In this document: positions 1 to 32,000 of the stretch, piece by piece | How the letters are laid out: every line of letters starts with the position of its first letter | Position numbering within the stretch: the first letter of the stretch is position 1 | Assembly: GCA_005191425.1 (NCBI GenBank) | Contig: SUPR01000006.1 | Coordinates: 1 to 32,000 of the forward strand | Direction: 5' to 3' | Length of the DNA stretch: 32,000 nucleotides | DNA from: Candidatus Helarchaeota ASGARD archaeon Hel_GB_B | Lineage (GTDB): Archaea; Asgardarchaeota; Lokiarchaeia; Helarchaeales; HEL-GB-B | The notes under the pieces: generated by a model | The model's input: the letters and a program-made list of their open reading frames with translations, nothing else | The model's database searches: none | What the model was told of the DNA's origin: nothing | Made by a program: the position numbers and the translations under genes

Positions 1-664
1 GTAATAATATGTCCTTACTCCCAACAATAATTAATGTGGGAATTTTTATTTTATTTAACATTTCGCGAGTATCATGATGTTCAATTGCATATGATTGATT
101 AACATAATCTTGGGCTCTTGTGGGATCAGTCTGAAAATCTTGTTTTAACATTTCATAAAGGACAGCATCTTTTTTTATCCTTCGTACAAAAGAATTAGAG
201 AACAATGCGGGTAATAACTCATTCATTTTTTCTTCTTCGGATTTACTTTCTAATGATTTGATTATATCAATTAGTGGTTTGACATTACATTTTGCAGATG
301 TAGCTAATAGAATTAAAGTTTTTACTAATTCAGGATATTCTAATACAAAATGTTGAGCTATCATTCCGCCCATACTTATACCACATAAATGGATTTTAAC
401 TTGAATATCGAGATGCTCTAATAACTTTTTAATAATTTTGACATATAATTCCATCGTATATGGAAAATCTGGTCTTGAACTTTTTCCTACACCAATATTA
501 TCATAACAAATTACTCTCATCTTCTTTTTCTTAAAAAATGGTATTTGGAGCTGCCAACCACTTGATTTATGTCCCAACCCTTGTATTAATAAAATTGTTT
601 CTGGGCCTTTTCCTGAAACTTTATAATATATTTCTATGTTATCCTCAATCTTTAATTTTGGCAT
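1..664 (-). CDS. alpha/beta-fold hydrolase, 3'-truncated at window edge (not in ORF track)
   Basis: Manual translation from ATG 664: MPKLKIEDNIEIYYKVSGKGPETILLIQGLG...CYDNIGVGKSSRP...GISMGGMIA (GxSxG nucleophile elbow)...PTLIIVGSKD. The frame stays open to the window edge. SD-like GAGGT lies just upstream. Confidence 0.9.
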   Translation of the reverse strand, partial: MPKLKIEDNIEIYYKVSGKGPETILLIQGLGHKSSGWQLQIPFFKKKKMRVICYDNIGVGKSSRPDFPYTMELYVKIIKKLLEHLDIQVKIHLCGISMGGMIAQHFVLEYPELVKTLILLATSAKCNVKPLIDIIKSLESKSEEEKMNELLPALFSNSFVRRIKKDAVLYEMLKQDFQTDPTRAQDYVNQSYAIEHHDTREMLNKIKIPTLIIVGSKDILL

Positions 665-671
665 TTTTTTA

Positions 672-676
672 CCTCT
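672..676 (-). promoter_or_regulatory. Shine-Dalgarno-like site (GAGGT) of the alpha/beta hydrolase
   Basis: Minus strand reads AGAGGTAAAAAAATG, with GAGGT 7 nt before ATG 664. Confidence 0.6.
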
Positions 677-679
677 AAT

Positions 680-910
680 TTATTCTAATATTTTTGTATT
701 ATATTTCTTTAGAGATTTTAATATATTTTTAATATGGCTTGAATTTCTTGTTTCAATTTCAATTTCTACTTCAGCTTCTTTAAAAGGAACGTCTAATTTA
801 TTTCTGTTATGATTAATCGAAATAATATTGGCATTATTATTTTTTATTATTTCTAATAATTTTAATAATGAGCCAGGTGTATCAAGTAATTTAGTAGAAA
901 ATTTTAGCAA
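680..910 (-). CDS. ACT domain; detached C-terminal regulatory domain of threonine ammonia-lyase
   Basis: LLDTPGSLLKLLEII...ANIISINHNR...EIETRNSSHI matches the ACT domain of IlvA. It is in frame with 926..1894 and separated from it by one TAA. Confidence 0.85.
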   Translation of the reverse strand: MLKFSTKLLDTPGSLLKLLEIIKNNNANIISINHNRNKLDVPFKEAEVEIEIETRNSSHIKNILKSLKKYNTKILE

Positions 911-925
911 GCGACCGCTTTCTTT

Positions 926-1894
926 TTAACCTCTAATTATAATTCTATTTAATAAATTGACATCAATATTACCTCCAGATATAATTACTGCAATTTTTTT
1001 GTTTTTTATTGCTTTAAAGTATTTATTATATAGAATTGCAGCAAGACCTACCGCACCTGCCCCTTCAACAACGATCTTTGCACGCTCCATAAGCATCAGA
1101 ATTGCGTTTGCAATTTGGTCATCATTTACTTGGACAATTTTGTCCACATTTTCTTTTATTATATTAAATGTTAAATTTCCAGGCTTTTTAACGGCAATCC
1201 CATCTGCTATAGTAAGACCGTTTGGCTCTAAATGAATTAATTTATGTTTTTCAAAAGAATGATACATAGAATTAAATGATTCACTCTGAACTCCAATTAT
1301 TTTTATATCTGGGTTAATTCCTTTACAATAAGCTGCGATACCAGAGATAAGTCCCCCACCACCTACTGGGACAACAACAATGTCTGTTTTTGGCATTTGT
1401 TCTAATATTTCTAATCCAATGGTTCCCTGACCATAAATAATATCAAAATCATTATATGCCTGGATAAAGGTAAGGTTATTCTCTTCTTTAATTTGCATTG
1501 CATGATTAAATGCTTCATCATATGTAATACCAGCAGTAATAATCTTAGCACCATAACTCTCAATAGCCATAATTTTGTTAAGTGGAGTATTAACTGGAAC
1601 AACAACATTACAATTATATCCCTGTAGTTTTGCAGCTAGTGCTACAGCTTGTCCATGATTTCCCGCCGAAGCAGTTATAATACCATTTTTTACTTCATCT
1701 TTATTTAATTGAAGTATTTTATTCATAGCACCTCTAATTTTGAATGACCCTGTTTTTTGAAAATTTTCTAATTTTAGATAAACTTCATTATTGACCATAT
1801 TACTGAAAGTAGTACTATAAATTAATGGCGTTTTTCTACAAAAATAACCAATTCTTTTATTAGCCTCTTGGATTTCTTTAATATGCTGTTTCAT
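926..1894 (-). CDS. ilvA: threonine ammonia-lyase (PLP-dependent) catalytic domain, ending at a probable premature TAA
   Basis: Motifs: KLENFQKTGSFKIRGA (PLP Lys), ASAGNHGQAVA, PVGGGGLISG, TIADGIAVKKPG, VEGAGAVGLAA, ISGGNID. Confidence 0.93.
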   Translation of the reverse strand: MKQHIKEIQEANKRIGYFCRKTPLIYSTTFSNMVNNEVYLKLENFQKTGSFKIRGAMNKILQLNKDEVKNGIITASAGNHGQAVALAAKLQGYNCNVVVPVNTPLNKIMAIESYGAKIITAGITYDEAFNHAMQIKEENNLTFIQAYNDFDIIYGQGTIGLEILEQMPKTDIVVVPVGGGGLISGIAAYCKGINPDIKIIGVQSESFNSMYHSFEKHKLIHLEPNGLTIADGIAVKKPGNLTFNIIKENVDKIVQVNDDQIANAILMLMERAKIVVEGAGAVGLAAILYNKYFKAIKNKKIAVIISGGNIDVNLLNRIIIRG

Positions 1895-2176
1895 TATATT
1901 TCATCAAACAATTTTATTTAGTATATGTTCAATCTTAAAATTGATTAAACTGCTTAATTTTATTTTAAATTAACTTTATTATTAATTAGATAAAGATTAA
2001 ACATAAAAATTTTTTATCTTAATTTAAAATAGGAAAATTTTTTTAATAAATTTTAGAAAATTTCTTTATATTTATTATAATTGAATAATATTTTTATTAG
2101 ACAATTCGATTATATCAAATATTTAACAATATTAAATTATTTTTTTTAAAATTAAAAGATTATAAAATGATTAATT

Positions 2177-3166
2177 ATGAAATATAGAATCTTGTTAATT
2201 GTATTACCATTTTATGTAATTATTAGTTTTATTGTATCTCATTATTTCTTGTTCGTACTGGGAACTTTAGAAGGACTCGTTTACGGACTAGTATATATTG
2301 GGATTGCTATCTGGATTACTGTAGAATTATTTATTTTTGGGATACATAAGACTGAAAGTCATTTTAAAGATATTTCACATCAATATATAGATGTAGAAAA
2401 TATTGAAATAGTATTTAATGATGGAATTAAATCAAGAGGTGTATATTATCGTTTATCATCTGAAACAATAGAAACTTCTGACGGGAAGAGATATCCAGAA
2501 CCGAGGCCCACTATTATATTTTTTCATGGGCTTATGGGAAGAAAAGAGAGTTCCGATAAATGGCTAATTCCTCTGACGCATATGGGATATTTGACTTTTT
2601 CCTTTGACCAAATAGTCCGAAAAGGACAAAAAGGTTTATTTCAAACGCTTAATGATACATCCAAAGTATTAGATATTGTTTGCAATACATCTGATGTTAA
2701 AATTGGTTCAATATGTTGTATTGGAATATCATTAGGAGGGATTATGGTATTAACAAAATGTTATGTAGATAACCGAGTTGCTATGGTTATTGGGATGAGT
2801 ACAATACATGATTTTGCAGTATTTTGTGATGTTAAAAACCAGTTTTTATCCCTTGGCTGGTATGTCAAACGGCAAATGTCAAAAAATGCTATTCAAGAAA
2901 ATACCTTGAAAACTACACCGCATTATTATTTAAAAAACGACCCGGAATTCAATAAAAACCGAGTATTTCTTATTCATGGTAAGAAAGATTCCTTCTTTCC
3001 CCCATCAATTTCTTTTTATTTAAATAAAAAACAAGCTAATATTCCTGATAAAAATACTCTTCTTTTAGATTGTGGACATGGGCTTGATGGACAAGAAACT
3101 TTAATTCTAGGGACTATTATCAAATGGTTAAACGAAAATGATGCAATGAGAATAATAACTAAATAG
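2177..3166 (+). CDS. membrane-anchored alpha/beta hydrolase
   Basis: Two N-terminal hydrophobic segments, then FFHGLMG, GISLGG (nucleophile), LIHGKKDSFF (acid) and CGHG (His). Confidence 0.85.
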   Translation: MKYRILLIVLPFYVIISFIVSHYFLFVLGTLEGLVYGLVYIGIAIWITVELFIFGIHKTESHFKDISHQYIDVENIEIVFNDGIKSRGVYYRLSSETIETSDGKRYPEPRPTIIFFHGLMGRKESSDKWLIPLTHMGYLTFSFDQIVRKGQKGLFQTLNDTSKVLDIVCNTSDVKIGSICCIGISLGGIMVLTKCYVDNRVAMVIGMSTIHDFAVFCDVKNQFLSLGWYVKRQMSKNAIQENTLKTTPHYYLKNDPEFNKNRVFLIHGKKDSFFPPSISFYLNKKQANIPDKNTLLLDCGHGLDGQETLILGTIIKWLNENDAMRIITK

Positions 3167-3256
3167 AAAATTAAGAGGTAGACGATAAAACTGTTATTTT
3201 ATTTTAAATATAAATAATAGAGAGAATAATGAACTATGTGTTTTTTAAAATCAATG

Positions 3257-3862
3257 TTAAATTTTTGTTAATTCATCTAATTTCTTATTAATTAAGTCTA
3301 TTTTTTTATCGATTTCTGCTATAATTGGTTCTTTTTTTAATTCATTAATCAGGTTATTACAACAGACGAAATTAATAGCAATAGCTTCAACATAATTATA
3401 AGTCTTATTACACGATTTACATTGGAATAGGACTTCATTCTCGAATAATTTTTTTTCATTAATTAGAATAGACTTTTTCTTGATCAAGTTTTTATGAATT
3501 TTATACATTAATTTATCCAAATTAAATTCATATTCGTTATCTGGATAACTACTCACTAATTTATCACTAAAAGTTTTTTGGTTTATAAAGCCAAAAGAAA
3601 CTAATTCATAAATAGCCCGTAATAAGTTAGATGATTTTCCAAATTCGTCCATTAATTGATTCAAATTTTTATTTTCTTCGATTAAAGAGGTCAATATATC
3701 AATTTTTAGGTCAATATCTTCCTGTCTTAATAAAGACATACCGTAATCAATAAGATCAATAAGGTACTGGTTTTTTCCATATTTGTTATTTTTTGATTTT
3801 AAGAACCCACCAATTGATTTTCTTGGTTTTTGAATATTTATTGTAGAAAAATTAAGTTCCAT
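3257..3862 (-). CDS. tfe: transcription factor E (TFE/TFIIE-alpha)-like protein with N-terminal extension
   Basis: Winged-helix-like RAIYELVSFGFI...EYEFNLDKL, then FENEVLFQCKSCNKTYNYVEAIAINFVCCNNL (TFE zinc ribbon) and a C-terminal helix AEIDKKIDLINKKL. SD-like AGGGG upstream. Confidence 0.75.
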   Translation of the reverse strand: MELNFSTINIQKPRKSIGGFLKSKNNKYGKNQYLIDLIDYGMSLLRQEDIDLKIDILTSLIEENKNLNQLMDEFGKSSNLLRAIYELVSFGFINQKTFSDKLVSSYPDNEYEFNLDKLMYKIHKNLIKKKSILINEKKLFENEVLFQCKSCNKTYNYVEAIAINFVCCNNLINELKKEPIIAEIDKKIDLINKKLDELTKI

Positions 3863-4146
3863 TTTTAAACCCCTTTAATTTTAATTTTATTTTCAAAATT
3901 TTTAACTTTTTTAATAATATATTATTCATTCTTCTATTAATAATTGATGGTCATATAATATAAATACTTCACATTTTGGATTTAAGGAGGAGAAAAATTC
4001 AGACCAATTTGATTTTTTGTAAATTATAATAGAATAAATTATTGTATATATGTTTTAGATGATTTAAAATTAATAAATGAAAGAAATATGGAAATATTTA
4101 AGAGGAAATTTGGATGTTGGAAGATTTTTTGGAATATATTATAGAT

Positions 4147-4773
4147 TTATGAACTATAAAGTTCAGGATTAGTTTCAATTTTTTTAAAAATATATTTAAA
4201 GAGGTCTTTTCTGAATTGTTTTGGGATTAGTTCCAATTTTTCCATTATTATCTGAACTAATTCTTCGATAAGTGGTTTATACGGATAATAATTTATTGAT
4301 TTTAATTTTGTCAATTCGCGCTTGATTATTCTGTTAATGATAGCTCCTTCTAATGATTCTGTGTCCAGCCAAAAAGGTCTAGAATTTTTATCATGTATTC
4401 GGTAAATCATTAGTGCATTTTGTATTCTATTAATGTACCAGTTCAAGCTATTCAATGAAACACCTTTAAACCGTTTAATAAAATCTTTTTTAGACTCATA
4501 TCTATAAAGGCAGTCTTTAGTGGGAGTATGAGAAACAATATAAACTGCTGCTGCAAAGAATCCAGTTTTTTCTTGAGGCCATTCAGGATGAATTGTGTAT
4601 AGGAATCTTGATAATAAATTAAGAGCTTTATAAATTGTTTCTTCATCAAAGTTGCAGCTTCTATAGAAAAAGTTAGCTTCTTTAATATATTGTTTAATAT
4701 ACTCAGTTCTCATTAATTTAAATAACTTTTGTTTTTCTATACTATTTTCTAGTGATTTAAAATTTCTATTCAT
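4147..4773 (-). CDS. cyclin-fold / TFIIB C-terminal-repeat-like protein lacking the TFB zinc ribbon; start revised to ATG 4773
   Basis: EETIYKALNLLSRF...EKTGFFAAAVYIVS...SKKDFIKRFKGVSLNSLNWYINRI resembles a TFB/cyclin repeat. The ORF-track extension 4774-5073 is antisense to the gene at 4916..5407. Confidence 0.55.
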   Translation of the reverse strand: MNRNFKSLENSIEKQKLFKLMRTEYIKQYIKEANFFYRSCNFDEETIYKALNLLSRFLYTIHPEWPQEKTGFFAAAVYIVSHTPTKDCLYRYESKKDFIKRFKGVSLNSLNWYINRIQNALMIYRIHDKNSRPFWLDTESLEGAIINRIIKRELTKLKSINYYPYKPLIEELVQIIMEKLELIPKQFRKDLFKYIFKKIETNPELYSS

Positions 4774-4915
4774 AGTGCTTCCATCCAAAAATTTTTGATA
4801 AATTAAAGAATTATCGAAAAGATATAATATTGATATATTATTTATATCTATTCGAAAACGTTTATAAATATTTTTGATATAAATTTTATATAGAGAAATT
4901 TGTCGGTAAAATATA

Positions 4916-5407
4916 ATGAGTTCATCAAATTCTAATTCGGGAAAAAATAATGAAAATTTAGAGGATGAAATTGAACAGATTGTTAAAGTTTGGAGGGAAA
5001 AAAGAGATAAAATTGAGGATGAAATTATTTCAATAAAAGATTTAGCAAAAGAACTAGGAGAAAGTAAAAGCAAATTATCAAATTTATTAATAGATGTTTT
5101 AAATAAAATTATGAATAAAATAGAAGATAATTATATTTTTAAAGATGAATTAATGGAAATGTTTGGTATAACAAAACGAGATTTTGAAGAAATATTAAAA
5201 AAAGCAGGATATGAAAGCACTGAATCTAAAGTCTATAAAAATATAAAAGTACAACTTTTGCTAAGATTAGATCCAATGGCATTAGATTTGATTGAAGATT
5301 GTATCCCCTACTATGGATCTTCAAAAACTGCTGTTGTTAGACAGATGATCATTGATTTTTATACAAAACATCATGATGAAATTGAGAAAGTAAGAAGAAG
5401 CCATTAA
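4916..5407 (+). CDS. putative DNA-binding protein: two HTH-like segments plus a C-terminal ribbon-helix-helix
   Basis: ISIKDLAKELGESKSKLS and FKDELMEMFGITKRDFEEILKK are HTH-like. KVQLLLRLDPMALDLIE...GSSKTAVVRQMIIDF follows the CopG/RHH pattern. Confidence 0.6.
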   Translation: MSSSNSNSGKNNENLEDEIEQIVKVWREKRDKIEDEIISIKDLAKELGESKSKLSNLLIDVLNKIMNKIEDNYIFKDELMEMFGITKRDFEEILKKAGYESTESKVYKNIKVQLLLRLDPMALDLIEDCIPYYGSSKTAVVRQMIIDFYTKHHDEIEKVRRSH

Positions 5408-5456
5408 AAATAATAAAAATACGGATAGAGATTTTATCCATGGTACAAATTTATTT

Positions 5457-7040
5457 TTAAAAGTTATGATATATAACTAATATTATATCGTCAATGGACT
5501 TCATTTTATTGACTAATTCATCAGATGGTTCTTGATCAGTTTTTAAGACCATTAACTGAGTCTTTGATTTTTCATGGCGAGCCACTTGTAATTCAGCAAT
5601 ATTAATGTTATTATTACCTAAAAAGGTGGTTATTTTACCAATCATACCAGGTTTATCGACATGTTTTATTATGAAAATTTTACCAGTTGGTGAAAATGAA
5701 ATATTGAAGTCATTTATTTTGATAATTTCAATATAACCATCGGAATATACTTTACCAATAATTTCAGAGGCGACTTTATTGTGGTCCATGATTTGAACGG
5801 ATAATAAATTTTCAAAACTTTTTCCACTTCTTACAGATTCAACGATCCCAAGATTACGTTCTTTTGCTATTAGAACTGAATTTACAATGCTAATTCTAGT
5901 ACTTACTAAAGGTTTTAAGAAGACAGCGAGGAAATGTCTTGTTAATGTTTTTCGGAGATTTTCTGGTAATGATTCTGGGTAATTAAGAATAATACTGTCA
6001 AAAGGAAGGTTTAATTTTACAAGTAATTTTGCTAAGTTTATAGATAATTGGCGATAGGGTGTATAGATATCCTTGGTCTCGCTATCTAATCTTGGGAAAT
6101 TAACTGGAAATTCAGGGGCTAGTCCATTAAGAACGTCAATTGTCCCTTCAAGAATTCTCCAGCTAACATTTTTTTGTGCATCAATAGTTGAAGCGCCTAT
6201 ATGAGGAGTGACAATTATTTTATCATTTTTAAGGAATTCTTCATTTTTTTCGAGAGATTTTTCGATTACATCTAGTCCTGCTGCCTTTACAATTCCTTCG
6301 TTTATTGCTCTTAATAGAGCCTCTGAATCTACAATACCGCCTCTAGATGTATTAATAAAATATACGCCTTTTTTCATCAATAAAAAATGTTCCCATTTTA
6401 TCAAATGGAATGTAGTTTTATTAAGAGGAACATGTATTGAAATAACATCAGATTTTCTCAATATATCCTCAAAACTGGTTAATTCAGTACCCAATTCATC
6501 TTTTAAATTTGACGAAATATAGGGGTCATATGCTAGGATTTTCATACCAAATGCTCTTGCTCTATGTGCAACTCGTCTTCCAATTCGGCCAAAACCAATA
6601 ATACCTAAGACTTTATTTCGCAATTCTAGGCCTGATAAATCTTTTCTATTAAAATTACATTCGGATGTTCTATTAACAGCTGTCTTAAAATGCCTACAAG
6701 TACTTATTATTAACCCCATTGCTAAATCTGCTACGCTATCAAGACTTTCTTCAGGTGCATTTATAACCAGAATACCCTTCTTTTCGGCATAATCTACATC
6801 AATATTATCAGTCCCAACACCTGCACGACCAATAACTTCTAAATTTTTACCAGCATCTAATAGTTCTCTGTCTACAATAGTTTTACTCCTTATAATTAAG
6901 GCATTGACATCTCCGATCTTTTCTAAAATTATCTTTCGGTTTGGGGTTCCATTTAATATAATAAATTCATAATTCGTTTTGTTTTTAAAATGGTCTATAG
7001 CTTCTTGGTCTAACTTTTCTGCAATTAAAATTTTTTTCAT
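5457..7040 (-). CDS. serA: D-3-phosphoglycerate dehydrogenase with ASB and ACT domains
   Basis: GRAGVGTDNID, GIIGFGRIG, INTSRGGIVD, TPHIGAST, and a C-terminal HVDKPGMIGKITTFLGNNNINIA (ACT). Confidence 0.95.
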   Translation of the reverse strand: MKKILIAEKLDQEAIDHFKNKTNYEFIILNGTPNRKIILEKIGDVNALIIRSKTIVDRELLDAGKNLEVIGRAGVGTDNIDVDYAEKKGILVINAPEESLDSVADLAMGLIISTCRHFKTAVNRTSECNFNRKDLSGLELRNKVLGIIGFGRIGRRVAHRARAFGMKILAYDPYISSNLKDELGTELTSFEDILRKSDVISIHVPLNKTTFHLIKWEHFLLMKKGVYFINTSRGGIVDSEALLRAINEGIVKAAGLDVIEKSLEKNEEFLKNDKIIVTPHIGASTIDAQKNVSWRILEGTIDVLNGLAPEFPVNFPRLDSETKDIYTPYRQLSINLAKLLVKLNLPFDSIILNYPESLPENLRKTLTRHFLAVFLKPLVSTRISIVNSVLIAKERNLGIVESVRSGKSFENLLSVQIMDHNKVASEIIGKVYSDGYIEIIKINDFNISFSPTGKIFIIKHVDKPGMIGKITTFLGNNNINIAELQVARHEKSKTQLMVLKTDQEPSDELVNKMKSIDDIILVIYHNF

Positions 7041-7168
7041 TTACAATCCAATCTTTAAATTTATTTTGATAATTTAATATAATAAGTAATTTTAATTTTT
7101 TGAACTCAAAAGTTATTAGTTATTAGTATTATTATAATGTCAAATTAAAAACTCTTTAACAAATTTAA

Positions 7169-9328
7169 ATGGTGATAATAATTCGAATATATAAATATTT
7201 TAAAGGAATTTTTCTGATTGTCGGTATAATACTAATGACAATAGGAGTTATATTGGGTGCTAACTTTAAATATAATTTATCTGGAGTAACATTTACACCA
7301 TTTCAAATATCTGCTTCGGAAACAGCGGCATATGGTAATTATGCTGCATATAATCAATCAGGAGTAGTAATTAGAGGAACAATTATTCAACCTAAAATTC
7401 CAGTCTATTCATCGGGAGGATTAAGGCCTGCGGTATTCTTTTTTCACGGGCTTTTTGCAAGAAAAGAATTTCATTATCATTATGCAATTGAGCTTGCTAG
7501 GGCAGGATTTGTAGTAATATGTCCAGATCATGGTGGAATGGGCGATTCTATCGGAACTTTCAAGTTGGGATGGGATATAATTCCATTTGTAATGACAGTA
7601 ATTGACCATTTACCAGCTCTTAACGCGACATATCACCTAAGAATTAATGGGAGCGCAGTAGGGGCTACTGGACATTCGTATGGTGGAATATCAACACTTT
7701 ATGCCGGGCTTTATCGACCATATAATAAGACCACAGGCAGAGGAGTTTCAGCTTGCGCTTCGATTTGGTCATGGTCAAATTTTACTCAGACAATTCAATA
7801 TATGGTATCAAATTATGGTGACCCTCCCTGGCAACTTCTTGAGCTAGTGAATTTACAATATATTCTGGCAGATCCTTATGGCGCTGATAATATGGCTGCA
7901 AATATTGAAGCTCGAAATACCATAGATAAGGTCAATGGGACTTCTGGAAATTATCTACCACCAAATTGGTTGTTAATTACATCTTGGGATGATGGATTTG
8001 TTCTACCCGAATGGCAAATAGAATTAATGGCTAATGCATGTTATGACAATTCCAATCCGTCATTAAGTTCATCTGTATACTATAATTATATTAAAAATAA
8101 CATAACATATGCTAATAATTTTACATGGCAAAAACCTGGTGGGTCATTTAAAAATAGGTCTATGAGGCAAATTTTCTTACCAAGAGATACATATGGATTC
8201 CCAATGGGCCATTTGACTGAAGGCTTTTTAGTACCACCATTAATAATGTTATTAAATTGGTTTGGAAATGCGTTTAACTGGAATGTATCAAATGAAATTT
8301 CAAGAATACAAGCTGAAGAAATTGATTTAAGCAGGACTATTTCATTTTGGCCGGCTCCAATTCAAGGACTAGTAATTCAAATGTATTTAGGACCTATATT
8401 AATAATATTAGGGCTCATTGTTTCGATTTTTCCAATAATTAGCTATTTGGCTAGAGGAAAGCGGTCTGATGATGAGTATCAAATATCACAATTTACATTT
8501 CCAAAAGGTACTTCATTATCTACAAAAGAATCTCTGGCATTTATTGCTATATTTAGTGCAATATATATCGGAATTTCTTTACCTTCATTGTTAATATCTA
8601 GCTATTTTAATATAAAGCTATTAATTCCATATTTGGTAGCAGACTCGCTTGCTTCAAGTTGGCTTATTAAAAGCTTAATTGGAATTGCTATATTAATACC
8701 AATTCTCTGGATTTATTTCAACAAGTATAATCAGAATTTTACTGATATTGGTATTTCGTTTGATAAAAAGAAATTACTATATTCTGCTATTGTGGGTATT
8801 GGATTTCCTCTGATTTTCTTTGGACTATGGGATTTATTGAACCTTTTCACTACATTTCCATTATTAATCCCTATGCCAAGTCCTACAGTCGGATATCTTG
8901 GATTTGCTATATTGCTATTGTTTATATTCATTTCTGCTATTATTGACGAGCTATTTTTAAGAGGATTAATACAAACAAAAATGGAAGCAAAAATACAGGA
9001 AAGTAACAGAATTACTCATAATAAGAGGATTAAAAAATGGATAGCATATTTTATTTCAGTGATTCTAAGTTTAATATTAACTTTAACAGCAACATTGGGT
9101 TCACTTATATTAACAGTAAGTCCAGCTGCTTTCCTAGGCAATATTGATGGTACAAATTTCGCAACCCCAATCTTACTTCTAGGTGTTATTGTTTCATTAG
9201 TCCCATCGATAGTCAATCCATATATCTATCAAAGAACTCGATCTATTTGGGCATGCGTATTCTTTACAACAATCTTCTTAGGTATATTTTTTACTTCTAG
9301 GCTTGGTCTAGGACTGACTACTTTCTAA
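7169..9328 (+). CDS. secreted-type alpha/beta hydrolase fused to a multi-TM, degenerate CPBP (CAAX protease/Abi)-like domain
   Basis: N-terminal TM/signal; FFHGLF, DHGGMGDS, GHSYGG, WDDGFV, GHLTE; about 9-10 hydrophobic segments after ~aa 410, containing IIDELFLRGLIQ and YIYQRTRSIW. Confidence 0.75.
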   Translation: MVIIIRIYKYFKGIFLIVGIILMTIGVILGANFKYNLSGVTFTPFQISASETAAYGNYAAYNQSGVVIRGTIIQPKIPVYSSGGLRPAVFFFHGLFARKEFHYHYAIELARAGFVVICPDHGGMGDSIGTFKLGWDIIPFVMTVIDHLPALNATYHLRINGSAVGATGHSYGGISTLYAGLYRPYNKTTGRGVSACASIWSWSNFTQTIQYMVSNYGDPPWQLLELVNLQYILADPYGADNMAANIEARNTIDKVNGTSGNYLPPNWLLITSWDDGFVLPEWQIELMANACYDNSNPSLSSSVYYNYIKNNITYANNFTWQKPGGSFKNRSMRQIFLPRDTYGFPMGHLTEGFLVPPLIMLLNWFGNAFNWNVSNEISRIQAEEIDLSRTISFWPAPIQGLVIQMYLGPILIILGLIVSIFPIISYLARGKRSDDEYQISQFTFPKGTSLSTKESLAFIAIFSAIYIGISLPSLLISSYFNIKLLIPYLVADSLASSWLIKSLIGIAILIPILWIYFNKYNQNFTDIGISFDKKKLLYSAIVGIGFPLIFFGLWDLLNLFTTFPLLIPMPSPTVGYLGFAILLLFIFISAIIDELFLRGLIQTKMEAKIQESNRITHNKRIKKWIAYFISVILSLILTLTATLGSLILTVSPAAFLGNIDGTNFATPILLLGVIVSLVPSIVNPYIYQRTRSIWACVFFTTIFLGIFFTSRLGLGLTTF

Positions 9329-9558
9329 AAAATACATAAAATTTTCATTTTATTTTTTTTTGTTTATGAAAAATGAATAAATTATCCAGTTTACCACTAT
9401 TTTTCAAATTATGTTTTCAAGAGTAAGAATACCAAAATCTTCGGTTTCTAAGATATTTAAAATAAATTGGTTTATTAATTATGTAAAAATTATTATTAAA
9501 TCGAAAAAGTAAAATTAAAATAAATTAGATAAGATAAAATTATGCTTATTTTAATTTA

Positions 9559-10911
9559 TTAGGTTAATTTTTCCAATGCATTTAACATTGGATCATTTAA
9601 TAGAGTTAGAGGGGGTGTATAGCAACGTTCGGTTTTAAGTAAAGACCCAATTGGGATTTTCTCGCGGATTACAATTGTTAATTCATTTATTCGTTCTTTT
9701 ACATCTTTTTCTCCAATAATTTGAGCGCCTATTAATTTGTTATTACGCGCAAGAAATTTAAATTTGAGGTTTTTCCAATCGGGAATATATTTTGATTGGG
9801 ATGCCCCTTCAGAAGTAGAAACTTTATATGAAATCCCAAAACTTTTAGCTGCATATTCTGTTAGTCCAACAGATCCGACTTCTAGCCCACCAAGATATGT
9901 AACAGATGGACTTATTGTACCTAAATATTCCGATTTTTTACCAATTATATTTTTTACAATTGTTTTACTTTGCATTATTGCAGTTGAAGCTAAAGCACTT
10001 CGCATCGGCTTTTCCGTAATCAAGTTTTTTGTTTCAATACAATCACCCAGTGCAAATACGTTTTCAATTGGCCGGTTATTTTTTAATATATGTAATCTTT
10101 CATCTACCTTAATACCACCAGTTTTTCCAATATCGATCCCAGTCTTTTTTATTATACTAACATTCGGTCTAATACCTACTGCAAGTAAGACTAAATCGGT
10201 AGGAATTTCTTTATCAGACTCTAATATTACAGATTTAACTTGATCGGTGCCATCAAATTCTTTGACTTTTACCCCTGTGATAATTTCAATTCCTTTATTT
10301 CTGAGCCATTCTTCAACTATAATCCCCATGTCTAGATCAAGCATAGCTGGTAATACGGATGGGGTCAGTTCAACTACTGTTGTTTTAATATTATTAGCAG
10401 CAAATGCAACAGCTGCTTCAAGCCCAATTAATCCCGCACCAACTATGACAGCTTTTTCACATTGTGTCATAGCTTCTTTAAGCATTACGCCATTCGAATA
10501 ATTCATTAGTGTATAGATTCTTTTAAGCCCGGTTCCTTTGATTTCTGGTGTGAATGGAACCCTTCCAGTAGCAATTACTAAGAAATCAAATTCTAACTGG
10601 TCGACTTTTCCTTCCTTACTAAACGTTTTGACTTGTTTGTTAGTATAGTCAATGTCTATAACTGTAGTATTAGTTAATATTTTAACATTTTTTTCATCAA
10701 AAAATTCAGGTCTGTGTAAAATTATATCTTCAAACTTTTCAACGACTCCTTCTAATACATATGGAATACCGCAAGTCGAATATGCATATTGTTTTTCTCG
10801 AGTAATACAAGTGATATCAAAATCATTGAATTTCATCAGCCCATAAATTACATTCATACCAGCTATACCACTACCAATAACTATGACCTTTTTTTTCTTC
10901 TCTTGTGACAT
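9559..10911 (-). CDS. FAD-dependent pyridine nucleotide-disulfide oxidoreductase (NADH oxidase / CoA-disulfide reductase family)
   Basis: VIGSGIAG, YSTCGIPY (redox Cys), LVIATG, IVGAGLIGLEAA, VFALGDC, and C-terminal YTPPL. Confidence 0.92.
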   Translation of the reverse strand: MSQEKKKKVIVIGSGIAGMNVIYGLMKFNDFDITCITREKQYAYSTCGIPYVLEGVVEKFEDIILHRPEFFDEKNVKILTNTTVIDIDYTNKQVKTFSKEGKVDQLEFDFLVIATGRVPFTPEIKGTGLKRIYTLMNYSNGVMLKEAMTQCEKAVIVGAGLIGLEAAVAFAANNIKTTVVELTPSVLPAMLDLDMGIIVEEWLRNKGIEIITGVKVKEFDGTDQVKSVILESDKEIPTDLVLLAVGIRPNVSIIKKTGIDIGKTGGIKVDERLHILKNNRPIENVFALGDCIETKNLITEKPMRSALASTAIMQSKTIVKNIIGKKSEYLGTISPSVTYLGGLEVGSVGLTEYAAKSFGISYKVSTSEGASQSKYIPDWKNLKFKFLARNNKLIGAQIIGEKDVKERINELTIVIREKIPIGSLLKTERCYTPPLTLLNDPMLNALEKLT

Positions 10912-11180
10912 TCAATTAACACCATTCATCATTTATTGAAAAAAAATTACTCAATTTAAAAGTCACAAAACATTATTTATCATTTTTTCGAACATTTTTT
11001 ACCATATTATTTAATTTATTAAAAAAGTTGATACTTTTTCTAAATTATTTTAAATATGGAAAATATTTACGAGATTATCACCTCGTGAACATAATAATTA
11101 TCATATAAAATTTTTCAGTACAAAGAAAACAAAGCATCTGTTAAATAAATTGAAAAAAATTGAATGAAAAACATAAAAAA

Positions 11181-11858
11181 TTATGAAGTTAAACTATTAT
11201 TTATCTTTATAATTAATTCTCGTGATAATTTATCCGCCAGATATAATGGTTCAGGAATTCTATGAACGGGCTTAATCAATTCAATTACAATATTTATGGC
11301 AGTTTCTAAATCAATTAAATTTCCGACCGAAATATAAATGGGTTTCCCAGTATTAGGTTTTAGTATTGCACCTAAAATTTTGCCATTAAACGTAATATAT
11401 GCCCAATTATTAGGACGGTCGGGGATATGTTCTGCTTTACCCACGAACTTTGATTTTCCGATCCCTATTGTTGATTTATGTATGATAACACCAAGATGTG
11501 CAGCACTACCAAATAATCTTGGATGAAGAATTCCAAATCCATCCACTAAAATAAGGTCTGGTTTCTTTTTCAACGATAATAAAACTTTTCTAAAATAAGG
11601 TACCTCTCTAAATCCTAAAAATCCAGATATATAGGGAAATTTAGCTTCATATTCAAAATATTTTTTCTCAATTATTTTTTCTCCAGAAATATCAGTCGAT
11701 ACTGCCATTACTACCGCAATGTTTGATTTTTTAGAATATGAAATATCTACACCAGTTATAATTTTTGGTGAAAAATCATTAGGAATTTCTTTAATTACCT
11801 TTTTTGATAGTAACTTTTGAATTTTGATTAATTTGTTTAAATTGATTTCTTTTTCCAA
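11181..11858 (-). CDS. nfi: endonuclease V
   Basis: GVDISY, FPYISGFLGFREVP, LVDGFGILHPRLFGSAAHLG, IGIGKS, KPIYISVGN, RIPEPLYLAD. TTG start. Confidence 0.95.
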   Translation of the reverse strand: MEKEINLNKLIKIQKLLSKKVIKEIPNDFSPKIITGVDISYSKKSNIAVVMAVSTDISGEKIIEKKYFEYEAKFPYISGFLGFREVPYFRKVLLSLKKKPDLILVDGFGILHPRLFGSAAHLGVIIHKSTIGIGKSKFVGKAEHIPDRPNNWAYITFNGKILGAILKPNTGKPIYISVGNLIDLETAINIVIELIKPVHRIPEPLYLADKLSRELIIKINNSLTS

Positions 11859-11968
11859 TTTTGGTCATAAAAAATAATATTTCAAAACATTTTAAACATT
11901 ATTGAAAACATCAATCCTAATTAAAAATAGAATAATAAAAATTAAAAATTGATTATAACTATGGTTTA

Positions 11969-12784
11969 CTACTTACCTTTGAATACAGCTTCACGTTTTT
12001 CTTTTAAAGCTTTGATGGATTCTGTAAAATCAAAAGTTGTGGCGGCTTTATTTAGGCCTTTATTTTCCATATCCAATGCATTAGAAACAAAATCAATTAG
12101 CGGTTTATGTAATGCCCGTTTCATTAATTTCAATGCAAGACTGGGCCCTTTAGGGGGTATTAATCGCATAGCCTGTTCACGTGCAAAAGGCATAAGTTCA
12201 TCTTTTGGTAGTACCTTATTTATTAGACCTAGTTCATAAGCTTGCTGGGCAGTGATTTTATCTCCAAAATAAATTAATTCTTTAGTCTTTTGAAAACCAA
12301 TATAATAAGGTAAAAGCCAAGTTGTAGCAAATTCAGGTAGAATTGCTCGCTTTACAAAATATAGTCCAATCCAAGCATCTTCAGCCATATAAATTAAATC
12401 ACAACAAGTTAATGGCATGGTAAATCCAGCGCCCACAGCAAGCCCATTAATTGCAGCGATAACTGGTTTTTCAAAATTCCAGAATTTTAAGCATAACTTT
12501 TTTTGGGCGATATCAGTTATTTCAATTTCTTCTTTAAGTTCAGGTGGTATTTGCTCAAACATTTTCATATTAAAATATCCACCTGATGAAAATGCGTCCC
12601 CAGCACCAGTAATAATCATTACTTTTGCACTCCTATCTTTTTTCATAATATCGACAGCATACCATAATTCCAGAAAAGTTACTGGGCTCATTGCATTTTT
12701 CCTTGAAGGAATATTTAAAGTTACTGTAACAATACCATTTTCATCTTTTTCATAAATTATATCTTTAAAATCTTCGACCTTCAT
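11969..12784 (-). CDS. enoyl-CoA hydratase/isomerase (crotonase) family protein
   Basis: TLNIPSRKNAM, ITGAGDAFSSGG, KPVIAAINGLAVGAG, ILPEF, ITAQQAYELGLINKV. The usual first catalytic Glu (GGGxE) is replaced (GAGFT). Confidence 0.92.
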   Translation of the reverse strand: MKVEDFKDIIYEKDENGIVTVTLNIPSRKNAMSPVTFLELWYAVDIMKKDRSAKVMIITGAGDAFSSGGYFNMKMFEQIPPELKEEIEITDIAQKKLCLKFWNFEKPVIAAINGLAVGAGFTMPLTCCDLIYMAEDAWIGLYFVKRAILPEFATTWLLPYYIGFQKTKELIYFGDKITAQQAYELGLINKVLPKDELMPFAREQAMRLIPPKGPSLALKLMKRALHKPLIDFVSNALDMENKGLNKAATTFDFTESIKALKEKREAVFKGK

Positions 12785-13055
12785 TTTAGTTCACTCATAT
12801 CCTAAAATTTTCTATAATATTAATAATATAATTTTAAAATCATTAGAAATTTTTATTTATCCTTTAGATGTTGATTTGAAAAATCTTTTGATTTTATTAT
12901 CAAATTTTATATTAGAAAAGATATTTTACTTAACTTAAAAATAGACTTTAGAACGGACTTTTATTTAAGAAATAAAGTAAAAATTAGAAATTAAATAAAA
13001 ATATTAAATTTTAATAGAAATATAATTATTTTGATTGTATTTGTTTTAAAAAATA

Positions 13056-13544
13056 TTATCCTATTTTCTTATTACTTTTAAAAGAAGAAAACAACTTTTT
13101 AAAGAACCCTTTTTCTGTTGTACTAATTTTAGAAACATAATTTTTAATTTGCTCTCTTAGTAAGATTTCATAAGGAGCAAAAACATCTTGGTATGATCCT
13201 TCGTTATTTAGTTCATCCTTAAAAATCTCATAGAAAGTATCTAATGCCTCTTCAGCTTCTTTATGAAGATCAACTTTTTTAATATCGGACGACATTATCG
13301 CAATAATAATTAAATTGTGTTTAGTTGCAATATACATGTCTACATCTAATCCTTTGATCATGATCTCTTCAATTCTGCCAAGATTCTCCTTTCCAAAAAT
13401 ATGTAAAGCCGAAACAAAAGCTGGAATTAAAGTTGAATTAATACTCTCATCATTTAGCACTTGGACTAATGGAATGCCATTATCCTTGGCTATTATAATT
13501 CCTTTTATCATTTTATCTCTATCTTCTATATTATTCATCTTCAT
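13056..13544 (-). CDS. stand-alone longin-like domain protein (Asgard type)
   Basis: IKGIIIAKDNGIPLV...LIPAFVSALHIFGKE...IEEIMI...LIIIAIM...EEALDTFYEIF fits the beta-beta-alpha-beta-beta-beta-alpha longin/profilin-like pattern. Confidence 0.65.
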   Translation of the reverse strand: MKMNNIEDRDKMIKGIIIAKDNGIPLVQVLNDESINSTLIPAFVSALHIFGKENLGRIEEIMIKGLDVDMYIATKHNLIIIAIMSSDIKKVDLHKEAEEALDTFYEIFKDELNNEGSYQDVFAPYEILLREQIKNYVSKISTTEKGFFKKLFSSFKSNKKIG

Positions 13545-13901
13545 TACATTTTGTAGATTTTAATCTTTTAACTTGAAGATAATCGAAAAGATATTTTTAA
13601 ATTTTAAGATAAATTTTAGCATAAAATTTTTAAAATTTTAAAATTTTTTTGGGGGAAGATAAAATTAATAACAAATTTTTAACAACATTATGGTAAATTG
13701 AAATCTTTCCTAGCATTGAAGAATAACGAAAAATGATATTTATTTTCTAAAAATTTTTAATAATTTTTAATTAATTTGTATAATTTTGAATAAAAAAAGA
13801 GAAAAATCGTAAAAAATTAAGAAAATAATTATTATTTCAAAATCATTTTATAAACATATATTTAGTAAAACTAAAGAAAAAATATGGAAATAATAGTAAA
13901 A

Positions 13902-14483
13902 TTAGCCCATTAATCCTAGATCAAAGTCATATTCATCTGCAAGAACATCAAGTAAAGGTCTGATAGCCATTGCTTTTGTCATGTCACCTTCTAATTGGAT
14001 TTCGCCAGACATGTAAGCTTGCATTGCATCTAAATCACCAGTAGCCATTTTCATAAAAGTACTTTCGTCCATCTTGATTTTTAGGCTGGCGTCTTCAATA
14101 TCTCCTTCACCTGCACTGAACTTTCCTTCTTCGATCTTCATATAGATATTAACATTCATATCTGGTACAGATATTACGATAGTCATATCATCAATGTCTT
14201 CTAATTCTTCTTGAGCTTCTTCACTTGCTTCTAATAATTCTTGCATTCCTTTGAACATTACGGGTAAAAATTTTGGAATGATTTCTTTTAAGTCATCTGA
14301 AGACAAGTCAGCAATTTTTTCTCTCATTGAAGGCAAAAAGTCTTTAAGGTCATCGTCCTTTACTATATTTAAGAATCCTACTTTCTCGGTCATATCGATT
14401 ACTTTTAAAATCTTATCCTTTGAGAGTCCTTCTTCTAAATCTTTTATTAAGCTTTTATATTCATCCAAACTCATAAATACCAC
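13902..14483 (-). CDS. SCP2 sterol/lipid-binding domain protein with an acidic helical N-terminus
   Basis: C-terminal YMKIEEGKFSAGEG..DASLKIKMDESTFMKMATGDLDAMQAYMSGEIQLEGDMTKAM is the typical SCP2 pattern. Confidence 0.88.
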   Translation of the reverse strand: MVFMSLDEYKSLIKDLEEGLSKDKILKVIDMTEKVGFLNIVKDDDLKDFLPSMREKIADLSSDDLKEIIPKFLPVMFKGMQELLEASEEAQEELEDIDDMTIVISVPDMNVNIYMKIEEGKFSAGEGDIEDASLKIKMDESTFMKMATGDLDAMQAYMSGEIQLEGDMTKAMAIRPLLDVLADEYDFDLGLMG

Positions 14484-14601
14484 ATTTTAATCTAATTTTG
14501 AGTTATAATAAAAGTTAATATATTTGATATTTATAAAAGTTATTAAAATCAAGGAATAATTGAATATTTAATAATATTTAAAATTGTGAAAAACATTTCT
14601 A

Positions 14602-15522
14602 TTATATTTCAGGTGCCCATTCAATTTTCTCAAGGTATTCAATTAAATTTTTAATCATATTTTGATGAAATTCATCATCACTGTATGGTCCAAGGCTATC
14701 TAATAAATTTTTCAAGAATTCTTTGTTTTCTTCATCTCTTTGTTGCATTACAAGTTTATAGTCTAATAACAACGTAAGAGTTTCTTGTAATTCACTTATC
14801 ATTTTCTGAGATTTTTCCAGTTCTTGTTCTAATTTTTTAATTTTGGAATTGAGTTCATTTTCAATTCTTTGACGTTCTAACTTTTTTTCTAATGCTAACT
14901 TAATATGAAGCATTGAATCTTTAGATTTTAGTTTTTGAGTTAATTCGTTTATTGTTTCTTTAAGTAAATTAATCGTAACATCTCTATCATTAAGTTTTTC
15001 TTTTAATTTCTCATTCTCTTCTTTAATTTTATCTAATTCGGTTTTTGTCGATAATATTATCTGGAGTTCATCTTCATTTATTTTGATTTTATCATTGATT
15101 AGTATATCATACAATTTTGGAAGAGTCTCAATATACGACTTTCCAATTTTAGCTAAAACTTCTTTTTCAGTTGTGGTCCTGGCATCGAACCGTTCTAAAG
15201 GTAGTTCTCCTAGCACAATTTTTGCACCTAATGGTAATGTTTTTGTATAATTCTTTTTATCTTCATTTTTGTCCAGTAGTAAAGAAATTGCAAAATTTGG
15301 AGCGATATAATAATTAGCTGTTATTAAACCTGAAAAAAAACTAATTACATTCAGGTTTTTTAATTTTAATGTAATAACATTTGCATCTAATTGTCGCATT
15401 CGGTGTAAACTCCCAATTCTCATTATTTCATCTTCAGTGATTTTCAAATTTTCAGGATATTTATGAATTAAGAAAAAACCTTCTTTATTAGTCCAACCTA
15501 TTAAAATTATTCCTTTAGGCAT
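14602..15522 (-). CDS. longin/uDENN-like N-terminal domain plus a long coiled coil
   Basis: MPKGIILIGWTNKEGFFLIHKYPE (W-x4-G-x6-YP)...VISFFSG...AISLLLDKNED; residues ~150-255 are an E/K/L-rich heptad region. Confidence 0.6.
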   Translation of the reverse strand: MPKGIILIGWTNKEGFFLIHKYPENLKITEDEIMRIGSLHRMRQLDANVITLKLKNLNVISFFSGLITANYYIAPNFAISLLLDKNEDKKNYTKTLPLGAKIVLGELPLERFDARTTTEKEVLAKIGKSYIETLPKLYDILINDKIKINEDELQIILSTKTELDKIKEENEKLKEKLNDRDVTINLLKETINELTQKLKSKDSMLHIKLALEKKLERQRIENELNSKIKKLEQELEKSQKMISELQETLTLLLDYKLVMQQRDEENKEFLKNLLDSLGPYSDDEFHQNMIKNLIEYLEKIEWAPEI

Positions 15523-16104
15523 TTTATAGTAGTCCCTCAGTAAATTATAATACTTCCATAACTCAAATTTTTTAATTATTTGTTATTTTTCTATTAATCA
15601 AACTTTTTAAACTCTTTTAAGTGTTATATTTTTATTTTATTTAAGATTTTCTTAAATGTCAAATTAAATGAATCAATAATTATTAAGAAGAAATAAATTT
15701 CTTTTTATTGGATTCTAATATTAATGAAAAATTATTTATATTACCTAAATTCATCCCAAATTATCATATTATTAAACTAAATCGGAAGTTATTCTAAAAT
15801 TAATACATAAAACAAAATAAAATTAATACTATCTGAATTATATTTGTATATTTATTGCCTAAAGTATTAGAAAAGACTTGAAAAAAGTATATTAAAACAA
15901 AAAATTTAACTTTAAAACTTTTAATAACCATATAAAATTAAAGTTGTTCGATTAATGTGAAAAATATAAAAGTAATTCATAATTACTTTATAATTATCAA
16001 TTAATTAAGTATAAAAAATAAAAATCCAAAAGAAAATATAGAAATTTTCTCTTATAGATTCTATAAAATACAAATATATTAATTACAGTAAAGTATGAGA
16101 CAAT

Positions 16105-16626
16105 ATGTCTACAATCGATATATCTAATGTTGAAATCAATTTTTTAGAAAAAACAGATGTTGTAGAAAATTTAGAACTCTTAAACTTAGTTATTAATGAA
16201 ACCCATTTTTTAGCCAGAAACAGAGAAATTTCAGAGGAAGAAACTTATGACTTTTTTAATTATTGGGTCGAAACACGGTTAGCTATATATTTAACTGCTA
16301 AATATAAAGGAAAAATTATTGGAAATATTTCAAATAGACCTAGAGAAGAAGAATTGCTAAGTCATATTGGTTATGTTGGTTATGTAGTTCACCCAGATTA
16401 TAGAAGACAGGGAGTAGCATCACTATTAATGAAAAAACTTATTGAATATTCGATACAAGAAGGATATAAAATCTTAATATGTGAAGTGATCCGAGAAAAT
16501 GTTGCAAGTCTCGCATTATTAAAAAAGTTCGAATTTGAACAATTTGGATATTTAAAAAATGCTTTTAAGATAAATTCCAGTGAATATCGAGATTTAATAA
16601 TGTTATCTAAATATCTTGACAAATAA
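16105..16626 (+). CDS. GNAT family N-acetyltransferase
   Basis: YVVHPDYRRQGVASLLM (acetyl-CoA motif A), NVASLALLKKFEFEQFG. Confidence 0.92.
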   Translation: MSTIDISNVEINFLEKTDVVENLELLNLVINETHFLARNREISEEETYDFFNYWVETRLAIYLTAKYKGKIIGNISNRPREEELLSHIGYVGYVVHPDYRRQGVASLLMKKLIEYSIQEGYKILICEVIRENVASLALLKKFEFEQFGYLKNAFKINSSEYRDLIMLSKYLDK

Positions 16627-16840
16627 AAATGGAAATAATTCTATAAATATCAATTAAAATAAATCAATATATTGGTTTAAATTCAATTTTAAATATAATA
16701 TTAGTGTCAATAAATGTGAAATAATAATAATCATTAATAAAATTTTTAAACACAAATTGTCAAAAAATAATTTGAAAAAGTAAAAATGATAAAATAGAAT
16801 ATAATTTGTTAAAAGACATTGCGGGTTTGGTTATAGAATA

Positions 16841-17632
16841 TTGAGAGAAGAAAATATAATAGAACAGATGGCTATTTTCGGTATTACTGAAAATGACGCA
16901 AAAATATACCTCCATCTAGCTAAATATGGTAAACAGAAATTGAGTAGAATTTCACAGGAATGCGGGATACCCAGGTCTCGAGTATATGAATCATTGACAA
17001 GACTTATTAGTAATGGTTATGTATTTAAAGAATTGACTGCTAAGCAACCAAGATATGTCGCCATAGATACTGAAACATTGATAGGTTTTTTAAAATCAAA
17101 AACTGAGATACAAAGAAAAAACATTGAGAATTTAAATTTAAGTTTTAGTAAGTTAATGTTAAAAAGCTCTAAAGAGAGAAAAGTTAATTTCATTGATGAC
17201 CCGAAATCATGTAAAGAATTTTTAGATAATTATATTAATACAGCTAAAAAATCGATCATAGGGCTCTTTATAGTAGATGATGATATAAATCCATATTTTT
17301 TAAATACCACATTTCCGACCAAGAATTTATTAAATAAAGCAAAAACAATTTCTAAAATAGAATTCGTATTTAATAAATCTCGGACAGATAAAACATTTCT
17401 CAAGAAGTTAACAGATAGTGGGATTAAGTTAAGTTTTTGGAATGGACCAACGGATATTCCAGTTCTTGTTTTAATAATCGATGATAAAAAAATACTATTA
17501 TTTTCTTATTCTACTTTAAATTTTAAATTTGAATTTATTGATTTGTTGATAATTGAAAATATGAAGGAATATTCAAAAGTATTCAATTATTTATATGAAA
17601 TTTTCAAACTATATAATAAAAAATATTTATAA
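16841..17632 (+). CDS. TrmB family transcriptional regulator
   Basis: GITENDAKIYLHL...LSRISQECGIPRSRVYESLTRLISNGYV (wHTH) plus a PLD-like effector domain with VLIIDDKKILL. TTG start. Confidence 0.9.
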   Translation: MREENIIEQMAIFGITENDAKIYLHLAKYGKQKLSRISQECGIPRSRVYESLTRLISNGYVFKELTAKQPRYVAIDTETLIGFLKSKTEIQRKNIENLNLSFSKLMLKSSKERKVNFIDDPKSCKEFLDNYINTAKKSIIGLFIVDDDINPYFLNTTFPTKNLLNKAKTISKIEFVFNKSRTDKTFLKKLTDSGIKLSFWNGPTDIPVLVLIIDDKKILLFSYSTLNFKFEFIDLLIIENMKEYSKVFNYLYEIFKLYNKKYL

Positions 17633-18367
17633 ATTGACCAGAAAAATTAGGACATAGAGTAAAAGGTCATGATTATTAAAAAGTTTTAGAATAGAAATGT
17701 GTGATATTTTATCATAACTAAATCATGTTTTTTAATTTAAATCTACATCAATTTCCAATTTTATTACTTAAGACTTATTTTGGGTACCCTCGACAATTCT
17801 TCTTCTTTTGTCCCTTAAAGAACAAAAAATAAAAAATATAGAAAGAATATAATATTATATTTACTTTTTACAATTCGCCGGTTTCTTGGTTTGGCCGAAA
17901 ATATAGGAGAGTAGATGAAAATATGCCGGATTATCGCAAAAAGGCCCGAAAATCTATTATGTAGGTTATTAAAAAGTGGTAAGAAATTAAAGTCGGAAAT
18001 TATTTACATAAAAAATTCCAATTAATGAAAACAACGGAAATTAAAAAAACTTCTAGCCTATAAAAAATAATAGAGTTAAGAAAAATAGTTAATTATGAAC
18101 TAAGAATCTTAATGGTTAAGTTTTTTAGGGTTAAAGTTTCAAAAAAATTATAAAATCATATCAGAAATTGTAATGCCTCTCTTTTTTTAGGACTCTACAA
18201 AATTTAAAACCAATTTAAATATACTTTTAAATATATTAATAGCCAATAATATTAAAGATTAAAGCAAATTTTTACACAATTAAATTAAAACGAGAAAATT
18301 TGTAGAATTAATTTGGTTTAGAGGAAATCAAATTTTTTGTTAAAAAAATAATAAGAGAGTAAAGAAA

Positions 18368-19525
18368 ATGGCAAAAAGAGTTTTGGTTACTGGTGCTAAC
18401 GGATCTTATGGATCTGCATTAGTTTTAGAATTGTTAAAACAAGGATATGAAGTTTATGCAACAGATATAGTAGTTCCCGAGAGGCCCATTAGAAATTTTA
18501 TACAAGCAGATATTACGAAACCTGAAGATGTAGCCAAATTACCAGAAGTTGAAGCGGTCATTCATCCAGCGGGTGTTATAGATATAATGGCAACTGATTT
18601 GCACAAATTAGTGCATTTAGAAGGGACAAAAAATATAATTAATCATTATAAAGACAATTATAACGAGACATTAAAGGTATTTGTAACAGTATCATCTGCT
18701 GCTATTCATGGTGGAACAATGGAAGATGAATTAATTGATGAAAAAAAACCTAGAGTTTTAAAAGATAGTTATACTACTACAAAAGCTCAAGAAGCAGATT
18801 TAACTAGAGAATTAATTGGGGACAGGTGTGTAATAATCGAACCTGCATTAATTTATGATGAAAGAAATAGGTATATGTTCAAAGAAATAGTGGAAATGAT
18901 TGCCTTAAAATTACTTGTTCTTTTACCAGAACAAGGGAGTTATAAATTAAATATGGTTCATCCATATGATTTAGCAACTGGTACAATTTGTGCTATGGAA
19001 AGAGGAGATTTTGGAGAAGCATACATTATTTGTGATGACCATGTGATTGAACTTCGAGAAATTGCAGAGATGGTTGCTAAAGAAACAGGTGCTCGAGCCC
19101 CCAAAATTAGTATTTCAAAAGAGACATTGACTAAATTAATGGCACAAATGGACAATATTACAACCATGTTACCAGCATTAAACGGAATGGAACCACTTTC
19201 TACAATGTTAGATAATTTTGGGATCAAATTATCGGAAGGTTTTGAATTACCTGTTGATCCAGAATATATGATAACACACCATCATTTTACTAATGCAAAA
19301 TTAAAAGAAGCTACTAAAAAGAATGCAGGTAAATGGCGAGTAGACCCAGATTCTGTAAATTATTTCAAAGATGGATGGTATCCTGTTGTTGATCCAAAAA
19401 TTGAAATGCCAAAAGTAATAAGATATTGGACATCTACAGATCCACCAATTATACCTAAGGATGCAGACCTCCAAGATGTAATCGAATTTTTGATGAGATT
19501 TATTTTAGGATTTATGAATCGTTAA
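18368..19525 (+). CDS. NAD-dependent epimerase/dehydratase (extended SDR)
   Basis: VLVTGANGSYG, VIHPAG, VTVSSAAIHG, YTTTK (YxxxK), MVHPYDLA. Confidence 0.88.
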   Translation: MAKRVLVTGANGSYGSALVLELLKQGYEVYATDIVVPERPIRNFIQADITKPEDVAKLPEVEAVIHPAGVIDIMATDLHKLVHLEGTKNIINHYKDNYNETLKVFVTVSSAAIHGGTMEDELIDEKKPRVLKDSYTTTKAQEADLTRELIGDRCVIIEPALIYDERNRYMFKEIVEMIALKLLVLLPEQGSYKLNMVHPYDLATGTICAMERGDFGEAYIICDDHVIELREIAEMVAKETGARAPKISISKETLTKLMAQMDNITTMLPALNGMEPLSTMLDNFGIKLSEGFELPVDPEYMITHHHFTNAKLKEATKKNAGKWRVDPDSVNYFKDGWYPVVDPKIEMPKVIRYWTSTDPPIIPKDADLQDVIEFLMRFILGFMNR

Positions 19526-19552
19526 GAAAAACCTTTGGCCCGTGATTAAATA

Positions 19553-21313
19553 ATGCCAACTTATGGATTTATTGGAAAAATATTGAGAATAGACTTAAGT
19601 ACAGGTAATATTTCAGAAGAAAAACTAAGTGATGAACTTAAATTAAATTTTTTAGGTGGATCTGGAATTGGTTCCAAGATATTATATAATGAAATGCCTG
19701 AAAAAGCAGGTGCACTATCTCCAGATAATATTCTTATATTTATGACTGGCCCTTTAACGGGTACAGATGTTATAATGTCTGGAAAACATACTGTTATAGC
19801 AAAATCACCATTAACTGGAATTTTAGGCTATAGTAGTTGCGGAGGTTATTTTGGATATCATCTTAAAAAAGCTGGTTTTGATGGAATTATAATAAAAGGT
19901 GCTTCAGATAGTCCAGTCTATTTAGAGATAGATAATGGAAATGTCACCATTCAGAATGCATCTAATATTTGGGGTAAAAATATTTCACAAATCAAAAAGT
20001 TTGTTAAGGAAGAAATTAAATTTAATAGTTTTTCTGCTATTGGTCCTGCAGGCGAAAAACTAATAAATATTGCTAGTATCGTTGACATGGACTTTAGAAA
20101 TGCAGGTAGATGCGGTCTTGGCGCAGTAATGGGAAGTAAGAAACTTAAATTAATCGCACTAAAGGGTGATAACAAACCTCAATTAAAAAACCCAGAAGGT
20201 ATTAAAGAATTAAACCAAAAAATCATTAAAGACGCTAAAGAAAATTTTATCAAAAAGATGTTATTAGATAATTATAAAAAATTTGGTACCTCCGCTTTAT
20301 TCGGTATCTCAGCAATAATTGGAAATGTAGGAATAAAAAACTGGCAACTTAGAAAATGGAATGATTTCGCAAAGATTCAAGGACAAACATTAAATGAAAA
20401 ATATGTAGAAAAGACTTATGGATGTCATAGGTGTATTATTAGATGTGGAAGATTACTTAAGGACGGTAGCCATGGACCAGAATATGAAACTTTAGGAACA
20501 TTGGGGAGTATGTGTTTAAATTCAGATATTGAGTCAATAATCGAAATGAATAATATCTGTAATAACCAGGGTATTGACACGATTTCTTCAGGTTGTATTC
20601 TTGCATTTGTTATGGAATGCAGTGAGAAAAATCTAATCGATGAAAAACTGGATTGGGGCGACTCTACAAAAATGAAGCAATTATTAACCGAAATGTGCGA
20701 ATTATCAACAGAAACAGGTAAATTACTGGCAAAAGGAGTTAAACGTATCAGTGAAGAAATCCCTGATAGTAAAGAATTTGCATTTCATGTAAAAGGTATG
20801 GAAATACCAATGCATGACCCTCGCACAGGAATGGATTTAGCTTATGGTACAGCTTCGCGTGGGGCATGTCATTTACAAGCTCAGATGTTGACCAAAATGT
20901 TACCTCTTCCAGATTTGGGGATCAAATTTTTAACTTCAAAAGCAGAATTTATCAAAATAAACCAAGATTGGAATGCAGTCCTTGATTCTCTTTGTCTTTG
21001 TAAATTCGGAGTTGCACCACAAGGGCCTATTGATATTGTAGATGTTCCACAATATTTAAATTTAGCTATTGGATCTGAAAAAGATTTTACAGTCAAAGAT
21101 TTACTTACAATTGGTGAACGAATTTTTAATATACATAGACTTTTTGGAATTCGGGAAAAAAATTTAACTCCAGAAGATGATACTGTTCAAAATAGATTTC
21201 TTGAAAAGAACCCATCATATAATGTCGAACTTCGAGAATATTATAGGAAAAGAAGTTGGGATCGTAATGGAGTACCAACAAATGAATTACTCACTAAATT
21301 AAATTTAAGTTAA
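19553..21313 (+). CDS. aor: tungsten/molybdopterin aldehyde:ferredoxin oxidoreductase family
   Basis: ILRIDLSTG, FMTGPLTG, KSPLTG, AIGPAGEKL, AGRCGLGAVMGSKKLK, GCHRCIIRCG, GPEYETL, GIDTISSG, HVKGMEIPMHDPR, RGACH, EYYRKRSWDRNGVPT. Confidence 0.95.
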   Translation: MPTYGFIGKILRIDLSTGNISEEKLSDELKLNFLGGSGIGSKILYNEMPEKAGALSPDNILIFMTGPLTGTDVIMSGKHTVIAKSPLTGILGYSSCGGYFGYHLKKAGFDGIIIKGASDSPVYLEIDNGNVTIQNASNIWGKNISQIKKFVKEEIKFNSFSAIGPAGEKLINIASIVDMDFRNAGRCGLGAVMGSKKLKLIALKGDNKPQLKNPEGIKELNQKIIKDAKENFIKKMLLDNYKKFGTSALFGISAIIGNVGIKNWQLRKWNDFAKIQGQTLNEKYVEKTYGCHRCIIRCGRLLKDGSHGPEYETLGTLGSMCLNSDIESIIEMNNICNNQGIDTISSGCILAFVMECSEKNLIDEKLDWGDSTKMKQLLTEMCELSTETGKLLAKGVKRISEEIPDSKEFAFHVKGMEIPMHDPRTGMDLAYGTASRGACHLQAQMLTKMLPLPDLGIKFLTSKAEFIKINQDWNAVLDSLCLCKFGVAPQGPIDIVDVPQYLNLAIGSEKDFTVKDLLTIGERIFNIHRLFGIREKNLTPEDDTVQNRFLEKNPSYNVELREYYRKRSWDRNGVPTNELLTKLNLS

Positions 21314-21572
21314 ATAATCATCTCTTTTTTTAAATCTTCTATTTTTATTAAGTTAAAATACTTTTTTAGCTTTAAAAACCTTGTGAATTTAGGTCATTTA
21401 TTACTTAATTGTTAATCAATTGGGTATTTAATTGAAAATATTTTCTAAAATTCTTTTATATTATTTTTCACACAATTTTTTATTGAATTAGTAAGAAAGA
21501 ATATGAAAAATAATTAGAAGCATAATTTTGATAATTTTAAACTTATGTACTAATGTTATCATAGTGAAAATA

Positions 21573-22364
21573 ATGAAATCTAATAAAATAATAACAGGAA
21601 TTCAAGGATTTGATGAGTTGATTGAAGGTGGGCTAAATGAATGCGATTCTATACTGTTAATTGGGGGGCCTGGGACAGGTAAAACAATATTTGGACTTCA
21701 ATATATAGTTAATGGAATAAAATATTATAATGAGGCTGGACTGATTGTGCTATTGAAAAATCAAATAGAAGAAATTCGTTTAAAATTAAATTATTTCGGT
21801 TTAAATTTAGATAAATTAATAAATCGAAATCAACTGAATATACTTGATGTATCACCAATTATTACATTGATGGAAAATGGAAATTATAAAATAAAAATAA
21901 AAAATGAGTCAGATACATTAATTGGTGATAAAGATTTTAATATACGAGAGATAATTTCAAGTATTCACCTTAAAAGGAGAAAAATTGAATTTAAAAGGGT
22001 TTTAATTGATTCTTTAATGCCATTATTACTAAAATATGATGATTCATTTCTTTTTATGACTGAATTTGAATTATTATTAAAATCTTTAAAAAAAGCCAAT
22101 ATGACTTCACTGATTTTAACTGAAAATAGTTTTAATAACGATAATTTAAAAATAGCAACACATTTGGTAGATGGAGTAATAAAACTGACATTATCAAGAT
22201 ATGGAAATACTAAAATTAGATATTTGGACATTATTAAAATGTCGAACTTGGGCCATATCTTAGCTACCAAATTATTTGATATTTCAGAACTAGGTATCAA
22301 AATTTTATCTGATAAAAAGATTTCACTAAATGAATCAATTGAAACACTTGATTTAAAGGTATAA
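21573..22364 (+). CDS. single-domain KaiC/RAD55-like RecA-fold ATPase, apparently degenerate; start revised from 21528 to ATG 21573
   Basis: TGIQGFDELIEGGL, GGPGTGKT (Walker A), RVLIDSL (Walker B), VDGVIKL, RYLDIIKM. Confidence 0.85.
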   Translation: MKSNKIITGIQGFDELIEGGLNECDSILLIGGPGTGKTIFGLQYIVNGIKYYNEAGLIVLLKNQIEEIRLKLNYFGLNLDKLINRNQLNILDVSPIITLMENGNYKIKIKNESDTLIGDKDFNIREIISSIHLKRRKIEFKRVLIDSLMPLLLKYDDSFLFMTEFELLLKSLKKANMTSLILTENSFNNDNLKIATHLVDGVIKLTLSRYGNTKIRYLDIIKMSNLGHILATKLFDISELGIKILSDKKISLNESIETLDLKV

Positions 22365-22375
22365 GTGAGTATAAT

Positions 22376-23350
22376 ATGATCTGCATAGTAATATCATTTT
22401 TTGATAATATAAATGGACCAAGACCTTTATTAAGCATTCCAAATACATTAAATGATATAGATCTAAATAATATAGCTTCATTAATTGACAAAACCTTTGA
22501 GACAGGATTTTTTATTTATGAATTTCCTGAATATAAGACTGCTAATTATTTTTTTGAGATTGAATCCGAATGGGCTCGTGGAAACAAAGAAATGGTACTA
22601 TTAACCATTGTATTTGATTTGAATTTTGATTATAATTCATTGGATTTACAGACTATTATGAATGATTTTATAAATGAATTGTCCAATATTACTAACCTAT
22701 TTAAAGCATTTTATATTTTTGATTTTAATAGAAAAAAGGACAATGAAGTTAAATTTTATTATGAAAAATTGAAGGAACTTATTATAGATTTTAAAGGTTC
22801 TCTTCCAAAAGAAACTCTGGCAGTAAACCAGAATCAAATTAAAATTTTTGTTTTTGGACTTGATAGAGCAGGAAAATCTACTATACTAAATCGAGCGAAA
22901 ACCAATTTATTTGTTAAGACCTCTCCGACCATAAATTTGAATATAATGCACCTTTTATTTGGTAATATTCAACTTGATTGTTTTGATGTGAGTGGTCAAA
23001 AGCGATATCGATATACTTGGCGGAGGTTTATAGTTTCATCCCAGTATTTAGTTTTCGTATTAGATGTTAACAGAGAAGATAGATATGAAGAAGCAAAAAT
23101 TGAATTGTGGAAGGTCTTAAGTTATGAAGAAAGTAAAGGTATTCCGTTACTAATATTAATTAATAAGACAGACTTAAAAAAGAAAATAGACTTGAATTAT
23201 TTTATAAATTTTTTAAATTTGTATAAGATTAAGGACAGAAAATGGCATATTATGTCTACATCTGCATTATATAATCAAGGAATAAAAGAAGCATTTGAAT
23301 ATATAATAAAAGATTTATTGTCTAACCAATTAACAATGTTTTCTATGTGA
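22376..23350 (+). CDS. uDENN/longin-like domain fused to an Arf-like small GTPase
   Basis: N-terminal SFFDNINGPRPLLSIP...FEIESEWARGNKEMVLL. GTPase motifs GLDRAGKST, PTINLN, FDVSGQKRYRYTW, NKTD, TSALYNQGIKEAF. Confidence 0.88.
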   Translation: MICIVISFFDNINGPRPLLSIPNTLNDIDLNNIASLIDKTFETGFFIYEFPEYKTANYFFEIESEWARGNKEMVLLTIVFDLNFDYNSLDLQTIMNDFINELSNITNLFKAFYIFDFNRKKDNEVKFYYEKLKELIIDFKGSLPKETLAVNQNQIKIFVFGLDRAGKSTILNRAKTNLFVKTSPTINLNIMHLLFGNIQLDCFDVSGQKRYRYTWRRFIVSSQYLVFVLDVNREDRYEEAKIELWKVLSYEESKGIPLLILINKTDLKKKIDLNYFINFLNLYKIKDRKWHIMSTSALYNQGIKEAFEYIIKDLLSNQLTMFSM

Positions 23351-23377
23351 AAAAAATTTTAATTTATTTTTAATTTG

Positions 23378-23911
23378 TTATTTTTGAATTTGTGAGATTG
23401 TCATTAATATTTTTTTTCCCAAATTTTTGAATGCTAAATCAATATTTTCCCCTGTTTTAGCTGAAGTTTCTAAAAATTCAATTCTAAGTTCTTGTGCTAA
23501 TTTTTCGCCTTCACTTTTAGTGATCATTCGTTGTTCTGTTAAATCAACTTTATTTCCAACTAATATCATGGGAATTTTATGTCCTACATTTACCATTAAA
23601 CGAGAGAACCACTCTTTTACAGCATCAAAAGTATTTCTACGTGTAATATCATAAACTATTAATGCAGCTTCTGCTTTACCATAAAAACGCTTTGCCATAT
23701 TTTGAAAAAGGTTTTGCCCACCAATATCCCAGATAACAAATGTTAATTCAGTGTCCAGGTCTTCGAATAAATATTCTTTTGCCATAATATTGACGCCCAT
23801 AGTACTTTTATAATCATGAATAAATTTGTGATGGACAAATGAATTGAGAACCGCAGTTTTTCCTACCATATATGACCCAATTATTATTACTTTTTTCTTA
23901 ATTTTAATCAT
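23378..23911 (-). CDS. Rab-like small GTPase without a C-terminal prenylation Cys
   Basis: GSYMVGKT, YKSTMGVN, WDIGGQ, FYGKAEAALIVYDIT, GNKVDL, ETSAKTG. Its start overlaps the upstream stop (ATGA, 23908-23911). Confidence 0.93.
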   Translation of the reverse strand: MIKIKKKVIIIGSYMVGKTAVLNSFVHHKFIHDYKSTMGVNIMAKEYLFEDLDTELTFVIWDIGGQNLFQNMAKRFYGKAEAALIVYDITRRNTFDAVKEWFSRLMVNVGHKIPMILVGNKVDLTEQRMITKSEGEKLAQELRIEFLETSAKTGENIDLAFKNLGKKILMTISQIQK

Positions 23912-24903
23912 TTAAATTCCTCCCTTCTAGAAATCTGGTTTATTGGCCTTAATAACGAATAATATTTGTAAATGGGTTTAATGCTAAGTGAATTTTTGAC
24001 AATATTTGCTTTGCAGTCCAAACATTGGTAGAATTCATTCAATTCTTTAAAATATTTCTTACATTTTAAACAATAATGATAATGTCCTAATCTTTGATAG
24101 TCTACTCCTTCAGTTTCTAATTTAAGATTACATTTCATACAAATCATATCATTTTTTATGAACTCATTTTCAAAATCAATATGTCCACATTTAAAGTGTT
24201 CAATAATATTACCTTCAATTATCGTAGATGAATTACAAATTGGACAAATTTTCGATGTTTTAAGATGACTTGATCCACATGAAGGACAAACAACTAAATT
24301 ATCGACCATATATTTTCCTACTATATTTTGTTTTTCCAATTCTTTTAACAAATCTTCGGCTTTAATAGAATTTCCAGCAATTTGTTCCAACTTAGGATAA
24401 TGGACACCATGTATATAATCATATTGGGGAGTAAAAATCGTAGATGGATTTTTTTCTAGAAATTTGACTACTTTGGAAATTTTATACGCTATAATGGGAC
24501 TTACAGGACAATTATTAATTTCGGATATTTTACTCGCTTTTTCAACTATTTCATTAAATAATTGTGGAATAATTTCGTGAGCTTTATCTAAATTTTGGAT
24601 AATTTTATAAAATTGCTCTTTTAAAATTGGTTTAAAAAATCTTGGTGTTTCATTTTCTTCAAGAATTAACATCAAAAGTAAATTATTTTCCCTGCCGCCA
24701 TAATAACATGCGATATGAAATTCATCTGTAAAAAGGGCAGAGAATCGTTCAGTAGTAATATCACCCATTGTCTGAGAGGTAAAAATAAATAATACTTTTT
24801 CTGTATTAAAAACTTTTTTAATCTCATCATCATCTGGATAAATTTCATCTAGTATTGCTCCTATACTATCGTCCCAATGAATTAAAGCTAGTCCGATTGG
24901 CAT
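23908..24903 (-). CDS. longin/uDENN-like N-terminal domain fused to a multi-zinc-ribbon TackOD1-like domain; start likely ATG 24903
   Basis: MPIGLALIHWDDSIGAILDEIYP at the N-terminus. C-terminal HYPKL...CPSC..CPIC..IEHFKCGH..CMKC..GVDY..CLKC..CLDC (11 Cys). Confidence 0.75.
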   Translation of the reverse strand: MPIGLALIHWDDSIGAILDEIYPDDDEIKKVFNTEKVLFIFTSQTMGDITTERFSALFTDEFHIACYYGGRENNLLLMLILEENETPRFFKPILKEQFYKIIQNLDKAHEIIPQLFNEIVEKASKISEINNCPVSPIIAYKISKVVKFLEKNPSTIFTPQYDYIHGVHYPKLEQIAGNSIKAEDLLKELEKQNIVGKYMVDNLVVCPSCGSSHLKTSKICPICNSSTIIEGNIIEHFKCGHIDFENEFIKNDMICMKCNLKLETEGVDYQRLGHYHYCLKCKKYFKELNEFYQCLDCKANIVKNSLSIKPIYKYYSLLRPINQISRREEFK

Positions 24904-25146
24904 TTTTATTTTCAAGAGTTTTTTTAAAATAAATCAATAAAGTTAATTAATATTTACTATAAATTTAGTTTTCAGATGTTATTCATTAATCAAATTAATT
25001 AATATTTTTTTTATCTAAATTTTTGTGAAAATTTGTTGAAAGTCCGTTTTAAGTTCATTATAAATTCTAAAATAAATCTTTAAATTCTATAACATTCAAC
25101 TTATTCTAAACTTAAATTGTCAAAAGTTTAGAAGGATGTTCAATCT

Positions 25147-25782
25147 ATGATGCGTTTAATCTTTTTAGGTCTGCCTGGAGCAGGAAAAGGAACTCAATCT
25201 GAACGGATCAGTAAAATTTTTAATATACCTCAAATTTCTACGGGTGATATTTTAAGAGAAAATGTAAAAAAGGGAACTGAAATTGGTAAAAAGGCAAAAT
25301 CATATATGGACGAAGGTAAGTTAGTCCCAGATAGTATTATTATAGATATGATAAAAGAAAGATTATCTGCTAATGATTGCTCTGAAGGATATATTCTTGA
25401 CGGATTTCCACGTAATATTGACCAAGCCAAAGCACTTGAAACCTTTTCTAAAATTGATAAAGTAATTTTTATCGATGTCCCAACTGACGTCTTAATAGAA
25501 AGATTGACAGGAAGGAGAACTTGTAGAAAATGTAAAGCTGTATATCATATTAAATATAACCCCCCAAAAAATCCAGATGTATGCGATTTATGTGGCGGAG
25601 AACTATTTCAGAGAGATGACGATAAGGTAGAAGTGGTGCAAAAAAGAATCGATACTTATAATTCTAAAACTAAACCCCTCATTGATTATTATAAGAAAAA
25701 AAATATTTTAATAATTATAGATGGAAATCGCAATATAGATGAAATTACAACAGATATCGAAAAAAAGGTGAAAGGAAATTAG
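25147..25782 (+). CDS. adk: adenylate kinase, bacterial/NMP-kinase type with a Zn-binding LID
   Basis: GLPGAGKGTQ, ISTGDILR, LVPD, LDGFPR, CRKC-x16-CDLC LID, QRDDD. Confidence 0.96.
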   Translation: MMRLIFLGLPGAGKGTQSERISKIFNIPQISTGDILRENVKKGTEIGKKAKSYMDEGKLVPDSIIIDMIKERLSANDCSEGYILDGFPRNIDQAKALETFSKIDKVIFIDVPTDVLIERLTGRRTCRKCKAVYHIKYNPPKNPDVCDLCGGELFQRDDDKVEVVQKRIDTYNSKTKPLIDYYKKKNILIIIDGNRNIDEITTDIEKKVKGN

Positions 25783-26035
25783 TTATCAATAAAATTATAT
25801 AAATAATCGATATTATTTAAATTATTACCTATGATTTTAGAAATTATATACCAGAAAATTAGAAAATATTAAAATTTATTTTATTTTTTTACTTCTACTA
25901 TTCCTTTTGCTTGTATTTTACACACCTATTTTTATTAGACATAAAATAAAAGGTAAAAAAAATAAAGTTAAAAATTATTAAAAATTTTAAAGAAATAAGT
26001 TAAAAGGAGAATATTTTTTCTAATATCAACATTTT

Positions 26036-27346
26036 CTAAAGTTTGATGGTCTCTAAGGGTTTGGTTAAAAAGAATTCACCTTGTAATATCTTATTTTTTA
26101 AACTTAAACTTAATTTTATAGCTGTGCACCTATCACTTTGACGGAGTACAATTGGAACCTCTTTATTCTTTATTTCAATTGAACCAATATTGGCTGTAAA
26201 AACACCTAAAGGACATGAGAGACAAGTACCACAATGAAAACAGTTTTTTGTATCATATTCATTATTCTCATTGTACATATAAGGTCGCATCGGGCATAAA
26301 TCCAAAATTATACATGGACGCCTTCTTTTATTGACCTCAGACCAAGGAATACATAATGAACGCGGCTGATTACATAAATCAAAATTGACTTTTATAACTA
26401 GATCAGTATTTTGCCAGACTTTTGCATAATTTGAACTCATAAATGGGACTCGATCATGTATATCGGCTATAGGAAGTTCAATTGTTTCATCTGTTCGTTT
26501 TAAATTATTTAATATTGATTCATTGAGTACAGGAATTGGAACTGCAATTGAATTTATCATTTCAGGGCCATCAGATGTAATAAAACCGCCAAGATAATGG
26601 GGGTCCATTTTTAGAAAATCGGCGAATAAAGACAGATTGGGTTTAGTAGTTGAACTTCGCGTCCCTTTTCCTATGATATATCCAACTGAATTGTTAACAA
26701 GAATTCGAGTGCCAATTCCAATTGTAGCTAAATTTGGGTCTTTTTCTAACGGATTAATTTCTCCGCAGCCACTTATAGTCAGTCCTTTTAAAGGGCCGGG
26801 AAAATCTCTAACATGAAAAATAGTCTTTACCAAATCATTTTTAAGATTTGTAAATGCCATATAATTCTTAAAAGAATTTCTTGTGGCAATCATTTTTGCA
26901 AATTCAATGTCGTCTTTATAAATCTCTTTTTCTATCGTTTTATCCTCAATGGTCGTAATTACGCAATTAATAGGTTTGTTTTCAAGAATGTCCCTAAATA
27001 AATGCCCACCACCATAAGTTTTTGGTTTGTCTTCACTTTTTGCTGGTCCAAATACTTCAAATTCTACCATTCCCAATCGTTCATTTGGACATGGACCTAC
27101 AAAACCTGGAACACCATTAAGCAATATCTTCTTGGCTTTATGAAAAACGCCAGCTTCAGCAACTTTTATTGAAAAAAAAACGGTAGTACCACTCATTAAT
27201 CCTCTTGTTGCAGTAGTAACGACATCGACATCTTCAACCTTAATTGTCTCGCCATTTCTTACTCTTTGGCATAACTCTTCTGCCGTAAGTACAACGGCAG
27301 TTCCACTCTTTATTTTTTTATTTATTTCATCAATAGTTTTTTTCAA
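26036..27346 (-). CDS. DUF39/HcyBio-family metalloprotein with a ferredoxin-like insert (methanogenesis marker 16-like)
   Basis: KTIDEINKKIKSGTAVVLTAEE, DVDVVTTATRGLMSGT, GPCPNERLG, YGGGHLF, SGCGEINP, IGIGTRIL. A Cys cluster lies near the C-terminus, followed by VPIVLRQSDR. No CBS pair. Confidence 0.8.
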   Translation of the reverse strand: MKKTIDEINKKIKSGTAVVLTAEELCQRVRNGETIKVEDVDVVTTATRGLMSGTTVFFSIKVAEAGVFHKAKKILLNGVPGFVGPCPNERLGMVEFEVFGPAKSEDKPKTYGGGHLFRDILENKPINCVITTIEDKTIEKEIYKDDIEFAKMIATRNSFKNYMAFTNLKNDLVKTIFHVRDFPGPLKGLTISGCGEINPLEKDPNLATIGIGTRILVNNSVGYIIGKGTRSSTTKPNLSLFADFLKMDPHYLGGFITSDGPEMINSIAVPIPVLNESILNNLKRTDETIELPIADIHDRVPFMSSNYAKVWQNTDLVIKVNFDLCNQPRSLCIPWSEVNKRRRPCIILDLCPMRPYMYNENNEYDTKNCFHCGTCLSCPLGVFTANIGSIEIKNKEVPIVLRQSDRCTAIKLSLSLKNKILQGEFFLTKPLETIKL

Positions 27347-27524
27347 ATTTTACCTACCTAACCAAAATAGAGAAAATCTCCATTTATTAAGTCCATTTAG
27401 ATTTATCTCTGACATATTTTTATTTTAATATTATTTCATAAAAAAGGTTTCAATTTATTATTTGATTATTTCTATATTTATTGTAAATTTTAATTTTAAC
27501 TTTTTTGCTTTATAACTTAAAAAT

Positions 27525-27776
27525 TTAAGAAGTTTGAGTAGGTATATATTCTTCAAGGACTAATGCACTAGTTGGACAAGCCATCATACATACAAAACAT
27601 TCTTTATCTCGTGTATTATCTACATGTTCAAAACACAGGTCGAGGTTGACTTGAAAATCGTCTTCTTCATATGATATTGCCCCAACTGGACAAGCATTAA
27701 CACAACTCATACATTTTTTACATTTTGCTTTATTTTTTAAAACTGGAATTAAATGTTCATTTTCCATTTTAGACAC
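27525..27776 (-). CDS. 2x[4Fe-4S] dicluster ferredoxin
   Basis: CKKCMSCVNACP and C-x11-CFVCMMACP. Confidence 0.9.
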   Translation of the reverse strand: MSKMENEHLIPVLKNKAKCKKCMSCVNACPVGAISYEEDDFQVNLDLCFEHVDNTRDKECFVCMMACPTSALVLEEYIPTQTS

Positions 27777-28221
27777 TTTTCTTGTTTTAAATAGTAATTC
27801 TAGAAATTTATTTGTAAATTAGAAATTTTTATAATATTTAGAAATTTCTGCATTTTTTTTACAATTTTGATTTTCAGTTTTTTAATTTAAAATTAAATAA
27901 GGAAATTAAGACGGACTTTAGCTCCGTATAAAATAAAACAAATATCATCATTCTTTAAAATGATGGGCAAATTAAATGAAAAAATTGATGATTTAAAAAT
28001 TATTATTTCAATTATGAAAAAATAATTCACTAACTAAAAAAAATGAAGAGAAATTATCCAAAATCAAATTAAATATATAAATTATTAAAATTAGTGTTTT
28101 TCCACGTATTTTATTTATTTTGATTAGAATTCAAGTTAATAATTAACATCCGATTTAAAAAAAATATTAAAAAAAATATTGAAGTTTAATTTTTGTTTTT
28201 TATTTACTTTTTTCTTAAACG

Positions 28222-28897
28222 CTATTTTATTAAATTCGATATCGTTCGGTTCTTTGACTTAATTAGATAGATAGTAATTGCTATACACGCGAAAATACCA
28301 AACTATATAAATATTATCTCAAAACCAGGAATAGCTGGAGCTCTATTTACACTAGGCCCTATTGATTCTCCAGTAGTAGGCAGTCGGACTAATTCTAAGA
28401 CATCAATCGCTGTGAAATAGTATTTATTAACAGACACTGAAGATAATTTGGTCATATAGAATATTTTTTAAAACAAAATTATTTTTACTACCATTATAAA
28501 GAAATATTGAACTATAAGAATTATTATAGATAGTGTTGTTCATTATCCTTCCATTAACTACATGGTTTAGAACAGTCCCATATTGCGAATTATATATTTT
28601 ACATTTGCGAATTATAAAATATGCATTTGTATAAGAAATCGTAATCCCGTTATTAAGTCCGCCACCATCAATTACCTTATTTTCAATTATATATGGATCT
28701 TATTCTGTCCCAGACCCTGGAAAACCTGAAAAACCTGAATTTCCAATGATTATTATCGGTGGATCTGCATTAATAGAAAAATTATCTTTTGAGTTATTTT
28801 TTGACCCAATTAATAAGTTAGTTTGCTGAAAATAACCTAAAAATGTTAATCCTATTACGATTATAGTAATTATTAAATATACTTTATTTCCTTTCAT
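28222..28897 (-). pseudogene. decayed secreted right-handed beta-helix (NosD-like) surface protein with a Loki-CTERM-type tail
   Basis: Signal/TM, then GFPGSGTE*DPYIIENKVIDGGGLNNGITISYTNAYFIIRKCKIYNS...NNTIYNN across a TAA at 28700-28702. A frame change near 28430-28460 leads to ...APAIPGFEIIFI*FGIFACIAITIYLIKSKNR with a TAG at 28303-28305. Confidence 0.8.
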
Positions 28898-29431
28898 TAA
28901 AATTCAACTTTTTAATGAGTTAAATATTTTCAAATTATTTTAATTGTATTTGATGTATTATTTATTTTTAGTGATTTTTGGAGAATAAATAAAGTATAAA
29001 ATATAGAAATGAATTTCTTAGGATCATTGAATTATAAATTAAATCATTTTAAAATTTCTTTCCTTTTGTTAAATAATATGAATAAAATTATTTCATTATG
29101 ATTGACAATAACATCATTTAAACTAAATGAGGAAAAAGATTATTTATTTTGTTATGTAATCCCAAATGCTATTTTAGCTTGAATTTCTAAAAAAGAATCT
29201 AATCGAAATAAATTATAGGATAATTTTTTTTATTAATTATTATTGCATTTAAAGATATAAAACATATTAAATGACAAATCTAAATAAATTAATAGATGAA
29301 TAGTTTACATATTGTATAATTATGAAAATTTTTTTTTTATGATGAATATAAAAAAAGATAGAGATATGTTTAATAATCAATGAAAAGATAGTGTTAAGAA
29401 TTTAAAAATTAACTAGAAAAAGTCCATAATA

Positions 29432-30676
29432 TTAGGTTATTAAATTAGCAATCCAAGGGATTAAGATATCATCATTTTTTATATAGAATTTTTCTGTATT
29501 TTTATGTATACTTGCGAAGAAAACTAATTTATTGTTTAAAAAGCGTTTGATTATAGTAAGAATTTTTTGTCTATCCAAATTAATATCAATTGAATCAATA
29601 TTTTGAAATCTTCCATAATAAAAGATCTCGATATTTAAATTTGAGAGAAAATTTATTAAATAATTATAAAGGTCATTACATATTTCGTCATTTTCAGCCC
29701 AATATCCTAGTTTTAAACATGAACTGTCCATTAGTAATATATTATTTGTCCCAATTTTTTCAGCTTGCTCCCTTAATATATTATTTATAACAAATTTAAC
29801 ATCTTTATTAGCTATTTGTAAAATAGCGTGGGAAAAAAGATTGAAGATTGTCATGTCATCAAATATAGAGGTGATATAAAATTTAAAATTGAAATTCTCT
29901 TCTTTAATTAGAAATTTTATTTCATTTTTCATTTTTTCTAATTTTAAATTGATTTCACGATTGTCTTTAATATTAGGGTCCATTTTGTGGAAACAGATGA
30001 TAATATATGGTTCTTCACTCAAATAATTGTAAATTTTTAAAATGTTTTTTAGATATTCAAGGTTTTCTCCAAATCTATTAGATTGTACATCAATTACATA
30101 AATAACTACGTTAGTACCCACAAAAACCCGATGTGGCTGATTTAAATATTGGGTTCGATATTTTTTTTGCCCGCCCAAATCCCATAATTGAATATCACAG
30201 TAATTTATATCAAATTTTTCGCGTTCAATTCCTTTTGTTGGTTTTAATAAATTTAATGCTTTTAAAAATTCAATGTAATTTTTTTCGTATTTATTAAAGA
30301 ATCGATTTCTTATTGCTGTTTTTCCTGCATTATCAAGCCCAAATAAGTTTATTTTTTTAATATTTTTATTATGTTTATTATCTATTTGCGAAATTAGTTT
30401 AGCTATAATCACATATCTCTCAAATTCAAATCGGTCTATATTTAATTCATTTGAAATTCTATCAATATCATCAATTTCAAGTTTTAATAAATCTTTGATT
30501 TTAAAGATATGAAAGTTTTCTTGGAGAATTTGAGCGATATTTGGACTTATTTCTTTAATTTCAATAATAGATTTATTTAAAATATCTTCTTTTGACACTT
30601 TTTCTTGTAAAGAAATTTTGAAAAATGAATTTATTCGTTGAAATAAATCATCTGATTTTAATGTATTTAATACCAA
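29432..30676 (-). CDS. HhH-like domain + Rag/Gtr-like small GTPase + roadblock-like C-terminal domain
   Basis: IIEIKEISPNIAQILQENFHIFKIKDL; GLDNAGKT, KPTKG, WDLGGQ, CFHKMD, ITSIFD; C-terminal INNILREQAEKIGTNNILLMD. Confidence 0.8.
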   Translation of the reverse strand: MVLNTLKSDDLFQRINSFFKISLQEKVSKEDILNKSIIEIKEISPNIAQILQENFHIFKIKDLLKLEIDDIDRISNELNIDRFEFERYVIIAKLISQIDNKHNKNIKKINLFGLDNAGKTAIRNRFFNKYEKNYIEFLKALNLLKPTKGIEREKFDINYCDIQLWDLGGQKKYRTQYLNQPHRVFVGTNVVIYVIDVQSNRFGENLEYLKNILKIYNYLSEEPYIIICFHKMDPNIKDNREINLKLEKMKNEIKFLIKEENFNFKFYITSIFDDMTIFNLFSHAILQIANKDVKFVINNILREQAEKIGTNNILLMDSSCLKLGYWAENDEICNDLYNYLINFLSNLNIEIFYYGRFQNIDSIDINLDRQKILTIIKRFLNNKLVFFASIHKNTEKFYIKNDDILIPWIANLIT

Positions 30677-30990
30677 ATGTACACCCTTAGTATATTTTTC
30701 TGGTTTTTGCTATTTTTTAAAAACACATTAAAATTTACTTGGCAATTTCAAATCAAATATTTTTTATTGTCTAAAATATTGCAGATTATTAAAAATAAAT
30801 TATGGCTAATGTTTGGTGAATGTAATAAAAATTAATATTTGGAAATTTTTTAATTTTAGAACATTAAAATCATAATACTAAGATATGAAGATAAATTAAA
30901 ATTAAATAATTTAAAAAAGCAATTTAATAAAAATCCAAAACAAGTTATATTCTTGTATAAATTATTTTTATATTCTTTTCAAAAATTTCA

Positions 30991-31548
30991 TTATTCTAAT
31001 GTAGCATGTCGTCTATTAATATCTTGTTCGGTAATATTTTTTTCGTCCATAATTACTCTGGCTATTGAATCGAAAAAAGCTAATGTTGTAATGTCAAATA
31101 ACGAAGTATATGGGGCTAATATATCATGACCAGAATTTAAATCAGCTTTTGATTTACTTTGAATATTAATTATCAAATCAGAGATTTTTCCAATTGTTGA
31201 TTCAGGATGTGATGTTATCAGAATAATTTTGCCATTTAATTCTTTACTTTTCCTGGCTATGGCTACAGTTGAAGTCGTCTTACCACTACCACTTATTAAT
31301 ATAAGCAAATCATTTGCAATAAATTGAGGAGTAATAGAATCACCGATAAATATCGAATCAAACCCTAAATGCATTAACCGTTGTGCAAATGCTCTTCCTA
31401 TAAATCCAGATCTACCTGCTCCATAAATAAATATTTTTCTCGAATCATAAATATATTTTACAAACTCATTAATATCATGTTCTACTATTTTATCTTTTAT
31501 TTTATTAATATTATCTGCAATCTGTTCCATTGTTTGTTTAAATCGCAT
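30991..31548 (-). CDS. hxlB: 6-phospho-3-hexuloisomerase (SIS domain)
   Basis: IFIYGAGRSGFIGRAFAQRLMHLG, LISGSGKT, APYTSLFD, RHATLE C-terminus. Confidence 0.93.
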   Translation of the reverse strand: MRFKQTMEQIADNINKIKDKIVEHDINEFVKYIYDSRKIFIYGAGRSGFIGRAFAQRLMHLGFDSIFIGDSITPQFIANDLLILISGSGKTTSTVAIARKSKELNGKIILITSHPESTIGKISDLIINIQSKSKADLNSGHDILAPYTSLFDITTLAFFDSIARVIMDEKNITEQDINRRHATLE

Positions 31549-31712
31549 CTAAATACCTCAATTTGATAATTTGATATAAATTAATCACCATAATTTTTAA
31601 TAAAAATTATTTTGTTGAACGATATTACTTTAAATAGAATTTTATTATTTAAATTTCTGATTTTCAAATATTCTATAAAATATTTAAATTAAAATGTTTA
31701 TTCTCATAAATA

Positions 31713-32000
31713 ATGAATAATTTAAAATTTGGTGATTTGATCTTGACTTTGCCAATTATTAAAGAATGTAAAGTTAATATTTTAAAAAGAATGTTATTTC
31801 TAGAAGAAAAATATAATGAGAAAGGTTATATTAGTCCATTTTCACATTATGAAGCGCTTCTTACAGCTTCTAATATAGCCTTTTGGAAAATTGCCAAACG
31901 GGGAGTCATAACACCAGAGGATGTCAGGACAGCAATTTATCAGCTAGAGAAAGCTGGTTTAATAGAAATTATTTCGAGAAATAGTATTAAATTATTAGAG
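31713..32000 (+). CDS. hypothetical protein with a winged-helix-like segment, 3'-truncated at window edge (not in ORF track)
   Basis: Manual translation: MNNLKFGDLILTLPIIKECKVNILKRMLFLEEKYNEKGYISPFSHYEALL...ITPEDVRTAIYQLEKAGLIEIISRNSIKLLE, with no stop codon. Confidence 0.6.
   Translation, partial: MNNLKFGDLILTLPIIKECKVNILKRMLFLEEKYNEKGYISPFSHYEALLTASNIAFWKIAKRGVITPEDVRTAIYQLEKAGLIEIISRNSIKLLE

Follow-up and report, generated by a model that had tools for sequence, protein, structure and literature searches.

The 32,000-nucleotide window analysed here, from the Candidatus Helarchaeota archaeon Hel_GB_B (GCA_005191425.1, SUPR01000006.1:1-32000), contains four genes arranged as two tightly linked pairs that face each other (Table 1). 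On the plus strand, a KaiC-like gene is followed by a gene in which a longin domain is fused to an Arf-family G domain (ORF2), with 11 nt between the TAA stop codon of the former and the ATG of the latter. On the minus strand, which reads ...AAATGATT... at the junction, the TGA stop codon of a longin-TackOD1 gene (ORF4) overlaps the ATG of a Rab-like GTPase gene (ORF3) in the form ATGA; about 10 nt upstream there is a GGAGG. Direct reading of the sequence agrees in every particular with the earlier note on this DNA, which had described two facing pairs 27 bp apart, with 11 bp between the genes of one pair and an ATGA overlap within the other. Its four family assignments (KaiC, Arf, Rab and TackOD1) are likewise borne out by Pfam searches and, for the two N-terminal domains, by fold models. 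Because the two pairs are convergent in the window, they cannot share a transcript.

Table 1 Features of the locus, with positions counted from the first letter of the window, and gene layouts at related loci
Feature	Position	Strand	Length	Basis or remark
KaiC-like ORF	21573 (ATG) or 21528 (TTG)..22364	+	263 or 278 aa	
ORF2, longin-Arf	22376..23350	+	324 aa	
Longin A (ORF2 residues 1-147), predicted FLCN/SMCR8/NPRL2 type	22376..22816	+		AF2 model, Foldseek, VIA-align, invariant columns
Arf-family G domain of ORF2	22817..23350	+		Pfam Arf, PDB sequence matches, G motifs
Convergent spacer between the two facing stop codons	23351..23377		27 bp	A/T-rich; read directly
ORF3, Rab-like small GTPase	23378..23911	-	177 aa	Pfam Ras; start overlaps ORF4 stop (ATGA)
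ORF4, longin-TackOD1	23908..24903 (ATG) or 24915 (TTG)	-	331 or 335 aa	
TackOD1 domain of ORF4	23911..24477	-		PF18551; Cys pattern
Longin B, N-terminal domain of ORF4 (residues 1-131)	24478..24903	-		AF2 model, fold matches, column counts
Rag/Arf-like multidomain GTPase	29432..30676	-		Loosely linked, ~4.5 kb away
G001: miniTackOD1 > longin-Arf > longin-TackOD1 > Ras				All co-directional; gaps 11, 26 and 4 bp
G006: HK > RR > 168-aa > GTPase > longin-Arf > GTPase >< Ras < longin-TackOD1				
G003:C50: longin-B-only > Ras > longin-Arf > GTPase > KaiC >< 231-aa < TackOD1-AsnC				
L002: GTPases > KaiC >< 231-aa < TackOD1-AsnC <> miniTackOD1 > longin-Arf				

The Arf domain of ORF2 (residues 148-313) is recognized by Pfam PF00025 with an E value of 5e-43 (146.9 bits; cut-off 22.3), and no other Arf match in its genome comes close (148.6 bits, the next scoring 85.1). 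Its G1 (GLDRAGKS), G3 (DVSGQ, with the catalytic Gln), G4 (NKTD) and G5 (SAL) motifs are all intact, and its best PDB sequence matches are 8oun/8oum, annotated as 'GTP-binding protein', Arf1, Arl5 and Arl1. The N-terminal amphipathic helix, the defining feature of the Arf family (bioRxiv 10.1101/2024.02.28.582541), is absent from ORF2, where a 147-residue longin, hereinafter longin A, precedes the G domain; longin N-termini among Asgard Arfs have been noted previously (PMC11914678). Longin A produced no Pfam match. Its AF2 model (pLDDT 90.1) displays the ββ-α-βββ-α-α longin topology (DSSP: E3-10, E14-21, H27-38, E45-49, E54-63, E71-80, H91-103, H108-113, H123-142), and Foldseek ranks NPRL2 first (5.9e-6), followed by FLCN, FNIP2, SMCR8, C9orf72 and Lst7/Lst4; with VIA-align, the Z scores are 13.7 to 8yqg and 13.1 to FLCN (8dhb_J).

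Two motifs stand out in longin A, namely F9-D10-x3-G14-P15 and an invariant W-A-R68-G loop. G14-P15 is invariant in all eight longin-Arf orthologues, with strand 2 beginning at residue 14; the GP motif of GAP-type longins is located at the end of the β1-β2 loop or the start of β2 and is missing from the longins of DENND, TRAPP and adaptins (PMC12290439). R68 lies in the β4-β5 loop and is likewise conserved in 8/8 orthologues, which come from two orders; in a paralogue on contig C19 the position is occupied by Glu. By loop position and invariance, R68 may be the equivalent of FLCN R164, NPRL2 R78 or SMCR8 R147; the sequence alignment with NPRL2 is weak and covers residues 2-48 only, stopping short of R68. 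With the GP motif, the invariant Arg and the top fold matches of the model, longin A is a probable member of the FLCN/SMCR8/NPRL2 (GAP) type. Given that most of the characterized longin platforms are GEFs (PMC10933270; PMC12290439) and that longins of DENND1, DENND6, DENND11, Mon1-Ccz1 and TRAPP are also among the fold matches, the longins of this locus could instead form a GEF or a sensor of nucleotide state, as in Mon1-Ccz1, TRAPP and DENN, with R68 as a structural residue or partner contact. We consider this improbable because the highest-ranking matches are GAP subunits and because longin A combines the GAP-restricted motif with an invariant Arg.

The C-terminal part of ORF4 matches TackOD1 (PF18551, residues 143-314, E value 2.5e-35, 122.2 bits; cut-off 32), and residues 143-331 contain 11 Cys, with the motifs CPSC, CPIC, HFKC, CMKC, CLKC and CLDC, in agreement with the definition of this domain by 11 conserved Cys in five CxxC and one HxxC (PMC5847659). 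The N-terminal domain, longin B, also lacks a Pfam match, and so does its family of 380 representatives. The AF2 model (pLDDT 89.7) again has the ββ-α-βββ-α-α longin topology (E2-11, E15-22, H26-44, E53-58, E63-68, E75-81, H87-103, H105-130), with a Z score of 12.4 to 8yqg and scores of 10-12 to many longins, including chains of the size of NPRL3 and FNIP2 and of the C9orf72 complex; SNARE, TRAPP and GAP-type longins score alike, so that fold scores do not separate the structural subclasses here. The sequence motif is W10-D11-x3-G15, plus P23, and among 54 family sequences W10 is conserved in 50, D11 in 44 and G15 in all, whereas conservation does not extend to a Pro following the Gly. The spacing equals that of W33-D34...G38 in C9orf72 (PMC12290439). 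No conserved Arg was found at position 71, in the β4-β5 loop, of the same 54 sequences, and hhalign aligns the two longins with a probability of 86.5%, the Arg-bearing loop being an insertion in longin A that is missing from longin B. Judging from these alignments, longin B belongs to a family related to longin A, with a C9orf72-like W-D-x3-G motif and without the conserved Arg. The label 'longin/uDENN', previously applied to both N-termini, holds for the longin fold; neither protein has a DENN or d-DENN part, so 'uDENN' can serve as a fold label only. Instead of the complete uDENN-DENN-dDENN module, which is absent, a longin is followed directly by the Arf G domain in ORF2 and by TackOD1 in ORF4.

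ORF3 is a Rab-like small GTPase (PF00071, Ras, E value 2e-47) with intact G1-G5, including GSYMVGKT, DIGGQ, NKVD and SAK; its best 60 PDB sequence matches are all Rab/Ypt proteins, headed by a Thorarchaeota Rab (7ezb, 5e-35). The G domains of both ORF2 and ORF3 retain the catalytic Gln and would therefore accommodate an arginine finger provided in trans. The C-terminal tail of ORF3 (...TISQIQK) contains no Cys that could form a prenylation motif. With an Arf that lacks the amphipathic helix and a Rab that lacks the C-terminal Cys, there is no obvious membrane anchor, and the module looks like one of cytosolic signalling rather than vesicle traffic.

The KaiC-like protein had been proposed as an ATPase hub. 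It does belong to the KaiC family (PF06745, E value 4e-47, 160.9 bits; cut-off 26.6), with a single KaiC domain and an intact Walker A motif (GGPGTGKT, from residue 31). A circadian KaiC equivalog can be ruled out, the protein having one domain rather than two in tandem and scoring 129.6 bits with NF006799, for which the cut-off is 408. In PDB alignments, '..vllkn..' stands opposite '..vtfee..' of KaiC, that is, Lys-Asn replaces the catalytic Glu-Glu pair after strand 2 (E77/E78 in KaiC CI). Lys-Asn is also present in the closest relative (L001), and Glu-Glu is kept in L002, in L048 and in a paralogue on contig C109 of the same genome. The protein of the window is likely to bind nucleotide, yet its catalytic glutamates are gone, which makes an 'ATPase hub' doubtful. 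Nor is KaiC a constant member of the module: it occurs in three of the five arrangement types, missing from the layouts of G006 and G003:C58, and its orthology to KaiC of L002 and L048 is marginal (175-181 bits, compared with 169 for a paralogue). KaiC is a variable accessory. Contig C109 of the same genome carries another pair of this kind, KaiC > longin-Arf-like, its genes 12 bp apart.

The earlier note had set a synteny survey across Asgard genomes as a check on its proposal that the two gene pairs form one unit. In support of this proposal, orthologues of longin-Arf, longin-TackOD1 and the Rab clade of the window share a neighbourhood in at least four Helarchaeales loci that differ in gene order, the supporting genomes all belonging to one order and not being independent; in one of these loci (G001), longin-Arf, longin-TackOD1 and Ras form a single co-directional, operon-like string. 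Each longin-Arf has ORF2 of the window as its clear best match (224-285 bits compared with 76 or less), and for every Ras gene located behind a complete longin-TackOD1 gene, the best match is the Ras of the window. These Ras genes cluster with ORF3, apart from 20 paralogues of its own genome (97/91* for three rows, 86/46 for four). Several further families of Asgard archaea also have TackOD1 genes adjoining genes for Ras-like proteins, but the TackOD1-linked Ras genes of other families are placed in different clades. In Lokiarchaeales, longin-Arf is flanked by WD-type-longin-TPR proteins of 667-693 aa, the N-termini of which contain W-D-x3-G-P and match the longin B profile with a probability of 90.7%. 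The loosely linked Rag/Arf-like GTPase has counterparts too: the 406-aa GTPase directly upstream of longin-Arf in G006 (L046_G406) finds it as its best tblastn match in the genome of the window (C150:29663-30646, 174 bits), and a gene of this kind occupies the equivalent relative position in L001. The module is patchy across genomes, these queries having found neither longin-Arf nor longin-TackOD1 in the same-genus genome G004 (93% complete) and no longin-Arf in G002 and G005.

Could this adjacency have arisen without any functional module, from shuffling of abundant GTPase and longin paralogues and from local synteny with the closest relative? Small GTPases account for about 46 ORFs of the genome and longins A/B for 14, the entire neighbourhood is also present in L001, where it extends to metabolic genes that are unrelated, and most Asgard ESP genes lie outside conserved neighbourhoods according to published work. 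Nevertheless, the occurrence of the orthologous trio in at least four gene orders with different flanks largely refutes this explanation, which we regard as very improbable; the linkage holds beyond simple synteny. Furthermore, TackOD1 is single-copy in this 3.54-Mb genome. With about 46 small-GTPase ORFs, only about 0.05 would be expected by chance within 1.5 kb of any gene; two flank the sole TackOD1 gene, and 3 of the 10 longin B genes of the genome have one within that distance.

We favour, with somewhat better than even confidence, a Helarchaeales-specific small-GTPase module that comprises an Arf domain fused to a GAP-type longin, a longin-TackOD1 protein and a dedicated Rab-like GTPase, translationally coupled to the longin-TackOD1 gene. 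Longins A and B would pair into a platform resembling FLCN-FNIP2, NPRL2-NPRL3 and SMCR8-C9orf72, on which R68 would act as an arginine finger and accelerate GTP hydrolysis on the Rab-like protein, the tethered Arf domain or both. TackOD1 would relay the switch state to an output, the likely partner being a protein or a nucleic acid, given that sister loci encode TackOD1-AsnC/Lrp regulators, and the KaiC-like protein would be a variable input or scaffold. The principal competitor, well short of even probability, has two separate switch pairs sharing a neighbourhood, with no heterodimer of the two longins: the ORF2 longin would act in cis on its fused Arf, ORF4 would act on the Rab-like protein as a homodimer, resembling MglB or a roadblock/longin dimer, and the pairs would be co-regulated or operate sequentially, as in a GTPase cascade. 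Fusion in ORF2 and translational coupling of ORF4 and ORF3 already define one pair each, and the convergent orientation in the window fits such a division, as do the longin-B-only > Ras pairs in G001:C171 and G005:C1, which have no longin-Arf directly adjoining, a longin B gene directly following a Ras gene on contig C163 of the same genome, and the PDB entry for the Lokiarchaeota longin 8yqg, with 'dimeric structure' in its title. What separate pairs leave unexplained is the adjacency of longin-Arf and a WD-type longin in two orders, with the other domains fully swapped (TackOD1 or TPR), and the complementary pattern in which only longin A carries the Arg loop. A more far-reaching reading, in which an Arg-finger longin joined to its own Arf-family client pairs with the WD longin-TackOD1 protein and the two control the dedicated Rab-like GTPase as a prokaryotic counterpart of the heterodimeric longin GAPs, is tentative and rather unlikely.

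Longins of this kind serve eukaryotes to switch such GTPases off. Like the locus described here, FLCN-FNIP2, GATOR1 (NPRL2-NPRL3) and C9orf72-SMCR8(-WDR41) contain two paralogous longins; longin A resembles FLCN, NPRL2 and SMCR8 in its GP motif, its putatively equivalent invariant Arg and its best fold matches, which are subunits of these very complexes, and longin B, which lacks the Arg, resembles C9orf72 in its W-D-x3-G spacing. The reported clients of C9orf72-SMCR8 are Arf- and Rab-like, as are the GTPase families here (PMC12290439; PMC10723147). The Helarchaeales proteins differ from the eukaryotic complexes in lacking DENN/d-DENN parts and a C-terminal domain of the NPRL2 type. Their Arg-bearing longin is joined to a GTPase, its candidate partner to a prokaryotic zinc-ribbon output domain, and there is no lysosome or mTOR context; the heterodimer and the GAP activity are what we infer for them. 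Among prokaryotic systems, MglA-MglB similarly places a small GTPase gene beside a regulator of the roadblock/longin superfamily, with MglB as a dimeric platform (PMC10933270), but MglB is a homodimer of roadblock rather than longin topology, the GTPases here are Rab- and Arf-like rather than MglA-like, and TackOD1 and KaiC have no MglAB counterpart.

The neighbourhood was not found in the papers searched, but its parts are published. Asgard FLCN/SMCR8-type longins with the fold class and GP motif of longin A, and with an arginine finger to which R68 may correspond, have been reported in a study that asks whether their partners are ArfR or Rag GTPases (PMC12290439, Traffic 2025). Longin A differs from these in that it shares a polypeptide with an Arf G domain and that genes for another longin and for a Rab-like GTPase are linked to it in the genome, and it is this fusion and linkage that propose concrete partners; we did not find the longin-Arf/longin-TackOD1/Rab arrangement in the text of that paper. 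Longin-Rag/Arf fusions and fusions of an NPRL2-like longin with two-component domains are also described classes (Liu et al., bioRxiv 10.1101/2020.10.19.343400; Tran et al., PMC10933270; Zhu et al., PMC11914678). According to the same three studies, Asgard GTPase genes lie mostly outside longin/roadblock operons and the regulators of Arf are not yet identified; here, by contrast, the genes form a conserved neighbourhood in which translational coupling occurs. TackOD1, of the same Pfam family and with the same 11-Cys pattern as in ORF4, is known alone or as REC-TackOD1 and REC-wHTH-TackOD1 (Galperin et al. 2018, PMC5847659), whereas in ORF4 its partner is a longin and the neighbouring gene encodes a Rab-like GTPase. 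Each part is accordingly known, and what appears to be new is the conserved arrangement together with the complementary motif pattern of the two longins, of which we found no description in the literature searched.

The recurring set of an Arf-like GTPase, a Rab-like GTPase and two longins provides a testable pairing of GTPases with a regulator. If the locus indeed encodes a prokaryotic counterpart of the heterodimeric longin GAPs, this would be the first assignment of a cognate GTPase and GAP in Asgard archaea, and the module would offer a living model of longin GAP complexes before lysosomes and mTOR, wired into archaeal KaiC/two-component signalling.

The four open reading frames that the earlier note had assigned to positions 21573-24903 of the window are all present at those coordinates, and the observation of a four-gene block is confirmed. 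Direct reading of the sequence showed that 11 nt separate the KaiC-like gene from ORF2 (longin-Arf), that the convergent stops of ORF2 and ORF3 (Rab-like GTPase) are spaced by 27 A/T-rich nucleotides, and that ORF4 (longin-TackOD1) is joined to ORF3 by an ATGA overlap with GGAGG close upstream. The source assembly comprises 3.54 Mb and is 93.7% complete; by the names of its nearest database proteins, the DNA is from a Helarchaeota-type Asgard archaeon.

Table. Coordinates and layouts of the genes and loci discussed. G000, source genome (C, contig); G001, G003 and G006, other Helarchaeales genomes; L-numbers, loci or contigs; angle brackets give gene direction.
Feature	Location	Strand	Details
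KaiC-like gene	window 21573..22364	+	ORF reading; Pfam KaiC, E 4e-47
ORF2, 324-aa protein	window 22376..23350	+	ORF reading; residues 148-313 Pfam Arf, E 5e-43
ORF3, 177-aa GTPase	window 23378..23911	-	ORF reading; Pfam Ras, E 2e-47
ORF4, 331-aa protein	window 23908..24903	-	ORF reading; residues 143-314 Pfam TackOD1, E 2.5e-35
Further longin B family member	window 14602-15522	-	306 aa; HMM E 3.7e-25
Rag/Arf-like multidomain GTPase	window 29432-30676	-	
Tandem longin A protein	G000:C19:8245-9255 (L013)		336 aa; domains at residues 12-154 and 173-320
Second KaiC > longin-Arf-like pair	G000:C109:12743-14407 (L014)		12-bp gap
Module layout	G001		short TackOD1 protein > longin-Arf > longin-TackOD1 > Ras; all co-directional; gaps 11, 26, 4 bp
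Module layout	G006		histidine kinase > response regulator > 168-aa > GTPase > longin-Arf > GTPase >< Ras < longin-TackOD1
Module layout	G003 contig 50		longin-B-only > Ras > longin-Arf > Rag-like GTPase > KaiC >< 231-aa < TackOD1-AsnC/Lrp
Module layout	L002 (metagenome contig)		GTPases > KaiC >< 231-aa < TackOD1-AsnC <> short TackOD1 > longin-Arf
TackOD1-AsnC/Lrp + 231-aa pair	L002:3195-5005; L045:1-1634; L048:5380-7200		
Response regulator + 168-aa protein	L003:1487-2913; L046:12479-13905		REC + ~190-aa unassigned C-terminus
Ras-like gene directly before, often overlapping, TackOD1 gene	L059, L064, L068, L074, L066, L073		Ras-like 184-212 aa; TackOD1 366-423 aa

In the closest relative, the four-gene layout is identical and the proteins share 62-76% identity (blastp); because unrelated flanking genes are also common to both loci, this case is evidence of synteny alone. 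The informative cases are genomes further removed within the order, in which the layout differs. A synteny survey showed that orthologues recur in such differently arranged Helarchaeales loci, so that the linkage proposed in the earlier note holds. Window ORF2 is the clear best match of every longin-Arf gene, and ORF3 is the best match of the Ras gene following a full longin-TackOD1 gene in each case. In a tree that included 20 paralogues from the source genome, the latter Ras genes form a clade of their own (97/91 with three rows, 86/46 with four), and a second clade (97/90) unites the Ras genes that follow longin-B-only genes. Furthermore, 3 of the 10 longin B genes of the source genome have a GTPase inside 1.5 kb, against a chance expectation of about 0.05 per gene. 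Chance adjacency, with which the locus of the closest relative would agree, is largely excluded in view of these differing layouts. The module is nevertheless patchy within the order: the queries used here gave no TackOD1, full longin-TackOD1 or longin-Arf match in a genome of the same genus (G004; 93% complete, 460 contigs), and no longin-Arf in two further genomes of the order. The absence from G004 could reflect recent loss or an assembly gap.

Several genes accompany the module in particular lineages. In sister modules, a TackOD1-AsnC/Lrp regulator of 371-372 aa is paired with a 231-aa protein that has no Pfam match; the pair is conserved, lies convergent to KaiC and is absent from the source genome. 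In G006, genes for a response regulator and a 168-aa protein follow that of a PAS histidine kinase at the head of the module. Among the proteins of the source genome, the Rag/Arf-like multidomain GTPase of the window best matches the G006 GTPase that immediately precedes longin-Arf, and it may therefore belong to the module with looser linkage.

The claim that a KaiC-like hub belongs to the module stood only in part. A KaiC gene lies next to the module in three of the five layout types, and KaiC is an accessory outside the core. The window protein retains the Walker A motif; in alignments to PDB sequences, its 'llkn' lies opposite the 'tfee' of KaiC, the Glu-Glu of which we take to be the catalytic pair. 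Because Lys-Asn replaces Glu-Glu, hydrolysis or autokinase activity is doubtful, and the protein is, judging from this substitution, probably catalytically impaired. The same Lys-Asn is found in the closest relative, and Glu-Glu is retained in the KaiC genes of more distant modules and in one paralogue in the source genome. Orthology between the window KaiC and that of distant loci is only marginal, as is the support for a KaiC subfamily dedicated to the module. Coupling of KaiC with a longin-GTPase looks recurrent, because contig C109 of the source genome carries a second such pair, in which a KaiC-like gene with intact Glu-Glu precedes a gene for a 290-aa longin-like plus Arf-like GTPase, its N-domain being longin-like by Atlas model.

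The GTPase motifs of ORF3 and ORF2 are intact. The nearest relatives of ORF3 are Rab proteins, with a Thorarchaeota Rab on top; its G motifs are intact and a C-terminal Cys is absent. The G domain of ORF2 is nearest to Arf/Arl proteins and keeps the catalytic Gln; the longin stands where eukaryotic Arfs have their defining amphipathic helix. The TackOD1 domain of ORF4 has the published 11-Cys pattern and is the sole copy in the source genome. Across Asgard archaea, TackOD1 was detected in 110 of 400 genomes but in none of the 149 that were scored from families f5 and f6. Several further Asgard families have a Ras-like gene adjacent to a TackOD1 gene, in the order opposite to that of the window; these Ras genes fall into other clades of the tree, and their assignment to the window Ras subfamily was rejected.

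No Pfam or NCBIfam model covers the N-terminal domains of ORF2 (longin A) and ORF4 (longin B), and their family profiles gave no significant match to PDB sequences, the sole hint being a weak one to NPRL2 residues 8-58 (E 0.13-1.2). Each domain was modelled alone from an alignment (ORF2 residues 1-150, ORF4 residues 1-142). Longin A (pLDDT 90.1) has the longin element order b-b-a-b-b-b-a-a, and its top Foldseek matches are longins of GAP complexes: NPRL2 in GATOR1 (5.9e-6), followed by yeast Npr2, FLCN, FNIP2, SMCR8, C9orf72, DENND11/6 and Lst7/Lst4. With VIA-align, it scored Z 13.7 against a Lokiarchaeota longin and Z 13.1 against FLCN; the 11 rows below FLCN are all GAP-complex longins, and adaptor-sigma and SNARE longins start at Z 10.7. 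Among eight longin A orthologues from two orders, F9, G14, P15, S64, A67, R68 and G69 are invariant. G14-P15 lies at the start of strand 2, as does the 'GP motif' of FLCN, NPRL2, SMCR8 and C9orf72, which is missing in non-GAP longins (PMC12290439). R68 lies in the b4-b5 loop, where one paralogue has Glu, and is a candidate arginine finger. The source genome also encodes a protein with two tandem longin A domains and Glu in place of the W-A-R-G arginine, which could be a single-chain pseudo-heterodimer.

Longin B (pLDDT 89.7) has the same topology but resembles many longins at Z 10-12.4, with no subclass singled out by the scores. A GEF role of the longins is possible, and the GAP-complex matches and GP motif of longin A point to the GAP type. 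The longin B family (380 representatives among 1.84 billion proteins) occurs as standalone domains, in ~365-aa proteins, in TPR fusions and at the C-terminus of giant proteins; within it the TackOD1 fusion is confined to Helarchaeales. Across 54 members, W10 (50/54), D11 (44/54), G15 (54/54) and P23 (53/54) are conserved, and the b4-b5 loop shows no conserved Arg. The W-D-x3-G spacing equals that of C9orf72 W33-D34...G38 (PMC12290439). The two families are related (hhalign probability 86.5%, E 4.6e-6), and longin A carries its Arg in an inserted loop that is absent in longin B. Another longin B gene lies 9 kb upstream in the window, with no GTPase within 1.5 kb. Giant proteins of 1300-2500 aa (P0036, P0039, P0049, P0052, P0057), one with Laminin_G_3 and DUF2341 repeats, carry the domain near the C-terminal end and resemble surface proteins with the longin as a cytoplasmic tail.

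The Lokiarchaeales orthologue of longin-Arf has neither TackOD1 nor KaiC as a neighbor and is bracketed by TPR proteins of 667-693 aa (L006, L008, L009). Their longin-like N-termini read W-D-x3-G-P and fit the longin B profile at a probability of 90.7% (38% for longin A). The constant feature of the two orders is therefore an Arg-longin-Arf beside a WD-type longin, the attached domain of which varies (TackOD1 in Helarchaeales, TPR in Lokiarchaeales). The ~690-aa TPR type also has V-R-G in the loop corresponding to W-A-R-G. Lokiarchaeales longin B proteins of ~370 aa have a GTPase within 1.5 kb at only 2 of ~24 loci; the Ras link is therefore specific to the Helarchaeales longin B subfamily.

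Collectively, the best-supported reading is that the module is a cytosolic GTPase switch, in which two paralogous GAP-type longins would control one Arf-like and one Rab-like GTPase and TackOD1 would be the output domain. We propose that longin A and longin B form a heterodimer with R68 as the putative arginine finger, for which FLCN-FNIP2, NPRL2-NPRL3 and SMCR8-C9orf72 serve as models. The chief alternative is separate action of each longin on its own GTPase only. The complementary motifs and the pairing in two orders are consistent with the heterodimer; a prediction of the longin A-longin B complex, which scored 0.23 against a mark of 0.32, speaks neither for nor against it. The interpretation in the earlier note of one signalling block is thus partly supported: the linkage holds, KaiC is variable and the heterodimer is a proposal.

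Asgard longin-GTPase fusions (PMC10933270; PMC11914678; bioRxiv 10.1101/2020.10.19.343400), NPRL2-like longins fused to two-component domains, Asgard longins with the GP motif and Arg finger (PMC12290439, Traffic 2025) and the TackOD1 domain (PMC5847659) have been described previously. The conserved neighborhood of longin-Arf, longin-TackOD1 and Rab, the complementary motif pattern of the two longins and the TackOD1-Rab link were not found in the literature searched. Asgard genomes encode dozens of eukaryote-like small GTPases along with longin and roadblock proteins, and the question is how regulators and GTPases pair. Genome layout rarely helps, with GTPases mostly outside operons with longins (Tran et al., PMC10933270); Asgard Arf GAPs and GEFs could not be identified (Zhu et al., PMC11914678); and which GTPases partner the GP/Arg-finger longins is a question posed by the Traffic 2025 paper (PMC12290439). 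The cluster proposes small soluble proteins for joint testing, namely longin-Arf, longin-TackOD1 and one Rab-like clade, with R68 as a clear point mutant and W10-D11 as the predicted partner motif. Finally, it joins eukaryote-type switch parts with archaeal signalling parts (TackOD1, KaiC-like, histidine kinase/response regulator), a linkage that bears on the use of such switches before endomembranes arose.

Follow-up and report, generated by a model that had tools for sequence, protein, structure and literature searches.

Four genes in the 32,000-nucleotide window, the whole stretch of helarchaeotal DNA that was analyzed, bring two small GTPases together with two different longin domains and a prokaryotic signaling output domain, and they remain linked in other families of the order Helarchaeales. 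Gene A encodes a KaiC-family protein and gene B a longin fused to an Arf-type GTPase; genes C and D, on the opposite strand, encode a Rab-like GTPase and a longin fused to a TackOD1 domain. On the basis of what was observed here, namely how the genes are built, which domains and motifs they encode, how these fold, and how their linkage is conserved, we interpret the block, with a confidence that stops a little short of even, as a small-GTPase switch cassette that is conserved in Helarchaeales and linked to a prokaryotic-type, transcription-like output.

ORF listing and sequence reading placed the genes just as a preceding sequence-only reading had arranged them, with 11 bp between A and B, a 27-bp gap between the convergent genes B and C, and an ATGA overlap of D and C. 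For A, the ATG at 21573 is backed by the start of its ortholog (a longer TTG frame runs from 21528), and for D, the ATG at 24903 is backed by 32/32 homologs that begin MP.G. The B/C gap is T-rich on both strands and is a plausible bidirectional archaeal oligo-T terminator, a role suggested by its composition. The intergenic region upstream of D, itself AT-rich, holds a 40-nt imperfect direct repeat, D1 (24933-24972 and 24985-25024; 73% identity), of uncertain significance given this base composition. Pfam supported the KaiC, Arf, Ras/Rab, and TackOD1 assignments of the sequence-only reading, and its two longin calls were borne out by structure prediction; Pfam returned nothing, even at E≤5, for the N-terminal domain of either B or D. 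The block does not resemble a known anti-phage defense system: PADLOC models returned nothing for B, C, or D, and for A a single marginal hit, in the P-loop region, to IetA (6e-4, 38 residues).

Table 1. Features of the four-gene block and its intergenic regions, in window positions.
Feature	Positions	Strand	Basis
Upstream of A, AT-rich intergenic, presumed promoter of the A-B pair	21314-21572	+	Sequence reading
Gene A, 263-aa P-loop protein with one KaiC-family domain, catalytically degenerate	21573-22364	+	ORF listing and sequence reading; Pfam KaiC, 4e-47
Gene B	22376-23350	+	ORF listing and sequence reading
B residues 1-147, longin domain, FLCN/NPRL2/SMCR8 class	22376-22816	+	AF2 pLDDT 91.2, structure matches
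B residues 148-324, Arf-family GTPase domain	22817-23350	+	Pfam Arf, 5e-43 over residues 148-313
B/C gap, T-runs on both strands	23351-23377	.	Sequence reading
Gene C, Rab-like small GTPase, 177 aa	23378-23911	-	ORF listing and sequence reading; Pfam Ras, 2e-47
Gene D	23908-24903	-	ORF listing and sequence reading
D residues 141-331, TackOD1 output domain	23908-24483	-	Pfam TackOD1, 2.5e-35, residues 143-314
D residues 1-140, D-type longin domain	24484-24903	-	AF2 pLDDT 89.9, structure matches
Intergenic between D and divergent adenylate kinase, presumed promoter of the D-C pair	24904-25146	-	Sequence reading

The C-terminal part of D is the only TackOD1 domain encoded in this genome. It scored 122 bits against PF18551 (cut-off, 32) and carries CPSC, CPIC, HFKC, CMKC, CLKC, and CLDC, that is, five CXXC motifs and one HXXC motif, in line with the published definition of TackOD1, a domain first described as an output of response regulators (PMC5847659); this agrees with the signaling-output role that the sequence-only reading had given it. 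The known architectures are REC-TackOD1 and REC-wHTH-TackOD1 (PMC5847659). D has no REC receiver at its N terminus, where Pfam found no Response_reg match; a longin stands there instead. The AF2 model of residues 1 to 140 shows the topology β-β-α-β-β-β-α-α, as in longins, and its PDB matches were longin domains (Z, 11.7 to 10), the best being the homodimeric Lokiarchaeota longin 8yqg. The fold does not separate longin subclasses, with Z scores tied at 10 to 11.7 and C9orf72, at ∼10, not favored. Among the D-type homologs, W10 is found in 32/32, D11 in 30/32, and G15 in 32/32, and P23 is invariant; the W10-D11-x3-G15 spacing is that published for human C9orf72, W33-D34...G38-P39 (PMC12290439). 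In only 12/32 of these homologs is G15 followed by Pro; in D itself, Ala comes next.

D-type longins are probably restricted to Asgard archaea: the family comprises 406 representative proteins among 1.84 billion and is present in 282 of 400 Asgard genomes. Its members stand N-terminal to TackOD1, wHTH, TPR, or other modules, many of those in other Asgard lineages being fused to wHTH domains and paralogous ones to TPR and coiled-coil parts. This genome has nine such genes; three have a GTPase neighbor (rough Poisson P, 0.004), and the other six have none. The best PDB match of C, the GTPase encoded next to D, was a Thorarchaeota Rab (5e-35), followed by Rab6, Rab26, Rab14, and Rab7. Its P-loop, DIGGQ (with the catalytic Gln intact), NKVD, and SAK motifs can all be read; the sequence ends in MTISQIQK, with no Cys and thus no C-terminal prenylation motif.

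The N-terminal domain of B resembles the catalytic half of the eukaryotic folliculin, GATOR1, and C9orf72-SMCR8 GAP complexes. Its AF2 model has the same longin order, β-β-α-β-β-β-α-α, and, like that of D, a five-stranded sheet and no roadblock-style N-terminal helix. VIA-align gave a Z score of 13.7 to the Lokiarchaeota Roadblock-Longin 8yqg, 13.1 and 12.6 (residues 7 to 143) to 9o5a_H and 7t3b_B, which we take to be NPRL2 chains, and 12.2 to 6ulg_L, presumably FLCN (12.2 to 11.5 across the chains so taken); generic longins (AP sigma, Sec22b, and Ykt6) reached only about 10. NPR2, Folliculin, and SMCR8 clusters were also among its ESM Atlas structural neighbors (TM, 0.70 to 0.75), and the label uDENN given to B by the sequence-only reading suits a domain closest to this class. 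Arginine fingers are located at R78 in NPRL2, R164 in FLCN, and R147 in SMCR8. In B, a GP motif, G14-P15, opens the strand at 14 to 21 (G in 10/10 homologs and P in 9/10), and Arg68, within W-A-R-G, is invariant (10/10) in the loop between the strands at 53 to 63 and 71 to 81. These features match the GAP-type longin pattern and make Arg68 a candidate arginine finger; GP, Arg-finger, and WD motifs are found in FLCN, NPRL2, SMCR8, C9orf72, and one class of Asgard longins (PMC12290439). Profile methods gave no such assignment: none of 10 B-family members matched Pfam Folliculin (PF11704) or NPR2 (PF06218) at E≤5, and a PDB profile search with the B-type longin found no longin. Pfam places an Arf-family G domain after the longin, where no DENN or NPRL2-specific domain is present. 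The best PDB matches of the G domain were 8oun (a "GTP-binding protein"; 9e-30), Arf1, and Arl5 (about 1e-29), and its sequence shows the motifs G1 (GLDRAGKS), G3 (DVSGQ), and G4 (NKTD). The longins of B and D are distantly homologous (hhalign probability, 91.8%; E, 7e-7).

KaiC-like ATPases are said to serve as signaling hubs in archaea, in work attributed to Makarova et al., 2017 (cited in PMC5847659), and the sequence-only reading had cast A as a hub of this kind. A resembles these signaling ATPases in being a single-domain KaiC-family protein encoded beside signaling genes; it lacks the tandem CI-CII domains of clock KaiC, and its scores against the NCBIfam full-length KaiC models are far under the cut-offs. 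Both Walker motifs, A (GGPGTGKT) and B (VLIDS), are present and can be aligned with those of KaiC. LLKN stands where KaiC has the catalytic TFEE, so that Lys-Asn replaces Glu-Glu, and KMSNL stands at the position of KMRGT, so that Ser-Asn replaces the conserved Arg-Gly. KMRGT is intact in the paralogs of A and in its orthologs from a second Helarchaeales family (f2); both losses are shared by the ortholog in the closest relative (L001). With both catalytic glutamates and an arginine lost in this lineage, A is probably not an active ATPase. It differs from the signaling ATPases in this respect and in its neighbors, which are small GTPases and longins. Inactivated KaiC-like domains ("iKaiC") have been mentioned previously (PMC5847659). 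Two of the three KaiC-like genes of this genome have a GTPase neighbor (rough Poisson P, 0.005), the second case being a KaiC gene followed by an N-domain-plus-Arf gene on contig C109.

A D-type longin gene followed by a Rab-like gene was found in six arrangements: at this locus and at L001, L003/G128, L046/G123, L002, and L048/G127, with the C ortholog immediately downstream of the longin gene at the five other loci. At L002 and in G127 the longin is free-standing, without TackOD1, and is still paired with the Rab-like gene, so the gene pairing tracks the longin rather than the output domain; at L002, TackOD1 forms a fusion with an entire Lrp/AsnC regulator. In three Helarchaeales families, a B-like gene is linked to D-like and Rab genes, convergently in f1 and f3 and colinearly in f2. 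A is the least conserved member and is linked in two families. Its orthologs were found on L001, L002, and G125:C50, the f2 ortholog (40% identity) lying within the same supercluster; the f3 cluster lacks A and has a histidine kinase and a response regulator in its place. Since flanking housekeeping genes are also common to this locus and L001, that comparison alone is uninformative. In f2 and f3, the linkage persists amid entirely different flanking genes and in a different gene order. The four-gene block was not found in a same-genus genome (G126, 93% complete). The neighbors of Lokiarchaeial B-like genes are large TPR proteins, not D-type longins, so the B-D pairing is lineage specific. We conclude that the arrangement is more than chance, because the genes stay linked in other families despite changed order and orientation. 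The proposal of one linked module thus held in this survey, with rearrangement, for B, C, and D together in three Helarchaeales families and for A in two.

The same comparisons bear on whether the block is one unit or two. It is possible, though somewhat unlikely, that two independent units are merely neighbors: a D-C pair, in which the D longin homodimer would act as a GEF, GAP, or effector of C in the manner of MglB-MglA, and a separate A-B KaiC/GTPase pair, in which the B longin would act on its own G domain, in cis or as a B homodimer. Homodimers are common among longin and roadblock domains, and 8yqg, the top structural match of both domains, is one. The KaiC-Arf pair on C109 has no D-type longin or Rab gene nearby, G127 has the longin-Rab pair without a B-type longin, and Lokiarchaeial B-like genes lack D-like neighbors. 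Against this, B-like and D-C genes lie within a few kilobases of each other in three families despite rearrangement, B in G123 being colinear with D and ending only about 26 bp before it, and the two longins carry complementary motifs, Arg and GP in B versus WD in D.

Regulation of membranes or cell architecture, as by eukaryotic Arf and Rab, with TackOD1 serving as a zinc module that binds proteins or membranes, appears improbable. TackOD1 genes have been reported at thaumarchaeal type IV pilus loci, and the TPR and coiled-coil fusions of paralogous D-type longins would fit such a role, as would the reported ability of Asgard Arf-family proteins to bind membranes (PMC11914678). However, B has no free Arf-style N-terminal amphipathic helix, because the 147-residue longin sits at its N terminus, C has no prenylation cysteine, and the genes on either side of the block include none of membrane or pilus type; TackOD1 is found with wHTH and Lrp/AsnC DNA-binding domains, and wHTH fusions are frequent among D-type longins. 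A chance or recent, functionally meaningless juxtaposition, of the kind that a GTPase- and longin-rich Asgard genome (here 42 Ras-superfamily loci and nine D-type longins) might often yield and that the shared flanks of L001 would allow, is highly improbable given the linkage in f2 and f3, the translational coupling of D and C, and the enrichment of GTPase adjacency within the genome.

In the eukaryotic GAP complexes C9orf72-SMCR8(-WDR41), FLCN-FNIP, and GATOR1 NPRL2-NPRL3, two homologous but different longins, one of which has a GP motif and an arginine finger, act as the platform on which an Arf, Rab, or Rag GTPase is engaged. The B longin is structurally nearest to NPRL2 and FLCN and has G14-P15 and R68, and the D longin has its W-D-x3-G motif. 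Here, however, the longins are fused to an Arf-type G domain and to TackOD1, lack the DENN/NPRL2 C-terminal domains, and are both missed by the Pfam Folliculin and NPR2 models; a lysosome or TOR context is absent, and both heterodimer and GAP role are predicted. MglA-MglB, a bacterial Ras-like GTPase with a roadblock-dimer GAP, likewise pairs a small GTPase in an operon with a roadblock/longin-superfamily regulator, but MglB is a stand-alone homodimer of roadblock topology, whereas D is a longin fold fused to an output domain. D shares with the REC-TackOD1 regulators (Galperin et al., 2018; PMC5847659) the C-terminal output after an N-terminal input; its input is a longin rather than a phospho-receiver, which implies a GTPase rather than a histidine kinase as the upstream signal; the f3 cluster adjoins a kinase and a response regulator.

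The sequence-only reading knew of no description of this arrangement. That stands for the exact arrangement, as neither the longin-TackOD1 fusion nor its translational coupling to Rab, the conserved trio with longin-Arf, or the KaiC link was found in the searched literature. It does not stand for the concept, which is already known because Liu et al. described, from Asgard archaea, fusions of longins with GTPases as well as NPRL2-like longins joined to two-component signaling domains (bioRxiv 10.1101/2020.10.19.343400); the present longin-Rab-Arf cluster adds to these. B has their "longin fused to Rag/Arf-like GTPase" architecture, and D fits the picture, from Liu et al. and Tran et al., of eukaryote-like longins wired into prokaryotic signaling. 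GTPase genes of MK-D1 generally lie outside operons with longin or roadblock genes (Tran et al.; PMC10933270). Liu et al. also reported a conserved Asgard operon of a LAMTOR1-like Roadblock, a Rab-like GTPase, and a DENN-domain protein, proposed to be FLCN-like. Both are conserved clusters of a Rab-like GTPase with roadblock/longin-superfamily regulators, but ours has no DENN or LAMTOR1-like protein, is narrowly spread (Helarchaeales), and adds a signaling output domain and a KaiC-family gene.

For the reading that we favor, a GTPase switch cassette with a transcription-like output, we infer the binding events, GAP activity, direction of signal flow, and nature of the output as follows. C would be produced together with D through translational coupling and would dock on the D longin, which sits where TackOD1 response regulators have their REC domain; depending on its bound nucleotide, C would in turn control the TackOD1 zinc-ribbon part, probably a nucleic-acid- or transcription-related output. 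Besides its Arf-family G domain, B would bring in a longin homologous to that of D but of the FLCN/NPRL2/SMCR8 class, bearing the GP motif and the invariant arginine. This longin is predicted to be a GTPase-activating element, most plausibly paired with the D longin, whose W-D-x3-G motif is that of C9orf72; the homology and complementary motifs of the two domains suggest such a heterodimer, and its target may be C or the G domain of B itself. A may lie on the input side, most likely as a nucleotide-binding scaffold or sensor.

A more far-reaching version, which we regard as rather unlikely, is that the cluster represents an archaeal forerunner of eukaryotic longin heterodimers with GAP activity, such as C9orf72-SMCR8 or FLCN-FNIP, in which the B longin, as the catalytic half with GP and Arg, and the D longin, as its WD-motif partner, would pair and act on C, the switch would feed TackOD1, and a degenerate KaiC-family sensor would stand above them. 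If this were true, the cluster would be a GTPase-based analogue of a two-component system. A Rab-like gene coupled to two different longin genes offers a rare, testable case of an archaeal GTPase together with its likely regulators.

The four genes of the block, A (KaiC family), B (longin plus Arf-family G domain), C (Rab-like GTPase), and D (longin plus TackOD1), lie on contig C150 of a 3.54-Mb MAG (94% complete, GC about 26%), whose nearest proteins in the databases bear the label Candidatus Helarchaeota. The sequence-only reading had described two gene pairs that converge, KaiC-like > longin-Arf >< Rab < longin-TackOD1; an ORF listing and direct reading of the sequence bore out this layout, together with the 11 bp between A and B, the 27-bp convergent gap between B and C, and the ATGA overlap of D and C. 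Its choice of start codons was also right: the Met of A is equivalent to the ortholog start, and "MP.G" opens 32 of 32 aligned D homologs. The B/C gap has T-runs on both strands. Genes of ordinary metabolism flank the block, an epimerase and an aldehyde:ferredoxin oxidoreductase upstream and an adenylate kinase and a homocysteine-biosynthesis enzyme downstream. No structured RNA was found within the block by Rfam, and a search against defence models led us to reject the block as a defence system. Repeats resemble the AT-rich background, with one exception: an imperfect direct repeat of 40 nt (core TTAATTAATATTT, 73% identity) stands in the intergenic, divergent promoter region that separates D from the adenylate kinase gene, where it may serve as a regulator site or may itself be no more than AT-rich background.

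Coordinates of the block genes and of other features discussed in the text
Feature	Location	Positions	Strand	Basis
A, KaiC family	window	21573-22364	+	ORF listing, direct reading
B, longin-Arf	window	22376-23350	+	ORF listing, direct reading
C, Rab-like GTPase	window	23378-23911	-	ORF listing, direct reading
D, longin-TackOD1	window	23908-24903	-	ORF listing, direct reading
40-nt repeat, first copy	window	24933-24972		
40-nt repeat, second copy	window	24985-25024		
Hydrolase-Rce1-like gene	window	7169-9328	+	
SCP2 sterol-carrier-like gene	window	13902-14483	-	
Second D-type longin gene	window	14602-15522	-	
Rag/Gtr1-like GTPase gene	window	29432-30676	-	
Second KaiC-like gene	G000:C109 (window's own genome)	12788-14311		
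Same, as locus L056	L056	1453-3120	+	
KaiC-like frame with stops	G000:C110	27262-28014	-	
GTPase gene adjoining D-type longin gene	G000:C163	10841-11743		
GTPase gene adjoining D-type longin gene	G000:C4	7166-8710		
Second B-type longin	G000:C19	8296-8736		
Same, as locus L045	L045	1450-2346	-	
TackOD1-Lrp/AsnC fusion	L002 (family f2)	5887-7005	-	
TackOD1-Lrp/AsnC fusion	G125:C50 (family f2)	6619-7143	-	
TackOD1-Lrp/AsnC fusion	G123:C330 (family f2)	1053-1577	-	

Pfam placed Ras in C (2e-47), Arf in residues 148-313 of B (5e-43), and TackOD1 in residues 143-314 of D (2.5e-35). Among solved structures C matched Rabs best (a Thorarchaeota Rab, 5e-35, then Rab6, Rab26, and Rab7), and the G domain of B was closest to 8oun ("GTP-binding protein"), then Arf1 and Arl5. 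The C-terminal part of D contains five CXXC motifs and one HXXC, a set that fits TackOD1 as defined in PMC5847659, an output domain of response regulators with no known function.

Neither the first 147 residues of B nor the first 140 of D had a sequence match in Pfam, NCBIfam, or the PDB, Pfam at E<=5 found nothing in any member of the two N-domain alignments (A1, D N-domain, 32 sequences; A2, B N-domain, 10 sequences), and BLASTP between the two domains was likewise negative. Where these sequence routes failed, profile-profile comparison alone tied the two families together as homologs (91.8%, E 7e-7). Both domains were modelled with high confidence (pLDDT 89.9 for D, 91.2 for B); the order of elements in each model, beta-beta-alpha-beta-beta-beta-alpha-alpha, is that of a longin, and the Foldseek and VIA-align matches were longin domains, so that the longin calls made for both N-termini hold at the level of predicted folds and structural matches. 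The B longin lay nearest to the Lokiarchaeota Roadblock-Longin protein (Z 13.7), followed by chains that we take to be NPRL2 (Z 13.1 and 12.6) and FLCN (Z 12.2), with generic longins at about 10; its ESM Atlas neighbours included eukaryotic NPR2, Folliculin, and SMCR8 clusters (TM 0.70-0.75). The D N-domain is a longin as modelled, with subclasses tied at Z 11.7-10, and the ESM Atlas gave sub-threshold leads only.

A 2025 survey found a "GP motif" ahead of strand 2 and an arginine finger to be common to the GAP-type longins FLCN, NPRL2, and SMCR8, W33-D34 followed by G38-P39 in C9orf72, and the GP and Arg features in one class of Asgard longins that has no known partners (PMC12290439). The family of the B N-terminal domain (B-type longins) has G14 in 10/10 sequences, P15 in 9/10, and an invariant R68, part of W-A-R-G, on the loop that joins strand 4 to strand 5. 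The family of the D N-terminal domain (D-type longins) has W10 in 32/32, D11 in 30/32, and G15 in 32/32, spaced as in C9orf72; the next residue is Pro in 12 of the 32 homologs and Ala in D itself, and no conserved arginine was found in the 32 aligned sequences. By these motif sets the longin of B resembles a catalytic type and that of D a partner type, and R68 is a candidate counterpart of the known arginine fingers.

That the four genes form one signalling module had been proposed from the window; a synteny survey across related genomes found their linkage conserved, with rearrangement. A 527-kb Helarchaeota contig (L001) has all four genes (protein identity 62-77%), but it shares the flanking genes as well and is therefore uninformative by itself. 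Helarchaeales family f2 (genomes G123 and G125 and contig L002) carries a supercluster. Its first stretch reads standalone D-type longin > Ras > B-like longin-Arf > Rag-like GTPase > A ortholog (40% identity to A) > <231-aa gene <TackOD1-Lrp/AsnC regulator; its last stretch, small TackOD1 > B-like > D-like > Rab, has the counterparts of B, D, and C in colinear order. In family f3 (genome G128, loci L003-5) a run of histidine kinase > response regulator > 168-aa gene > Rag-like > B-like > Rag-like faces <Rab <D-like, which repeats the convergent layout of the window; A-type KaiC was not found in this family. Another Asgard genome, G127, has standalone D-type longin > Rab > Arf-like. Counted by family, B, C, and D are linked in three and A in two. 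The tightest unit is a D-type longin followed by a Rab, present in six arrangements with overlaps or gaps of <=12 bp, and it survives where TackOD1 is absent. In G126, a genome of the same genus (93% complete), the queries used recovered neither a TackOD1 nor any close A or D homolog; either the block is patchy even in close relatives or it is unassembled there. The f2 regulator beside the KaiC ortholog is a TackOD1 fused to a complete Lrp/AsnC-type regulator (HTH_AsnC and ligand-binding domain), which ties TackOD1 to transcription regulators.

The entire window is syntenic with L001, including, in equal relative position, a gene for a 414-aa Rag/Gtr1-like GTPase (Gtr1_RagA, 2e-27) about 4.5 kb from the block. 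The second D-type longin of the window (306 aa, longin N-terminal, remainder coiled-coil-like) adjoins the SCP2 gene. A 719-aa protein joins an alpha/beta-hydrolase domain to a C-terminal Rce1-like CAAX prenyl-protease domain, a curious find given that C has no CAAX motif.

The description of A as a KaiC-like ATPase stood for the family (Pfam, 4e-47) but probably not for the activity. Aligned to solved KaiC, A has intact Walker A and Walker B motifs, and the catalytic "TFEE" glutamates fall on "LLKN"; A and its L001 ortholog also have "KMSNL" or "KLSNI" in place of the "KMRGT" of other orthologs and paralogs. The family-f2 orthologs retain both features. Given these losses, a role for A as a scaffold or sensor that binds nucleotide is more likely than one as an ATPase or autokinase. 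The GTPase-linked KaiC subfamily carries a characteristic insertion of about 9 residues.

The window's genome contains 9 D-type longins, 2 B-type longins, 42 Ras-superfamily loci, and 3 KaiC-like loci. A GTPase gene abuts two of the three KaiC-like genes (rough Poisson P 0.005) and three of the nine D-type longins (rough Poisson P 0.004). Of the KaiC-like genes with a GTPase neighbour, one is the second KaiC-like gene, on C109 (260 aa, Glu-Glu and Arg kept). Only 1 bp separates it from the next gene, whose 294-aa product joins an N-domain of about 125 aa to an Arf-type G domain, and the two look like a paralogous KaiC->GTPase pair. The C110 KaiC-like frame has four in-frame TAA stops, a possible sign of a pseudogene or of misassembly. 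Small GTPase genes directly adjoin D-type longin genes on C163 and C4, the gene orders listed for the two being Rab-like (187 aa) > longin (309 aa) and GTPase (424 aa) > longin (377 aa). The other B-type longin forms the C-terminal end of a 298-aa protein, behind a domain of about 130 aa, an arrangement that recalls the Lokiarchaeota Roadblock-Longin protein 8yqg.

D-type longins were found in 282 of 400 Asgard genomes and as 406 representative proteins in 1.84 billion; the family is probably Asgard-restricted. The domain is almost always N-terminal. TackOD1 is the fusion partner in 5 of 99 representatives, and wHTH, TPR, TIR, metallo-beta-lactamase, and coiled coils also occur; for many members no C-terminal partner was detected. 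In seven giant proteins of 1,300-2,500 aa (P0060, P0067, P0069, P0088, P0089, P0103, and P0106) the longin lies near the C-terminus. Outside Helarchaeales, B-like longin-Arf genes (L057, L058, and L060) are consistently flanked by 670-690-aa TPR-like proteins, and one of these loci has a second B-like paralog. Pairing with a D-type longin was ruled out for the Lokiarchaeial genes, as these TPR neighbours gave no D-type profile match; the neighbourhood may represent a different conserved partnership.

Longin/roadblock dimers are general GTPase platforms, as in TRAPP, Mon1-Ccz1, DENN, FLCN, GATOR1, and MglB (PMC10933270). D parallels REC-TackOD1 response regulators, and its longin-wHTH relatives parallel REC-wHTH regulators, which puts the longin in the position of an input module; the gene conserved beside it and coupled to it in translation encodes a Rab-like GTPase. 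In the scheme that we infer, for every binding and catalytic step alike, C would bind the D longin and so gate TackOD1 output, B would supply a GAP-type longin, probably paired with the D longin, as well as a second G domain, and A would serve as a degenerate KaiC-family input or scaffold. The upstream module would be exchangeable, because family f3 has a kinase and a response regulator in place of A. Complex prediction for the B and D longins with C as partner (score 0.11, mark 0.32) carries no weight for or against binding.

For Asgard archaea, earlier work has already described fusions of longins to GTPases and of NPRL2-like longins to two-component domains, and a Roadblock-Rab-DENN operon (Liu et al. 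preprint; Tran et al. 2024, PMC10933270), as well as longins with GP and Arg features (PMC12290439). The literature searched, in which one paper alone mentions TackOD1, yielded no longin-TackOD1 fusion, no coupling of such a fusion to a Rab, and no conserved trio of D-type longin-TackOD1 and Rab with a GAP-type longin-Arf; recurrent KaiC-GTPase adjacency was not found either, in the part of the KaiC-hub literature that was covered.

Asgard genomes encode dozens of small GTPases and longin/roadblock proteins, and which regulator matches which GTPase is largely unknown because such genes usually lie outside operons (PMC10933270). Here translation couples a Rab-like gene to a longin gene, and the Rab-like gene is conserved beside a second, GAP-type longin. 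This singles out three specific proteins for joint study and names one GTPase with two candidate regulators. The analysis also defines a small, probably Asgard-restricted family of N-terminal longin "input" domains, fused to TackOD1, wHTH, TPR, TIR, and others. If the two longins do pair and stimulate GTP hydrolysis, the heterodimeric longin-GAP design of folliculin, GATOR1, and C9orf72-SMCR8 would predate eukaryotes, and it may first have served to signal to gene expression, not to control organelles.

Follow-up and report, generated by a model that had tools for sequence, protein, structure and literature searches.

Four neighboring genes of the Helarchaeales archaeon Hel_GB_B (contig SUPR01000006.1), encoding a KaiC-like ATPase (g1), a longin-Arf fusion (g2), a Rab-like GTPase (g3) and a longin-TackOD1 fusion (g4), stand in our judgment an even chance of constituting a single conserved Asgard signal-transduction unit, organized as two convergent two-gene operons and placing GTPases under longin regulators. 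The same families recur together in varied gene orders in distant Asgard lineages, which suggests that they probably form one signalling unit. The cluster points to specific GTPases and to candidate folliculin/SMCR8-like regulators.

Gene layout and domain architectures

The window, by which we mean the entire 32,000-nucleotide stretch analyzed, contains the four genes, the 11-bp gap between the g1 stop and the g2 start, the 27-bp gap between the convergent stop codons of g2 and g3, and the ATGA shared by the g4 stop (TGA) and the g3 ATG, exactly as the first-pass annotation had described them; this was confirmed by the ORF list, the translations and direct reading of the sequence (Table 1). 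The ATGA overlap has a GGGAGG motif just upstream. Possible alternative starts are a TTG at 21528 for g1 (the earliest possible) and a TTG at 24915 for g4. The A/T-only spacer between the convergent stops is a putative two-way archaeal terminator. The promoter of the g1-g2 operon presumably lies in the region between g1 and the preceding aldehyde:ferredoxin oxidoreductase gene (ending at 21313), and that of the g4-g3 operon presumably in the region that g4 shares with a divergent adenylate kinase gene.

Table 1. Coordinates of the genes, domains and intergenic regions within the window
Feature	Position	Strand	Details
Region upstream of g1	21314..21572	+	259 bp, AT-rich, intergenic
g1 KaiC-like ATPase	21573..22364	+	263 aa counted from ATG
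g2 longin-Arf	22376..23350	+	324 aa
g2 N-terminal predicted longin, uDENN-like	22376..22816	+	aa 1-147; FLCN/SMCR8/NPRL2-type; structure matches
g2 C-terminal Arf-family GTPase	22817..23350	+	aa 148-313; Pfam Arf PF00025, 5.3e-43
Spacer between convergent stops	23351..23377	.	27 bp, A/T only, T-runs on both strands (direct reading)
g3 Rab-like GTPase	23378..23911	-	177 aa
g4 longin-TackOD1	23908..24903	-	331 aa counted from ATG
g4 C-terminal TackOD1	23962..24477	-	aa 143-314; Pfam TackOD1 PF18551, 2.5e-35
g4 N-terminal predicted longin	24508..24903	-	aa 1-132; FLCN/SMCR8/NPRL2-type; VIA-align, Foldseek
Region upstream of g4	24904..25146	-	243 bp, AT-rich, intergenic

Pfam and structure matches uphold all four domain assignments of the first pass, including its longin/uDENN call, which had been made from sequence alone; the Pfam E-values for KaiC, Arf, Ras/Rab and TackOD1 range from 1e-35 to 1e-47. 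The g1 protein is a single-domain KaiC-like RecA-type ATPase (Pfam KaiC PF06745, 4.3e-47) with the Walker A motif GGPGTGKT, and aligns both with KaiC itself, at the CI domain (3e-31), and with two single-domain proteins of archaea, PH0284 and PH0186. It resembles the archaeal KaiC-like ATPases described as signal-transduction hubs (Makarova et al. 2017, as cited in PMC5847659) in being a single-domain member of the family that is encoded along with signalling proteins.

The GTPase domain of g2 has intact G1-G5 motifs (GLDRAGKS, T185, DVSGQ, NKTD and TSA), with G-motif residues that are invariant among its relatives. Its best PDB sequence match is 8oun_A ('GTP-binding protein', 9e-30), followed by Arf1 and Arl5, and its structural matches include Arf6 (Z 23.7, 31% identity) and HodArfR1 (Z 19.6). 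The g3 protein (Pfam Ras PF00071, 2e-47), likewise with intact G motifs, is closest in the PDB to a Thorarchaeota Rab (7ezb, 5e-35), then to Rab6, Rab26, Ypt51, Rab14 and Rab7. Such relationships could be read as a sign of eukaryote-like membrane traffic, in which the Arf- and Rab-like GTPases mark or remodel membranes, the longins serve as GEF or GAP, and KaiC and TackOD1 are incidental: among solved structures, g2 is nearest to Arf1, Arf6 and the Asgard ArfR and g3 to Rab6, Rab7 and Rab14, the structural matches of the longins include TRAPP, DENN, Mon1-Ccz1 and adaptor subunits, and some Asgard Arf proteins are reported to bind membranes in yeast (10.1101/2024.02.28.582541, PMC11914678). We consider this unlikely, however, given that the longin domain of g2 replaces the N-terminal amphipathic helix of Arf proteins and Gly2 is lacking, that neither g3 nor any of the 13 linked Rabs aligned with it has a C-terminal cysteine for prenylation, that the recurring neighbors are signalling proteins (KaiC, histidine kinase with response regulator, TackOD1-Lrp/AsnC), and that the window holds no coat, SNARE or ESCRT genes.

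The TackOD1 domain of g4 (bit score 122, cut-off 32) begins with a helical/winged-helix-like portion and continues as a triple zinc ribbon rich in cysteines, in which C206/C209, C220/C223, C239, C255/C258, C278/C281 and C294 are invariant and C297 nearly so. Its model has a pLDDT around 90, and all its Atlas matches are TackOD1 clusters. Elsewhere, TackOD1 proteins as long as g4 have the architecture REC-TackOD1 or REC-TackOD1-GGDEF; in g4 the longin takes the place of REC ahead of TackOD1. With the REC-TackOD1 response regulators that Galperin et al. (2018, PMC5847659) describe from Thaumarchaeota and some bacteria, g4 shares its TackOD1 domain, its overall size and an N-terminal regulatory domain of roughly 130 aa, but it differs from them in that the receiver is a longin and the partner gene codes for a Rab-like GTPase rather than a histidine kinase.

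Two longin domains with the fold of eukaryotic longin GAPs

For the N-terminal domains of g2 and g4, a Pfam search up to E=10 returned nothing, and sequence methods recovered no relation between them and the eukaryotic longin GAP proteins. Structural modeling assigns both to the longin fold, in its folliculin/SMCR8/NPRL2 form. The g2 model (pLDDT about 90 over aa 1-140) has a β-β-α-β-β-β-α-α topology, and its residues 1-145 match Atlas structures of NPR2 (TM 0.74), folliculin (0.72-0.75) and SMCR8-like proteins (0.74). For residues 1-130 of g4, VIA-align returned a Lokiarchaeal longin (Z 11.9), GATOR1 NPRL2 (11.4), VAMP7 (11.3), FLCN-FNIP2 (10.9) and DENND1A (10.3), and Foldseek recovered the same longin families. 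By hhalign the two domains share homology (probability 94%, E 1.5e-7), and the genome that includes the window encodes nine further paralogues of the g4-type longin with other C-terminal domains.

Examination of the GP, WD and Arg motifs of longins, as defined in PMC12290439, reveals a shared [WF]DxxxG[PA] signature in both proteins (F9-D10-x3-G14-P15 in g2; W10-D11-x3-G15-A16 in g4, with WDxxxGP in most g4 relatives), the spacing of which equals that of W33-D34...G38-P39 in C9orf72. As in the eukaryotic longin GAPs, the GP motif occupies the β1-β2 turn in both; as in C9orf72, WD precedes GP in the g4-type proteins, while the g2-type proteins have a conserved arginine, found within an invariant A67-R68-G69 in the β4-β5 loop. 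The position of R68 relative to GP was deduced from strand topology and not from model coordinates. The β4-β5 loop arginine of g4 (R71) varies among its relatives. Between them, the g2 and g4 longins hold both motifs by which the two partners of a eukaryotic longin GAP are recognized. They belong to the same fold class as C9orf72-SMCR8(-WDR41), FLCN-FNIP and GATOR1 NPRL2-NPRL3 (g4 against C9orf72-SMCR8, Z 9.9), and the clients of these complexes, of Arf/Rag and Rab types, match the GTPase types encoded here. Unlike them, g2 and g4 lack DENN and C-terminal domains, carry a GTPase (g2) or TackOD1 (g4) behind the longin instead, and have no lysosome/mTOR context. The placement of the g2 longin N-terminal to an Arf/Rag-like GTPase is exactly that reported for Asgard longin-GTPase fusions (PMC10933270).

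Conservation of the gene neighborhood in Asgard archaea

The linkage proposed in the first-pass annotation is borne out by the survey of related Asgard genomes: the same families occur together, rearranged, in other Helarchaeales and in Freyarchaeia, and a Rab-TackOD1 pair is present in at least six Asgard lineages. This linkage is not due to chance. The window's genome has 50 GTPases among 3124 ORFs, a small GTPase is the immediate neighbor of 3.1% of its ORFs, and it has only one bona fide TackOD1 gene. One Helarchaeales genome (G123) has longin-Arf, longin-TackOD1 and Rab in this order on one strand, adjoining a TackOD1-HTH_AsnC gene. In another (G128, loci L008 and L047), longin-TackOD1 followed by Rab is convergent with a set comprising RagA-like, longin-Arf and RagA-like genes, a 168-aa gene without annotation, and genes for a response regulator and a histidine kinase. 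The cluster of Hel_GB_A (L007) combines a stand-alone longin, Ras, two Arf-like GTPases, KaiC, TackOD1-AsnC, a short TackOD1 protein and longin-Arf. In Freyarchaeum, about 9 kb encompass a RagA/Arf-like GTPase, TackOD1-AsnC, two KaiC-family ATPases, Rab and longin-TackOD1; in G122 a Roadblock gene lies between KaiC and Rab, and in G310 KaiC is convergent with longin-TackOD1. A Rab gene is directly upstream of the TackOD1 gene in Odinarchaeum yellowstonii, Atabeyarchaeia, 'Ca. Asgardarchaeum' and family f19.

KaiC is absent from the available sequence of the G128 and G123 versions, the former having the histidine kinase and response regulator instead, which suggests that KaiC is an accessory rather than a core part. 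Longin-Arf genes adjoining TackOD1 were found only within Helarchaeales. The Rab-linked TackOD1 proteins of Odinarchaeum, Atabeyarchaeia and f8 have no detectable longin domain; hence, the domain contacting Rab could be TackOD1 rather than the longin. Neither Rab nor KaiC lies next to the longin-like TackOD1 genes of Thorarchaeia, nor next to some of the f19 copies. Among the 44, 9 and 21 Rab-like genes of G128, Odinarchaeum and G100, the best match of g3 is in each case the TackOD1-adjacent paralogue. A single clade for all 14 TackOD1-linked Rabs was marginally rejected (p-AU 0.036), implying that the Rab-TackOD1 pairing either is old, with turnover of partners, or was assembled more than once.

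These patterns also bear on whether the genes might represent two independent pairs, a g4-g3 regulator with its Rab and a g1-g2 KaiC with longin-Arf, brought tail to tail through loose islands of signalling genes. The pairs are convergent, each with its own upstream region; Rab-TackOD1 stands alone in Odinarchaeum, Atabeyarchaeia, f8 and f19; a paralogous pair of KaiC followed by an N-extended Arf-like GTPase stands alone on another contig (C109) of the window's genome; and in Lokiarchaeia the longin-Arf genes are flanked instead by FLCN/SMCR8-type longin-TPR genes (for one of these, the N-terminus matches models of SMCR8, folliculin and C9orf72 with TM 0.69-0.74). We nevertheless view this explanation as possible but rather doubtful, since every g4-type gene on a sufficiently long contig (the window, L006, G123, G128 and G125) has a longin-Arf gene of the g2 type no more than about 5 kb away, with order and orientation varying among these loci; Freyarchaeia again bring together KaiC, Rab and longin-TackOD1, though the Arf partner differs in architecture; and the KaiC subfamily of g1 is confined to such clusters in the neighborhoods examined. 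Close relatives of g1 (E<=1e-40) occur in just 7 of 400 Asgard genomes, namely the window's own, Hel_GB_A and five of the six Freyarchaeia, and lie inside a GTPase/TackOD1 cluster in all four neighborhoods inspected (those of the window, of Hel_GB_A and of the Freyarchaeia genomes G117 and G122). The paralogous pair on C109 also counts toward the specificity of the linkage.

The patchy phyletic distribution of this KaiC subfamily might alternatively recall a conflict or defense system, with the KaiC-like NTPase and the GTPases sensing infection and the zinc-ribbon protein targeting nucleic acid. In one Atlas TackOD1 cluster, 51% of the proteins carry an Mrr_cat nuclease domain, and the Freyarchaeial and P0003 forms bear a C-terminal extension of about 150 aa with no assigned domain. 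Yet such a role seems highly improbable: PADLOC returned only weak P-loop matches, the g4 of the window has no nuclease part, the GC content of the block equals that of its surroundings, and the flanks encode housekeeping metabolism, with synteny kept in a relative whose proteins are 62-77% identical.

A possible signalling mechanism and its relation to known systems

Returning to the single signal-transduction unit, the assignments of domains, folds and motifs and the conservation of the linkage are observations, from which we infer a mechanism, including its physical contacts, its direction of signal flow and whether GAP or GEF activity is at work. The g4-g3 operon would specify a 'GTPase-dependent response regulator' and its GTPase, probably translationally coupled. 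The g4 longin, which stands exactly where REC does in ordinary REC-TackOD1 response regulators, may dock g3 as a GAP, a GEF or a reader of its GTP state and so control the TackOD1 zinc-ribbon domain, which would relay the signal onward. Related clusters encode a TackOD1-Lrp/AsnC transcription factor, suggesting transcription as the final output there; the window's genome has no such protein. In the g1-g2 operon, the single-domain KaiC-like ATPase would be an ATP-dependent input or timer, encoded with the second, homologous longin fused to an Arf-family GTPase. By analogy with the eukaryotic proteins, the GP motif of the g2 longin and the invariant arginine of the neighboring loop may be placed like a catalytic 'arginine finger', and the g2 and g4 longins could pair in the manner of SMCR8-C9orf72, FLCN-FNIP and NPRL2-NPRL3. 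Such pairing might cross-regulate GTP hydrolysis on the Arf-like GTPase, the Rab-like GTPase or both, joining the two operons into one switch. Indirect hints of pairing are the homology of the two longins, their complementary motifs, and the Lokiarchaeial longin-Arf genes, which likewise adjoin a second gene with an FLCN/SMCR8-type longin, fused there to TPR. Against this mechanism, the g4 motif in the window is G-A and not G-P, and the g4 loop arginine R71 is not conserved.

The first pass knew of no description of this arrangement. This stands for the neighborhood, of which our literature search found no account (nor any paper combining 'Asgard', 'KaiC' and 'small GTPase'); it does not stand for the separate parts, as longin-GTPase fusions, NPRL2-like longin fusions with two-component domains and Asgard longins with GP motifs are all published. 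The available text of Liu et al. (10.1101/2020.10.19.343400) describes an Asgard operon that joins genes for a LAMTOR1-like protein, a Rab-like GTPase and a DENN protein, as well as NPRL2-like longins fused to two-component-system domains. The present cluster is similar in being a conserved Asgard neighborhood that combines a Rab-like GTPase with longin/DENN-type regulators and in wiring longins into prokaryotic signalling, but its partners are KaiC, longin-Arf and TackOD1, and that available text names neither TackOD1 nor KaiC.

The coupling of a small GTPase gene to one for a Roadblock/longin/profilin-fold protein is also reminiscent of MglA-MglB type pairs (g4 longin against MglB, Z 8.1; against Asgard Roadblocks, Z 8.5); unlike these, the regulator is a longin and not a Roadblock, g4 has an extra output domain, two GTPases and an ATPase are involved, and the four genes have no polarity or motility context. 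Asgard fusions of GTPases with longin and with Roadblock domains have been reported by Tran et al. (2024, PMC10933270), who noted that in MK-D1 GTPase genes are generally not in operons with longin or Roadblock genes, so that regulators could not be matched to GTPases from genome layout. Unlike in MK-D1, the GTPase and longin genes described here adjoin one another, and their arrangement is conserved.

Architecture of the four-gene block

The genome that contains the window (3.54 Mb, estimated to be 93.7% complete) belongs to a Helarchaeota-type Asgard archaeon, and the closest public homologues carry the name 'Candidatus Helarchaeota archaeon'. Direct reading of the sequence, which has a GC content of ~27%, recovers at 21573-24903 four ORFs in exactly the layout that the first-pass annotation had described, namely two tightly linked gene pairs facing each other. 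The TGA stop of the longin-TackOD1 gene (g4) and the ATG of the Rab-like gene (g3) share the tetranucleotide ATGA, and g4 and g3 are translationally coupled. Between the convergent stop codons of the longin-Arf gene (g2) and g3 lie 27 bp that consist of A and T only, and each strand of this stretch contains T-runs. For 21400-25100 no RNA data set was listed in the index of sequencing runs, in which two further studies contain 0.92 and 0.72 of the sampled words. The flanks of the block are occupied by genes of ordinary metabolism, coding for an aldehyde:ferredoxin oxidoreductase, an epimerase, an adenylate kinase and a homocysteine-biosynthesis enzyme.

Open reading frames that constitute the proposed GTPase signalling block of the window
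Feature	Coordinates	Strand	Remarks
g1, KaiC-like ATPase	21573..22364	+	ORF
g2, longin-Arf	22376..23350	+	ORF; 11 bp past g1
g3, Rab-like GTPase	23378..23911	-	ORF
g4, longin-TackOD1	23908..24903	-	ORF

The first gene encodes a RecA-like P-loop ATPase of the KaiC family (Pfam, 160.9 bits against a cut-off of 26.6, 4.3e-47), which aligns to residues 20-247 of KaiC, the CI half, at ~1e-27 and also to the archaeal proteins PH0284 and PH0186. Clock KaiC is a protein of ~500 aa with duplicated CI-CII domains and has KaiA and KaiB as its partners. This duplicated architecture is absent from g1, which consists of one domain of 263 aa as in PH0284 and PH0186; g1 is KaiC-like and not a clock KaiC. Its close subfamily (E<=1e-40) is seen in 7 of 400 Asgard genomes, namely the window's own, another Helarchaeales genome (Hel_GB_A) and five of the six Freyarchaeia, and a GTPase/TackOD1 cluster surrounds the subfamily gene in all four neighborhoods examined (the window, Hel_GB_A and the Freyarchaeial genomes G117 and G122). 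The window's genome also contains a paralogous copy of the g1-g2 pair on contig C109 (12743..14404; L072:1744-3405), in which a 259-aa KaiC-like ATPase is followed, 15 bp further on, by an Arf-like GTPase of 290 aa whose N-terminus is extended by ~120 aa.

The G domain in the C-terminal half of g2 is recognized by the Pfam Arf model with 146.9 bits (5.3e-43) against 54 bits for Ras, superposes on Arf6 with a structure-comparison Z of 23.7 at 31% identity, and has 8oun_A ('GTP-binding protein') as its best PDB sequence match, followed by Arf1 and Arl5. All its G motifs are intact, with G161, G166, K167, T185, D204, G207, Q208, N263, K264 and D266 being invariant. The best PDB match of g3 is a Thorarchaeota Rab (5e-35), followed by Rab6, Rab26, Ypt51, Rab14 and Rab7, and its G motifs are invariant among the aligned TackOD1-linked Rabs. 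Arf proteins possess an N-terminal amphipathic helix, usually myristoylated at Gly2, which inserts into membranes upon GTP binding, and Rabs possess a C-terminal cysteine motif for geranylgeranylation. Against a role of the block in membrane traffic, both features are missing: the M-I-C start of g2 enters directly into the first strand of a 147-aa longin that precedes the G domain, leaving no Arf amphipathic helix, and a C-terminal cysteine is found in 0 of 14 aligned TackOD1-linked Rabs, g3 itself ending in ...TISQIQK. The recurring neighbors of the block, which are signalling proteins, likewise speak against such a role. Predicted membrane-anchoring features are absent from all four proteins, all of which are short, making their direct expression and assay feasible.

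Longin and TackOD1 domains

The longin domain is a β-β-α-β-β-β-α-α sandwich of ~120-140 residues. In the structural model of g4 (pLDDT 86.9), residues 1-128 show longin secondary structure, and this N-terminal domain (g4N) matches solved longins with Z of 10-12 over 108-127 aligned residues, including a Lokiarchaeal longin, NPRL2, VAMP7, FLCN-FNIP2, Sec22 and DENND1A. Residues 1-142 of g2 (g2N) are modelled with the same order of strands and helices and match longin clusters of the Atlas structure-cluster collection at TM 0.72-0.88, the nearest named ones being NPR2, folliculin and SMCR8 (TM 0.72-0.75). The two domains are homologous to each other (profile-profile probability 94%, E 1.5e-7). 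Neither g2N nor g4N is assigned by Pfam, the Folliculin, NPR2 and C9orf72-like models giving no match at E<=10 to either domain or to five relatives, and profile searches with either domain found no PDB sequence of the FLCN, SMCR8, NPRL2 or C9orf72 families. The likeness to the latter longins is one of fold and motif only, with no sequence-level match.

The GAP-type longins FLCN, NPRL2, SMCR8 and C9orf72 are characterized by a GP motif at the β1-β2 turn and a neighboring arginine finger; the GP motif is also present in some Asgard longins and absent from those of TRAPP, adaptins and DENND proteins, according to a 2025 survey (PMC12290439). The finger is found in SMCR8, FLCN and NPRL2 and a WD before the GP in C9orf72, the CSW pocket being formed by W33-D34 of C9orf72, just before G38-P39, together with R147 of SMCR8 (PMC12290439). 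Common to the g2 and g4 families is a [WF]-D-x-x-x-G-P signature at the β1-β2 turn. In g2 it takes the form F9-D10...G14-P15 at the start of strand 14-21, with G14 invariant and P15 nearly so. In g4 it is W10-D11...G15-A16, where G15 is nearly invariant in the family and most members have P after it, G-A replacing G-P in the window's g4, the protein P0002 and the G128 protein, and F-D replacing W-D in relatives of family f19. The W10-D11 of g4 precedes G15 by three residues, the same spacing as in W33-D34...G38-P39 of C9orf72. The g2-type domains further contain an invariant A67-R68-G69 motif in the β4-β5 loop, seen in 11 of 11 sequences, Lokiarchaeial ones included. By sheet topology this loop lies beside the GP turn, on the same edge as the β1-β2 turn, and R68 of g2 could be an arginine finger.

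The g4-type longin is not confined to the block: nine proteins of the window's genome possess it, fused to coiled-coil, TPR or unassigned C-terminal regions, and a GTPase gene adjoins three of the nine. On contig C163 (10817..12301; L070) a Rab gene (185 aa) and a gene for a 308-aa longin protein lie in this order with 6 bp between them, and on contig C4 (6782..9436; L069) an Arf/Rag-like GTPase of 422 aa is followed by a 375-aa longin protein; the C-terminal domains of both longin proteins have no Pfam match. Within the window, a 306-aa protein encoded at 14602..15522 (-) fits the profile of the g4-type longin at its N-terminus (2e-15) and continues with a coiled-coil-like region, making it a third FLCN/SMCR8-type longin gene of the window.

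The C-terminal part of g4 is a TackOD1 domain (PF18551; 122.2 bits against a cut-off of 32), and this gene is the only true TackOD1 gene in the window's genome. Its cysteines C206/C209, C220/C223, C239, C255/C258, C278/C281 and C294/C297 are invariant or nearly so, with H236 preceding C239 in the Helarchaeales members, in agreement with the set of five CXXC and one HXXC reported for the domain (PMC5847659). TackOD1 was first described as an output domain of response regulators, its function being obscure (PMC5847659), and proteins of the same size as g4 elsewhere are REC-TackOD1, REC-TackOD1-GGDEF or TackOD1-GGDEF. The receiver domain (Response_reg) is absent from g4 by Pfam. Given that a longin occupies the usual place of REC in g4, and that its neighbor is a GTPase rather than a kinase, we interpret g4 as an analogue of a response regulator under GTPase control; it may act like one, but is not one. 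An exhaustive search of 1.84 billion representatives retrieved 1912 relatives of the TackOD1 part, and only about six clusters among the best 150 of these match full-length g4. A word-indexed search, which is a weak test, found no g4 fusion of the 'Rosetta stone' kind exceeding 580 aa.

Several TackOD1 proteins (P0003, P0017 at L052:10001-11407, and those of loci L020-L023) bear at the C-terminus a conserved extension of ~150 aa that no Pfam family matches; among the extended forms are Freyarchaeial longin-TackOD1 proteins of 469-511 aa and a metagenomic one of 412 aa. One Atlas TackOD1 cluster has Mrr_cat in half of its members, and for this reason a nuclease-like module is possible in the extended forms.

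Linkage of the block is conserved but modular

The whole neighborhood is kept in a relative at 62-77% protein identity; synteny at this distance says little by itself, and the informative cases are those with rearranged contexts. That the four genes form one module had been suggested in the first-pass annotation, and their linkage does recur, in rearranged contexts, both in Helarchaeales and beyond the order. In the Helarchaeales genome G123 a TackOD1-HTH_AsnC gene on the opposite strand precedes a one-strand row of genes for a short TackOD1 protein, longin-Arf, longin-TackOD1 and Rab. In another (G128, Meg19_1012_Bin_504) the longin-TackOD1 and Rab genes converge with a series in which longin-Arf stands between two RagA-like genes, followed by a gene of 168 aa and those for a response regulator and a histidine kinase; KaiC is absent from this cluster. 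Hel_GB_A and a JGI contig combine stand-alone longin, Ras, Arf-like GTPases, KaiC, TackOD1-AsnC, short TackOD1 and longin-Arf. In Ca. Freyarchaeum, a member of a different class, ~9 kb encode a RagA/Arf-like GTPase, TackOD1-AsnC, a KaiC/GvpD-like ATPase, KaiC, Rab and a longin-TackOD1 with a C-terminal extension. In the Freyarchaeial genome G122 a gene for a 196-aa Roadblock/LC7 protein (L049:1615-2202, +) sits between the cluster's KaiC and Rab. Partial versions are also seen: KaiC is convergent with longin-TackOD1 in the Asgard genome G310, and a Rab gene lies directly upstream of the TackOD1 gene in Odinarchaeum yellowstonii, Atabeyarchaeia-1, 'Ca. Asgardarchaeum' and family f19. As background, a GTPase is the immediate neighbor of only 3.1% of ORFs in the window's genome. 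There are, however, counter-examples: Thorarchaeial TackOD1 genes adjoin an unrelated methanopterin enzyme, and some f19 copies have no Rab neighbor. A search with five close sequences returned only the three Helarchaeales loci already known. The block seemed at first to be missing from the same-genus genome G126, a candidate loss that we reject: contigs C29 and C279 (L110-L113) end at window positions ~19816 and ~25179, which bracket the block together with the oxidoreductase gene, and the block is unassembled there for that reason.

Ranked by similarity to g3, the TackOD1-adjacent copy comes first among the Rab-like paralogs of G128 (44), Odinarchaeum (9) and the genome G100 (21), and fourth in Atabeyarchaeia and Freyarchaeum. 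In a tree of 62 sequences without eukaryotic ones, a branch supported at 95% SH-aLRT has the linked Rabs of Helarchaeales together on one of its sides, and the rest of the tree is without resolution. A single clade of all TackOD1-linked Rabs is absent from this tree, and constraining the 14 members to one clade is marginally rejected (p-AU 0.036). On account of this rejection we describe the Rab-TackOD1 pairing as recurrent and claim no single ancient co-inherited origin for it.

The longin-Arf protein has a further context in Lokiarchaeia. Lokiarchaeial homologs of g2 (29-33% identity) have neither TackOD1 nor KaiC in their vicinity, and their neighbors are TPR proteins of 670 and 690 aa; on three contigs (L011:3611-8741, L013:4178-10862 and L015:9007-13603) longin-Arf lies between or beside two such proteins. 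The TPR proteins begin with the same WDxxxGP segment, and one of them, compared over its first 165 residues, reaches TM 0.69-0.74 with SMCR8-like, folliculin and C9orf72 models. Profile-profile comparison of these N-termini with g4N is weak (probability 25%, E 7.5e-4, 33 columns), and gives 5% with g2N; the putative longin assignment of the TPR proteins rests on the Atlas structure match and the motif. If this assignment holds, longin-Arf beside a second FLCN/SMCR8-type longin-X would be an arrangement conserved across the class, with X being TPR in Lokiarchaeales and TackOD1 in Helarchaeales, and would lend the first-pass annotation's idea of longin heterodimerisation its best indirect support. 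The 690-aa set has 'EVRG' where g2 has 'WARG'.

Functional readings and significance

In Asgard genomes, Ras-superfamily GTPases number in the dozens, as do longin and Roadblock proteins. These GTPases and their longin/Roadblock regulators are generally not in operons, so that they cannot be matched from genome layout (PMC10933270). The present block is an exception to this generality, conserved across Asgard classes, and nominates cognate sets comprising two GTPases, one Rab-like and the other Arf-like, and two longins of the FLCN/SMCR8 type. It also offers a first functional context, that of GTPase signalling, for TackOD1 and for one KaiC-like subfamily. Parts of this picture are already published: longin-GTPase fusions (PMC10933270 and Liu et al., 10.1101/2020.10.19.343400), a LAMTOR1-Rab-DENN operon and the fusion of an NPRL2-like longin with domains of two-component systems (Liu et al., 10.1101/2020.10.19.343400), Asgard longins with the GP motif (PMC12290439), the TackOD1 domain (PMC5847659), and KaiC-like signalling hubs (as cited in PMC5847659). 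In the literature searched, to which Figure 5c of Liu et al. and Makarova et al. 2017 did not belong, TackOD1 is named in one paper only and no joint treatment of Asgard, KaiC and small GTPases was found; nor was a description of the four-family cluster, of its dedicated KaiC subfamily or of the conserved pairing of Rab with TackOD1.

With respect to mechanism, we suggest that the longin of g4 might dock g3 and pass its nucleotide state to TackOD1, while the longins of g2 and g4 could pair into a GAP-like pocket. KaiC would provide an ATP-dependent input, for which the histidine kinase and response regulator might substitute in G128, and in relatives the output could be transcription through TackOD1-Lrp/AsnC proteins. 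A complex prediction for full-length g4 with g3, for which controls were not run, scored 0.00 against a mark of 0.32 and counts neither for nor against binding. A possible alternative is that TackOD1 rather than the longin contacts Rab; in its favor, the Rab-linked TackOD1 proteins of Odinarchaeum, Atabeyarchaeia and family f8 have no detectable longin.

We advance as a tentative and rather unlikely proposal that the cluster corresponds in archaea to the GAP complexes that eukaryotes build from two longins (C9orf72-SMCR8, FLCN-FNIP and GATOR1), with both client GTPases in cis: the arginine-bearing longin-Arf and the WD-GP longin-TackOD1 would act on a Rab-like client, with gating by the KaiC-like ATPase and a TackOD1-Lrp/AsnC read-out in relatives. 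Were this true, the longin-GAP logic of eukaryotic nutrient sensing would have begun as a cytosolic gene-regulatory switch of Asgard archaea, prior to membrane attachment. With proteins that could be assayed directly, the block makes it testable whether the catalytic longin mechanism of folliculin, GATOR1 and C9orf72-SMCR8, with its GP motif and arginine finger, is older than eukaryotes. If the proteins do not interact, the block would be a lineage-restricted signalling island of ordinary interest. A defence-system reading was also considered and rejected, PADLOC having given only weak P-loop matches.

The TackOD1-Lrp/AsnC genes (L046:522-1634, -; L007:5887-7005, -; L052:3439-4539, -) belong respectively to the clusters of G123, Hel_GB_A and Freyarchaeum, and encode proteins of 367-372 aa that combine TackOD1 with an Lrp/AsnC-type HTH and a ligand-binding domain. 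They are directly followed in both Helarchaeales by a ~231-aa family with no Pfam match, the Freyarchaeial version of which has 267-285 aa; the window's genome has neither the TackOD1-Lrp/AsnC protein nor the ~231-aa family.

Two other genes of the window deserve mention. At 29432..30676 (-), 4.5 kb off the block, lies a gene for a Gtr1/RagA-like GTPase of 414 aa (Pfam Gtr1_RagA, 1.8e-27), the N-terminus of which is extended by ~100 aa; the gene is retained in the syntenic relative L006, and RagA-like GTPases flank longin-Arf in the G128 cluster as well. At 7169..9328 (+) is encoded a 719-aa protein combining an α/β-hydrolase domain with a C-terminal Rce1-like CAAX-protease domain.

Follow-up and report, generated by a model that had tools for sequence, protein, structure and literature searches.

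Two longin fusion proteins and two small GTPase domains encoded by the probable core of a signalling locus conserved in Helarchaeales

The window, that is, the whole 32,000-nucleotide stretch of DNA analysed here, belongs to a Ca. Helarchaeales archaeon and contains a block of four genes arranged as two facing pairs. The features of the block and of one nearby gene are as follows.

21573-22364, forward strand: KaiC-like gene, 263 aa
22376-23350, forward strand: longin-Arf fusion gene, 324 aa
22376-22816, forward strand: Arg-loop longin domain (FLCN/SMCR8/NPRL2-like) with GP at aa 14-15, assigned by AF2 secondary structure and an Atlas structure search
22571-22582, forward strand: W66-A67-R68-G69 in the beta4-beta5 loop, a candidate arginine finger
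22832-23326, forward strand: Arf-like GTPase domain with all of G1-G5 and the switch II Gln
23351-23377, no strand: 27-bp gap separating the two convergent stop codons, nearly all A/T and with runs of T on each strand
23378-23911, reverse strand: Rab-like (RasL-type) small GTPase gene, 177 aa
23908-24903, reverse strand: longin-TackOD1 fusion gene, 331 aa
23962-24477, reverse strand: TackOD1 domain, helix-helix-wing core with five CxxC and one HxxC zinc ligands
24514-24903, reverse strand: W-D-x3-G longin domain, C9orf72-like pattern, no beta4-beta5 arginine hairpin
29432-30676, reverse strand: Rag-like GTPase, 414 aa, PF04670, 4.5 kb from the block

The ORF coordinates agree with the layout given in the initial annotation: the KaiC-like and longin-Arf genes are 11 bp apart, the Rab-like and longin-TackOD1 genes overlap by ATGA at 23908-23911, and the two pairs face each other across the 27-bp gap. 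From its sequence the gap is a possible shared terminator; a sigma-70 promoter/terminator scan, which is ill-suited to archaea, found no bacterial-type terminator in it and stayed at shuffle level. The longer TTG starts offered by the ORF finder (21528 and 24915) were unsupported by homologue alignments, and horizontal insertion of the block was rejected (GC 0.264 versus 0.269). The grouping of the four genes exceeds chance, since neighbours of these kinds are infrequent in the window genome (Rab-like at 1.4% of genes, KaiC at 0.2%, Arg-loop longin at 0.15%) and the linkage recurs after rearrangement.

By sequence, neither N-terminal domain had a significant match in Pfam or the PDB, and the eukaryotic Folliculin, NPR2 and C9orf72 HMMs (PF11704, PF06218, PF15019) matched neither window longin. 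Since their predicted folds match longins, both domains are nevertheless assigned as longins, as had been claimed. A downstream DENN-type region is absent from both proteins, the longins being followed by the Arf-like or the TackOD1 domain.

In longin-Arf, the GTPase domain matches PF00025 (E 5e-43, 147 bits, aa 148-313), with 8oun_A and Arf1/Arl5 as best PDB matches (E about 1e-29). The N-terminal amphipathic helix of the Arf family is absent, and in the AF2 model the longin domain stands in its place. The whole model returned only GTPases in the fold search and its longin was assessed through the Atlas alone, where aa 1-147 matched NPR2, FLCN and SMCR8 models with TM 0.70-0.75. R68 is invariant in all 26 longin-Arf homologues, and its loop sits between strands 53-63 and 71-81 of the AF2 secondary structure. 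An arginine between beta4 and beta5 is regarded as a mark of GAP longins (10.64898/2026.01.05.697756; PMC12290439), and PMC12290439 reports that its combination with GP is confined to GAP longins, TRAPP, adaptin and DENND lacking it. Longin-Arf carries both GAP-type features, the GP placed ahead of beta2 (G14-P15) and the arginine (R68), equivalent by topology and not by direct superposition. The Arg-loop longin family comprises 568 clusters, and longin-Arf itself is present in 70 of the 161 genomes of the class, the majority of them showing no TackOD1.

The TackOD1 domain of the second fusion, the product of the only TackOD1 gene in the window genome, matches PF18551 (E 2.5e-35, 122 bits against a cut-off of 32, aa 143-314) and has pLDDT above 90 in the AF2 model; the fold search, with TackOD1 modelled within the fusion, identified no structural relative for it. 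In the same kind of search the longin (aa 1-132) scored Z 12.1 with a Loki longin, over 126 aligned residues at rmsd 2.9, and Z 11.3 with a GATOR1 chain. It is homologous to the Arg-loop longin but lacks the arginine hairpin, and it carries the motif W10-D11-x3-G15, with GP in most orthologues and GA in the window copy. The C9orf72-type partner longin is defined in PMC12290439 by WD (W33-D34 of C9orf72) plus a GP motif. Since W-D longins are common, with nine in the window genome and the motif found in many Asgard longins, the C9orf72-like motif is not specific. A single-protein scan of genome contigs with longin-TackOD1 gave no match, and the sequences of the family varied too much in alignment to yield a scannable pattern.

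The Rab-like protein matches PF00071 (E 2e-47) with complete G1-G5 motifs, and its best PDB match is Thor-Rab (7ezb, E 5e-35). It lacks the C-terminal cysteine prenylation motif of the Rab family because it has no cysteine at all; since, in addition, Asgard RasL proteins are not sister to Rabs, a true Rab identity was rejected. The proposed eukaryote-like Arf/Rab pair therefore stands as a pair of Arf-like and Rab-like domains, but not as a true Arf and Rab, the one being without the amphipathic helix and the other without the C-terminal cysteine.

Active KaiC-like ATPases are recognised by a Walker A motif, a catalytic EE pair and a KMRG arginine finger. The window protein is a single-domain member (PF06745, E 4e-47) of an Asgard-specific clade (support 98/99), with Walker A intact at aa 31-38. 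Alignment with intact orthologues places LLKN (aa 60-63) at the catalytic EE and KMSN (aa 222-225) at KMRG. Since the EE pair and the arginine are missing, this copy probably has little or no ATPase activity; both are also lost in L052, a close relative, and kept in family f2 and Freyarchaeia. A circadian KaiC was rejected, as the protein lacks the tandem double domain and scores 130 bits against a curated cut-off of 408.

A synteny survey across Asgard genomes, a check suggested in the initial annotation, found longin-Arf, longin-TackOD1 and one orthologous Rab-like gene linked in three Helarchaeales lineages. Since they occur in three orders with different flanks, it is the linkage that is conserved and not the convergent arrangement. 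The first order is that of the window and L052, whose whole-region synteny was excluded as independent evidence because it is a close relative. In family f2, longin-Arf, longin-TackOD1 and Rab follow one another co-directionally in a 12-gene locus with KaiC four genes away; duplication of the triad in place has added another W-D longin there, followed by another Rab and another Arg-longin-Arf. In lineage f3, one to three genes separate the members. Convergence is thus lineage-specific and was rejected as a conserved trait of the module. The module-linked Rabs form one orthologue clade across Helarchaeales (97/93) to which no other Rab-like gene of the window genome belongs, and KaiC of one specific Asgard clade usually accompanies the triad. 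The module was not found in three of the seven Helarchaeales genomes (G001, G002 and G005; 93, 82 and 94% complete). The Rag-like GTPase is the best match in the window genome to the GTPase directly upstream of longin-Arf at two f3 loci and, judged on this similarity, is probably a fifth member that has been kept only loosely.

Outside Helarchaeales, genes for KaiC, Rab-like proteins and TackOD1 lie close together in Freyarchaeia and in several further Asgard groups. In Freyarchaeum, the series KaiC-Rab-longin-TackOD1 lies within 5 kb; in family f30 KaiC faces longin-TackOD1, and in f19 Rab precedes longin-TackOD1 in 3 of 7 loci. The Rabs adjoining TackOD1 in other classes do not form one resolved clade in the tree. 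Thorarchaeia keep longin-TackOD1 with no adjoining GTPase or KaiC, and TackOD1 was found in none of the 149 genomes of two large sister families (f4 and f5). Distant longin-Arf genes have no linked partner. In sister lineages a longin-Arf unit is followed by a second W-D longin in one chain (17 of 17 loci), and the three such proteins scanned also carry PAS and mostly histidine-kinase domains. Such fusions are a clue in favour of the two-longin model proposed below, but since this second longin keeps its own Arg hairpin, it is another subtype.

In its larger form the locus has up to 12 genes, of which the window keeps a reduced core, and it is best read as a signalling locus conserved in Helarchaeales. 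The recurrence across Helarchaeales lineages bears out the idea of one module joining KaiC and TackOD1 parts to an Arf-like/Rab-like pair, and we consider it likely that the module genes are functionally linked.

It is less likely than the two-longin GAP model set out below, though a serious alternative, that the genes share a pathway or regulon as two separate units with no dedicated longin heterodimer. Longin-Arf would then be a self-contained switch whose longin serves its own Arf domain as a GAP, in cis, as a homodimer or as a monomer, while longin-TackOD1 would regulate the Rab-like GTPase or be its effector. Longin-Arf is widespread without longin-TackOD1, 48 of the 150 best Arg-longin matches carry a fused Arf-like domain, some longin GAPs for Arfs are monomeric (10.64898/2026.01.05.697756), a Loki longin crystallised alone as a dimer (8yqg), and Rab-TackOD1 adjacency reaches classes without longin-Arf in the loci fetched. 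However, every close Helarchaeales longin-Arf gene on a long enough contig sits in the module locus, the triad was duplicated as a unit, and eukaryotic longin-only GAPs need two longins (10.64898/2026.01.05.697756). We consider it improbable that signalling genes merely cluster loosely without direct coupling, through inherited synteny and abundant GTPase and longin genes, with a decaying KaiC as passenger. The window genome has about 45 small GTPases, G005 has GTPase/two-component clusters without the module, KaiC is the fastest-diverging of the four genes (48% versus 62-77%), and only about three independent lineages within the order bear on the question. However, the same orthologues stay linked while order and flanks change, only 4 of the 45 GTPases adjoin another GTPase, the links recur in other classes, and none of 79 unrelated KaiC loci, a weak and mostly non-Asgard control, lies within 6 kb of TackOD1 or of a Rab-like gene. 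Similarly improbable is a GEF platform of TRAPP, Mon1-Ccz1 or DENN type loading the Rab-like GTPase, possibly under Arf-like control as in an Arf-to-Rab cascade: GEFs are the majority of longin dimers (PMC10933270) and Mon1, DENND1 and TRAPP longins match the longin-TackOD1 fold (Z 8-10), but the top fold matches of the two longins are GAP-complex longins and the GP and invariant beta4-beta5 arginine are those reported as GAP-specific.

Of the GEF/GAP platform originally suggested, the GAP side is thus favoured by the motifs, which point away from a GEF. Modelled as a heterodimer, the two longins reached a score of 0.57, and the best of three controls 0.00; the result may reflect likeness to solved longin dimers. 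The score mark was reached by 58 of 80 solved and 2 of 110 mismatched pairs, and at 0.60 or below there were only 7 of the 80 solved pairs, plus both mismatched pairs that reached it. Contact agreement between model runs was at least 89% and partner pLDDT at least 85. The pairing proposed for the two longins gains weak support from the score, to which the complementary motifs add, but the partner has GA instead of GP in the window and its W-D motif is unspecific; on balance we lean slightly towards a heterodimer.

For the module we propose that the two longins would pair into a platform like C9orf72-SMCR8, FLCN-FNIP or NPRL2-NPRL3, in which the Arf-fused longin would supply R68 as arginine finger and the TackOD1-fused longin would be the non-catalytic partner. 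The GAP activity of the dimer would be directed at the co-translated Rab-like GTPase, the Arf-like domain or both, and the GTPase state would control the availability of TackOD1 as output, this zinc-ribbon/winged-helix domain probably binding nucleic acid or protein. KaiC would be the upstream hub, active in f2 and Freyarchaeia and probably an ATP-binding scaffold in the window. Since neither GTPase has a membrane anchor, cytoplasmic signalling would be expected rather than vesicle traffic. We place the whole two-longin GAP model at slightly under an even chance. It is a more speculative idea, and rather unlikely, that the locus is a working C9orf72-SMCR8-type GAP with native Arf-like and Rab-like clients, KaiC control and TackOD1 readout. 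It would then be a circuit for Arf-Rab crosstalk in a prokaryote, left over from an ancestral Asgard module of KaiC, Rab and TackOD1.

The native regulators of Asgard Arf-like GTPases are described as unknown (PMC11914678), and PMC12290439 poses the clients of Asgard GP/Arg-finger longins as an open question. Such pairs are hard to match because GTPase genes are seldom in operons with longins (PMC10933270). The locus offers candidate native GTPase-regulator pairs among three matching proteins, all of them small and soluble, and R68A as a single-residue test. If the proposal is true, GAPs made of two longins are older than eukaryotes, and their first connections were to archaeal signalling (KaiC, TackOD1, histidine kinases) and not to membranes. 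Since most of the Asgard families searched yielded no longin-TackOD1, the locus is a model of ancestral logic and not a shown ancestor of the eukaryotic complexes.

All domains of the block are already known. The eukaryotic longin GAP complexes, C9orf72-SMCR8-WDR41 acting on ARF1 and FLCN-FNIP and GATOR1 acting on Rags, likewise have two homologous longins, one with GP and the beta4-beta5 arginine and the other lacking the arginine loop and carrying W-D-x3-G, a motif that many Asgard longins share, and an Arf-like GTPase as part of the system. Unlike them, the module has no cDENN/dDENN and no WDR41 or DEPDC5, its candidate catalytic longin is fused to a GTPase and the partner to TackOD1, its longins are not matched by the family sequence HMMs, and its GAP activity is a prediction. 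The bacterial small GTPase MglA and its roadblock GAP MglB are similar in pairing, within an operon, a small GTPase with a regulator of longin/roadblock fold, dimeric in MglB and predicted to be so here. The roadblock homodimer of MglB moves an arginine of MglA into position, whereas the longin here carries its own candidate arginine finger. Close known kin are the Asgard FLCN/SMCR8-type and NPRL2-like longins, for which the accessible parts of the two papers (PMC12290439; bioRxiv 10.1101/2020.10.19.343400) give no partner longin, client GTPase or neighbourhood and do not mention TackOD1 or KaiC. The Asgard LAMTOR1-like/Rab-like/DENN operon (Liu et al., 10.1101/2020.10.19.343400) is also a conserved operon of a Rab-like GTPase with longin/DENN regulators, but has Roadblock and a full DENN protein proposed as GEF, and is without KaiC, TackOD1 and the Arf fusion. 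We found no paper on the locus, in line with the view that the arrangement is undescribed; the 2017 Makarova KaiC paper, the longin-GAP review and the Liu 2020 supplements may mention it. Archaeal KaiC-like signalling hubs (PMC5847659, PMC4858521) share the single-domain KaiC and inactive-looking KaiC neighbours, but lie in a type IV pili context instead of among small GTPases, and the window KaiC is a degenerate copy. In the response regulators described there, TackOD1 is likewise an output domain, with REC as its input where the present protein has a longin.

All four genes of the block at 21573-24903, a KaiC-like gene and longin-Arf on the forward strand facing a Rab-like gene and longin-TackOD1 on the reverse strand, were recovered as the initial annotation had given them, including the open reading frames, strands, 11-bp and 27-bp gaps and ATGA overlap. 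Pfam matches across the block were to KaiC, Arf, Ras and TackOD1, and the closest homologue of longin-TackOD1 carries the label Ca. Helarchaeota. The G motifs are complete in both the Rab-like and the Arf-like GTPase, and no membrane anchor was found in either. In the window's KaiC, Walker A is kept and the EE pair and KMRG arginine, the catalytic residues of the KaiC family, are gone; both are retained in the orthologues from Freyarchaeia and from f2, another Helarchaeales lineage.

The locus is real and conserved, and is assembled from known parts. The four genes had been proposed to form one module, and in the synteny survey the longin-Arf, longin-TackOD1 and Rab orthologues did stay linked, while order, orientation and flanks varied in f2 and in f3, a further Helarchaeales lineage. 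A close relative (L052) has the entire region in identical order and was left out of the independent linkage evidence. The linked Rabs group together in a single clade (97/93), separate from the other Rab-like genes of the window's genome, where the background is a Rab-like neighbour at 1.4% of genes and a KaiC neighbour at 0.2%. In f2 the block genes lie inside a 12-gene locus (arrowheads give gene direction):

First half: TFIIB > W-D longin (C9orf72-like W-D-x3-G motif) > Rab2 > longin-Arf b > Arf/Rag-like GTPase > KaiC ><
Middle, after KaiC: inactive-looking KaiC-like gene < TackOD1-Lrp <>
End, after TackOD1-Lrp: longin-Zn > longin-Arf a > longin-TackOD1 > Rab >< PAS kinase

This locus holds two copies of a triad of W-D longin, Rab and longin-Arf with an Arg-loop longin (FLCN/SMCR8-type, with a beta4-beta5 arginine). 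In f3, longin-TackOD1 > Rab faces longin-Arf with one to three genes between, and the loci adjoin genes for histidine kinases and receivers. A divergent KaiC lies upstream at one of these loci; the other has none up to the contig end. Among the genes of this genome, the GTPase immediately upstream of longin-Arf in f3 is matched best by the window's Rag-like gene at 29432-30676. Within the order the module is patchy, being present in four of seven genomes and not found in G001, G002 and G005. The last of these has a small-GTPase cluster (L037, G005:C1:448000-467000) with W-D longin > Rab2, a receiver-longin, PAS kinases and two tandem double-domain KaiC genes.

Of 400 Asgard genomes, 107 have TackOD1; no genome has it among the 149 from two large sister families. 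Full-length longin-TackOD1 was found in Thorarchaeia, Freyarchaeia and the families f19 and f30. In Freyarchaeum, a Rab-like gene and a KaiC of the window's clade both lie within 5 kb of it; in f30 such a KaiC and longin-TackOD1 face each other; and at 3/7 f19 loci it comes after a Rab-like gene. In Thorarchaeia it stands alone, retained in most as a single copy, with no adjoining GTPase or KaiC and other longins two to four genes off (L104-L108, L135, L136). Other TackOD1 fusions, which lack a longin, sit immediately 3' of a Rab-like gene in f27, Atabeyarchaeia and Asgardarchaeum (L090, L092, L100, L127-L129), and one is located 5' of such a KaiC. The Rabs near TackOD1 in other classes form no single resolved clade, and the deep link therefore joins gene types rather than proven orthologues. 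TackOD1, to which PMC5847659 assigns no function, is also fused to Lrp/AsnC in Helarchaeales, Freyarchaeia and f19 (L031:519-1634, L064, L094) and elsewhere to a weak Mrr-like nuclease fold, fusions that hint at nucleic acid binding.

The window's KaiC falls within an Asgard clade of 17 members (98/99, with long branches), whose f19 members are followed by a Rab-like gene in 10/14 loci; several inactive-looking KaiC-like genes flank this tandem (L146-L157). Neither TackOD1 nor a Rab-like gene was found within 6 kb at any of 79 unrelated KaiC loci, a weak control as these are mostly non-Asgard. A second KaiC of another clade, with intact motifs (G000:C109:12743-14407), lies directly 5' of the gene for a GTPase that begins with a longin/roadblock-like domain, and Atabeyarchaeum L165 has a similar neighbourhood.

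Both unannotated N-terminal domains proved to be longins by predicted-fold matches. The AF2 model of longin-TackOD1 (pLDDT 91.5) matched a Lokiarchaeal longin (Z 12.1, rmsd 2.9, 126 aligned) and chains of GATOR1 (11.3), FLCN-FNIP2 (11.0) and C9orf72-SMCR8 (10.2), with Z gaps <1 counting as ties. In longin-Arf, the longin shows the five strands typical of the fold and matched models of NPR2, folliculin and SMCR8 (TM 0.70-0.75). Judged by hhalign (94.8%), the two longins are homologous in sequence. Of the two, only the Arf-fused longin has a nine-residue beta4-beta5 hairpin; it carries G14-P15, and its S64-W66-A67-R68-G69 is shared without exception by 26 homologues. R68 sits between strands beta4 and beta5. 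An arginine in this position marks DENN/longin GAPs (bioRxiv 2026.01.05.697756), and GAP longins are defined by GP plus an arginine finger in PMC12290439, which also describes such longins from Asgard archaea. The TackOD1-fused longin lacks the arginine loop and has W10-D11-x3-G15, spaced as in C9orf72 (W33-D34/G38); this motif is only suggestive because it is common to nine longins in this genome.

We propose, as the best model, that the two longins would form a GAP platform for the Rab-like and/or Arf-like GTPase, with KaiC as a putative hub or scaffold and TackOD1 as candidate output. The suggested longin/longin heterodimer scored 0.57 in structure prediction, compared with 0.00 for the highest-scoring of three controls, which lends it weak support. 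The mark was reached by 58/80 solved and 2/110 mismatched pairs, but just 7 of the 80 solved pairs and both mismatches reached it at 0.60 or under. Contact agreement between runs was at least 89%, with partner pLDDT of at least 85; resemblance to longin dimers of known structure may account for the score. A strong rival is that longin-Arf is self-contained and Rab/longin-TackOD1 is a separate unit. Longin-Arf is found in 70/161 genomes of the class, most of which show no TackOD1, its distant copies have no linked partner and the Arg-loop longin family comprises 568 clusters; longin-TackOD1 is therefore not a necessary partner. As to the two-longin platform, in sister lineages the longin-Arf unit opens long proteins in which a second W-D longin comes next in 17/17 loci and, in those examples that were scanned, PAS and kinase domains after that; this second longin is related but retains its own arginine hairpin. 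Such proteins in sister families of the class (L252-L272, P0183, P0197, P0185), common in family f4, reach ~1130 aa and run from Arg-loop longin, Arf-like GTPase and second longin to PAS/GAF and a histidine-kinase-type end. Each is a two-component sensor with a built-in small GTPase.

Other genes in the window were as follows:

3257-3862 and 4147-5073, both reverse strand: two ORFs without Pfam match, of which by eye one resembles a winged helix of TFE type that bears a zinc motif and the second a helical repeat of TFIIB type
7169-9328, forward strand: alpha/beta hydrolase and Rce1-like CAAX-protease membrane domain in one protein
14602-15522, reverse strand: W-type longin with long coiled coil; paralogue on C145; no adjoining GTPase

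All domains of the block and longin-GTPase fusions have been described (PMC10933270, PMC11914678), and a single paper that names TackOD1 was found in the literature covered. Gene order is a poor guide for matching GTPase-longin pairs (PMC10933270), and regulators of Asgard Arfs have yet to be identified according to the literature (PMC11914678). No publication on KaiC with Asgard GTPases was found by title or abstract in the part of the literature covered, and the locus as such is apparently undescribed. By analogy, it would work like the eukaryotic longin GAP complexes without being a member of that group; unlike theirs, the block longins have no DENN part and no family HMM match.

Follow-up and report, generated by a model that had tools for sequence, protein, structure and literature searches.

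A Longin-TackOD1 Protein Encoded in Overlap With a Rab-Like GTPase in a Helarchaeon and Its Possible Role in GTPase-Coupled Signalling

Introduction

In Candidatus Helarchaeota archaeon Hel_GB_B the protein P0001 joins an N-terminal longin domain to a C-terminal TackOD1 domain, and its gene overlaps that of a Rab-like small GTPase, P0002. The reading preferred here, with a probability of about 0.6, is that P0001 is a GTPase-coupled signalling protein, with the longin as receiver and TackOD1 as transducer, working with the co-operonic Rab-like GTPase. What is directly seen are the identities of the domains, the operon overlap, a recurrent neighbourhood of TackOD1 or longin genes with GTPase genes, and matched Rab and longin clades. 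In the mechanism proposed, the N-terminal longin would be a docking, receiver-type module that physically binds P0002, while TackOD1 (a winged helix followed by three zinc ribbons), which other archaea place behind REC, would serve as transducer or output. The action of TackOD1, which may be exerted on nucleic acid or on another macromolecular target, would then be coupled to the nucleotide state of the Rab. The coupling could run in either direction, with the Rab controlling P0001 (an effector model) or P0001 controlling the Rab (a GAP/GEF model).

Asgard genomes encode dozens of small GTPases and longin or roadblock proteins, almost none of which can be matched to a partner because the genes rarely lie in operons (PMC10933270). 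P0001 and P0002 are therefore a rare testable GTPase-partner pair, in which the longin is attached to a domain from archaeal two-component signalling. With such a pair one could learn if Asgard longins serve as GAPs, GEFs or effectors, which target TackOD1 binds, and if, in the archaeal relatives of eukaryotes, switching by GTPases fed gene regulation rather than membrane traffic.

Gene Organisation

The window, by which is meant the whole 32,000-nucleotide stretch analysed (GCA_005191425.1, SUPR01000006.1:1-32000; positions counted from its first letter), has a G+C content of 22-33% and belongs to an assembly of 3.5 Mb in 182 contigs that is 94% complete. The longin-TackOD1 gene lies at 23908..24903 on the minus strand, stop codon included. 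The open reading frame itself (23908..24915, minus strand) opens with TTG, with an in-frame ATG at 24903 giving a protein of 331 aa, and this ATG is the supported start because all full-length orthologues begin MP(K/Q)G. The closest relative of P0001 is a Helarchaeota MAG protein with 62% identity, and this orthologue, together with a TackOD1 match at E 2.5e-35 and 1912 relatives, indicates that P0001 is no chance reading frame.

The Rab-like GTPase P0002 (177 aa) follows at 23378..23911 on the same strand, the stop of P0001 (TGA, 23910-23908) and the start of P0002 (ATG, 23911-23909) sharing the sequence ATGA, just as the first-pass annotation had claimed. A Shine-Dalgarno-like GGGAGG (23919..23924, minus strand) sits within the 3′ end of the longin-TackOD1 gene, 7 nt before the Rab ATG. 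Overlap of stop and start together with such a site is the usual mark of an operon-internal, coupled start, and from the ATGA overlap and the GGGAGG we infer translational coupling from P0001 to P0002.

The window also holds a minus-strand ORF of 162 aa at 13056-13544 with a borderline match to the ARL2-binding BART domain (PF11527, E 1.2e-4, 22.6 bits against a cut-off of 23); this ORF shares the window with three small GTPase genes. A Gtr1/RagA-like GTPase of 414 aa (E 1.8e-27) is encoded at 29432-30676 (minus strand); its N-terminus is extended by about 100 aa, for which no family match was obtained.

The Longin Domain

The longin domain comprises aa 1-135 (24499..24903, minus strand), as delimited by the AF2 model, structure alignment and alignment A6. 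Modelled from a 70-row alignment, the N-terminal part reaches a pLDDT of 93.4 and shows the order beta-beta-alpha-beta-beta-beta-alpha-alpha typical of longins, without an N-terminal helix; its elements (strands 4-11 and 15-22, helix 26-44, strands 53-58, 63-68 and 75-81, helices 87-103 and 105-130) all have pLDDT above 90. Comparison of the model with 48,161 chains by VIA-align gave the top score to the Lokiarchaeal longin 8yqg_B (Z 12.0, 126 aligned residues, rmsd 2.9), followed by NPRL2 in GATOR1 (8fw5_B, Z 11.6), VAMP7 (11.4), FNIP2 and Sec22 (both 10.9), DENND1A (10.8), a chain of the C9orf72-SMCR8 complex (10.0) and the folliculin-complex chain 6nzd_H (9.9), with roadblock folds reaching Z 8.8 at most and over shorter ranges. 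In keeping with this, Foldseek assigned longin families a probability of 0.96-1.00 for the N-terminal part. The whole model had no PDB match at E<=0.001 by Foldseek. The longin-like N-terminus that had been proposed from sequence inspection thus stands at the level of the fold (pLDDT 93.4, Z 12.0 to 8yqg_B). At the level of sequence profiles, aa 1-140 had no match in Pfam or NCBIfam, and a profile of 37 longin relatives found nothing below E 0.03 among PDB sequences.

The longin of P0001 is one of a family found across the Asgard archaea (pattern MPxGI..WDDxxG(P/A)...YP...ASY..G...L.L...E). Some members stand alone (about 126-180 aa), while others are joined to TrmB/ArsR-type winged helices (360-375 aa), to TPR, to coiled coils or to TackOD1. 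P0001 carries W10-D11...G15-A16, of which D11 and G15 are at least 90% conserved (alignment A6). Its G15-A16 occupies the site of the GP motif before strand 2, where Gly conservation reaches at least 90% and many orthologues have Pro in second place. The GP-motif longins of Asgard archaea were discussed in 2025 (PMC12290439), with the corresponding positions in C9orf72 being W33-D34 and G38-P39, and the WD-x3-G(P/A) spacing of the P0001 family is equal to that in C9orf72. The beta4-beta5 loop has no conserved arginine finger, R71 being present only in P0001 and its closest orthologue, P0005, while the others have E, L, F, M or D; R52, at the "PRFS" position, is conserved only in this order.

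A second member of this longin family is encoded in the window at 14602-15522 (minus strand), a 306-aa protein whose first 100 or so residues match the WD-type family profile (E 9e-23) and are followed by a coiled-coil-like region, with no directly adjoining GTPase.

The TackOD1 Domain

TackOD1 (PF18551) matches aa 143-314 of P0001 at E 2.5e-35, with 122.2 bits against a Pfam gathering cut-off of 32 and coverage of profile positions 11-186 of 188. In the published description of TackOD1, five CXXC and one HXXC account for 11 conserved Cys (Galperin et al., 2018; PMC5847659). All of these are present in P0001 in the motifs CPSC (206-209), CPIC (220-223), HFKC (236-239), CMKC (255-258), CLKC (278-281) and CLDC (294-297), with GVDY at 266-269, giving a ligand set of 11 Cys and His236 (C206/209, C220/223, H236/C239, C255/258, C278/281, C294/297) that sits on invariant or at least 90%-conserved columns of a 52-sequence alignment (A4). 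The first-pass annotation had recognised the 11-Cys C-terminal domain as TackOD1-like by its Cys/His pattern, an identification that the Pfam match and the complete set of Cys and His ligands confirm.

The AF2 model of aa 133-331 (pLDDT 94.2) consists of a helical, winged-helix unit followed by three pairs of ribbon hairpins. The winged-helix-like part, defined by wHTH structure matches, spans aa 136-205 (24289..24498, minus strand) and resembles domains of the GntR, MarR, Z-alpha and AbfR2 types (Z 6-7.5 over about 62 residues, rmsd 2.0-2.7), values that are ordinary for so small a domain and middling on the aligner's scale. The triple zinc-ribbon module, defined by five CXXC and one HXXC with 12 ligands, spans aa 206-316 (23956..24288, minus strand), and because these ligands fall on ribbon hairpins in the model, P0001 TackOD1 is predicted to bind three zinc ions. 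Foldseek found no PDB match for the TackOD1 model alone at E<=0.001, and the zinc-ribbon module had no clear solved counterpart, with weak rows only to PolD DP2, RING and LIM.

A role in nucleic-acid binding is hinted at by the winged helix and by the nuclease-fold partner that TackOD1 has in relatives (see below), but binding of DNA or other nucleic acid by TackOD1 is only weakly supported. The mean charge of the winged-helix segment is acidic (-2.1) and that of the zinc module mildly basic (+2.9), and the acidic segment weakens the case for TackOD1 as a canonical basic DNA-reading winged helix.

The wider family places TackOD1 within longer chains. An exhaustive search of the representative library found 1912 relatives of P0001 at E<=1e-3, and it is on this search that the count rests, a word-index homologue search having recovered three proteins. 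TackOD1 was matched in 138/138 of the best relatives scanned (the best 138 of 1912), in which TackOD1 most commonly came first, with a tail of about 140 aa behind it. A profile built from 39 tails of this kind matched the restriction-endonuclease-like AF1548 (1y88) at E 4e-4, and Mrr_cat was matched in 10 members (best E 1.6e-5), suggesting by sequence comparison that the tails behind TackOD1 have an Mrr-like PD-(D/E)xK nuclease fold. Among the same best 138 of 1912 relatives, Mrr_cat (E<=1e-3) was found in 8, GGDEF in 7 and REC in 7, so that the earlier statement that TackOD1 is normally fused to REC does not hold for the relatives closest to P0001. REC-TackOD1 proteins do occur (P0015, P0022, P0061, P0037 and P0143, with P0037 and P0143 being of the form REC-X-TackOD1), and they bear out the position assigned to the longin, as an input module in the place of REC. 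The domain grammar is [REC / longin / nothing] - TackOD1 - [nothing / Mrr-like / GGDEF]. TackOD1 also stands upstream of the diguanylate-cyclase domain GGDEF in the 547-aa P0034 (X-TackOD1-GGDEF), and of Mrr-like plus rubrerythrin domains in the 600-aa P0121. Because GGDEF and Mrr-like domains can follow it, TackOD1 is not strictly a terminal output and is better termed a transducer. This placement, the acidic winged helix and the only mildly basic zinc module leave it uncertain whether TackOD1 serves as an output.

The Rab-Like GTPase and Its Co-Divergence With the Longin

P0002 matches Pfam Ras at E 2e-47 with its motifs intact, namely G1 GSYMVGKT, T37, G3 DIGGQ with the catalytic Gln, G4 NKVD and G5 SAK. 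All family-named PDB relatives among the matches listed are Rabs, the best being the Thorarchaeota Rab 7ezb (E 5e-35). The C-terminus (...MTISQIQK) has no Cys and shows no prenylation motif, for which reason P0002 is called Rab-like. At the position of Ras Gly12, P0002 has Tyr. Across its clade the P-loop varies at this position, with GSYMVGKT, GSYAVGKT, GSFAVGKT, GSNAVGKT, GSDAVGKT and GSSAVGKT all being found. In Ras a substitution such as the Tyr of P0002 hinders arginine-finger GAPs, and the residue in P0002 may limit which kind of GAP can act on it. Full-length P0001 modelled together with P0002, GTP and Mg scored 0.01 against a mark of 0.32; run without controls, this prediction weighs neither for nor against binding.

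In a tree of 36 Rab-like domains (a truncated Rab of genome G106 being omitted), P0002, the Rabs that follow longin-TackOD1 genes in genomes G123 and G128 and three Rabs that follow stand-alone longins form one clade (support 99/98), and all 21 remaining Rab-like paralogues of the window's genome fall outside it. The longin tree contains a mirror clade made up of exactly the partners of those Rabs (SH-aLRT 98). Within this order Rab and longin thus appear to diverge as a pair, with or without TackOD1, which is supportive rather than proof given that the pairs are few and related. This co-divergence would take the Rab link beyond mere adjacency, and its independence of TackOD1 suggests that it is the longin that faces the Rab.

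The Rab tree does not support one ancient Rab-TackOD1 pair common to all Asgard classes, the TackOD1-adjacent Rabs of other classes falling outside the focal clade. Because those of different classes form no single clade, the pairing of Rab and TackOD1 may be recurrent rather than ancient.

Gene Neighbourhood in Asgard Genomes

Some match to P0001 was found in 287/400 Asgard genomes. In this order (the window, G123 and G128) longin-TackOD1 is followed by a Rab at 3/3 assessable loci, and in family f19 the Rab precedes longin-TackOD1 at 3/5. In family f21 a Rab lies about 1.8 kb upstream and is not a direct neighbour, while family f31 has no GTPase within 3 kb at any of its loci (0/11). A Rab followed by a non-longin TackOD1 gene is found at 4/4 loci of family f27 and at one locus each in G004 and G001, and at Odin-type loci the TackOD1 protein has no longin sheet yet still adjoins a Rab. 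The reverse situation, a stand-alone longin of the focal clade followed by a Rab, occurs at one locus each in G123, G125 and G127. Adjacency to a Rab, which the first-pass annotation had marked out, along with the longin-TackOD1 architecture, for a search of Asgard genomes, recurs in several families but is patchy, as family f31 makes plain.

The window's genome has nine longin-family members and 46 GTPase-like ORFs, and 3/9 of the longin genes adjoin a GTPase gene where chance adjacency is about 2.6% per gene (P ~1.5e-3, a rough binomial). For a cultured Lokiarchaeon, GTPase genes were reported to lie generally outside operons with longins (Tran et al.; PMC10933270), so that rules of neighbourhood are weak in this phylum.

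Several further arrangements were seen. On contig C163 of the window's own genome (G000, locus L100) a 185-aa Rab-like GTPase (10817-11374; Pfam Ras E 6e-51) is followed after 3 nt by a gene (11378-12304) for a 308-aa protein that begins with a domain of the same longin family, making a second pair in this genome. In another MAG (locus L057) the longin-TackOD1 orthologue P0009 (1405-2406) is followed 5 nt later by a stand-alone REC gene (2412-2795), with no Rab there and an Arf-like GTPase gene divergent and upstream of P0009. Longin-plus-TrmB/ArsR winged-helix proteins of 360-375 aa, members of this longin family too, are each directly followed at loci L044, L048 and L054 by a GTPase with an N-terminal domain of about 120 aa, a second recurrent arrangement of longin, DNA-binding-like domain and GTPase.

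The Longin-Arf Neighbour

Convergent with the P0001-P0002 pair is the gene for P0003 (22376..23350, plus strand), a fusion of a longin with an Arf-like GTPase that is the third conserved member of the gene set in this order, its orthologues sharing the loci in G123, G128 and G125. The set brings together a WD-type longin (TackOD1 being attached or not), the Rab-like GTPase and an Arf-like GTPase whose fused longin has a putative arginine finger. The arginine motif WARG in the beta4-beta5 loop of the longin is kept in 4/4 longin-Arf orthologues of this order. By motifs and synteny, a WD-type longin without the arginine beside an arginine-bearing longin would recall the two halves of C9orf72-SMCR8. 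That the three-gene set could be a prokaryotic forerunner of the eukaryotic heterodimeric longin GAPs (C9orf72-SMCR8/FLCN-FNIP type), its two longins supplied by neighbouring genes and TackOD1 linking the complex to an output of the two-component style, on nucleic acid or by second messenger, is a speculative and rather improbable proposal. A KaiC-like ATPase gene (PF06745, E 5e-47; 21528-22364, plus strand) stops 11 nt upstream of the same-strand longin-Arf gene.

Alternative Explanations

The arginine-bearing neighbour raises the main alternative, though an unlikely one, in which the C9orf72-type longin of P0001 and the SMCR8/FLCN-type longin of P0003 pair as a heterodimer whose catalytic pocket turns off either the Rab or the Arf of the fusion, with TackOD1 acting as a sensor or anchor that regulates the GAP and not as an output. 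The motif spacing shared with C9orf72 (PMC12290439) with its conserved D11 and G15, the confinement of R71 to P0001 and P0005, the WARG of the longin-Arf orthologues, the co-occurrence of the three genes in the window, G123, G128 and G125, and a fold likeness to GAP longins of Z 10-11.6 would all fit such a pocket. The motif evidence is one of resemblance, however, and the structural scores to GAP, GEF and SNARE longins lie within about 1-2 Z units of one another, while the Odin-type TackOD1 protein adjoins a Rab even though it has no longin sheet. The Tyr of the Rab at the Ras-Gly12 position would also speak against an arginine-finger GAP, if the hindrance seen in Ras carries over to P0002.

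P0001 could instead be an independent one-component regulator, with the longin serving for dimerisation or sensing a small ligand, TackOD1 binding DNA, and the Rab merely co-expressed without contact. Fusion of the same longin family to TrmB/ArsR-type winged helices, TPR and coiled coils, the many family members that have no GTPase neighbour, and a TackOD1 with a winged helix and often a nuclease-fold domain joined to it are consistent with such a regulator. It is nonetheless doubtful, since the Rab and longin clades mirror each other, the stop of P0001 overlaps the start of P0002, GTPase neighbours are enriched (3/9 against about 2.6% per gene) and the winged helix is acidic. Very improbable is a role of the P0001-Rab pair as an adaptor positioning a pilus or other surface machine. 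MglA-type GTPases steer pili in bacteria, and TackOD1 (arCOG06883) is present in thaumarchaeal type IV pilus loci (PMC4858521, PMC5847659), but P0002 is Rab-like and not MglA-like, and none of the ORFs annotated in the window is a pilus gene, the neighbours being adenylate kinase, a KaiC-like ATPase, AFOR and DUF39.

Comparison With Known Systems

Both domains of P0001 are known, as is this kind of fusion, and the TackOD1 family has already been noted in Odinarchaeota (PMC5847659). Asgard "NPRL2-like longin" proteins fused to two-component-related domains were reported by Liu et al. (bioRxiv 10.1101/2020.10.19.343400), and the likeness lies in the joining of an NPRL2/FLCN-class longin to a prokaryotic signalling domain, with the text of that work naming neither TackOD1 nor a paired Rab; the matched Rab and longin clades are, to that extent, particular to the present analysis. 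No description of longin-TackOD1 or of its pairing with a Rab was found in the literature searched, which took in the text of Liu et al. What is added here are the matched Rab and longin clades, the three-gene set, the TackOD1 grammar including GGDEF, and the argument from charge against simple DNA binding.

The nearest counterparts of P0001 on the TackOD1 side are the REC-TackOD1 and stand-alone TackOD1 proteins of Thaumarchaeota/TACK (PF18551, arCOG06883), with which it shares the domain of about 180 aa, its five CXXC and HXXC and a GVDY-type motif and, in the REC-TackOD1 form, the placement of TackOD1 behind an N-terminal alpha/beta receiver-type domain. P0001 differs from REC-TackOD1 in that the receiver is a longin and not REC, in having no Mrr-like tail, and in lying in an operon with a Rab-like GTPase rather than with histidine-kinase or pilus genes.

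Dimers of longin and roadblock proteins serve as generic platforms for binding small GTPases (PMC10933270, PMC12290439), which favours the preferred reading. P0001 has the longin fold (Z 10-11.6) in common with C9orf72-SMCR8, FLCN-FNIP2, NPRL2-NPRL3 (GATOR1) and the GP-motif Asgard longins (PMC12290439). The likeness to the eukaryotic longin GAP complexes extends to the C9orf72-spaced WD...G(P/A) motif and the arginine-bearing longin encoded next door, whereas the P0001 family lacks both a conserved arginine finger and a DENN domain, and its putative client is Rab-like rather than Rag or Arf. The bacterial MglA-MglB system likewise has a prokaryotic operon in which a GTPase of the Ras superfamily is paired with a roadblock/longin-superfold protein; P0001, in contrast to MglB, is a longin and not a roadblock protein (roadblock Z 8.8 or less), its GTPase is Rab-like, and the partner of that GTPase carries an additional TackOD1 domain.

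Follow-up and report, generated by a model that had tools for sequence, protein, structure and literature searches.

Nutrient signalling in eukaryotes is centred on the Rag GTPases and the longin GAPs that act on them (GATOR1, folliculin). The Rag/Gtr GTPases are obligate dimers, joined through their roadblock domains, in which an A/B-type subunit is paired with a C/D-type subunit. Asgard archaea encode many Rag-like GTPases and many longins, almost none of which, to our knowledge, have been paired with partners. The Rag plus roadblock core is itself established in Asgard archaea, where two crystal structures are available, those of the homotetrameric, RagA-like LokiRagO of Lokiarchaeota (PDB 8yl2) and the monomeric LokiRagM (PDB 8zla/9m28); the initial annotation's description of Rag-roadblock GTPases as known Asgard signature proteins agrees with these structures (8yl2, 8zla) and with the literature (PMC10933270; bioRxiv 10.1101/2020.10.19.343400). 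In the catalogue of small GTPases from Prometheoarchaeum MK-D1, Tran et al. (2024) found Rag-like GTPases that lie close to Arf and carry fused roadblock or longin domains; extra domains are marked "?", their function not being known, and few operon links are given (PMC10933270). The longin GAPs FLCN, NPRL2, and SMCR8 have a catalytic arginine finger, and a GP motif precedes their strand 2; a 2025 survey asks which GTPases are the clients of the GP-motif longins of Asgard archaea (PMC12290439). The protein described here is of the same class as those of the MK-D1 catalogue, but its N-terminal "?" is an (HhH)2-like domain, and its family has a neighbourhood link to GP-motif longins. The analysis yields two results: the extra domain at the N-terminus of a large Rag-like subfamily can be named as (HhH)2, and genes of this subfamily repeatedly adjoin GP-motif longin genes, which provides concrete pairs for testing.

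The window is a 32,000-nucleotide stretch of a Candidatus Helarchaeota genome. Its reverse strand encodes, at 29432..30676, a 414-codon protein (P0001) consisting of an HhH2 domain, a Rag-like GTPase, and a roadblock domain, as recognized from the open reading frame list, the translation, and the Pfam match to Gtr1_RagA. The start codon is a TTG (30676-30674) and the stop codon is at 29432-29434; the first Met codon of the frame does not occur before residue 232, and the TTG lies within approximately five residues of the Met start of aligned relatives (alignment A1). A putative Shine-Dalgarno-like GGGTG can be read 5 nt 5' of the TTG (30682..30686, reverse strand). We consider the protein very probably to be composed of three parts, with a roadblock tail after the Rag-type GTPase and an (HhH)2 module in front of it.

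The Rag/Gtr-type G domain (residues 105-290; 29807..30364, reverse strand) was delimited by Pfam and by residue-level alignment to RagA and Gtr1. All five motifs are intact on the reverse strand: G1 is GLDNAGKT (residues 113-120, 30317-30340), G2 is T147 in switch I (within 30230-30241), G3 is DLGGQ (residues 166-170, including Gln170, 30167-30181), G4 is HKMD (residues 230-233, 29978-29989), and G5 is TSIFD (residues 269-273, 29858-29872). The Gtr1_RagA model (PF04670) matches well above chance level with 96.7 bits (E 1.8e-27, curated cut-off 22), followed by the weaker Arf (62.0 bits, 6.7e-17), Roc (37.9 bits), and Ras (27.4 bits) models. The G4 and G5 motifs had initially been described as Rag/Gtr-type and G1 as Arf-like, and both descriptions hold at the residue level: HKMD aligns identically with the HKMD of RagA and Gtr1, and TSIFD with their TSIWD, whereas the P-loop GLDNAGKT is replaced in RagA by GKSGSGKT. 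Among PDB sequences the best matches are 8yl2 (5.7e-35), 8zla (2e-23), and then RagA, RagC, and Gtr1 (1e-12 to 1e-8). RagA, RagC, and Gtr1 rank above every Arf/Arl chain, by sequence and by fold; the placement of P0001 with Rag rather than Arf proteins rests on HMM scores and pairwise PDB matches.

The best sequence and fold match, LokiRagO, is 28 to 29% identical to P0001 and has in common with it HKFD/TTIYD-type motifs and a helix before strand 1, but it is only 342 residues long, with approximately 45 residues before the P-loop, and does not have a full (HhH)2 domain. LokiRagM (8zla) aligns with P0001 over the G domain only (Z 16.2). In eukaryotic RagA/B, RagC/D, Gtr1, and Gtr2 a roadblock domain comes after the G domain, as in P0001 and with the same relative geometry over approximately 270 to 280 aligned residues; these proteins also share with P0001 HKMD, TSI[W/F]D, a WDxGGQ-type G3, and the absence of a C-terminal lipidation cysteine. 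They differ from P0001 in being only 17 to 20% identical to it and in lacking its Arf-like P-loop and the added (HhH)2 domain.

The C-terminal roadblock domain (residues 291-414; 29435..29806, reverse strand) was identified from the secondary structure of the model, full-length superposition, and Foldseek. Its elements follow the order α-β-β-α-β-β-α, with helices at residues 291-308, 330-346, and 402-413, and strands at 312-317, 322-327, 372-380, and 383-391. In VIA superpositions, 8yl2 aligns with model residues 106-409 (Z 22.3) and Gtr1, RagA, and RagC with residues 104-410 (Z 20-21), whereas chains consisting only of a G domain score lower (Z 15-16). This gain of the full-length Rags over the G-only chains bears out the earlier proposal that the C-terminal domain resembles the Rag roadblock domain. 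Foldseek alignments of the model extend over approximately 312 columns, and the TM normalized by target is 0.71-0.73. A two-copy model of the tail (residues 286-414, alignment A1) scored 0.12, the mark being 0.42, a value that speaks neither for nor against a homodimer.

The N-terminal domain (residues 1-100; 30377..30676, reverse strand), defined by the AF2 model, hhalign, and profile and fold matches, is composed of an extra leading helix (residues 8-16) and a five-helix (HhH)2-like core (residues 29-96, 30389-30592, reverse strand). Modelled with 96 relatives, residues 1-105 reached a pLDDT of 87.8, and the core helices (29-33, 45-55, 60-65, 68-78, and 82-96; pLDDT approximately 90-97) form two HhH units and a connector helix. 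When the family profile of this domain was compared by hhalign with genuine HhH domains encoded in the same genome (those of RadA, a Hel308-like protein, and Dpo4, and three HHH_5-bearing proteins), the match was at 97.6% with an E-value of 3e-12, and a search of that genome with the family profile recovered the HhH domains of RadA, the Hel308-like helicase, and Dpo4. With hmmsearch the N-terminal profile matched DinB (2.5e-6, in the thumb) and NusA (8.6e-6, in the AR region), as well as RecG, the RNAP alpha-CTD, and the Rad51 NTD, and Pfam detected HHH_5 in 21 and DUF4332 in 18 of 96 family members. The fold matches agree with this assignment: the model superimposes by VIA on the Y-polymerase thumb, RAD51 paralogue NTDs, NusA AR2, and the alpha-CTD with Z 5.4-7.5, values that are low and not decisive alone, and an Atlas model of the domain matches Y-family polymerase thumbs with TM 0.57-0.65. 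When the PDB was searched by Foldseek with the N-terminal model, nothing was returned at E<=0.001, the top match being Dpo4 (E 0.31). Pfam likewise gave no significant match when the N-termini and tails of P0001 and two relatives were run in isolation, the sole lead being HHH_5 in P0037 (E 0.076). The five-helix fold and profile-level homology to known (HhH)2 domains (Rad51/RadA NTD, Y-family thumb, NusA AR1/AR2, RNAP alpha-CTD, HHH_5, and DUF4332) support the HhH-like N-terminal domain that had been suspected from the sequence. Our searches of the Asgard literature found no paper naming the N-terminal domain of this Rag-like subfamily and no earlier report of an (HhH)2 domain fused to a small GTPase.

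Unlike the known (HhH)2 domains, that of P0001 has lost the hairpin glycines, in addition to possessing the extra helix before the core. Column counts (alignment A2) and alignment A1 show that its first hairpin, E42-I43-S44-P45 (30542..30553, reverse strand), is degenerate, as the initial annotation had claimed: the family consensus is K-G-I, the Gly being kept by 55% of 96 relatives, but position 42 is Glu in P0001. The second Gly of the first hairpin is absent family-wide, and the second hairpin of P0001, N79-I80-D81, is without Gly, so that the Gly-hydrophobic-Gly arrangement that contacts the phosphate backbone is found in neither P0001 hairpin. The P0001 domain is acidic (pI 4.97). Across the family its net charge extends from -8 to +13 (median +2, 47% at +3 or more), and net charge was dropped as an indicator of function because such a spread is not diagnostic. 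The (HhH)2 fold is also used for protein binding, as in NusA AR1/AR2 and the RNAP alpha-CTD.

P0001 shares the HhH-Rag-roadblock architecture with over 100 sequence clusters, and its own genome encodes four paralogues of this build. The N-terminal regions of 107 proteins are homologous across the subfamily, and a family profile search returned 423 representatives at E<=1e-30, many of which span the whole profile. In a tree constructed from the G domain and tail only, the proteins that bear the N-terminal domain group together (SH-aLRT 92). The (HhH)2 domain thus defines a large, roughly monophyletic subfamily of Asgard Rag-like proteins, of which P0001 is one ordinary, rather divergent member. 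Its branch is long (0.88), its composition is unusual, its position in the tree lacks strong support, and its nearest relatives are only 33 to 37% identical, even within the same genus. The top database match is to the P0002-P0018 clade (33-34% identity), but orthology to that clade was rejected as unproven for four reasons: a P0010-type gene in the same-genus genome G001 is 58% identical to P0010 of the clade and only 35% to P0001; contig C103 carries a remnant, 109 amino acids long, of the clade's longin-TPR neighbour; the reciprocal best match of P0001 in genome G003 is a different, longin-Arf-linked gene; and the tree does not resolve how P0001, P0125, and the clade are related. The partner clade of short Rag proteins has no member in the P0001 genome, according to the tree.

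Recalling the eukaryotic pairing of two different Rags, genes for relatives of P0001 in the neighbouring clade occur in tandem with a second, different Rag-like gene, which is short. The gene order [short Rag][HhH-Rag][HEAT][GP-longin-TPR] is found at loci L001, L002/L003, L018, L019, L020, L039, L040, and L041, the short Rag gene not being adjacent in L001, L019, and L040. The longins at these loci are the N-termini of TPR proteins of approximately 820 amino acids, and they are homologous to a longin encoded in the window at 22376..23350 (forward strand). The initial annotation had proposed the latter as an FLCN-like longin, and in fold it does resemble the NPRL2, FLCN, and SMCR8 longins, but it is not a bare longin: the 324-amino acid protein (Pfam Arf 5e-43, Atlas structural matches) consists of a longin (residues 1-147, 22376-22816) fused to its own Arf-family GTPase (residues 148-313). 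An Atlas model of residues 1-147 matched the NPRL2 (TM 0.73 and 0.70), Folliculin (0.72 and 0.75), and SMCR8 (0.74) clusters, with predicted models on both sides; longin profile A3 found nothing significant among PDB sequences. The models of the longin at 22376 and of the TPR longins of the relatives resemble those of FLCN, NPRL2, and SMCR8. In the sequences, a GP that links strands 1 and 2 and one Arg do not vary; at 22376 these are G14-P15 and R68 (in WARG, a candidate arginine finger), invariant in six homologues. FLCN, NPRL2, and SMCR8 carry DENN and act in two-longin complexes, whereas the Asgard longins described here are fused to TPR repeats or, in place of a DENN or other non-GTPase body, to an Arf-like GTPase as at 22376. 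That fused GTPase is the more obvious client of the 22376 longin, since it belongs to the same polypeptide.

The P0001 gene stands by itself in the window: neither a partner of the Rag-like type nor a HEAT or TPR gene adjoins it, and the only nearby GP-longin candidate is the longin-Arf fusion. The fusion gene lies 6 kb from that of P0001 on the opposite strand, with six unrelated genes between them. Longins of this type number only three in the 3.5-Mb genome, and the chance of one occurring within 7 kb of P0001 is approximately 1%. In genome G003, the reciprocal best matches of P0001 and of the 22376 protein abut (0 nt). The gene for a Ras/Rab-like GTPase (23378-23911, reverse strand) and a TackOD1 output-domain gene that overlaps it by 4 nt (23908-24915, reverse strand), both recognized by Pfam, are also found as a pair beside an HhH-Rag gene at locus L045, whose gene set is the same as that of the window. 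Downstream of P0001 is a gene-poor stretch of 1.65 kb; a search of 27777-29431 for decayed copies of neighbour genes, HEAT and PAS-kinase among them, gave none at E<=1 beyond noise, and Rfam had no match in 27000-32000. The repeated longin neighbourhood supports a functional link between HhH-Rag and GP-longin genes, which we hold only tentatively, as rather less than an even chance, and within which a GAP-substrate relation, as suggested in the initial annotation, would be one form.

From sequence and structure models, we judge P0001 probably to be a functional small-GTPase switch that belongs with the Rag-like proteins of Asgard archaea. P0001 would alternate between GTP- and GDP-bound states, and its roadblock tail, by analogy with Rags, would act as a dimerization or docking platform, possible partners being a second P0001 subunit and a different Rag-like paralogue. 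At the N-terminus, the (HhH)2 module would act as an adaptor, and because the domain is acidic and has lost its hairpin glycines, its ligand in P0001 is more probably a protein than a nucleic acid. Since GP-motif longin genes recur beside HhH-Rag genes, GTP hydrolysis may be controlled by a longin of the folliculin/NPRL2 type. A more far-reaching and distinctly speculative reading is that the HhH-Rag and GP-longin proteins constitute an archaeal Rag-GAP module, which would correspond in a prokaryote to the pairing of Rag with GATOR1 or folliculin. In the relatives this module would also comprise a short Rag-like subunit, a HEAT scaffold, and a TPR body. Docking of the scaffold, or of nucleic acid, would fall to the (HhH)2 domain, and the pair in the window would be a rearranged version.

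It is unlikely that the (HhH)2 domain is instead a sequence-independent binder of DNA or RNA that couples the GTPase cycle to nucleic acid, for instance in the nucleoid, repair, or transcription, as the initial annotation's idea of a link between nucleotide state and nucleic-acid binding would have it. Its nearest relatives by sequence and fold are mostly DNA-binding HhH domains (Y-family thumb, Rad51/RadA NTD, RecG, and Hel308 domain 5), the domain is often basic across the family, and many members keep the K-G-I hairpin; yet P0001 itself has Glu for the hairpin Gly, a second hairpin without Gly, and a low pI, the protein-binding NusA AR1/AR2 and RNAP alpha-CTD are also among the matches, and no nucleic-acid metabolism gene was seen to recur beside the family at the neighbourhoods examined. 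The GTPase itself is very unlikely to be an Arf-family (ArfR-type) protein rather than Rag-like. The Gtr1_RagA score exceeds that of Arf by 35 bits, the G4 and G5 motifs are those of RagA/Gtr1, the tail is a roadblock domain in Rag geometry, all Arf/Arl chains are outranked by RagA, RagC, and Gtr1, and the HhH domain occupies the place of the Arf N-terminal amphipathic helix; these outweigh the Arf-like P-loop, the secondary Pfam Arf match, the NCBI label of the relatives ("ADP-ribosylation factor-like protein"), and the structural proximity of this Asgard class to Arf reported by Tran et al. (PMC10933270).

A functional Rag-like switch must also be set against decay, in which P0001 would be an orphan paralogue left functionless after loss of the short Rag/HhH-Rag/HEAT/longin-TPR module. 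The long branch, odd composition, and degenerate hairpin would fit such a history, as would the missing adjoining partners, the gene-poor stretch downstream, and the longin-TPR remnant on contig C103. We consider decay very improbable: the 414-codon frame is open with every G motif intact, the AF2 model is confident across all three domains, and the gene was assembled whole in independent hydrothermal-vent metagenomes, where the copies carry four substitutions, three synonymous and one conservative (M275L), and no indel.

The HhH-Rag gene (encoding a Rag-like GTPase with an N-terminal (HhH)2 domain; 29432-30676, minus strand), whose product is here called P0001, is a single ORF of 414 codons. 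Its start codon, as read from the sequence, is TTG, with GGGTG 5 nt upstream. Because the first Met codon does not occur before residue 232 and the TTG aligns within ~5 residues of the relatives' start Met, the N-terminal 100 residues belong to the protein. The DNA of the gene is present in several hydrothermal-vent and marine-sediment metagenomes. An 8.3-kb contig from another metagenome run covers 27400-31000 with 13 differences, of which four fall within the gene (three synonymous and M275L, no indels). The G+C content of the window is 22-33%, and the 3.5-Mb genome assembly comprises 182 contigs with a completeness of 93.7%.

Pairwise alignment to RagA upholds the motif reading of the G domain in the initial annotation, Arf-like P-loop included: HKMD is identical in the two proteins, and TSIFD and WDLGGQ lie opposite TSIWD and WDCGGQ, whereas the P-loop is GLDNAGKT in P0001 and GKSGSGKT in RagA. 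P0001 keeps every residue required for binding and hydrolysis (K119/T120, T147, D166, Q170, and H230-D233). The top Pfam match is Gtr1_RagA (1.8e-27, residues 108-320), followed by Arf (6.7e-17), Roc, and Ras. The top PDB sequence matches are the Lokiarchaeota Rag-like GTPases 8yl2 (5.7e-35) and 8zla/9m28 (2e-23), then RagA, RagC, RagD, and Gtr1 at 1e-12 to 1e-8, with Arl/Arf proteins ranking below the Rags (1e-6 and weaker).

In an AlphaFold2 model built from a 22-sequence alignment (pLDDT 73.9, pTM 0.70), residues 291-413 form a helix, two strands, a helix, two long strands, and a helix. Foldseek placed 8yl2 first, followed by full-length RagA, Gtr1, and RagC, over ~312 aligned columns. With VIA-align, 8yl2 scored Z 22.3 over model residues 106-409 and Gtr1, RagA, and RagC scored Z 20-21 over residues 104-410; chains containing only a G domain scored Z 15-16. 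The predicted order of the fold, and full-length Rag superpositions that exceed those of G-only chains, indicate that the modeled tail is a roadblock domain positioned as in Rags.

The N-terminal domain of P0001 alone gave no match to Pfam. It is common to 107 of the 116 relatives that have 85-140 residues ahead of the P-loop, and a profile of 96 members matches the DinB HhH thumb (2.5e-6) and the NusA acidic repeats (8.6e-6), as well as RecG, the RNAP alpha-CTD, and the Rad51 NTD. Individually, 21 of these 96 members match HHH_5 and 18 match DUF4332. In the window's own genome the profile also detects the HhH domains of RadA, a Hel308-like helicase, and Dpo4, and profile-profile comparison with genuine HhH domains of that genome gave a probability of 97.6% (E 3e-12). 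The domain is modeled as a leading helix and five further helices (pLDDT 87.8), with structure matches of Z 7.5-5.4 to Y-family polymerase thumbs, RAD51-paralogue NTDs, AF1548, NusA AR2, and the alpha-CTD; an independent ESM Atlas model has a TM of 0.57-0.65 to Y-family polymerases and RecG. These predicted structural matches are modest but consistent with one another. Pfam, profile, and fold matches thus confirm a Rag-like GTPase with a roadblock tail and an HhH-like N-terminal domain. The EISP noted in place of GIGP is a real degeneration: in the first hairpin the family consensus is L-K-G-I and P0001 has I-K-E-I-S-P. The domain is acidic in P0001 (pI 4.97), and nucleic-acid binding is the less likely reading for this copy.

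Asgard Rag-like GTPases with roadblock or longin domains are established (bioRxiv 10.1101/2020.10.19.343400; PMC10933270), and two have crystal structures, 8yl2 and 8zla. In MK-D1, few operon links were found and extra domains were marked '?' (PMC10933270). Our literature search found no paper joining Asgard, small GTPase, and helix-hairpin-helix. When 1.84 billion representatives were searched with a profile, 423 proteins scored at E≤1e-30, with dozens of 50%-identity clusters covering the whole three-domain profile. All named relatives are Asgard (Helarchaeota, Lokiarchaeota, Thorarchaeota, Hodarchaeota, and Sigynarchaeota). Strong Rag-like genes number at least 12 in the window's genome, and four of these carry the (HhH)2 domain (contigs C150, C134, C117, and C45). 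In a tree built from the G domain and tail only, proteins bearing the N-terminal domain group together (SH-aLRT 92), and P0001 lies on a long branch alongside its relatives P0125 and the P0002-P0018 clade (SH-aLRT 91, not decisive). Among 30 relatives' genomes no copy exceeds 42% identity to P0001, and the same-genus genome reaches only 35%. Within the known Asgard Rag-like GTPases, the HhH-bearing proteins make up a large, undescribed subfamily, of which P0001 is a divergent member.

The P0001 gene is solitary in the window, flanked upstream by a SIS-domain gene and downstream by 1.65 kb of AT-rich DNA that lacks long ORFs. The initial annotation took the gene at 22376-23350 for an FLCN-like longin with P0001 as a possible substrate. 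It does not encode a bare longin: residues 148-313 are a fused Arf-family GTPase (Pfam 5e-43). The modeled structure of residues 1-147 matches those predicted for NPRL2, folliculin, and SMCR8 longins (TM 0.70-0.75), and G14-P15 and R68 are invariant in six homologues. A gap of 12 nt separates the 22376 gene from the KaiC-family ATPase gene ahead of it (21528-22364), so the pair is probably a single operon. Genes for a Ras/Rab-like GTPase and a TackOD1 output-domain protein (23378-24915, minus strand) overlap by 4 nt.

In several relatives, HhH-Rag genes lie near GP-motif longins. Every locus read for the P0002-P0018 clade (L001, L002/L003, L018, L019, L020, and, in three relatives' genomes, L039 of G002, L040 of G001, and L041 of G004) has a ~620-aa HEAT-repeat gene and then a ~820-aa TPR gene after HhH-Rag. 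The window's longin is homologous to the N-terminal ~140 residues of this TPR protein (35-37% identity, 1e-17). A short Rag-like gene (304-311 aa) lies at most ~0.8 kb upstream of HhH-Rag in L002/L003, L018, L020, G002, and G004, and is not adjacent in L001, L019, and L040. The conserved Helarchaeota-type order is short Rag-like GTPase, 402-aa HhH-Rag, ~620-aa HEAT protein, and ~820-aa GP-motif longin-TPR protein, often with a 401-aa protein of no known family upstream. In G003, from a different family of the same taxonomic order, the two kinds of gene abut: the reciprocal best hit of P0001, a 406-aa HhH-Rag, stops at the exact point where a 321-aa longin-Arf gene starts, and this second gene is in turn the reciprocal best match of the 22376 protein (39-40% identity). 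The gene set of 21528-24915 is also found at locus L045, where HhH-Rag P0124 (36% identical to P0001) occurs together with a Ras-like and TackOD1 pair, a KaiC-like ATPase, and a longin-Arf that shares 43% identity with its counterpart in the window. With only three longins of the 22376 type in the window's genome, the probability that one falls by chance no farther than 7 kb from the P0001 gene is about 1%. Together with the neighborhoods in relatives, this proximity supports a putative functional association between HhH-Rag GTPases and GP-motif longins. A link between P0001 and the 22376 longin is plausible; the nearer candidate for that longin's client GTPase is its fused Arf-like domain, not P0001.

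The G003 genes belong to a five-gene, single-strand, head-to-tail array (contig C83, L042:7946-12905): response regulator (307 aa), a 168-aa protein of no known family, HhH-Rag (406 aa), longin-Arf (321 aa), and a second HhH-Rag-like GTPase (416 aa). Beside the L045 HhH-Rag lie a KaiC/GvpD-like ATPase, a response regulator, and PAS histidine kinases; the Ras/Rab-like and TackOD1 pair also occurs there, and an additional TackOD1 gene adjoins longin-Arf.

Downstream of the P0001 gene, 27777-29431 (1.65 kb, ~22% G+C) has no ORF above 65 codons and no Rfam match. It holds short minus-strand fragments, one with a signal-peptide-like start, and a ~60-aa piece similar to stretches on C149, C121, and C96. 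A 1-base insertion at position 28035 is seen in other strains. This stretch may be a decayed gene. Elsewhere in the genome, a 109-aa ORF (C103:18023-18354; L028:4024-4353) matches the C-terminal 109 residues of L019's 822-aa longin-TPR protein at 97% identity, and the 98.9% nucleotide identity stops sharply at C103:18354. The break marks either a deletion of the Rag/HEAT/longin-TPR module in this strain or a chimeric join in the contig. The same genome encodes an HhH-GTPase fusion of a second kind, a 510-aa open frame (C92:34547-36079; L030) that has an HhH-like domain at the N-terminus and an Arf/Roc-like G domain spanning residues 196-321.
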